Source of the DNA: a virus
Taxonomy: Duplodnaviria > Caudoviricetes
IMG/VR virus record: IMGVR_UViG_3300020043_006997
Location: 1-26,396 of that record
Strand: one strand, 5' to 3'
Length of the DNA stretch: 26,396 nucleotides
The stretch's first letter is position 1. Each line of letters starts with the position of its first letter. The notes beneath the pieces are model-generated. The model ran no database searches, had not been told where the DNA came from, and saw only the letters and a list, made by a program, of their open reading frames with translations. Made by a program: the position numbers and the translations under genes. Positions 1 through 26,396 of the stretch are shown here, piece by piece.

Positions 1-121
1 AAACAAGTAAGTGGAAGTTCTTATGTACCAACTACTACAACTGGAACTGATATAGTAACATTTATTTCATTTGATTCTTCAGATCTATACCTAAATAACG
101 TTAGAAATCTAGTTTAATGTT
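1..121. repeat. 121-bp terminal direct repeat, copy 1 (circular assembly overlap)
   Basis: 1-121 is identical to 26276-26396. The repeat lies inside coding sequence, and the TAATG stop/start overlap (26390-26394 = 115-119) joins the last gene to the first. Confidence 0.97.
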
Positions 122-922
122 TACACCATTTGCTTTCTCTTCACAACCTCTTCCTACATTAATGTCAGCATCTGGTGGTACTGTTACCACCGATGGTGAT
201 TATAGAATACACACTTTTAACTCAAGTGGTTCTTTTGTAGTTGGAATATCAGGATTATGTGATATTCTAGTTGTAGGAGGAGGCGGTGGTGGCTCTGATC
301 CTAACTTAGGAGGCGGAGGCGGTGGTGGAGTACTTTATGGTGTTTCACAAAATCTTAGTGTAGGTACCTATACTGTCAACATTGGTGGAGGTGGAGGTCT
401 TAATAGTGTTGGATTTGATACTGTTTTTACAGGTAGCAACTACAGCGTAATAGCTAAAGGAGGCGGAACTGGAGGAGGAAATGGTGGTTCTGGTGGTGGT
501 GCAAATGCAGGAGCAACCCCTGGCACATCTACTCAAACTACCGGTTCTTTAACTAACTTTACTGCTTACGGAAATGCTGGTGGTAACCAAGCTGATAACA
601 CTGCTGGAGGCGGAGGCGGAGGTGCTGGTGCCGTAGGAGGAAATGCTAATAGTGTTAATGGAGGTAACGGAGGTGATGGTATACAACTTTCTATTTCAGG
701 TACCCCAACTTATTACGCTGGAGGCGGTGGTGGTGGAGATCAAACCACTGGTACAACATCTACTGGAGGTCAAGGTGGTGGAGGAAATGGTGGAAACAAT
801 CAACAGGTCCTACAGATGGTTCTCCTAATACTGGTGGTGGAGGCGGTGGTCAAAGTACTTCTGCTTCACCAAATGGAGTAGGTGGAAGTGGCATCGTAAT
901 AGTTAGATACAAGTTTCAATAA
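117..922 (+). CDS. Glycine-rich virion/tail-associated protein, interrupted by a -1 frameshift near 798-800
   Basis: SASGG...GDYRIHTFNSSG...LVVGGGGGG...YAGGGGGG architecture, paralogous to the C-terminus of 10006..15063. The frame starting at 800 gives STGPTDGSPNTGGGGGGQSTSASPNGVGGSGIVIVRYKFQ* (TAA 920-922), matching the paralog's NTGGGGGG...GGSGLIIVKYKYQA ending. Confidence 0.8.
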
Positions 923-924
923 AA

Positions 925-1455
925 TCAAGAAGAGGGCTTACGCCCTCTCTTCTTTTTCTCATCTAATATTTTACTAAGTTTTGCAAGTTCATCTATCTTT
1001 ATTTGAACTTGAAGGGTATGACCTATTTTACCACCCCAAGTAATCCTATGTCTTTCATTGTCAAATATGTGTTTTACCCAACTACTTAGTGTTTTTGAAT
1101 CAACCCAGTAAAGCATATTAGTTCCGTTAGTAAACGCCTGATATTCCGCTTGTGAGACACTAAAACCTGTAGGTACACAAACAGTATTGTCATCCCATTT
1201 AAAATCATCATCTCTTAACCAATAAGAGGAAATATAACTTGTTTTTTTATGAGCTAACTCAATAGAGAATCCGTTATACTTTTTAAATCTAGGTTGTGTT
1301 TTTATCTCTACTGTAGAAGGAATGTTATCGGGAGTAACAAACATTAAATCCCAAGCACTTGTATTACCGTTTCTAGTTACAAGACATCCCATTGATTTAA
1401 GAATACCTCTAACGTATTCTTCTCCTTTTTTACCTATCGTGCTAGTTTTCGCCAT
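925..1455 (-). CDS. PD-(D/E)XK-fold nuclease (restriction endonuclease/resolvase-like)
   Basis: GKKGEEYV helix, then WDL, then VEIKT (E...D...ExK catalytic pattern); basic C-terminal tail KKKRGRKP. Confidence 0.7.
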   Translation of the reverse strand: MAKTSTIGKKGEEYVRGILKSMGCLVTRNGNTSAWDLMFVTPDNIPSTVEIKTQPRFKKYNGFSIELAHKKTSYISSYWLRDDDFKWDDNTVCVPTGFSVSQAEYQAFTNGTNMLYWVDSKTLSSWVKHIFDNERHRITWGGKIGHTLQVQIKIDELAKLSKILDEKKKRGRKPSS

Positions 1456-1459
1456 TTTA

Positions 1460-1981
1460 TTATTTGTATGTGTTGTATTCAGGTTGTAATACTTCTATCC
1501 AATATTGTTTTCTTTGTCTGAGAGTTGATACATCTTCTACTTTTTCTAATATTTTAAATGTAAAGTTTTCAGGACCATATTCTTCTAGATACTTGAGTAA
1601 TGATTTTTGAATAGTACCTCTAAAACCATTATTCATAGCATTATAACGTTCTCTTAGTAGTGTAGTACTTCCCACATATTTTTCTTGAGTAATATTATTA
1701 GTAACTAAAAATATTCCAGCACCCCAACTTTTAAAGTATCGATACACTATCTTTTTATGTTTATCAGGACTTCTTGAATAAAAGTTTTTAACTATTTGAC
1801 TTTGGGCGCCTGGGTGTTTTTTATCCCATTCTTTTTTATACTCTGGGTGTTTTTTTCTAAAAGTATCATTATTTTCTTTATTGCATTTTTTACATTTAGG
1901 TTGTAAACCATCAGGCGAGACAGTACGTTTACTGAACTCAGTAGGTGGTAATACTAAAAAACATTGGGTACATTGTTTCAT
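1460..1981 (-). CDS. Zn-finger + GIY-YIG domain protein (homing-endonuclease-like, possibly inactive)
   Basis: N-terminal CTQC...DGLQPKCKKC; C-terminal GIF-x9-KYVGS...R...YGPENFTFKILE...YWI...YN. Confidence 0.8.
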   Translation of the reverse strand: MKQCTQCFLVLPPTEFSKRTVSPDGLQPKCKKCNKENNDTFRKKHPEYKKEWDKKHPGAQSQIVKNFYSRSPDKHKKIVYRYFKSWGAGIFLVTNNITQEKYVGSTTLLRERYNAMNNGFRGTIQKSLLKYLEEYGPENFTFKILEKVEDVSTLRQRKQYWIEVLQPEYNTYK

Positions 1982-2010
1982 ACGTTGTCATTTTATATAT
2001 TATTTGTGAT

Positions 2011-2018
2011 AATAAATA
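2011..2018 (-). promoter_or_regulatory. TATTTATT promoter-like motif upstream of the leftward nuclease genes
   Basis: Reverse complement of AATAAATA, about 30 nt upstream of the ATG at 1981; same motif as before the rightward genes. Confidence 0.5.
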
Positions 2019-2098
2019 TATGGTAGAAATATCAAAATATCAAGCTTAAATAAAAACTTTCACTTAAACTTGTTTTCTTAAAAAATCGATTTTACATT

Positions 2099-2246
2099 CC
2101 CCCCATAATAGTTATAACCGGCGCACCAGCGTAGCACTTCAGTCAGCAACGGCTGTTGGTTCAGGTAAGCAATATTATAGATTACGCCTCAGTTTTGTAT
2201 AAAGATTTGTTTCCTGAGGATATGGGGGTGGGGGTGAAAATAAATA
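2099..2246. other. Structured GC-rich non-coding element in the divergent intergenic region (candidate origin or ncRNA)
   Basis: CCCCCATA (2100-2107) is complementary to TATGGGGG (2221-2228); nested CCTCAG/CTGAGG (2187-2192/2214-2219); CAGC-AACG-GCTG hairpin; largest non-coding stretch in the genome. Confidence 0.35.
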
Positions 2247-2258
2247 CTTGGTTGTAAA

Positions 2259-2816
2259 ATGATACCAGAAGATAAAGAAATAATAAGAATAAGAGAAGAA
2301 TGGTTCAGTAAAAACTATTCTGGATTCGAGAATGAGGTAAGAAGAAACATTACTAAAACTTCAGGACCTATGAAAGATTATTTACATGATCTGATACAGA
2401 TTGCTGTCCTCCAGTTCCTAAATAAACCTCTCTCCCAACAATACCAGATGTTAAATGATAACAAGGTACAAGAATACCTACTGGTAACATGTAAAATGCA
2501 CATCATCTCGTCTACTTCTCCCTTCTACAACATAGTTCGTAAACACAAACTTCAGGCTAGGTCAGGTGCTTTACCAGAGATGAGTACTGAGAATGATTTA
2601 GAGTGGTTAGAAGACCAAGATTGGTATCAATGTTTCCAGAGAGAAATGGGTAAAATGAACTTTTATTACCGCCAGCTCTTAATAGACAAATATCAGGAAG
2701 GTCTAACATTTGATCAACTTCACAAAAAATACAATATAACTAAAACCAGTTTAACCAAGGACATTAGAGCTGCCCTCCAGCTCTTAAGATGTCGATGTAA
2801 TAATGATTGCAGATGA
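2259..2816 (+). CDS. ECF/sigma-70-like RNA polymerase sigma factor (region 2-like + region 4 HTH)
   Basis: DLIQIAVLQFL region-2-like helix; C-terminal YYRQLLIDKYQEGLTFDQLHKKYNITKTSLTKDIRAALQLLR sigma region-4-like HTH; 185 aa. Confidence 0.65.
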   Translation: MIPEDKEIIRIREEWFSKNYSGFENEVRRNITKTSGPMKDYLHDLIQIAVLQFLNKPLSQQYQMLNDNKVQEYLLVTCKMHIISSTSPFYNIVRKHKLQARSGALPEMSTENDLEWLEDQDWYQCFQREMGKMNFYYRQLLIDKYQEGLTFDQLHKKYNITKTSLTKDIRAALQLLRCRCNNDCR

Positions 2817-3085
2817 TTCATACATACTATCTTTTTCTACTCGTTTTAACCGCATCAGGTAGCGTAATCGCCACCTTGTATGGTCCTAAACTAATAGCGC
2901 GTATTAAACAATATTTTACACGTTTTAAACGTGAACTAAAACCAGCAATAGATGCTACAACTTACTTTGAACTATTATCTCGTATTGAGGCAATAGAAAA
3001 ACGTTTAGATAGACGTCAAGTCAACTTTAAACAACGTACTAGAGAAGAGGTTAGAGCATACCTAGAAGAAATAAAAACTAAATAA
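2813..3085 (+). CDS. Hypothetical protein with N-terminal hydrophobic helix and C-terminal coiled coil
   Basis: ATGA overlap with the sigma stop favours start 2813; YYLFLLVLTASGSVIATLYG hydrophobic stretch. Confidence 0.65.
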   Translation: MIHTYYLFLLVLTASGSVIATLYGPKLIARIKQYFTRFKRELKPAIDATTYFELLSRIEAIEKRLDRRQVNFKQRTREEVRAYLEEIKTK

Positions 3086-3095
3086 AAACAATAAC

Positions 3096-3362
3096 ATGGG
3101 ATTTTCATTTCAAAGCGCTGAAGAGCGCAATCCAGAACTACAAGGACATAGTGGCATAGAAAGGCCAAAAACCGCTGAAGAGTGGGAAGCAGAAAAAGCT
3201 AATGATCTAAAAGCCATTAAGGAAGAACTAGACATGATGACTAACTTCCTTCAAGATAATGGTTACATAATGCTGTATGATCAGTATAAAGAAATCATTA
3301 AAGAAAGAGAACGCATAGCAGAGCTAGAACGTACCAGTAACGGATTTGAAGAAGTAAAATGA
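3096..3362 (+). CDS. Hypothetical protein (acidic, helical)
   Basis: 88-aa ORF, A-rich leader, ATGA-coupled to the next gene. Confidence 0.65.
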   Translation: MGFSFQSAEERNPELQGHSGIERPKTAEEWEAEKANDLKAIKEELDMMTNFLQDNGYIMLYDQYKEIIKERERIAELERTSNGFEEVK

Positions 3363-3646
3363 TTCTTTCAGTAGTAAAAATAGTAGCTGTTGTATTATTA
3401 GCAGTAAAATATTTCAGTCCTCTAGAGCCAGCTAGAAGATGGATAGTTGATAAACTAGTTCATTTGATGCTAAAGCCAGGATTTCATTGGGTAGATAAAG
3501 TTATAACATTAATAACATGTCCAATGTGCGTTAGTTTTTGGAGTATATTGGTTATAATGCATTCACTCCCGTTAGCTGCCATAGGTGCGTTAATAGCAAG
3601 AATAATCGATTTAACAATAGATTTTTTACAATATGGAAATAAGTAA
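3359..3646 (+). CDS. Small membrane protein with CxxC motif (holin-like candidate)
   Basis: Hydrophobic segments flanking LITCPMCVSFW; 95 aa. Confidence 0.55.
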   Translation: MILSVVKIVAVVLLAVKYFSPLEPARRWIVDKLVHLMLKPGFHWVDKVITLITCPMCVSFWSILVIMHSLPLAAIGALIARIIDLTIDFLQYGNK

Positions 3647-3926
3647 AGAAGATGCTATTTGGGCAGTAACCGAATATAATAGCAAACGTGGTTATGGTAG
3701 AGTAAATGATTGGATTGACTATCATTTAAGATTAATGAGCATGATTAAAGGACAAACTGTAGGCAGACCATCCTGCTCGTGTGAATATGGAGCAATAGCT
3801 CGTATGGCAAACTCAATGTATGAGCAACATGAAGCACAACTTCAAGCGATTGCTTATCCCCCAGTTATAGAAGAATCAGTTATCAAAACAAGTAAAAAAC
3901 GTGGCTCAACAAAAACAGGGATTTAA
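3633..3926 (+). CDS. Hypothetical phage protein with SCSC motif
   Basis: 97 aa, RPSCSCE motif, basic tail; in the operon upstream of the terminase genes. Confidence 0.65.
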   Translation: MEISKEDAIWAVTEYNSKRGYGRVNDWIDYHLRLMSMIKGQTVGRPSCSCEYGAIARMANSMYEQHEAQLQAIAYPPVIEESVIKTSKKRGSTKTGI

Positions 3927-4131
3927 TCCATCCTCACAAAAAACCGAACCTAGAGGCAAATACAATAGAAAGGAATGGGTTAAGTTAGGATCACGTGATT
4001 TAGTTGATATTGATGAAATGGATATGCTTATATACAACAATATGGATATAACATCTGTATACGATAAGATGGATTCACTATATGCTAATAGAAAACCTGG
4101 CAGCGGAATATATAAAAAGACTAAATCGTAA
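3901..4131 (+). CDS. Hypothetical protein
   Basis: 76-aa ORF (GTG start after an A-rich run) filling the gap before terS. Confidence 0.5.
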   Translation: MAQQKQGFNPSSQKTEPRGKYNRKEWVKLGSRDLVDIDEMDMLIYNNMDITSVYDKMDSLYANRKPGSGIYKKTKS

Positions 4132-4170
4132 TAGGTAAGTATGTATTGATATATACAATAAATCTACAAT

Positions 4171-4581
4171 ATGGCAGGTAATAAACTAACACATACCGAA
4201 GTAGACGAAAGAGTCGATAAATGTTTTGAGTTAAGATTCAAGACCGACCCTCCTATTCAACAAAGGGAATGGATAAAGTATTGTCATAAACACTATAGTG
4301 ACAAATCTGAACAACAATACCATCAGTATTGGGCCCAAGCAAAGGAAAGATATGATGAGGGATGGAGAGCCAAACTCAGTCAAATGCTAGATCCTGCAAT
4401 GGACCAACTATTTGCTTTATTATCGAGTGATGATGAAAAAATCCGCCAACGCGCAATAGATCAAATAGTAAAATACACTGGAAACGATATTCAAAAGATT
4501 GAAGCCAAGATTGAAGGCAATATTCAGTTAAACTGGGGCAATGATTTGGATAACGATAAGGAGTGGCAAGATAAAATGTAA
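4171..4581 (+). CDS. Probable terminase small subunit
   Basis: Helical 136-aa ORF directly upstream of terL with TAATG overlap; C-terminal KIEAKIEGNIQLNWG beta-strand-like tail as in many TerS proteins; TATGTAT motif at 4140-4146. Confidence 0.6.
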   Translation: MAGNKLTHTEVDERVDKCFELRFKTDPPIQQREWIKYCHKHYSDKSEQQYHQYWAQAKERYDEGWRAKLSQMLDPAMDQLFALLSSDDEKIRQRAIDQIVKYTGNDIQKIEAKIEGNIQLNWGNDLDNDKEWQDKM

Positions 4582-5849
4582 TGAATATAACGCTATTTTC
4601 TCCACATGAGGGCCAGCGTAAAGTAATAGAAGGTTTCGCTGATTCACCTCATAAGTTTGGTGTAGTTGCTACAGGTCGTCAGTTTGGTAAATCACTGCTG
4701 GCTCAAAATCTTATGTTATATTGGTTATTGTCAAATAAAGGACAGAAGGGAGCCTGGGTAGCTCCAATCTATAATCAATGTAAAAAAGTATTTAACGAGT
4801 TAACAGCAGCATCTTATGAGATTATTACTAAGCAAAATAAAGCTGACCTTACTATTGAGTTTATTAATGGCAGCACTTTACAGTTCCTTTCAGCAGACAA
4901 CTACAATAGTATACGTGGCTTTTCCTTTCATTACGTGGTTTTGGATGAGTCCGCCTTTATTAAGGAAGAAGCAGTAAATGAAGCTATATTTCCTACCCTA
5001 TCAGCGTTAGGAAAAAAATGTTTAATAATAAGTACACCAAAATCAAAAAACTGGTTTTATACGTACTACCTTAAGGGACTCAACGAGGGTAGTGATTATA
5101 TCTCGTTTCAAGGTATATCAACGGATAATCCGCATATTTCACAAGAGTTTATAGCCGAACAAGCTAAATCCTTACCTATTGAAATATTTAAACAGGAATA
5201 CTTAGCTGAGTTTAGTGAGGCAACAAATGATGTATTTAGAAACCTTGATAACGTATGTATATTAAATGAATGGGGACAACCACAAAGAAATACTGGATAT
5301 TATTACGGAGTTGACTCTGGATTCGCTAATGATTTTACCGTATGCGTCATTATTGAGGAATCCGGCCGCGTCGCGAAGATTCTTAGATTTAATGGGACAA
5401 CATTTGAAGAGGCTGGAAAGACTATCGTCACTGAGCTACGAAAATATGGTGTTAGAGGAGGATACTGCGAAAGGAATGGCGTGGGTGCAGTCATTTTTGA
5501 GCTCATCCAATCCTCCGGAATCAAAACCACAGGATTCAACACCACCCAAGAATCCAAAACCAGAGGCGTCAGGAAGCTTGTAGGCGATATTGAAGAGGGA
5601 ATAATAATGTTACCCTCAAAAACATTAATGCCTGAGTGTTATAATGAACTTTCATCATACACTTACAAAATATCAGCTAATGGTGGTATTTCATTTACTC
5701 ACCCCCCAGGTTATCACGATGATATAACTGATGCTTTATGGTTAGCTAACTTAGCACGTAATGAAATAGCATTTAGTAAAAGCAAAATATACATTGGTGG
5801 TTCTAAAATGAACGAAGCTACTAAAATAGCAATGAACTGGGGAGTATAA
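4581..5849 (+). CDS. terL: Terminase large subunit
   Basis: Walker A GRQFGKS, Walker B VVLDE, coupling motif ISTP, FKQEYLAEF linker, nuclease motifs GVDSG..DFTV and HDDITDALWLA. Confidence 0.95.
   Translation: MNITLFSPHEGQRKVIEGFADSPHKFGVVATGRQFGKSLLAQNLMLYWLLSNKGQKGAWVAPIYNQCKKVFNELTAASYEIITKQNKADLTIEFINGSTLQFLSADNYNSIRGFSFHYVVLDESAFIKEEAVNEAIFPTLSALGKKCLIISTPKSKNWFYTYYLKGLNEGSDYISFQGISTDNPHISQEFIAEQAKSLPIEIFKQEYLAEFSEATNDVFRNLDNVCILNEWGQPQRNTGYYYGVDSGFANDFTVCVIIEESGRVAKILRFNGTTFEEAGKTIVTELRKYGVRGGYCERNGVGAVIFELIQSSGIKTTGFNTTQESKTRGVRKLVGDIEEGIIMLPSKTLMPECYNELSSYTYKISANGGISFTHPPGYHDDITDALWLANLARNEIAFSKSKIYIGGSKMNEATKIAMNWGV
5266..5583 (+). CDS. Candidate overprinted gene (+1 frame inside terL), 105 aa
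   Basis: TATGTAT motif at 5254-5260, 5 nt before the ATG; local GC rise (about 47% in 5341-5580 vs about 30% in flanks, hand count) coincides with the ORF. Confidence 0.5.
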   Translation: MNGDNHKEILDIITELTLDSLMILPYASLLRNPAASRRFLDLMGQHLKRLERLSSLSYENMVLEEDTAKGMAWVQSFLSSSNPPESKPQDSTPPKNPKPEASGSL

Positions 5850-5898
5850 CGTGACTACCTGAAAGAGAGTTGATAACTTCAGAACATATATTAATAAT

Positions 5899-6261
5899 AT
5901 GAAAAAATATAACAAATATCTCGTACCAGAGAAAAACCCACAACTGAATCTTTACGATATTGAGATTGTAAGTGAGTATAATGGGAGTAAAGTAGATGAG
6001 AAAGCATTAGTAGCTAAAATCATAGGTAAAAAAGAATCATTCCATATCTTTATTTTACCTGATTATCAAGCTCAATGGGTACGTTTTGGATGTGATTCAA
6101 ACACTGAGTTTGCCCAACAAGTAACTGAGTTAATGATGCAATCGGGTGAAGCTGAACATTTAATCAAGCAAGTATACGAGAACGTATTTAAAGAAAAAAT
6201 AATGCAACTACCAACTACCATACAGGATAATAAAGGATTTACCTACACTCAGGTAAAGTAA
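5899..6261 (+). CDS. Hypothetical protein
   Basis: 120-aa ORF preceded by the TATTAAT-aat-ATG motif variant (5889). Confidence 0.7.
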   Translation: MKKYNKYLVPEKNPQLNLYDIEIVSEYNGSKVDEKALVAKIIGKKESFHIFILPDYQAQWVRFGCDSNTEFAQQVTELMMQSGEAEHLIKQVYENVFKEKIMQLPTTIQDNKGFTYTQVK

Positions 6262-6299
6262 ACTTGATTGCCTCAATATCGTGTCGTATATTTATATAT

Positions 6300-6476
6300 A
6301 TGAAAACAGTGGTAACAACATTTAGTGCATTGCGCGATGTGGAAGCAAAGCTAGAAATCACATCATCAATCGGTGATAATACAATGACTCGTAACCTAAT
6401 AAGAGAACGAGATCGTTTAAGAAAAGAACTCTCAAACTTGATTACCCAAGAAAAACTTGGTACATTTCGAGGGTAA
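6300..6476 (+). CDS. Small hypothetical coiled-coil protein (58 aa)
   Basis: TATTTAT-atat-ATG (6289-6302) favours start 6300 over 6264; MKTVVTTFSALRDVEAKLE... Confidence 0.6.
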   Translation: MKTVVTTFSALRDVEAKLEITSSIGDNTMTRNLIRERDRLRKELSNLITQEKLGTFRG

Positions 6477-6579
6477 AACAAATATTAACCATCCTCAGTT
6501 GATAGGGGTTTTATACCACAAATAATGTTCTCTAAATAAAAAACAACGTTTCTTCGTGCGTCATTTTAGTTGTTTTTTC

Positions 6580-6614
6580 CCCCTGCGTTCGTGACATTTC
6601 GCAGGGGTTTTTTT
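6580..6614 (+). terminator. Rho-independent terminator
   Basis: CCCCTGCG (6580-6587)/CGCAGGGG (6600-6607) stem followed by T7. Confidence 0.8.
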
Positions 6615-6643
6615 ATCTAAAAGACTAAAAATGTATATGCGGG

Positions 6644-6661
6644 TATTTATTGACATATGAA
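6644..6661 (+). promoter_or_regulatory. Promoter/start element TATTTATTGACATATGAA, copy 1 (tail operon)
   Basis: 18-bp exact match to 17100-17117; directly after the terminator and includes the ATG at 6657. Confidence 0.65.
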
Positions 6662-7391
6662 TATAGATTTTCCAAAATATTTAAGCATTAAGAACTGGAA
6701 GTATTTTAAGTCCCTTGATGAGGGAAATAATAATACTAAGATGGTAGATTTTATATCTTACCTAAGTGGTGTTGATAGTGAAGAAATCAAACAACATCAA
6801 CCCCAAGAGATACAAAATACCTATGTTTCAATACTTGAGCAGTTTAAAGATATAGATGCTAAGTTTTTTCCAGTAATAGAGATAAATGGTGTTCTATACG
6901 GGTTTAACCCCGTTTCTAAAATGACTATTGGTGAGTATATGGATATTGAGAGACTCGCTAAAGACACCGAAGCAAACATGGAAGAAATAATGGCTATTCT
7001 GTATCGCCCAATCACAAGACATTCATTCAATGGTATCAAATGGAATGTTGTTAAATCATTTAAGATTGGATTTGGTGAAGTTGAAAATCTATTTAAATAC
7101 TATCAAATAGAAAAATACGATTCAAATATAAGAGCTGAACGTGCTGATATAATGAAGGACATTCCAGTATCGTTTGCCTTAGGTGCATTCTCTTTTTTTT
7201 TAGTTCTCGCAAGCAGCTCATTAGTAGGTACTCAAGTCTCTTCATTCAAGAACAAAAAGGAGAAGAAGAAGATAATGAACCAAATGAAGGAACTTCTTAC
7301 AGTTCCCATTGGGGATGGTTTGCTACAGTTTATCACTTATCTAAAACTTCCATCCTTACAATCACAGGAGATAAAAGTATTACAGATTTAA
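6657..7391 (+). CDS. Probable tail assembly chaperone (0-frame product, lambda gpG-like)
   Basis: First gene of the tail operon; MTIGEYMDIE...IMAILYRP; contains a T9 slippery run at 7193-7201. Confidence 0.6.
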   Translation: MNIDFPKYLSIKNWKYFKSLDEGNNNTKMVDFISYLSGVDSEEIKQHQPQEIQNTYVSILEQFKDIDAKFFPVIEINGVLYGFNPVSKMTIGEYMDIERLAKDTEANMEEIMAILYRPITRHSFNGIKWNVVKSFKIGFGEVENLFKYYQIEKYDSNIRAERADIMKDIPVSFALGAFSFFLVLASSSLVGTQVSSFKNKKEKKKIMNQMKELLTVPIGDGLLQFITYLKLPSLQSQEIKVLQI

Positions 7392-7495
7392 ACTTTACGT
7401 TTGTATTAAACTATTTGGCTATAGAGAGTGACTATAATAAAGAAGTAAATAAAGCACAAAAAGCAGCACAAACAAAATATACCAAAATAAGATGA
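6657..7495 (+). CDS. Tail assembly chaperone -1 frameshift product (lambda gpGT-like)
   Basis: The -1 frame from 7199 reads FSSRKQLISRYSSLF...HWGWFATVYHLSK...LNFTFVLNYLAIE...KIR* with TGA at 7493-7495 overlapping the next ATG (ATGA). Confidence 0.7.
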
Positions 7496-7680
7496 CACTA
7501 GAACAAAAACTACAAATAAGAGCAATGTATACCGAAGGGTATAATCTCAATCAAATAGCGGCCATTTATATGATTAGCAAAGATGAGATTAATGCTATAT
7601 TAGATGAAAATATTGTAGTAAAAACTACTAAAACTAAAAAAGAAGAAACCCCATTATTCGAGGATGAACCTGGATTATGA
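7492..7680 (+). CDS. Small helix-turn-helix protein
   Basis: QIRAMYTEGYNLNQIAAIYMISKDEINAIL HTH pattern; ATGA-coupled at both ends. Confidence 0.6.
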   Translation: MTLEQKLQIRAMYTEGYNLNQIAAIYMISKDEINAILDENIVVKTTKTKKEETPLFEDEPGL

Positions 7681-8147
7681 AAACGTATAAAGAAATAGTT
7701 GATCAGTTCCAAGCAGCATGTAATGCACACTTAGCAATCAAAGCATTTGCTGAGGGTGCACTTGATTATTTGGATGCTAGTTCACAAAACATTAAATACC
7801 CGTATATATTTTTACGTCCACTAACATCACCTGGTATTAACTTAGATGCTAATGGTGTAAGCGGAACACGTACGTTAACATTTGAGTTATACTCATTGGA
7901 TATTCCGAAACTAAGTGATGCATCACCATTAAAAATCAAATCTGATACTGAACAATACATTTACGATTTGATTGCTTGGTTTAACTTAGGTTCAGTACAA
8001 CAAACTGAATGGATTACTCTACAAAATATTACCCCAGTAGATGAGGCATTCAATGATAGAGCATATGGTTGGGTTGGTGTAATCAACTTTAATGACACAT
8101 ATGTTTTAGATTATTGTGCATATCCTTCACTAGCACAAAACGGATAA
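7677..8147 (+). CDS. Probable tail terminator/completion protein
   Basis: 156 aa, KYPYIFL and beta-rich pattern; position in the tail operon. Confidence 0.45.
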   Translation: MKTYKEIVDQFQAACNAHLAIKAFAEGALDYLDASSQNIKYPYIFLRPLTSPGINLDANGVSGTRTLTFELYSLDIPKLSDASPLKIKSDTEQYIYDLIAWFNLGSVQQTEWITLQNITPVDEAFNDRAYGWVGVINFNDTYVLDYCAYPSLAQNG

Positions 8148-8148
8148 G

Positions 8149-8652
8149 ATGGCTGTTCAACCTGTAAAGTTTATAGCATTAACCGAGGAGTTAGAACAAG
8201 TAGCTCTTGATTTTCAAAAGTATGCCCAGCTTACTCTTGAAAAAAACGGTAATGTTATTACAGGTAGATTAAAAAACTCTATTAAAGCACAACCTGCTAT
8301 TGTAGAACCAAACAGAATAGTGGTACCTATTACCATGTTAAAATACGGTGAATACGTAGATGATGGAGCAGAACGTGGTAGAGGAGGACAACCCCCAGTT
8401 CAAGCAATAAAACAATGGATTCAACTAAAACGTATTACCCCACCTAAAGGATTTACTGTAGAACAGTTTGCTTGGGCAGTAGCTAAAAATATTAAAAAGG
8501 GAGGACAACGTTTCCGTAAGGCATACCCATTTATTCAACCAGCATTAAACTATACAATAGAAAAAAATCTACAAGGTATTGCAACCGCAGCAGCAGTAGA
8601 TATAACATTTAGTCTACAGCAATCAATAAACAAATCAGCAGCATTAAAGTAA
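8149..8652 (+). CDS. Neck/tail completion protein (HK97 gp10-like)
   Basis: TGRLKNSI...YGEYVDDG...PP...IKQWI...AYPFIQPAL motifs. Confidence 0.65.
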   Translation: MAVQPVKFIALTEELEQVALDFQKYAQLTLEKNGNVITGRLKNSIKAQPAIVEPNRIVVPITMLKYGEYVDDGAERGRGGQPPVQAIKQWIQLKRITPPKGFTVEQFAWAVAKNIKKGGQRFRKAYPFIQPALNYTIEKNLQGIATAAAVDITFSLQQSINKSAALK

Positions 8653-8653
8653 G

Positions 8654-10009
8654 ATGGCTATTACAATAAACCAATCTCCAACTACTCCTAATATGGCAAA
8701 CAATAATCTTGTTTATGCCGTATCTTCTAACTCAGCATCAGCAGCTCAGTTTCAATATGTTGCTGACCTAACTTATAGTGGTTCAACTACAGTATTACAA
8801 AGGATCAAACAACAACCTAACCCAAGCAGTTATGGTGTGTTTGATTTGGGGCAAATCGTTTCTAACTACTTAGATAGCGATAATAGCTGGAAAGCAGCTC
8901 CATTTGTTACCTCATCAACAGTTGCAAAACGTTTCCAAGTTAGATTTGGAGAAGAATATGCCTCATCTATTTCTGGTTCTCCAGTACTTTATACGGGTAA
9001 TGCCTCAATCACAGGTTCACCTGCTGTAACTGCTTCTTCATACATTTATATTGCTAATGGTTTAGTTGATCCAAACGATAAGATAAACTGGAACTGGCCG
9101 TCTGCCTCATATTATGTTAATACTACTGTTTCTACTGCAGGAACATTTAGTTATCAACACGCGTTAACTAACGCGCCCTATACTCAAAGCATACAGAATG
9201 GTGAGTATGCAACTATCTCGCTTATAAACGGAAACTTCAACGGTTCTACAACCGCAGCACAAGACATTTATGCTGTACAAGTTACTGTTTATGATGCTTC
9301 TAACAATCAGTTAGATCAATATGATTTAGTAAACATTGTAAACCAAGGAGGAGGACCACGTACATTAACTACTCAACTATGGAGTGCTGTAGCAGCCAAC
9401 CAAACAGAAAAAACTCAACTAGTAACAGTAGGAATAGGACCTCAAAACTTAGCTGATGATGGTAATACTTTAGCATCTAACTGGGCTTACTATACAGTTA
9501 AAGCATTAGGACAACAAGCATCAAATACAATAAATGCAAGTGGTAGTTATGCTTCATTTAGATTTAATAAACAAGATCCACGTTGTGGATACAATGGAGT
9601 TAGATTTGCTTGGAAGAATGAGTTTGGTGTTTGGGATTATTTTACATTCACTTTAGATGATAGTACTAATGTAAACATAGAACGCAATGATTACGAACAA
9701 TCATTTGTACCATTTAATACAAGCAATCCCACAGCAGCATATAATAAAGAACGTAGAGGATTTACTCAGTTCTTCAATAAGTTAACACAAGTTCAAACTG
9801 CAAATAGTGATTGGTTAACACAAAGTGAAGCTGATTGGTTAAAAGAGTTATTCTTTTCAGCTAACGTGTTTCAACAAGTTAATAATAACTTCTTTCCTAT
9901 AGTCATTACATCTGCTAATCTTGTAGAAAAGAAAAACCCACGTACCCAAAAACTATTCCAATACGTTATTGAGTTCCAGCCTGCTAACCAGCCAAACGCC
10001 CGTCTATGA
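8654..10009 (+). CDS. Tail tip/baseplate structural protein
   Basis: 451 aa, beta-rich; C-terminal WKNEFGVWDYFTF...NSDWL...LKELFFS; ATGA-coupled to the large tail gene. Confidence 0.55.
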   Translation: MAITINQSPTTPNMANNNLVYAVSSNSASAAQFQYVADLTYSGSTTVLQRIKQQPNPSSYGVFDLGQIVSNYLDSDNSWKAAPFVTSSTVAKRFQVRFGEEYASSISGSPVLYTGNASITGSPAVTASSYIYIANGLVDPNDKINWNWPSASYYVNTTVSTAGTFSYQHALTNAPYTQSIQNGEYATISLINGNFNGSTTAAQDIYAVQVTVYDASNNQLDQYDLVNIVNQGGGPRTLTTQLWSAVAANQTEKTQLVTVGIGPQNLADDGNTLASNWAYYTVKALGQQASNTINASGSYASFRFNKQDPRCGYNGVRFAWKNEFGVWDYFTFTLDDSTNVNIERNDYEQSFVPFNTSNPTAAYNKERRGFTQFFNKLTQVQTANSDWLTQSEADWLKELFFSANVFQQVNNNFFPIVITSANLVEKKNPRTQKLFQYVIEFQPANQPNARL

Positions 10010-13000
10010 TAATATTACGCCTTACCAATAATAATAATCAGGTAGTTGATTTACAACCTCTTGAGGATATTGATCTTAGGTTAGACATTTCAGCCATTGA
10101 AAACACTGAAATCGGTGTTTCATTTGGTATTTCATCTCAAGAGTTTTCTATAGCTGGAGATAATGCTGCTAACCAGTTTTTTGGTAATCTGTACAACTTA
10201 GGAGCTACACCCGCTGTAGCACTACAAAATAGTGTTGACTGTCAAGTATTAACTGATGGTCAAGAGGTATTTACAGGTAAACTCTATATCCGCAATATTG
10301 TTACTGATCAAGAGGGTTATACGATTTACAACGTAGTTGTGGTCAATGAGACCATTGATTTCAAATATCGTATTCAAAACTTATCACTAAATGATCCTAA
10401 GTTTGATTGGAGTGCTTATGACCATACTTTTACAGCAGCAAACGTTACTGGTTCTTGGGTAGGTAATCTAAAAAGTGGTAGTATTGTTTACCCACACGTA
10501 AACTATGGTCAACCTGAGGGTGATACAACAGCACCTAACTATGCTTTTGCTGGATTGAATACGTCAGCACGACTTGAAAATACAATAGATAACTTTAATA
10601 CTCCTTTACGTTTACAAGATTTCAAACCTGCTATTAAACTTAAAGATGTTGTAGATGTTATTTTTGCTGGTACAGGAAATAGTGGTAGTATTGGTTATCA
10701 ATACACCTCATCATTTTTAAATAGTTCATATTTTAATAATCTATATCTGTTAACTACAGCAGATGATTCGTTAGGACCTTCAAATAATAACCCTATATCA
10801 CAAAGTGCTTGGGTTTATCGTTCAGGTTCAACTCAAACTACTTTAGGTACTGCTACTACAACTGTTGATTTTAATGCTAAATCATACGATAATAGTAACA
10901 ACTATAACTTAGGAACAGACCAATATACTGCTGATAGTAGTGGTTCTTATGTATTTACAGCACAACTTACTTACACTATCCAAAACTGGACATCTAATCC
11001 TAATACTTCAGTTAACTTAAGATTTACTAAAAACGGTAGCCCTATAGTAGCAAGTACAGCTACAAGATTTAATCCATTTAGTACTACAGGTTCATTATTA
11101 ACCTCATATACTATTCCTTTAGATACGGGTGATACTGTTGGTCTTCAAATGTTTTTTAGTGGTGAACTTGGTAAAAACCTAGTAGCACATCCAGGCGAAC
11201 TTAATACTTGGATGAATGTAAGAGGTCCTGCTACTGTATTAGGAGGCAATGTTAATATACGTCAACAGTTTCCTGATGATCTAAAAGCATTAGATGTTAT
11301 TCAAGCACTTATTGAAAAGTTTAACTTAGTAATAGAACCAATCCCTAATCAACCTAACTTATTACGTATTGAACCTTACGATGATTGGACTGATTTAGGT
11401 ACTCAAGTAGACTGGACTAATAAAGTAGATAGAGATACTAAGTTTCAAATATCACATCCTGCTATTGAACAACCCCGCACTATTATCTTTAGTGATGAGG
11501 AAGATGATGATTATCTAAACAAATATACTTCTCAAACATTTGGTAAAATATATGGTCAGTACATTTATACTGCTGATAGTGATTTGCCTGAAGGGGAAAG
11601 ACGTATTGGTAAACTATTTGCCTCTACGCCTACAACTAATATTCCTAACTCTACTGCATTTATTATTCCTCATCTTTGTACTAAAAATATTGGTGCAAAT
11701 GAAACTTATAAACCTATAACATTTAAACCTAGATTGTTATATGGTATTGGTTCTAAAACTGTAGAATCATCAGCTGCTGGTTTTTCAGGAAGTGCTGCCT
11801 TAACTGGTTCATACTTTTTAAGAGACGAAACTGGAAATGTAACAAGACAAACTACTTGGTATCAGGTATCTTCACTAAGTGAAATGCCTATTACAGGTTC
11901 AGCTTTTGATTTACACTTTAATAATAATAACCAAGGTAAAGGTGCTATTCCTCCTTATTGGTCTAATGTAGTACCTAATGGTTCAAACTTTATTACAGGT
12001 TCAGGTGATGCCTTTACAACATATTGGGCTAACTACATTAATGGTCTTTATGATGTTGATGCTCGTAAGCTTACTTGTAACGTATACTTAAAACCAACTG
12101 AGATACCTGATATTGCTCTTAACAACAAAATCTTTATTGATGGTCAATACTACCGTATTAATAAAATCAATGGTGCTAATCTAACCCGTAGAGATTCAGT
12201 TGAAGTAGAACTTATTAAAACTGTAGCTCGTAAACTCACTTTCCCTCGTAGACGAGTTACAACTACAACTGATATTGGAAGAGATGTTATTTTTGGAGGT
12301 TATAATCGAAATGGAACAGGTAGATACGTTGATTATAATACTGGGGCTACTATTGAGGATGAAAATCTATTAAGACAAGCAGCTCAACTAGATGGTTATA
12401 GAGTATACTCTTCAGGTTCAGGTACTGGTTCTGTTGTATGGAACTATAGTGAAGCCGTTATTCCAGCTTTACAACAAAATATTGTTGGTACAAACGAGGT
12501 ATCAGTTGATTCATCTAAAGTATCTGTTATAGGCAGCCAAAACACAGTTGGTGCCTCAGTATCTACTGTTACTGCTATTGGTCAATACAATAATGTTGAA
12601 CAAAACGTAACTAATGCTTTTGTATTAGGACAAGAAAACACTATTGGACAACAAGCTGTTAACACACATATTATCGGTGGTTTAGGAAACTATACTTCAG
12701 GAAGTATGATTGGTACTACTATTATTGGAGGTTCCGGTTCTTACGCGGTTAATAGCGATTATTCTATGTTAATCAATGGAGAAATCGCTGCAGTAAGAGA
12801 TAGCGATTATACCACAGTAATAAACGGCCATCAAAACGAAGTAGTAATAAATGGTAGTGGTCATACTGTTATTGGACTTAACTTAGAAGGTGGTGGTTTA
12901 GATTTACTTAATACTCGTAATAACTCAAACTGGTTAGGAGATACTTATTTTGGCGAATCTATCTTTAGAGATAGAGTACAACTTGAATGTGGTGATGGTA

Positions 13001-15063
13001 CTAACATTTCATTAACTGGTAGTTTACAAGGACAAGGTAGACACGAGAACCTATACATTCTAAACTGGAGTGGTTTATCTCCAGGTACAACAAATATTCA
13101 GCTACCAAATGCTGTAAATAACGATTACGAAAATATTGTTTATCAGTTTCAGGCAAATAATACGTTTGATGGAACTACAACTGTTAACTTTACAGGATTT
13201 AGTGGACAAACACTTAATGGTGCTGCTACTTACTCATTATCAGATGCTTATGATGGTGTAACATTTACTACCACTGGTTCAGGATGGGTGATTTTATCAG
13301 GTGCAAGTACTTCACAAGCATCTTATTTGTCAGCATACAATAGCTCAAGTATTACTACTACTGTAAACGTATCTGCTTCAGTACAACTACCAAGTATTGA
13401 TTTAGCACAAAATATATCTGTTGTATCTGGTTCTAGGATTACTTTTGATAAAGCAGGAGTATACGATATTCAGTTTAGTGCACAACTAGTTAAAACAACA
13501 GCTACTAACGCTCCAATATTCATTTGGATAAGAAAAAATGGAACTGATGTTGCTTGGACAAATACAGAATATATTGTACCTGGTAATGCAAACGATGAGA
13601 TAGTATTAGCTTGGAACTGGTATGTTGAAGCCCAGTCAGGTGATTACTATGAGATAATGTATGTTGACCAACAAGGTAACGTAACATTTACAGCAAAAAC
13701 AGGTACAGTAGGACCAGATATCCCTTCATGGATTGTAACAGTAGGTTCTATTGGAGGAGGTAGTGCTTATATTTCAGGTTCAGGTGGTGGAGGAGCTACT
13801 TTCCCATATACTGGTTCTGCTGTTATTACAGGTTCATTATTAGTAACTGGTAGTTTAAGGGGTAATGTCACTACAATGACTATTACCAATAACACTGCCT
13901 CAATGGATTTATCTAAAGGTAATGCATTCTACCTATTTTTAAATACTGCTTCAGTATTAATAACTGGTTCAAATATATTACCTAACCAACACGTAAGTTT
14001 GTTTGTGTCACAAAGTGGCAATAATAACTTATACTTTGATAATAGTTTCTATTTTGGAACTCCTTATACAGCATCACAAACCGCAGGTGCTAAAGACATT
14101 TTAACATTTGAAACTTATACTGTTAATCCAGGAGCATTCTTAAACACAGGTATTACATACAATCTAGTATCACAAAGTGGTGCTCCTCTTCCTGTTGCTT
14201 ACCCTTCAGCCTCTGGTGGTATAGAACAAATCTCAGGTAGCTTTAGAATCCACAAGTTTACCTCATCTGCTGATTTTACAGTTCATACTACTGGTTCTTC
14301 TCCTAATAATGGATTTGAAGTATTAGTTGTAGCTGGAGGAGGCGGTGGTGGTTCTCGTGCTGGTGGAGGTGGAGGAGCTGGTGGAGTTGTTTACATGACA
14401 TCTTCAGTAAGTAGCTTTACTGCCCCTACAACTTACAAAATGACTGTAGGTGCTGGTGGTGCAGGTGCTATTGATGGTGTTACAGGTAGAGGTGCTAGTG
14501 GTAATGACTCTTCTATTACTTCTTCTTTAGCTACAATCCTTATTGCTAAAGGAGGAGGTGGAGGTGGAGGTTATCCTTACGCAAGTGATGGTGATGGAGG
14601 AAATGGTGGCTCTGGAGGTGGAGGTCAATCTTACTCTTCTACAGTAACAGCTACTGAAACTCAAACCTCACAAACTGGTAACTCAGGTTTATATGGCTAT
14701 GGAAATGACGGAGCACCTGCTACTACTGCTGGAGGTATTGGTGGTGGAGGTGGAGGCGCTGGAGTAGCTCCTTCAGGAACCCCAAATGCTGATTCTTACA
14801 TTAATGGTGGAGACGGTATACAAGTTAATATTTCTGGTTCCTTCTATGTTGGAGGAGGCGGAGGCGGAGGCGATGATTGCGTTGCTATAGATGTTGGATT
14901 AGGAGGAGCAGGTGGAGGAGCCGCTGGTGGATTATGTAATGCTACTGGTAATAATGCTACAGCTAATACAGGTGGCGGTGGCGGCGGAGGCGGAGGTGAT
15001 TTCCGAAGCGGTGGAAACGGAGGCTCTGGTCTAATAATAGTAAAATACAAATATCAAGCATAA
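10006..15063 (+). CDS. Large tail tip/fibre protein (hub-like N-terminus, beta-helix middle, glycine-rich C-terminus)
   Basis: 1685 aa; N-terminal baseplate-like region ending IFIDGQYYRINKI...VEVELIK; VIG..N.VG repeats; C-terminal glycine-rich domain. Confidence 0.75.
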   Translation: MIILRLTNNNNQVVDLQPLEDIDLRLDISAIENTEIGVSFGISSQEFSIAGDNAANQFFGNLYNLGATPAVALQNSVDCQVLTDGQEVFTGKLYIRNIVTDQEGYTIYNVVVVNETIDFKYRIQNLSLNDPKFDWSAYDHTFTAANVTGSWVGNLKSGSIVYPHVNYGQPEGDTTAPNYAFAGLNTSARLENTIDNFNTPLRLQDFKPAIKLKDVVDVIFAGTGNSGSIGYQYTSSFLNSSYFNNLYLLTTADDSLGPSNNNPISQSAWVYRSGSTQTTLGTATTTVDFNAKSYDNSNNYNLGTDQYTADSSGSYVFTAQLTYTIQNWTSNPNTSVNLRFTKNGSPIVASTATRFNPFSTTGSLLTSYTIPLDTGDTVGLQMFFSGELGKNLVAHPGELNTWMNVRGPATVLGGNVNIRQQFPDDLKALDVIQALIEKFNLVIEPIPNQPNLLRIEPYDDWTDLGTQVDWTNKVDRDTKFQISHPAIEQPRTIIFSDEEDDDYLNKYTSQTFGKIYGQYIYTADSDLPEGERRIGKLFASTPTTNIPNSTAFIIPHLCTKNIGANETYKPITFKPRLLYGIGSKTVESSAAGFSGSAALTGSYFLRDETGNVTRQTTWYQVSSLSEMPITGSAFDLHFNNNNQGKGAIPPYWSNVVPNGSNFITGSGDAFTTYWANYINGLYDVDARKLTCNVYLKPTEIPDIALNNKIFIDGQYYRINKINGANLTRRDSVEVELIKTVARKLTFPRRRVTTTTDIGRDVIFGGYNRNGTGRYVDYNTGATIEDENLLRQAAQLDGYRVYSSGSGTGSVVWNYSEAVIPALQQNIVGTNEVSVDSSKVSVIGSQNTVGASVSTVTAIGQYNNVEQNVTNAFVLGQENTIGQQAVNTHIIGGLGNYTSGSMIGTTIIGGSGSYAVNSDYSMLINGEIAAVRDSDYTTVINGHQNEVVINGSGHTVIGLNLEGGGLDLLNTRNNSNWLGDTYFGESIFRDRVQLECGDGTNISLTGSLQGQGRHENLYILNWSGLSPGTTNIQLPNAVNNDYENIVYQFQANNTFDGTTTVNFTGFSGQTLNGAATYSLSDAYDGVTFTTTGSGWVILSGASTSQASYLSAYNSSSITTTVNVSASVQLPSIDLAQNISVVSGSRITFDKAGVYDIQFSAQLVKTTATNAPIFIWIRKNGTDVAWTNTEYIVPGNANDEIVLAWNWYVEAQSGDYYEIMYVDQQGNVTFTAKTGTVGPDIPSWIVTVGSIGGGSAYISGSGGGGATFPYTGSAVITGSLLVTGSLRGNVTTMTITNNTASMDLSKGNAFYLFLNTASVLITGSNILPNQHVSLFVSQSGNNNLYFDNSFYFGTPYTASQTAGAKDILTFETYTVNPGAFLNTGITYNLVSQSGAPLPVAYPSASGGIEQISGSFRIHKFTSSADFTVHTTGSSPNNGFEVLVVAGGGGGGSRAGGGGGAGGVVYMTSSVSSFTAPTTYKMTVGAGGAGAIDGVTGRGASGNDSSITSSLATILIAKGGGGGGGYPYASDGDGGNGGSGGGGQSYSSTVTATETQTSQTGNSGLYGYGNDGAPATTAGGIGGGGGGAGVAPSGTPNADSYINGGDGIQVNISGSFYVGGGGGGGDDCVAIDVGLGGAGGGAAGGLCNATGNNATANTGGGGGGGGGDFRSGGNGGSGLIIVKYKYQA

Positions 15064-15332
15064 TGGGATACTTTGCAAGAATAAACCAACGTAGAGAAGT
15101 TATTGAAGTAATCGAGGCAACAGAAGATTACGTTGATAACCTACCTGGTACTTGGTTAGAAACTACCTTAGATGGTTCATTTAGAAAAAACTATGCTGGT
15201 ATAGGCTATACTTATGATTACGCTTTAGATGGCTTTATTCCTCCTAAACCTCACGGAGATAATGTTACATTCTATCCTGAGTTATGTCAGTGGAAAGTAC
15301 CACCAACCCTATCTACTTCAGGTTCATTTTAA
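15063..15332 (+). CDS. Small partner protein of the glycine-rich tail domain
   Basis: MGYFARI...WLET...FRKNYAGIGYTYD...FIPPKP; TAATG-coupled to the tail gene. Confidence 0.6.
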   Translation: MGYFARINQRREVIEVIEATEDYVDNLPGTWLETTLDGSFRKNYAGIGYTYDYALDGFIPPKPHGDNVTFYPELCQWKVPPTLSTSGSF

Positions 15333-15365
15333 AAGACTATACTTAAGTAAAAAGTATTTATTACT

Positions 15366-17093
15366 ATGGCAAACAACGCAACAGCAACAGCTAACGTAAA
15401 CGTAACTACTAATACTTCTCAAGCAGAAGCTCAGATTAATCAACTTGAAGGTTCTATTAAGGTATTAGATGGTGCTGTTAACCTTGTAGGTGGTTCATTA
15501 GAGACAGTAGCAGGTGGGTTAGCTTTAACAGGAGCTTTATCAAAAGAACAAGCAGAACAGTTTGAAGCTGCTGCTATAGGTGCTATTGCATTTGCTGATG
15601 GTGCTAAAAGAACATTAGACGGTGTAGTAAACCTACAAGAAGGATTTAGTAAGTTAGCAGCTAATAGTAAGGCTGCAGCTGCTGCTTCTCGTATTTTAGG
15701 TACCGCAATCAAAGTAGCTACAGGTCCTATTGGTATTGCTGTAGTTGCTATTGGTGCTGTTATTGGTATTTTAGTTAAGTTTAAAGATTCATTAGGTGTA
15801 GTAGGTGATGCTATTGATTTTGTCATTGGTGGTTTTAATAAACTTACAGATGCTATTGGATTAACTGATACCGCTGCTGCCAAAGAAATAGAAACTAATA
15901 AAAAGTTAGTTGAACAACAAGCATTTAGACTTGAGTTATTAAAAGCAGAAGGTGCTGATAGAAAAAAACTCGTAGAAGAAGAACGTAAACTTCTAAAGTT
16001 AAAAGTTGACGCTGAGGTAAAAGGTAGTGAAGAACAGAAAAAAGCTATCCAAGACCTTGCCTTATTTAATGCTAAAGTAAGAGGTGAAAATAAAGAAGCT
16101 GATAAAAAAGCAGCTGAGGAAAGATTAGAAAATAGTAAAGAAGCACAAGAACTATTTAAAGAACAACTACAGAAGTTTGCTGATGAAGAAGCCAATCTAA
16201 AGGCTAAAACTGATGAAGATAAACTTAAGTTAGATTTTGATAGAACTATCCGTGAAATAGATGCTCTAGAACTTAGTGAAAAACAAAAAGCAGAACTACG
16301 TTTACAAGCCGAAGAAAACTATCAAATACAAGTTGGTCAGTTAAAAGAAGACAAACTAAAGGAACAAGCCGAAAAAGAAGCAGCATTACAACTTCAACTT
16401 GATGAAGCACAACGTGAGAGAGATAATCAAAATCTTGTTGATTTTTCTGCTCAGTTAGATGAGATCTACAATCTACAACTTACTGACCAACAACGTTCAC
16501 TTAATGCTGTTCAAGACAAGTATTTTCAGTTAGAACAATACTATAAAGATGATGCTGAAGCGTTAAAGGCTATTGAAATCCAAAAACAAAAGGAAATAAC
16601 AGCTATTACTGAAGCTGAAGAAGCGGCTCGTAGACAAATAATAGGGGGTACTATTGATAATATACAAGGTGCTTTAACAGCATTATTTGGTGAAAACAAA
16701 GCAATCGCATCAGCAAACGTATTGATTGATGCCGCTCAAGCAGCTGTTGGTATCATTAAAAACTCACAATCAACTGGTCCTTTAGCTATTGCTTATCAGG
16801 TATCTCAGTTTGCATTATTAGCAGCTACTACTATAGCATCTTTAAGAGACATTAATAGTGCTCAACCAGGTTCAAGTAAAACCCCAACTATACCATCTCC
16901 ATCTCCAATAGGTGGAGGAGGAGCATTTACAGGTGCTTTACCTGGAACTGGTGGTACTCCTACTACAGGTATTCCTACTGCTGGAGGTGGAAGAACAGAA
17001 CCTATTAGAGCTTATGTTATAGCTCAAGATGTTACAACAGGACAAGAAGCAGATGCTGCTATCAACAGACGTAGACGTTTGGGTGGTGGATAA
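15366..17093 (+). CDS. Tape measure protein
   Basis: Ala-rich helical protein with hydrophobic GPIGIAVVAIGAVIGILV segment, long E/K/Q coiled coil and C-terminal IRAYVIAQDV; preceded by TATTTAT-tact-ATG (15355). Confidence 0.7.
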   Translation: MANNATATANVNVTTNTSQAEAQINQLEGSIKVLDGAVNLVGGSLETVAGGLALTGALSKEQAEQFEAAAIGAIAFADGAKRTLDGVVNLQEGFSKLAANSKAAAAASRILGTAIKVATGPIGIAVVAIGAVIGILVKFKDSLGVVGDAIDFVIGGFNKLTDAIGLTDTAAAKEIETNKKLVEQQAFRLELLKAEGADRKKLVEEERKLLKLKVDAEVKGSEEQKKAIQDLALFNAKVRGENKEADKKAAEERLENSKEAQELFKEQLQKFADEEANLKAKTDEDKLKLDFDRTIREIDALELSEKQKAELRLQAEENYQIQVGQLKEDKLKEQAEKEAALQLQLDEAQRERDNQNLVDFSAQLDEIYNLQLTDQQRSLNAVQDKYFQLEQYYKDDAEALKAIEIQKQKEITAITEAEEAARRQIIGGTIDNIQGALTALFGENKAIASANVLIDAAQAAVGIIKNSQSTGPLAIAYQVSQFALLAATTIASLRDINSAQPGSSKTPTIPSPSPIGGGGAFTGALPGTGGTPTTGIPTAGGGRTEPIRAYVIAQDVTTGQEADAAINRRRRLGGG

Positions 17094-17099
17094 CCATAA

Positions 17100-17117
17100 T
17101 ATTTATTGACATATGAA
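17100..17117 (+). promoter_or_regulatory. Promoter/start element TATTTATTGACATATGAA, copy 2 (head operon)
   Basis: Identical to 6644-6661; includes the ATG at 17113. Confidence 0.65.
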
Positions 17118-18873
17118 AATCGTAAGATTAGAAATAGAGGATGATTCAATCCTATCAGGTATTGATGCTGTAGCATTGGTTGAAAAACCAGCAATCGAGG
17201 AAACATTTTTTGCTTTTAGTGCAGAAAAGTTTGCTGAAACATATTCTGATTATCCTGAAGCAGCAGTTGAAGCCGCTAAACAAGGTATCAAACGTAATGA
17301 AGCAATAGATAATGCTTGTGCTACTCAAGTAGGTAAGGTTAGAGCACAACAACTAGCTAACCGTGAACCTCTATCTTTAGATACAGTACGTAGAATGCGT
17401 GCTTTCCTTATTAGACAAAAAGACAACTATGAGTTAGCTCGTAGTAGAAAAGATTATAATGCTTGTGGGTACATCTCTTATTTGTTATGGGGTGGAGAAG
17501 CAGCATTACCTTGGGCAGAAAAAATATTAAGACAAGCTGGAGAAGAGTTTGCAGAAATAGGACCACGTGGTGGTGTTAAAGAATCACCTAAAGCACCTAA
17601 ATCAGATACACCAAATCCATCACCTAAAGGTGAAGGTACAGCTCGTGGTGAAGCAGGTACAACTCGTGGCGCTGAAGTAGATGCTGCTACAGAAGAATCA
17701 CTAAAGAAAAAAGCAGACGAGTTTAACGAAAAATATAAAGATAAACTAGGATATGGTGCTAACGTAGGTGCTTTAAAATCAGTTTATCAACGTGGTTTAG
17801 GTGCTTATAATACTTCACGTAGCCCAGCTGTAGCAGCAAGAGGAGGAGCAAAACAATGGGCAATGGCTCGCGTTAATGCATTCCTTTATTTACTTAAAGA
17901 AGGTAGACCACAAAATAGAAACTACACTACTGATTACGATTTACTACCTAAAGATCATCCTAAACGTAAGGATTTTAATCAGATATTTGAAACAATGATT
18001 CTAAATAAAATCATAGAAAGTAGAATCTATAATGATAAGTTTTCAATAGCTGGTGCAGGTGCTCCTTTACCATTACCACAAGAGTTACTTATTCCGTTTG
18101 CACAAGAGAAAGTATCGATTGATTATCACGAGGTATTAACTACAGAACGCGGTAAAGAACTCGCACGTAGATTGATTACTGAAGGATATGATGTTCACGT
18201 TATTTCAGCAGGTGAAGATAAAACACCATTTGCTGAAACATTAGCTGAAATAGGTATTCCTATGTCTAAAGCTCACGCTGTAGGAAGTAATAAAAAGAAA
18301 ATCGAACTTATTAAGGAGTTAGGTATCACAAAACATTACGATAATAGTCAAGATGTTATTAATGAACTAGGTGAAATAGGAGTTAAGTTTGAACTCGTAG
18401 TATCAGGTTTACCTAACTACGTTAATGAACCTACAGGCAAACTAACAGTTAATAAAGAAGCATCTTATGGATTTGCTGCTTTAGAAGATAAACAAATGTT
18501 AATAGGTCCATTAATGACTCCAGGTAAGCTAATCTTACGTAAAGACGAGTTTGGAGACCCATATTATGTTTATTTTACAGAAGATACTATCCAACAAATC
18601 GCCTATAAGGCAATGGAGGATAAAATCATTGATAGAATAAACATTGAACACGATTCAGCTAATCTAGTAGATGATATATTTTTAGCTGAAACTTGGTTAG
18701 TAGAAAATCCTGCAAAAGACAAATCAGTTGATTACGGTTTCTCACCTATTAAGGGTCAGTGGTTTGGTATCTACAAAGTAAATAATGATGAAATCTGGAA
18801 AGACTATATTAAAACTGGTAAAGTAAAAGGATTTAGTGTAGAAGGTTTCTTTAGTGAAAAACTAATAAAATAA
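17113..18873 (+). CDS. XkdF-like prohead serine protease with inserted accessory domains
   Basis: N-terminal GIDAVALVEKPAIE and C-terminal LIGPLMTPGK...INIEH...ETWLV...GQWF...VKGFSVEG; directly upstream of scaffold and capsid. Confidence 0.75.
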   Translation: MKIVRLEIEDDSILSGIDAVALVEKPAIEETFFAFSAEKFAETYSDYPEAAVEAAKQGIKRNEAIDNACATQVGKVRAQQLANREPLSLDTVRRMRAFLIRQKDNYELARSRKDYNACGYISYLLWGGEAALPWAEKILRQAGEEFAEIGPRGGVKESPKAPKSDTPNPSPKGEGTARGEAGTTRGAEVDAATEESLKKKADEFNEKYKDKLGYGANVGALKSVYQRGLGAYNTSRSPAVAARGGAKQWAMARVNAFLYLLKEGRPQNRNYTTDYDLLPKDHPKRKDFNQIFETMILNKIIESRIYNDKFSIAGAGAPLPLPQELLIPFAQEKVSIDYHEVLTTERGKELARRLITEGYDVHVISAGEDKTPFAETLAEIGIPMSKAHAVGSNKKKIELIKELGITKHYDNSQDVINELGEIGVKFELVVSGLPNYVNEPTGKLTVNKEASYGFAALEDKQMLIGPLMTPGKLILRKDEFGDPYYVYFTEDTIQQIAYKAMEDKIIDRINIEHDSANLVDDIFLAETWLVENPAKDKSVDYGFSPIKGQWFGIYKVNNDEIWKDYIKTGKVKGFSVEGFFSEKLIK

Positions 18874-18879
18874 AATATT

Positions 18880-19188
18880 ATGCCCATCCCTAATAAAAGA
18901 GCAACAGAATCAAGAGACGAATACGTTGGTCGCTGTATTTCAGAACTATCAAACGAGTATCCACAAGATCAAGCTGCAGCTATATGCTATAATCAGCTTA
19001 AAAAAGTGAATATGGCAGAAGAAGCACCAGCTATTCCTCAAGAAGAAATCGACTATTGCCTAGCAATGTTGAAAGGCCAAAATCCTACTTACGTAGGACC
19101 AGGTGCACTAAAGATTTGTATCGCGCGTTTAACCGCGAAAAAAGCAAATCAAGAATACTATGGTATAAGTGATAATAAAGGCGAATAA
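18880..19188 (+). CDS. Small head-module protein (two Cys-containing helical repeats)
   Basis: MPIP...EYVGRCISEL...QAAAICY, then YCLAML...KICIARL. Confidence 0.6.
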   Translation: MPIPNKRATESRDEYVGRCISELSNEYPQDQAAAICYNQLKKVNMAEEAPAIPQEEIDYCLAMLKGQNPTYVGPGALKICIARLTAKKANQEYYGISDNKGE

Positions 19189-19209
19189 AACCGATATTTA
19201 AACGGAATA

Positions 19210-19231
19210 ATACCATATGTATACCATATGT
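19210..19231 (+). repeat. Tandem 11-mer ATACCATATGT x2 containing TATGTAT, upstream of scaffold/capsid
   Basis: 19210-19220 and 19221-19231; TATGTAT spans the junction (19216-19222). Confidence 0.6.
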
Positions 19232-19265
19232 TAATAAACATTAATCTTAAAAAAATAATAATCCT

Positions 19266-19922
19266 ATGACATCAAACGAACTTAAAGCTCTTGTCAAGGA
19301 ATATTTTAACCTTACCGAAATGACATTTGGAGAAATCTTCGACGAAAACAAAGCATTCAAGATTGTTTTCGAAGGTGATACTCTAGAAGTTGGTAAAAAA
19401 GTTAAAGTAGTAACCACTGAAGGTCAAGAAATGGACGCTCCAGACGGTTTCCACAAACTTGAAAACGGTGAAACCATCAAAACTGAAGGTTCAGTAGTAG
19501 TAGAAATCGCTAAGTCTGAGGACATGCTAGAGGAAACTTTAGAAGGCGGTAAAAAGATTGCTGACGTAGAGATGGCTGAGGTTAGAATCCCTGATGTAGT
19601 AGAGCAGTTCCCAGTAGAAGTACAACGCGGAGCTGAGTACGAGAAGCCAATGGCACAACAAATGGAGACTGAAGAAGACGTAATGGCACAAGATGCTATC
19701 GTTAAATCAATCGCTGAAGCCGTTGCTGGTCAACTCGAAGAAATGAAAAAAGAAATGGCAAAAATGAAGGAAAAGATGGAGAAAATGTCCGCTGAACCTG
19801 CTGCCGAAAAAACCCTTCCAACTAATAAAAAGTTTAGTTTGGAAACTTCTGTAGATGCCCCATTACAGGCTGGCCGCTACGAAATGATGAAGAATATTCT
19901 AAAAACCAAAAAATCTAAATAA
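19266..19922 (+). CDS. Probable capsid scaffold protein
   Basis: Acidic; APDGFHKLENGETIKTEG motif; C-terminal coiled coil; directly before the capsid gene. Confidence 0.7.
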   Translation: MTSNELKALVKEYFNLTEMTFGEIFDENKAFKIVFEGDTLEVGKKVKVVTTEGQEMDAPDGFHKLENGETIKTEGSVVVEIAKSEDMLEETLEGGKKIADVEMAEVRIPDVVEQFPVEVQRGAEYEKPMAQQMETEEDVMAQDAIVKSIAEAVAGQLEEMKKEMAKMKEKMEKMSAEPAAEKTLPTNKKFSLETSVDAPLQAGRYEMMKNILKTKKSK

Positions 19923-19924
19923 CT

Positions 19925-20863
19925 ATGAGCTTAAACGTAGCCGCACTTAGTGACTTTAACAACCAGATTGCTGGTGAGTTAGTCCTTAAGATGGTTTATG
20001 CTGGTAGCACTATCGAGTACGTAACTGTACAAGAAGGTGTTAAGTACCAGGAACCAATCAACCTATTCGAGGTTAGCTTGTACATGAACAACAGCACTTG
20101 TGTTAGCACTGCTTCAGGTTCAGCAACCTTCACTCAACGTAACATCACAGTATGTCCACGTACCTCTTTCGATGCACTTTGCTTGAAAGATCTTGACAAA
20201 AAGTACCTAGGTATCTCTTCTCTTGACAGAGGTTCTTACAACGAAACTTGGGCACTTGCAAACGCTTATTCTGAGCTATTGGTTAACCAGTTCCAGAAAG
20301 CTAACGACTTCTTCTTATGGCAACAAGTTTCTGGTAGCTACTCTACTTACGGTGGTACTTGCGAAACTTCAGGTCTTCTTCGCATCATCACTGGTTCTAC
20401 TTCAGGTGTTGTTCCTGTACCAGTAAATGCTGCTTCAATGAGCGCAGCTAATGCTCTTACTACTATGGATACTATGATCGCTACTTCATCTGCTGATGTT
20501 GCTGATCGTGATGACTTGACATTCTTCATGTCAGTTACTAACTTCCGTAACTACGTAGCTGCTCTTCGTGCTGCTAACAACTTCTACTTTGACCCATCTT
20601 CTATCACTAACCGTGGTGGTCTTTACGAGATGGCTTATCCGTTCCAACCAAACATTAAGGTTGTTGGTACAGTAGGTCTTCAGGGTTCAAACCGTGTAGT
20701 ATTCGGTCCTGCTAAACAAATCGTTGTAGGTACTGACTTGTTAAGCGACTTTACAGAGTTCCAACTTTGGTACGATATCAACACTGACACTCTTCGTCAC
20801 CGTATCTCTACTAAGTTAGGTGTTAACATCGCTTACCCTGAGTTCTGGGTATCAGGCGAATAA
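19925..20863 (+). CDS. Major capsid protein
   Basis: 312 aa after protease and scaffold; strong C-ending codon bias (TTC/AAC/TAC/ATC) typical of highly expressed genes; IVVGTDLLSDF...KLGVNIAYPE ending. Confidence 0.85.
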   Translation: MSLNVAALSDFNNQIAGELVLKMVYAGSTIEYVTVQEGVKYQEPINLFEVSLYMNNSTCVSTASGSATFTQRNITVCPRTSFDALCLKDLDKKYLGISSLDRGSYNETWALANAYSELLVNQFQKANDFFLWQQVSGSYSTYGGTCETSGLLRIITGSTSGVVPVPVNAASMSAANALTTMDTMIATSSADVADRDDLTFFMSVTNFRNYVAALRAANNFYFDPSSITNRGGLYEMAYPFQPNIKVVGTVGLQGSNRVVFGPAKQIVVGTDLLSDFTEFQLWYDINTDTLRHRISTKLGVNIAYPEFWVSGE

Positions 20864-20950
20864 TCAATCTTTGCTTGAGGGGGGGGATGCACTGCTCTCG
20901 CTGAACCCCTGATAGCTTTTCACTAATAAAAACATAAAACCAGAAAAACT

Positions 20951-21496
20951 ATGGCATGTGATATAACTTCAGGATTTACCCTTGGTTGCCGCGATAACGT
21001 CGGTTCAATCAAGCAAATCTACATTTTATCTGGTTCTGTTACTACCGTCAATGACGCAAGTGAAGGATTGATTAGCGGTATTACCGGTAGCGGTGTCTTT
21101 TATACTTTTGAACTATTCCGTGAGACTTCAGATTACGCCGAAAACGTAACTGTAGCTCCAGAGAATGGAACAGTTGTATATGAAGGTACTGTAAACGCTG
21201 TATTCTTTAAAATGCAGACTTCTACTCGTAACCAAATCAAAGTATTAGCTCAAAATCCTAACATCAAAATGATTGTTGAGACTAACAACGTAGGAAATAC
21301 TTCACAGTACATTTATGTAGGTGAGGAATACGGTTGTCAGTTGTTAACTTCAGCAGGAGGTACAGGTACCTTGTTTGGTGATAGAAACGGCTATACTTTA
21401 ACTTTCACAAGTAGAGAACCAAACCCAGCAGCTTTCATTTCAGCCTCTAGCGAGACTCAGTTGTTAAGCCGCTTATCAGGAATCACCATTTCCTAA
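20951..21496 (+). CDS. Major tail (tube) protein
   Basis: MACDITSGFTLGCRDNVGSIKQIY...ENGTVVYE...GDRNGYTLTF; 181 aa, followed by a terminator-like hairpin; no sheath gene seen. Confidence 0.7.
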   Translation: MACDITSGFTLGCRDNVGSIKQIYILSGSVTTVNDASEGLISGITGSGVFYTFELFRETSDYAENVTVAPENGTVVYEGTVNAVFFKMQTSTRNQIKVLAQNPNIKMIVETNNVGNTSQYIYVGEEYGCQLLTSAGGTGTLFGDRNGYTLTFTSREPNPAAFISASSETQLLSRLSGITIS

Positions 21497-21506
21497 TAAC
21501 TAAAAT

Positions 21507-21550
21507 CGAGAAGGGGGTTATGTTCATTTGGAATGTAACCCCTCTTTTCG
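21507..21550 (+). terminator. Terminator-like hairpin after the tail tube gene
   Basis: GGGGGTTATGTTC/GAATGTAACCCCT stem (with G-U pairs), then CTTTT. Confidence 0.6.
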
Positions 21551-21567
21551 TATCTTAATATTTGCCT

Positions 21568-22011
21568 ATGTTTCAGTTAAGCAAATCGCAAACTACCAAT
21601 ACTGTAGCTTTTTACCCTAATGAAGTATTACCATCTGGAAGTAAAATCCAAATGGTATTCACTCAATCTTATAGTAATACAGTCACAGGTAGTTTCATAG
21701 CGGATGTAATATCAAACCCAGCAAATACTCCTTGGGTTATTGCTCAGTTTAGTGGTTCATTCCTTCCAAGTGCCTCTGGTCAATACACATTTGACATTTA
21801 TGAGGTTCTTATTGGAGGGCCATTGATATGGAACTTAGCTACATCTTCTTGGTCAAGCGAAATAACTACTTGGAATAGTTCAGGAGGAAGCCAAACAATA
21901 GGAGACCAAATATCAACAGAACGTGCTATTATCTCAGGTAGCGACGTTGAATCTTTAACAGAATATGTATCGCCAGACGAGAACGCCGCTTACATAACCT
22001 ACATTGGATAA
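21568..22011 (+). CDS. Small virion protein (head-tail region)
   Basis: ATG 21568 preferred over TTG 21562; S/T-rich beta protein between tail tube and portal. Confidence 0.6.
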   Translation: MFQLSKSQTTNTVAFYPNEVLPSGSKIQMVFTQSYSNTVTGSFIADVISNPANTPWVIAQFSGSFLPSASGQYTFDIYEVLIGGPLIWNLATSSWSSEITTWNSSGGSQTIGDQISTERAIISGSDVESLTEYVSPDENAAYITYIG

Positions 22012-22012
22012 T

Positions 22013-23284
22013 ATGGAAAAAAAGTTTCAGTTTCAAACAATCAATAAAGACGCTAGTGAACGTCAATATCCTACAGAAAAGAAAACAAAAGGATTCGTTC
22101 AATATGGCGTTTACAACGATTTTCCAGAATACCTTATATACTTATATAATAACTCTGCTATCAATAATACTTGTATTAACGCTATTGTTGATGGTATAGT
22201 TGGTGAAGGATTGGTTTGTGACCAATCTTCCTTATTAGATCAAGCAAACAATGAAGGAGAATCATGGAATGATATCTTTAAAAAAACAGCTTTAGATTAT
22301 AAGTTATACGGTGGTTTTGCTTGGGAAATAATATGGTCAAAAGACCGTTCAAGAATCGCTGAAATATACCATATTGATTTCTCTTGGACGCGTGCCAAAG
22401 AAAAGAATGAACGCGGTAAAATACCGGGATATTACATTAGTGACGAATGGGCAGAAAAATACAGATATGGAGGATATGGTAGTGGCTACAATATGAATGC
22501 CTCTACTGGAGTTGGAGTATTAGAAGATATCCCATTTTTACCTGTATTTAATCCTAAAAAATGTAACGAAGAACCAAAACAAATCTTTGTTTACAATCCG
22601 TACAGACCAGGCCAAAGATACTACCCATTGCCTGATTACGTAGGTGCTTTAAGAGTTATTGATTTAGACAGTGAGGTAGATAACTACCACATCAATAACA
22701 TTAAAAACGGTTTAGCACCGTCTTTATCTATTACTACCTTTACTAACGCTGATCCTGATCAACGTAATGATATTGAGCAAATGCTTCGTTTACAATATCA
22801 AGGTACTAATAATGCTGGTAATATGATTTATATGGATGTTGATTCTCCAGAGAATGCACCTAAAATCGAACCTATTCCAAACAATGGTAGTGATGATTAC
22901 TATATTGCTATAAACGATATGGTAGTACAAAAAATATTAACATCTCACCGTATTACCTCACCTATGATTTTAGGTATTAAGACTGAAGGACAACTTGGTG
23001 GAAGAGCAGAGGTAACAGATGCTTATCTATTATTAGTTAATACTGTGATTCGTCCTTTCCAACAAGTATTACTTGCTGAGATTGAGAACTTTTTACATTT
23101 AATGTACCCAGCTGCTGGTGAGTTTTCAGTAGGTGTACAACAACTAAAACTATTTAGTGATAACGAGGAAGAAGTAGATGTAGTTACTTCTGTAGAATCC
23201 GAAGCAGGCGAAGACAATATGTTAGAGGCCGAAATCGAGCAAAGTGATGCTCAATATATTAACGAAGGAACAGTATTAATCTAA
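22013..23284 (+). CDS. Portal protein
   Basis: YGVYNDFPEYL..LYNNSAINNTCI...DYKLYGGFA.EIIW...YYPLPDY...KILTSHRITSPMILGI; ATG 22013 lies 1 nt after the upstream TAA. Confidence 0.85.
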   Translation: MEKKFQFQTINKDASERQYPTEKKTKGFVQYGVYNDFPEYLIYLYNNSAINNTCINAIVDGIVGEGLVCDQSSLLDQANNEGESWNDIFKKTALDYKLYGGFAWEIIWSKDRSRIAEIYHIDFSWTRAKEKNERGKIPGYYISDEWAEKYRYGGYGSGYNMNASTGVGVLEDIPFLPVFNPKKCNEEPKQIFVYNPYRPGQRYYPLPDYVGALRVIDLDSEVDNYHINNIKNGLAPSLSITTFTNADPDQRNDIEQMLRLQYQGTNNAGNMIYMDVDSPENAPKIEPIPNNGSDDYYIAINDMVVQKILTSHRITSPMILGIKTEGQLGGRAEVTDAYLLLVNTVIRPFQQVLLAEIENFLHLMYPAAGEFSVGVQQLKLFSDNEEEVDVVTSVESEAGEDNMLEAEIEQSDAQYINEGTVLI

Positions 23285-23919
23285 TGGTAACAACACTAAT
23301 AATCTCAGAAGAAAAGTTACGTCAGTTTACTGATCTTAACAACAATCTTGATAGCGAACTGATTAAAAACGCGGTACGTGAAGCTCAAGACATTTACTTA
23401 CAGCGTTTAACTGGTACTTCGCTTTACGAATATATTTTAGGCCAGATTGATGCTAATACTTTAGTAAATCCTTATAAAAAGTTGGTTGATGATTTTATCC
23501 AACCAATGCTTATTTATGCTTCTTATTGGGAAGCTTTAGATGCGATTTATACTCGTCCACGCAATAATGGTTTATTACAGCCAACAGGGGGTGAAAATAG
23601 TGAAAAAGCAGACGGTACTTGGTACGATAGAAAAAGACAAGCTGCTAAAAATAAAATGGATTATTACGCTGAGCGTTTGACCAACTATTTGATTCAAAAC
23701 GAGAATGATTTTCCACAGCTAAATGATAATGGACCATTCTGGAAGCAATACCCAGATTATGGTTCACAATATCGTTCACCAATCGTGTTTAATAGAACAA
23801 CCCGCTCAGGACACTATGGACAAGCTGTAGCGGCTGGTTTAAGAATAGGTGATTCACGTTATCCTCAGTTTCCTTGGGGTACTAATGTGTTTTACCCTGG
23901 TCCAAGAGAATGCTGCTAA
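23284..23919 (+). CDS. Probable head-tail adaptor
   Basis: TAATG-coupled to portal; helical AQDIYLQRLTGTSLYE...IQPMLIY pattern. Confidence 0.55.
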   Translation: MVTTLIISEEKLRQFTDLNNNLDSELIKNAVREAQDIYLQRLTGTSLYEYILGQIDANTLVNPYKKLVDDFIQPMLIYASYWEALDAIYTRPRNNGLLQPTGGENSEKADGTWYDRKRQAAKNKMDYYAERLTNYLIQNENDFPQLNDNGPFWKQYPDYGSQYRSPIVFNRTTRSGHYGQAVAAGLRIGDSRYPQFPWGTNVFYPGPRECC

Positions 23920-23932
23920 AATAATATAGAAT

Positions 23933-26392
23933 ATGGGTCAAAATCTAACAGGACAAACAATCGCCTCTACTTATGAGGATTTAGTACAAATCTCAGGTAG
24001 TTTAAGAAACTTCCTTACTGATGGTACTGGTAGTGATATTACTTCTCTACAAGTAACAGCTTCACATGCTACAACTGCGGCTTCAGCAACTTCGGCCTCA
24101 TTTGCTACAACTGCTGCTTCAGCAACTTCAGCATCTTATGCTACAACTGCTTCATTTGCACTAAATGTAGTACCTACAAATACAGGTTCGTTAATGGTAA
24201 CCGGTAGTGTTTCTTCAAACACTTTAACCTTTACCAAAGGTGATGGTAGTACATTTGACTTAACAGTTAATACAGGTTCAGCCGTAACTACAAATACCGG
24301 TAGTTTATTAGTAACAGCGTCTATAAGCAATGCTACTACTACATTCACTAAAGGCGATGGTAGCACATTCGCTCTTACAGCTAATAACGTATCTAACGCG
24401 TCTACAGCATCATATGTTGCCTCAGCTGTACTAACAGGTTCAGTAGCCCAAAATACTCTTACATTTACTAAGTTTGATGGTTCAACTTTTAACTTAACAG
24501 TTAACACAGGTTCAGCAGTAACTACAAATACTGGTTCATTGATGGTAACTGGTAGTGTTGCTGGTAATGTTTTAACATTTACTAAAGGTAATGGTACAAC
24601 ATTTAACTTAACAGTTGATACTGGTTCAGCAGGTGCTACTCCTACTCTACAACAAGTAACTACAGCAGGAGCAACTACTTCAGCTAGTATTTCTATTACT
24701 GATGGTGGAACATTTACTGTTGATAATCAAACTAATGCTGCTTTATTAACTGTAACTAGTGATGGTTCAAACACTTATAACTCTACTATAAGATTAGGTG
24801 GTGGTTCAGGTGGTGGAGGTAATGCCTTCTTTGTTGAAATGCTCCCAGGTGACATTGCTCAGTTATATAGCGATGGTGGAGTTATTAGATTAAATAACAA
24901 TACTGAAGTAACAGGTTCAGTGAATGTTTCAGGTTCAGTATCTGCTTTATTGTCTTCTTCAGTCCAAAGTGATGCTGTTTATTACAACTCAACTACAGGA
25001 TTATTTACTTATGGTGCTGCCGCTAGTGGAGGTGGTGCAGCAGCTGGTCTTATTTCAGGTTCAGCACCTAGATCACTTATTTCAGCTAACTATCAACCTA
25101 CAGCCTCAGTAGCTTCAGGTACAGGCTCTATTGCTATAGGTAATAACGTACGAGTTGATAGTACAAACGAGTTTGCTTTAGGTACTAATATTACTTCTTC
25201 AGGTGGTGGTAACACTAACACTGTTGTAATAGGTGCTAATAATATCTTACAGGGTAATGTTGCTGATAGTATTTTGATTGGTAATAACCTATTAGCTCAA
25301 AATGGTAAAACTCAAATGGTTTACATTGGTTCTCAACCAGGTACTGAGTTTGCTAACCAACAATCAGTTGTTATAGGTTATAATGCTGGTGGTGCAGCTT
25401 CTACTGTAGCTGTAGGTTATGGAGCAAGTGGAGGAAATGATGCTGTTAACATTGGTAGAGATAGTAACTTAGGAGCACAAGGTTCAGTTTCTGTAGGTGC
25501 TACAGCTACCTCATTAGGAAATAACTGTGTAACCTTAGGATATGGAGCTGTTAACTCAGCAGGTAATGGTGCTATTACAATAGGAACAGGCCAAACAACC
25601 GCTATAGCTAATGAAATCAACATTGGAGGTAAGTTTAGATTCAATAGTGGTTCTAACGGTATTATTGAACTAAGAGATGACGTATCTGTATCAGGTTCAA
25701 TAACTGCTACATTATCTTCTTCAGTTGAAAGTGATGTTGTTTACTATAACTCAACTACTGGATTATTTACTTATGGTGCTCCTACTGGTGGTTCTACTCC
25801 TAACTTACAACAAGTAACTTCAGTTGGTGCTACAACTTCAGCAAGCGTTTCAATCACTGATGGTGGAATTTTCTCAGTAGACAACCAAGCAGGTAATGCT
25901 GATCTAGTTGTAACTAGTGATGGTTCAAATACTTACGCCTCTACTATTAGATTAGGTGGTGGTTCAGGTGGTGGAGGTAATAGCTTTTACTTAGAAATGC
26001 TTCCAGGTGACATTGCTAACTTACGTAGTGATGGAGGAATAATAACACTTAACAGCAATACTGAAGTAACAGGTAGCTTAAGAGGTGAAGTAAAAGCTCT
26101 AACAATCAGTTCAAATACAGCCTCTATGGACTGTTCAACTGGTAACTTCTTCACATTACAACTTGTAAGTGGAAGTAATACTCACATCAACCCAAGTAAC
26201 ATTAGACCTGGTCAAACTATTAACTTAAAGTTAGCTACAACAGGTTCAGGTACTGTAAGTTTCCCATCTTCAGTAAAACAAGTAAGTGGAAGTTCTTATG
26301 TACCAACTACTACAACTGGAACTGATATAGTAACATTTATTTCATTTGATTCTTCAGATCTATACCTAAATAACGTTAGAAATCTAGTTTAA
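23933..26392 (+). CDS. Repetitive fibre/adhesin-like virion protein
   Basis: ATTAASATSAS[FY] repeats, 4x LTFTKGDGSTF-type repeats, duplicated modules, YadA-head-like SIAIG/SVVIG/AVNIG repeats; C-terminal domain shared with 10006..15063. Confidence 0.75.
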   Translation: MGQNLTGQTIASTYEDLVQISGSLRNFLTDGTGSDITSLQVTASHATTAASATSASFATTAASATSASYATTASFALNVVPTNTGSLMVTGSVSSNTLTFTKGDGSTFDLTVNTGSAVTTNTGSLLVTASISNATTTFTKGDGSTFALTANNVSNASTASYVASAVLTGSVAQNTLTFTKFDGSTFNLTVNTGSAVTTNTGSLMVTGSVAGNVLTFTKGNGTTFNLTVDTGSAGATPTLQQVTTAGATTSASISITDGGTFTVDNQTNAALLTVTSDGSNTYNSTIRLGGGSGGGGNAFFVEMLPGDIAQLYSDGGVIRLNNNTEVTGSVNVSGSVSALLSSSVQSDAVYYNSTTGLFTYGAAASGGGAAAGLISGSAPRSLISANYQPTASVASGTGSIAIGNNVRVDSTNEFALGTNITSSGGGNTNTVVIGANNILQGNVADSILIGNNLLAQNGKTQMVYIGSQPGTEFANQQSVVIGYNAGGAASTVAVGYGASGGNDAVNIGRDSNLGAQGSVSVGATATSLGNNCVTLGYGAVNSAGNGAITIGTGQTTAIANEINIGGKFRFNSGSNGIIELRDDVSVSGSITATLSSSVESDVVYYNSTTGLFTYGAPTGGSTPNLQQVTSVGATTSASVSITDGGIFSVDNQAGNADLVVTSDGSNTYASTIRLGGGSGGGGNSFYLEMLPGDIANLRSDGGIITLNSNTEVTGSLRGEVKALTISSNTASMDCSTGNFFTLQLVSGSNTHINPSNIRPGQTINLKLATTGSGTVSFPSSVKQVSGSSYVPTTTTGTDIVTFISFDSSDLYLNNVRNLV

Positions 26393-26396
26393 TGTT
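26276..26396. repeat. 121-bp terminal direct repeat, copy 2
   Basis: Identical to 1-121. Confidence 0.97.

Follow-up and report, generated by a model that had tools for sequence, protein, structure and literature searches.

The gene for the large terminase subunit (terL) of a phage from a large uncultured clade very probably contains a second gene, separately initiated and selected as protein-coding sequence, which is read in the +1 frame over the nuclease domain of the terminase protein (TerL). This reading draws on the frame-specific avoidance of stop codons, a start codon that is kept or compensated, an upstream motif that is conserved with the frame and decays along with it, the choice between polar and hydrophobic residues in the product, the absence of the gene from distant terminases, and losses nested within the clade that carries it. 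The hidden gene likely originated a single time over the older terL, and some lineages later lost it.

The window, i.e., the whole stretch of DNA that was analysed, is a complete virus genome of 26,396 bases with direct terminal repeats. In this genome, terL occupies positions 4581–5849 on the plus strand and encodes 422 aa (Pfam Terminase_6N, E 2e-16, and Terminase_6C, E 5e-9; PHROG 2, E 1e-53), with the ATPase at approximately residues 31–221 and the RNase H-like nuclease, which corresponds to the Terminase_6C match, at residues 243–386. The preceding gene (4171–4581, plus strand) is likely the small terminase subunit (terS), based on position and conservation; it has no family match at E 0.001 in Pfam or PHROGs, its family lies immediately 5' of TerL in 71 loci with an open +1 frame and 16 with a closed one, and a TATGTAT is located at 4140, 24 nt 5' of it. 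Other window products recognised by Pfam and PHROGs are a portal, an XkdF-type protease, a tape-measure-like protein, and glycine-rich tail proteins. The same two collections recognised neither an endolysin nor a holin, DNA polymerase, or helicase in the record, which is classed as complete. Two minus-strand genes lie at 925–1981, one of them a GIY-YIG nuclease and the other without a family match, and a 251-codon antisense ORF (15440–16195, minus strand) is found within the tape-measure-like gene, its composition mirroring that of the sense frame (GC3 0.12). A cultured close relative was not found among annotated phages (best TerL identity 30%), and the nearest TerL matches in the genome collection, 37–40% identical, are located in bins from different phyla. 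The host of the window phage may be a member of the Bacteroidota, given the weak Bacteroidetes-type sigma match of the ORF at 2259–2816 and the rarity of Shine–Dalgarno words before starts (GGAG or GAGG ahead of 15 of the 340 starts in the phage group). The former ORF (plus strand) encodes a sigma-70/ECF-like protein (TIGR02985, E 1.1e-5, far under the curated cut-off; phrog_79, E 5.7e-6) and is present in all 30 open and all 5 closed loci that cover its position.

The overprinted ORF spans positions 5266–5583 on the plus strand, starts with ATG, encodes 105 aa, and covers TerL codons 229–334; it lies over the nuclease domain, as the first-pass annotation had reported, and overlaps the Terminase_6C match. 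A +1-frame stop at 5263–5265 directly abuts the ATG in the window sequence. The ORF can be further differentiated into a conserved core (residues 1–72; TerL codons 229–300; positions 5266–5481), which shows the stop avoidance and is predicted to form a helical hairpin, and a variable 3' extension (5482–5583) including a Pro/Ser-rich tail, with disorder predicted from residue 81. None of the 17 window genes examined contains a longer stop-free stretch in an alternative frame of the same strand (105 codons, followed by 81 and 71), and synonymous resampling of the window TerL alone yields 7.8 expected stops within the ORF (P ~8e-6). A minus-strand ORF at 5303–5557 was rejected as a candidate, because it is not conserved (768 stops versus 496 expected in its frame).

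The first-pass annotation had read the region as dual-coding and had named stop avoidance among relatives as a way of checking this. A first set of relatives, for which each scan retained the 80 best of its more than 500 confirmed matches and which therefore leans to close relatives, comprised 179 loci besides that of the window. Twelve of these were dropped (six too short, six with TerL interrupted by an internal stop or shift); clustering of the other 167 loci and the window at 90% nucleotide identity gave 103 clusters, with TerL identities of 50–89%. The stop expectation was conditioned on each TerL sequence and on codon use outside the region. In TerL codons 229–300, two +1 stops were seen versus 521 expected across the 103 clusters among the matches listed, and 102 of these clusters contain no such stop at all, the exception being L017. 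The subsets below 75% nucleotide identity (41 sequences) and below 70% (21 sequences) likewise contain two stops each, versus 216 and 110 expected, and alternative null models still expect many stops (516, 360, and 180). The +2 frame of the same codons carries 892 stops versus 869 expected, and the +1 frame in the rest of TerL carries 1581 versus 1852 and 543 versus 583; no other frame or TerL region shows comparable avoidance in the 103 clusters, and sampled 72-codon windows starting at or before codon 221 are stop-free in 0–3 of about 103 sequences. Moreover, the avoidance depends on sequence context: where a purine follows, TA-ending codons for Leu, Ile, and Val account for 0 of 974 inside the region versus 1808 of 3657 outside, while before a pyrimidine such codons stay common inside it (224 of 463). 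At codons 301–334 stops return near the expected rate (250 versus 308), and the minimum length is sharp at 72 codons; the first +1 stops fall at TerL codons 301–342, which implies a conserved core of about 72 residues followed by a variable tail. In an extended set, in which the frame is open in 109 of 117 clusters at a TerL identity of at least 50% among the matches listed, the open relatives at 51–89% TerL identity lend support to the dual-coding reading, in which translation itself is predicted. A frameshift splits terL in one of the contigs (L344:10001-11250).

It is exceedingly improbable that the open frame is a by-product of the TerL amino-acid sequence or a recombined GC-rich patch. 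The window does have an unusually strong GC peak, with 112/240 over positions 5341–5580 and 82/240 and 80/240 in the flanking 240-base blocks, and its GC excess of 0.117 versus a mean of 0.046 ranks first among 102 sequences. The GC rise described in the first-pass annotation is thus real, but the neighbouring sequence is at 33–34% rather than about 30%, and the strong peak is lineage-specific, with GC being higher in the core in 101 of the 102 sequences by 0.05 on average. The 5' boundary of the open frame is identical across the clade, which argues against a recombined patch, and the context-specific avoidance described above speaks against a by-product. A natural control for stop avoidance is provided by a closed sister lineage of seven clusters, in which the upstream motif is absent and the homologous TerL region carries 54 stops versus 54.8 expected.

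TerL is the older, host gene of the overlap, the phylogenetic range of the +1 frame is narrower than that of TerL, and the open frame is restricted to one clade. A second set added 131 loci, of which 95 passed and 36 had no match at E 1e-30, to give 39 new clusters; these comprise 7 open clusters (51–57% identity), 7 closed clusters (54–58%), and 25 distant clusters (27–40%), all 25 of the latter having stops in the region. In trees rooted on three distant TerLs, L017 is nested in an open group and the seven-cluster closed lineage is nested inside the open clade; with the overlap columns removed, a single clade of open rows was rejected (p-AU 5e-9, 35 rows), the groups having been named after the first tree. 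Within the loss lineage, L331 contains a 60-codon remnant of the ORF (profile match, E 1e-8). The simplest reading of these sequence patterns would be one gain and at least two losses, and the ORF is dispensable on an evolutionary scale.

In loss lineages, a small acidic gene lies between terS and terL (L323:7168-7392 and relatives; L331:9841-10026; L288:19-243); in the main loss lineage it is found 5' of terL (13 closed and 0 open loci), and it often overlaps the start of terL by about 60 bases. For the small protein of L331 there is a match to Pfam UVR (E 4.6e-7), while the main family is UVR-like by eye only, and none of 100 +1 products matches UVR (PF02151) at E 0.05. As a candidate replacement, this gene was rejected as a copy of the +1 product: the two are unrelated (profile–profile probability 0.1%), L016 and L017 are without the gene, and L331 has a UVR gene at this site in addition to the ORF remnant. 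Similarly, the search for a co-lost partner yielded no clean candidate among window genes 3096, 3359, and 3633. The latter two (3359–3926) are small, Cys-containing, and present in 38 of 38 and 42 of 45 open lineages, respectively; the main loss lineage has neither, but both are kept in L016 and 3633 also in L017, whereas gene 3096 occurs in none of 11 closed loci and is also lacking from 7 of 32 open loci.

The start codon of the ORF is kept or compensated across the clade. Where TerL has Asn or Asp at position 229 followed by a codon starting with G, all 71 cases use the codon that creates the ATG, versus 1086 of 1480 elsewhere; among the 31 sequences without ATG at 229, 29 carry an ATG at codons 231–234, i.e., two to five codons later, and an early ATG is absent in L067 and L121. 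The shifted state requires at least seven changes on the starred branches of the tree, on which two rows with insertions are mislabelled as lacking the shifted ATG. ATG frequency alone is not special, because a +1 ATG is equally frequent in the five-codon window 213–217 (0.98) and nearly so at codons 376–380. Alternatively, a programmed frameshift could join the TerL ATPase to a new helical C-terminus instead of the nuclease; the +1 frame indeed opens at the ATPase–nuclease linker, and a fusion of this kind is known from one database protein (P0005). However, a +1 stop adjoins the first ATG in 58 of 102 sequences, a shift would have no need of the maintained ATG, no conserved slippery site was found (the best heptamer occurs in 16 of 102 and is of the -1 type), and fusions in the opposite order exist too (P0012), as indel errors would give, all of which renders a frameshift very unlikely. 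Database proteins in which the +1 product is fused to sequence from the TerL frame or from elsewhere (P0005, P0012, P0007, and P0010) are probably indel or assembly errors.

The ORF is preceded by TATGTAT (5254–5260, plus strand), a likely internal promoter element written into TerL codons Val225-Cys226-Ile227 of the ATPase–nuclease linker. The arrangement TATGTAT-attaa-ATG at 5254–5268 is as first described, but what had been taken for the phage's own motif lies one mismatch off the usual motif of the group, TATTTAT. In 59 long loci, TATTTAT shows a 9-fold intergenic enrichment, ranks first of 21 same-composition words, and stands 38 times at 4–6 nt before an ATG; the corresponding values for TATGTAT are 4-fold, 20th of 105 same-composition heptamers, and once. 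With TATTTAT as the real start motif of the group, TATGTAT can be regarded as a one-mismatch variant of it that is compatible with Cys226 of TerL. The upstream heptamer reads TATGTAT in 59 and TATGTAA in 20 of 102 sequences, and GTA is used for 74 of 84 Val at codon 225 versus a background of 0.49, whereas for TGT at codon 226 a 40-sequence subset gives no significant preference (p 0.19). TATGTA(T/A) is present at 76 of 85 open versus 0 of 21 closed loci, the closed loci being mostly of one lineage. TATTTA at 5233–5238 (plus strand; TerL codons 218–220) is possibly a second upstream element, with GTA at codon 218 in 74 of 102 sequences versus the background of 0.49. A sigma-70 consensus site at 5235–5263 was dismissed as being at chance level (11 found versus 12.6 expected), and RNA structure around the ORF start is unremarkable.

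In the window, TATTTAT is also found 4–6 nt before ATG at 6289, 6644, 15355, and 17100. The TATTTAT sites of the window suggest leaderless late transcripts, and the sigma-like protein of 2259–2816 is a candidate reader of the TAT(T/G)TAT motif. TATGTAT would then be a promoter read by this protein; in the proposed mechanism, an internal phage promoter in the TerL linker would likely drive transcription of the ORF, the resulting nearly leaderless message would likely be translated from the ATG of the ORF, and the timing would be late in infection.

At codons 222–229, synonymous change amounts to 0.54 of the expected value, whereas the reduced synonymous variability anticipated in the first-pass annotation did not materialise in the body of the ORF, where it is hardly lower than elsewhere (0.88 versus 0.91). 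This constraint, being strongest at the motif and the start, and the combination of near-total stop avoidance with weak sequence constraint would also fit a situation in which the act of translation is selected, with ribosomes covering the 5' part of a terL-internal transcript that serves downstream genes and the protein being incidental. Such an explanation is unlikely, in that the +1 frame terminates at least 250 bases before the end of terL, the 72-codon minimum length is sharp, and hydrophobic/polar selection acts on specific columns of the product.

Amino-acid conservation of the product beyond the level forced by TerL is small, with an identity of 0.305 versus 0.261 simulated and with controls also showing gaps of 0.03–0.05. 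The hydrophobic/polar class deviation has a mean z2 of 12.1 in the core versus 3.2–5.6 in controls, under a null that does not absorb the local GC3 shift; 25 of 68 core columns lie beyond 3, mostly towards polar, and hydrophobic residues are held at product positions 12, 39, 47, and 50. For instance, TerL has Ile, Ala, Ser, Val, or Leu at codon 278, yet 91 of 102 sequences encode Leu there in the +1 frame. The helical periodicity of the selection signal is weak.

The products are 72–113 aa in length (median 87), have a mean column identity of 35%, and are acidic, with a median net charge of -4 over the first 72 residues (100 products). From 100 products, AlphaFold2 gives helices at residues 3–29 and 33–80 (pLDDT 83, pTM 0.57), with pLDDT below 60 after residue 80; from 51 products without the window, it gives helices at 6–30, 33–57, and 61–71 (pLDDT 79, pTM 0.65). 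The same hairpin is obtained from these two alignments with different first rows, the alignment signal partly reflecting TerL constraints, and the +1 product is predicted to be a soluble, acidic, two-helix hairpin. The models agree with the helical N-terminal part and disordered tail of the first-pass annotation, but the Pro/Ser tail is a lineage-specific, variable extension. A membrane anchor is absent, as the best 19-residue hydropathy has a median of 1.14 and exceeds 1.6 in 10 of 100 products, and a lipobox-like pattern occurs in just 4 of 100, with no hydrophobic signal. The product has no family match in Pfam, PHROGs, or NCBIfam; its best PDB match by sequence is at E 0.28, ESM Atlas returned no usable match, Foldseek returned 0 matches at E 0.001 against viral structures and the PDB, and the best VIA-align score (Z 9.4) is to generic hairpins, in a range that the tool deems uninformative for helical models. 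Moreover, tblastn found no match in 50,697 phage records, and a search of 108 long loci for a stand-alone copy found none (best E 0.023). Fifteen profile matches, all without genomic context, include 11 that resemble the same +1 products by eye and 4 that are long and weak. Near-length database matches number 2 in 5.8 billion clusters, which indicates that gene callers almost always miss the +1 product.

Out-of-frame genes that lie fully inside a late gene are exemplified by the o-spanin gene Rz1, embedded in Rz of phage lambda. Gene 18.7 of T7 is similarly embedded in 18.5 according to the T7 annotation; the present ORF shares this arrangement, but its host gene is that of TerL rather than an i-spanin, and its product is without lipobox or membrane segment. 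T7 genes 19.2 (85 aa) and 19.3 (57 aa), annotated as hypothetical, lie wholly within gene 19 (terL) in the +1 frame (NC_001604) and are conserved among T7 relatives according to the accessible portions of PMC8365609 and PMC4925675. Like them, the ORF is small and nested in terL in the +1 frame; unlike them, it starts behind a phage promoter-like motif at 5-nt spacing, with the Shine–Dalgarno words being as rare as given above, and it shows no sequence similarity to them (profile scores of at most 0.3 bits), the terminases themselves giving no significant alignment. The suggestion of 19.2/19.3 as lysis candidates, made in the accessible part of PMC8365609, and the lack of a recognised endolysin or holin in the genome would accord with a lysis accessory of the embedded-spanin or holin type, but the missing anchor and the scarcity of lipobox-like patterns leave this function very little likelihood. 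In mycobacteriophage Patience, embedded out-of-frame proteins were detected by proteomics, as given in the available portion of PMC4324244. Like the de novo overprinted viral accessory proteins covered in the available sections of PMC8227390, a review of small eukaryotic viruses, the +1 product has a restricted range relative to an old host frame and is accessory and losable; unlike those proteins, its conserved part is predicted to be an ordered hairpin and only its variable tail disordered. In the literature searched, which consisted mostly of open papers without their supplements, no publication on the +1 ORF was found. As far as these searches reach, the kind of gene is known, and the family, the soluble fold, the linker-encoded start signals, and the traceable gain and loss are new.

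The predicted hairpin would act through binding another protein. One possible, rather tentative reading is that the gene is real and its product host-directed, e.g., a late anti-defence or protease-adaptor-like binder, which is a sub-case differing in the partner. The fast divergence, the acidic charge, and the repeated loss of the ORF are consistent with a host target, as is the statement in the available sections of PMC8227390 that de novo overprinted proteins are mostly accessory and, in eukaryotic viruses, often directed against host defence; however, the divergence is largely imposed by TerL, and the product has no similarity to any family or structure. A partner within the phage's own packaging or head-assembly machinery is tentatively favoured, because of the location of the gene, its likely late timing, and its forced co-inheritance with TerL. 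In its fullest and still speculative form, the proposal would be that a de novo folded protein, encoded in the terminase nuclease domain and expressed through a linker-encoded promoter and leaderless start, binds and tunes the phage's own packaging motor, and that more than 100 variants record its birth, start turnover, tail growth, truncation, and death.

Terminase genes serve as the standard marker of tailed phages and are regarded as coding for a single protein. Throughout the large clade of uncultured phages described here, a second constraint acts on about one-sixth of TerL, and frame-specific stop avoidance offers a simple test that is applicable to other terminases. The set of loci documents the natural history of a de novo DNA-phage gene in unusual completeness, with the loss lineages as built-in controls, and it suggests that overprinting on a conserved enzyme can give rise to an ordered fold.
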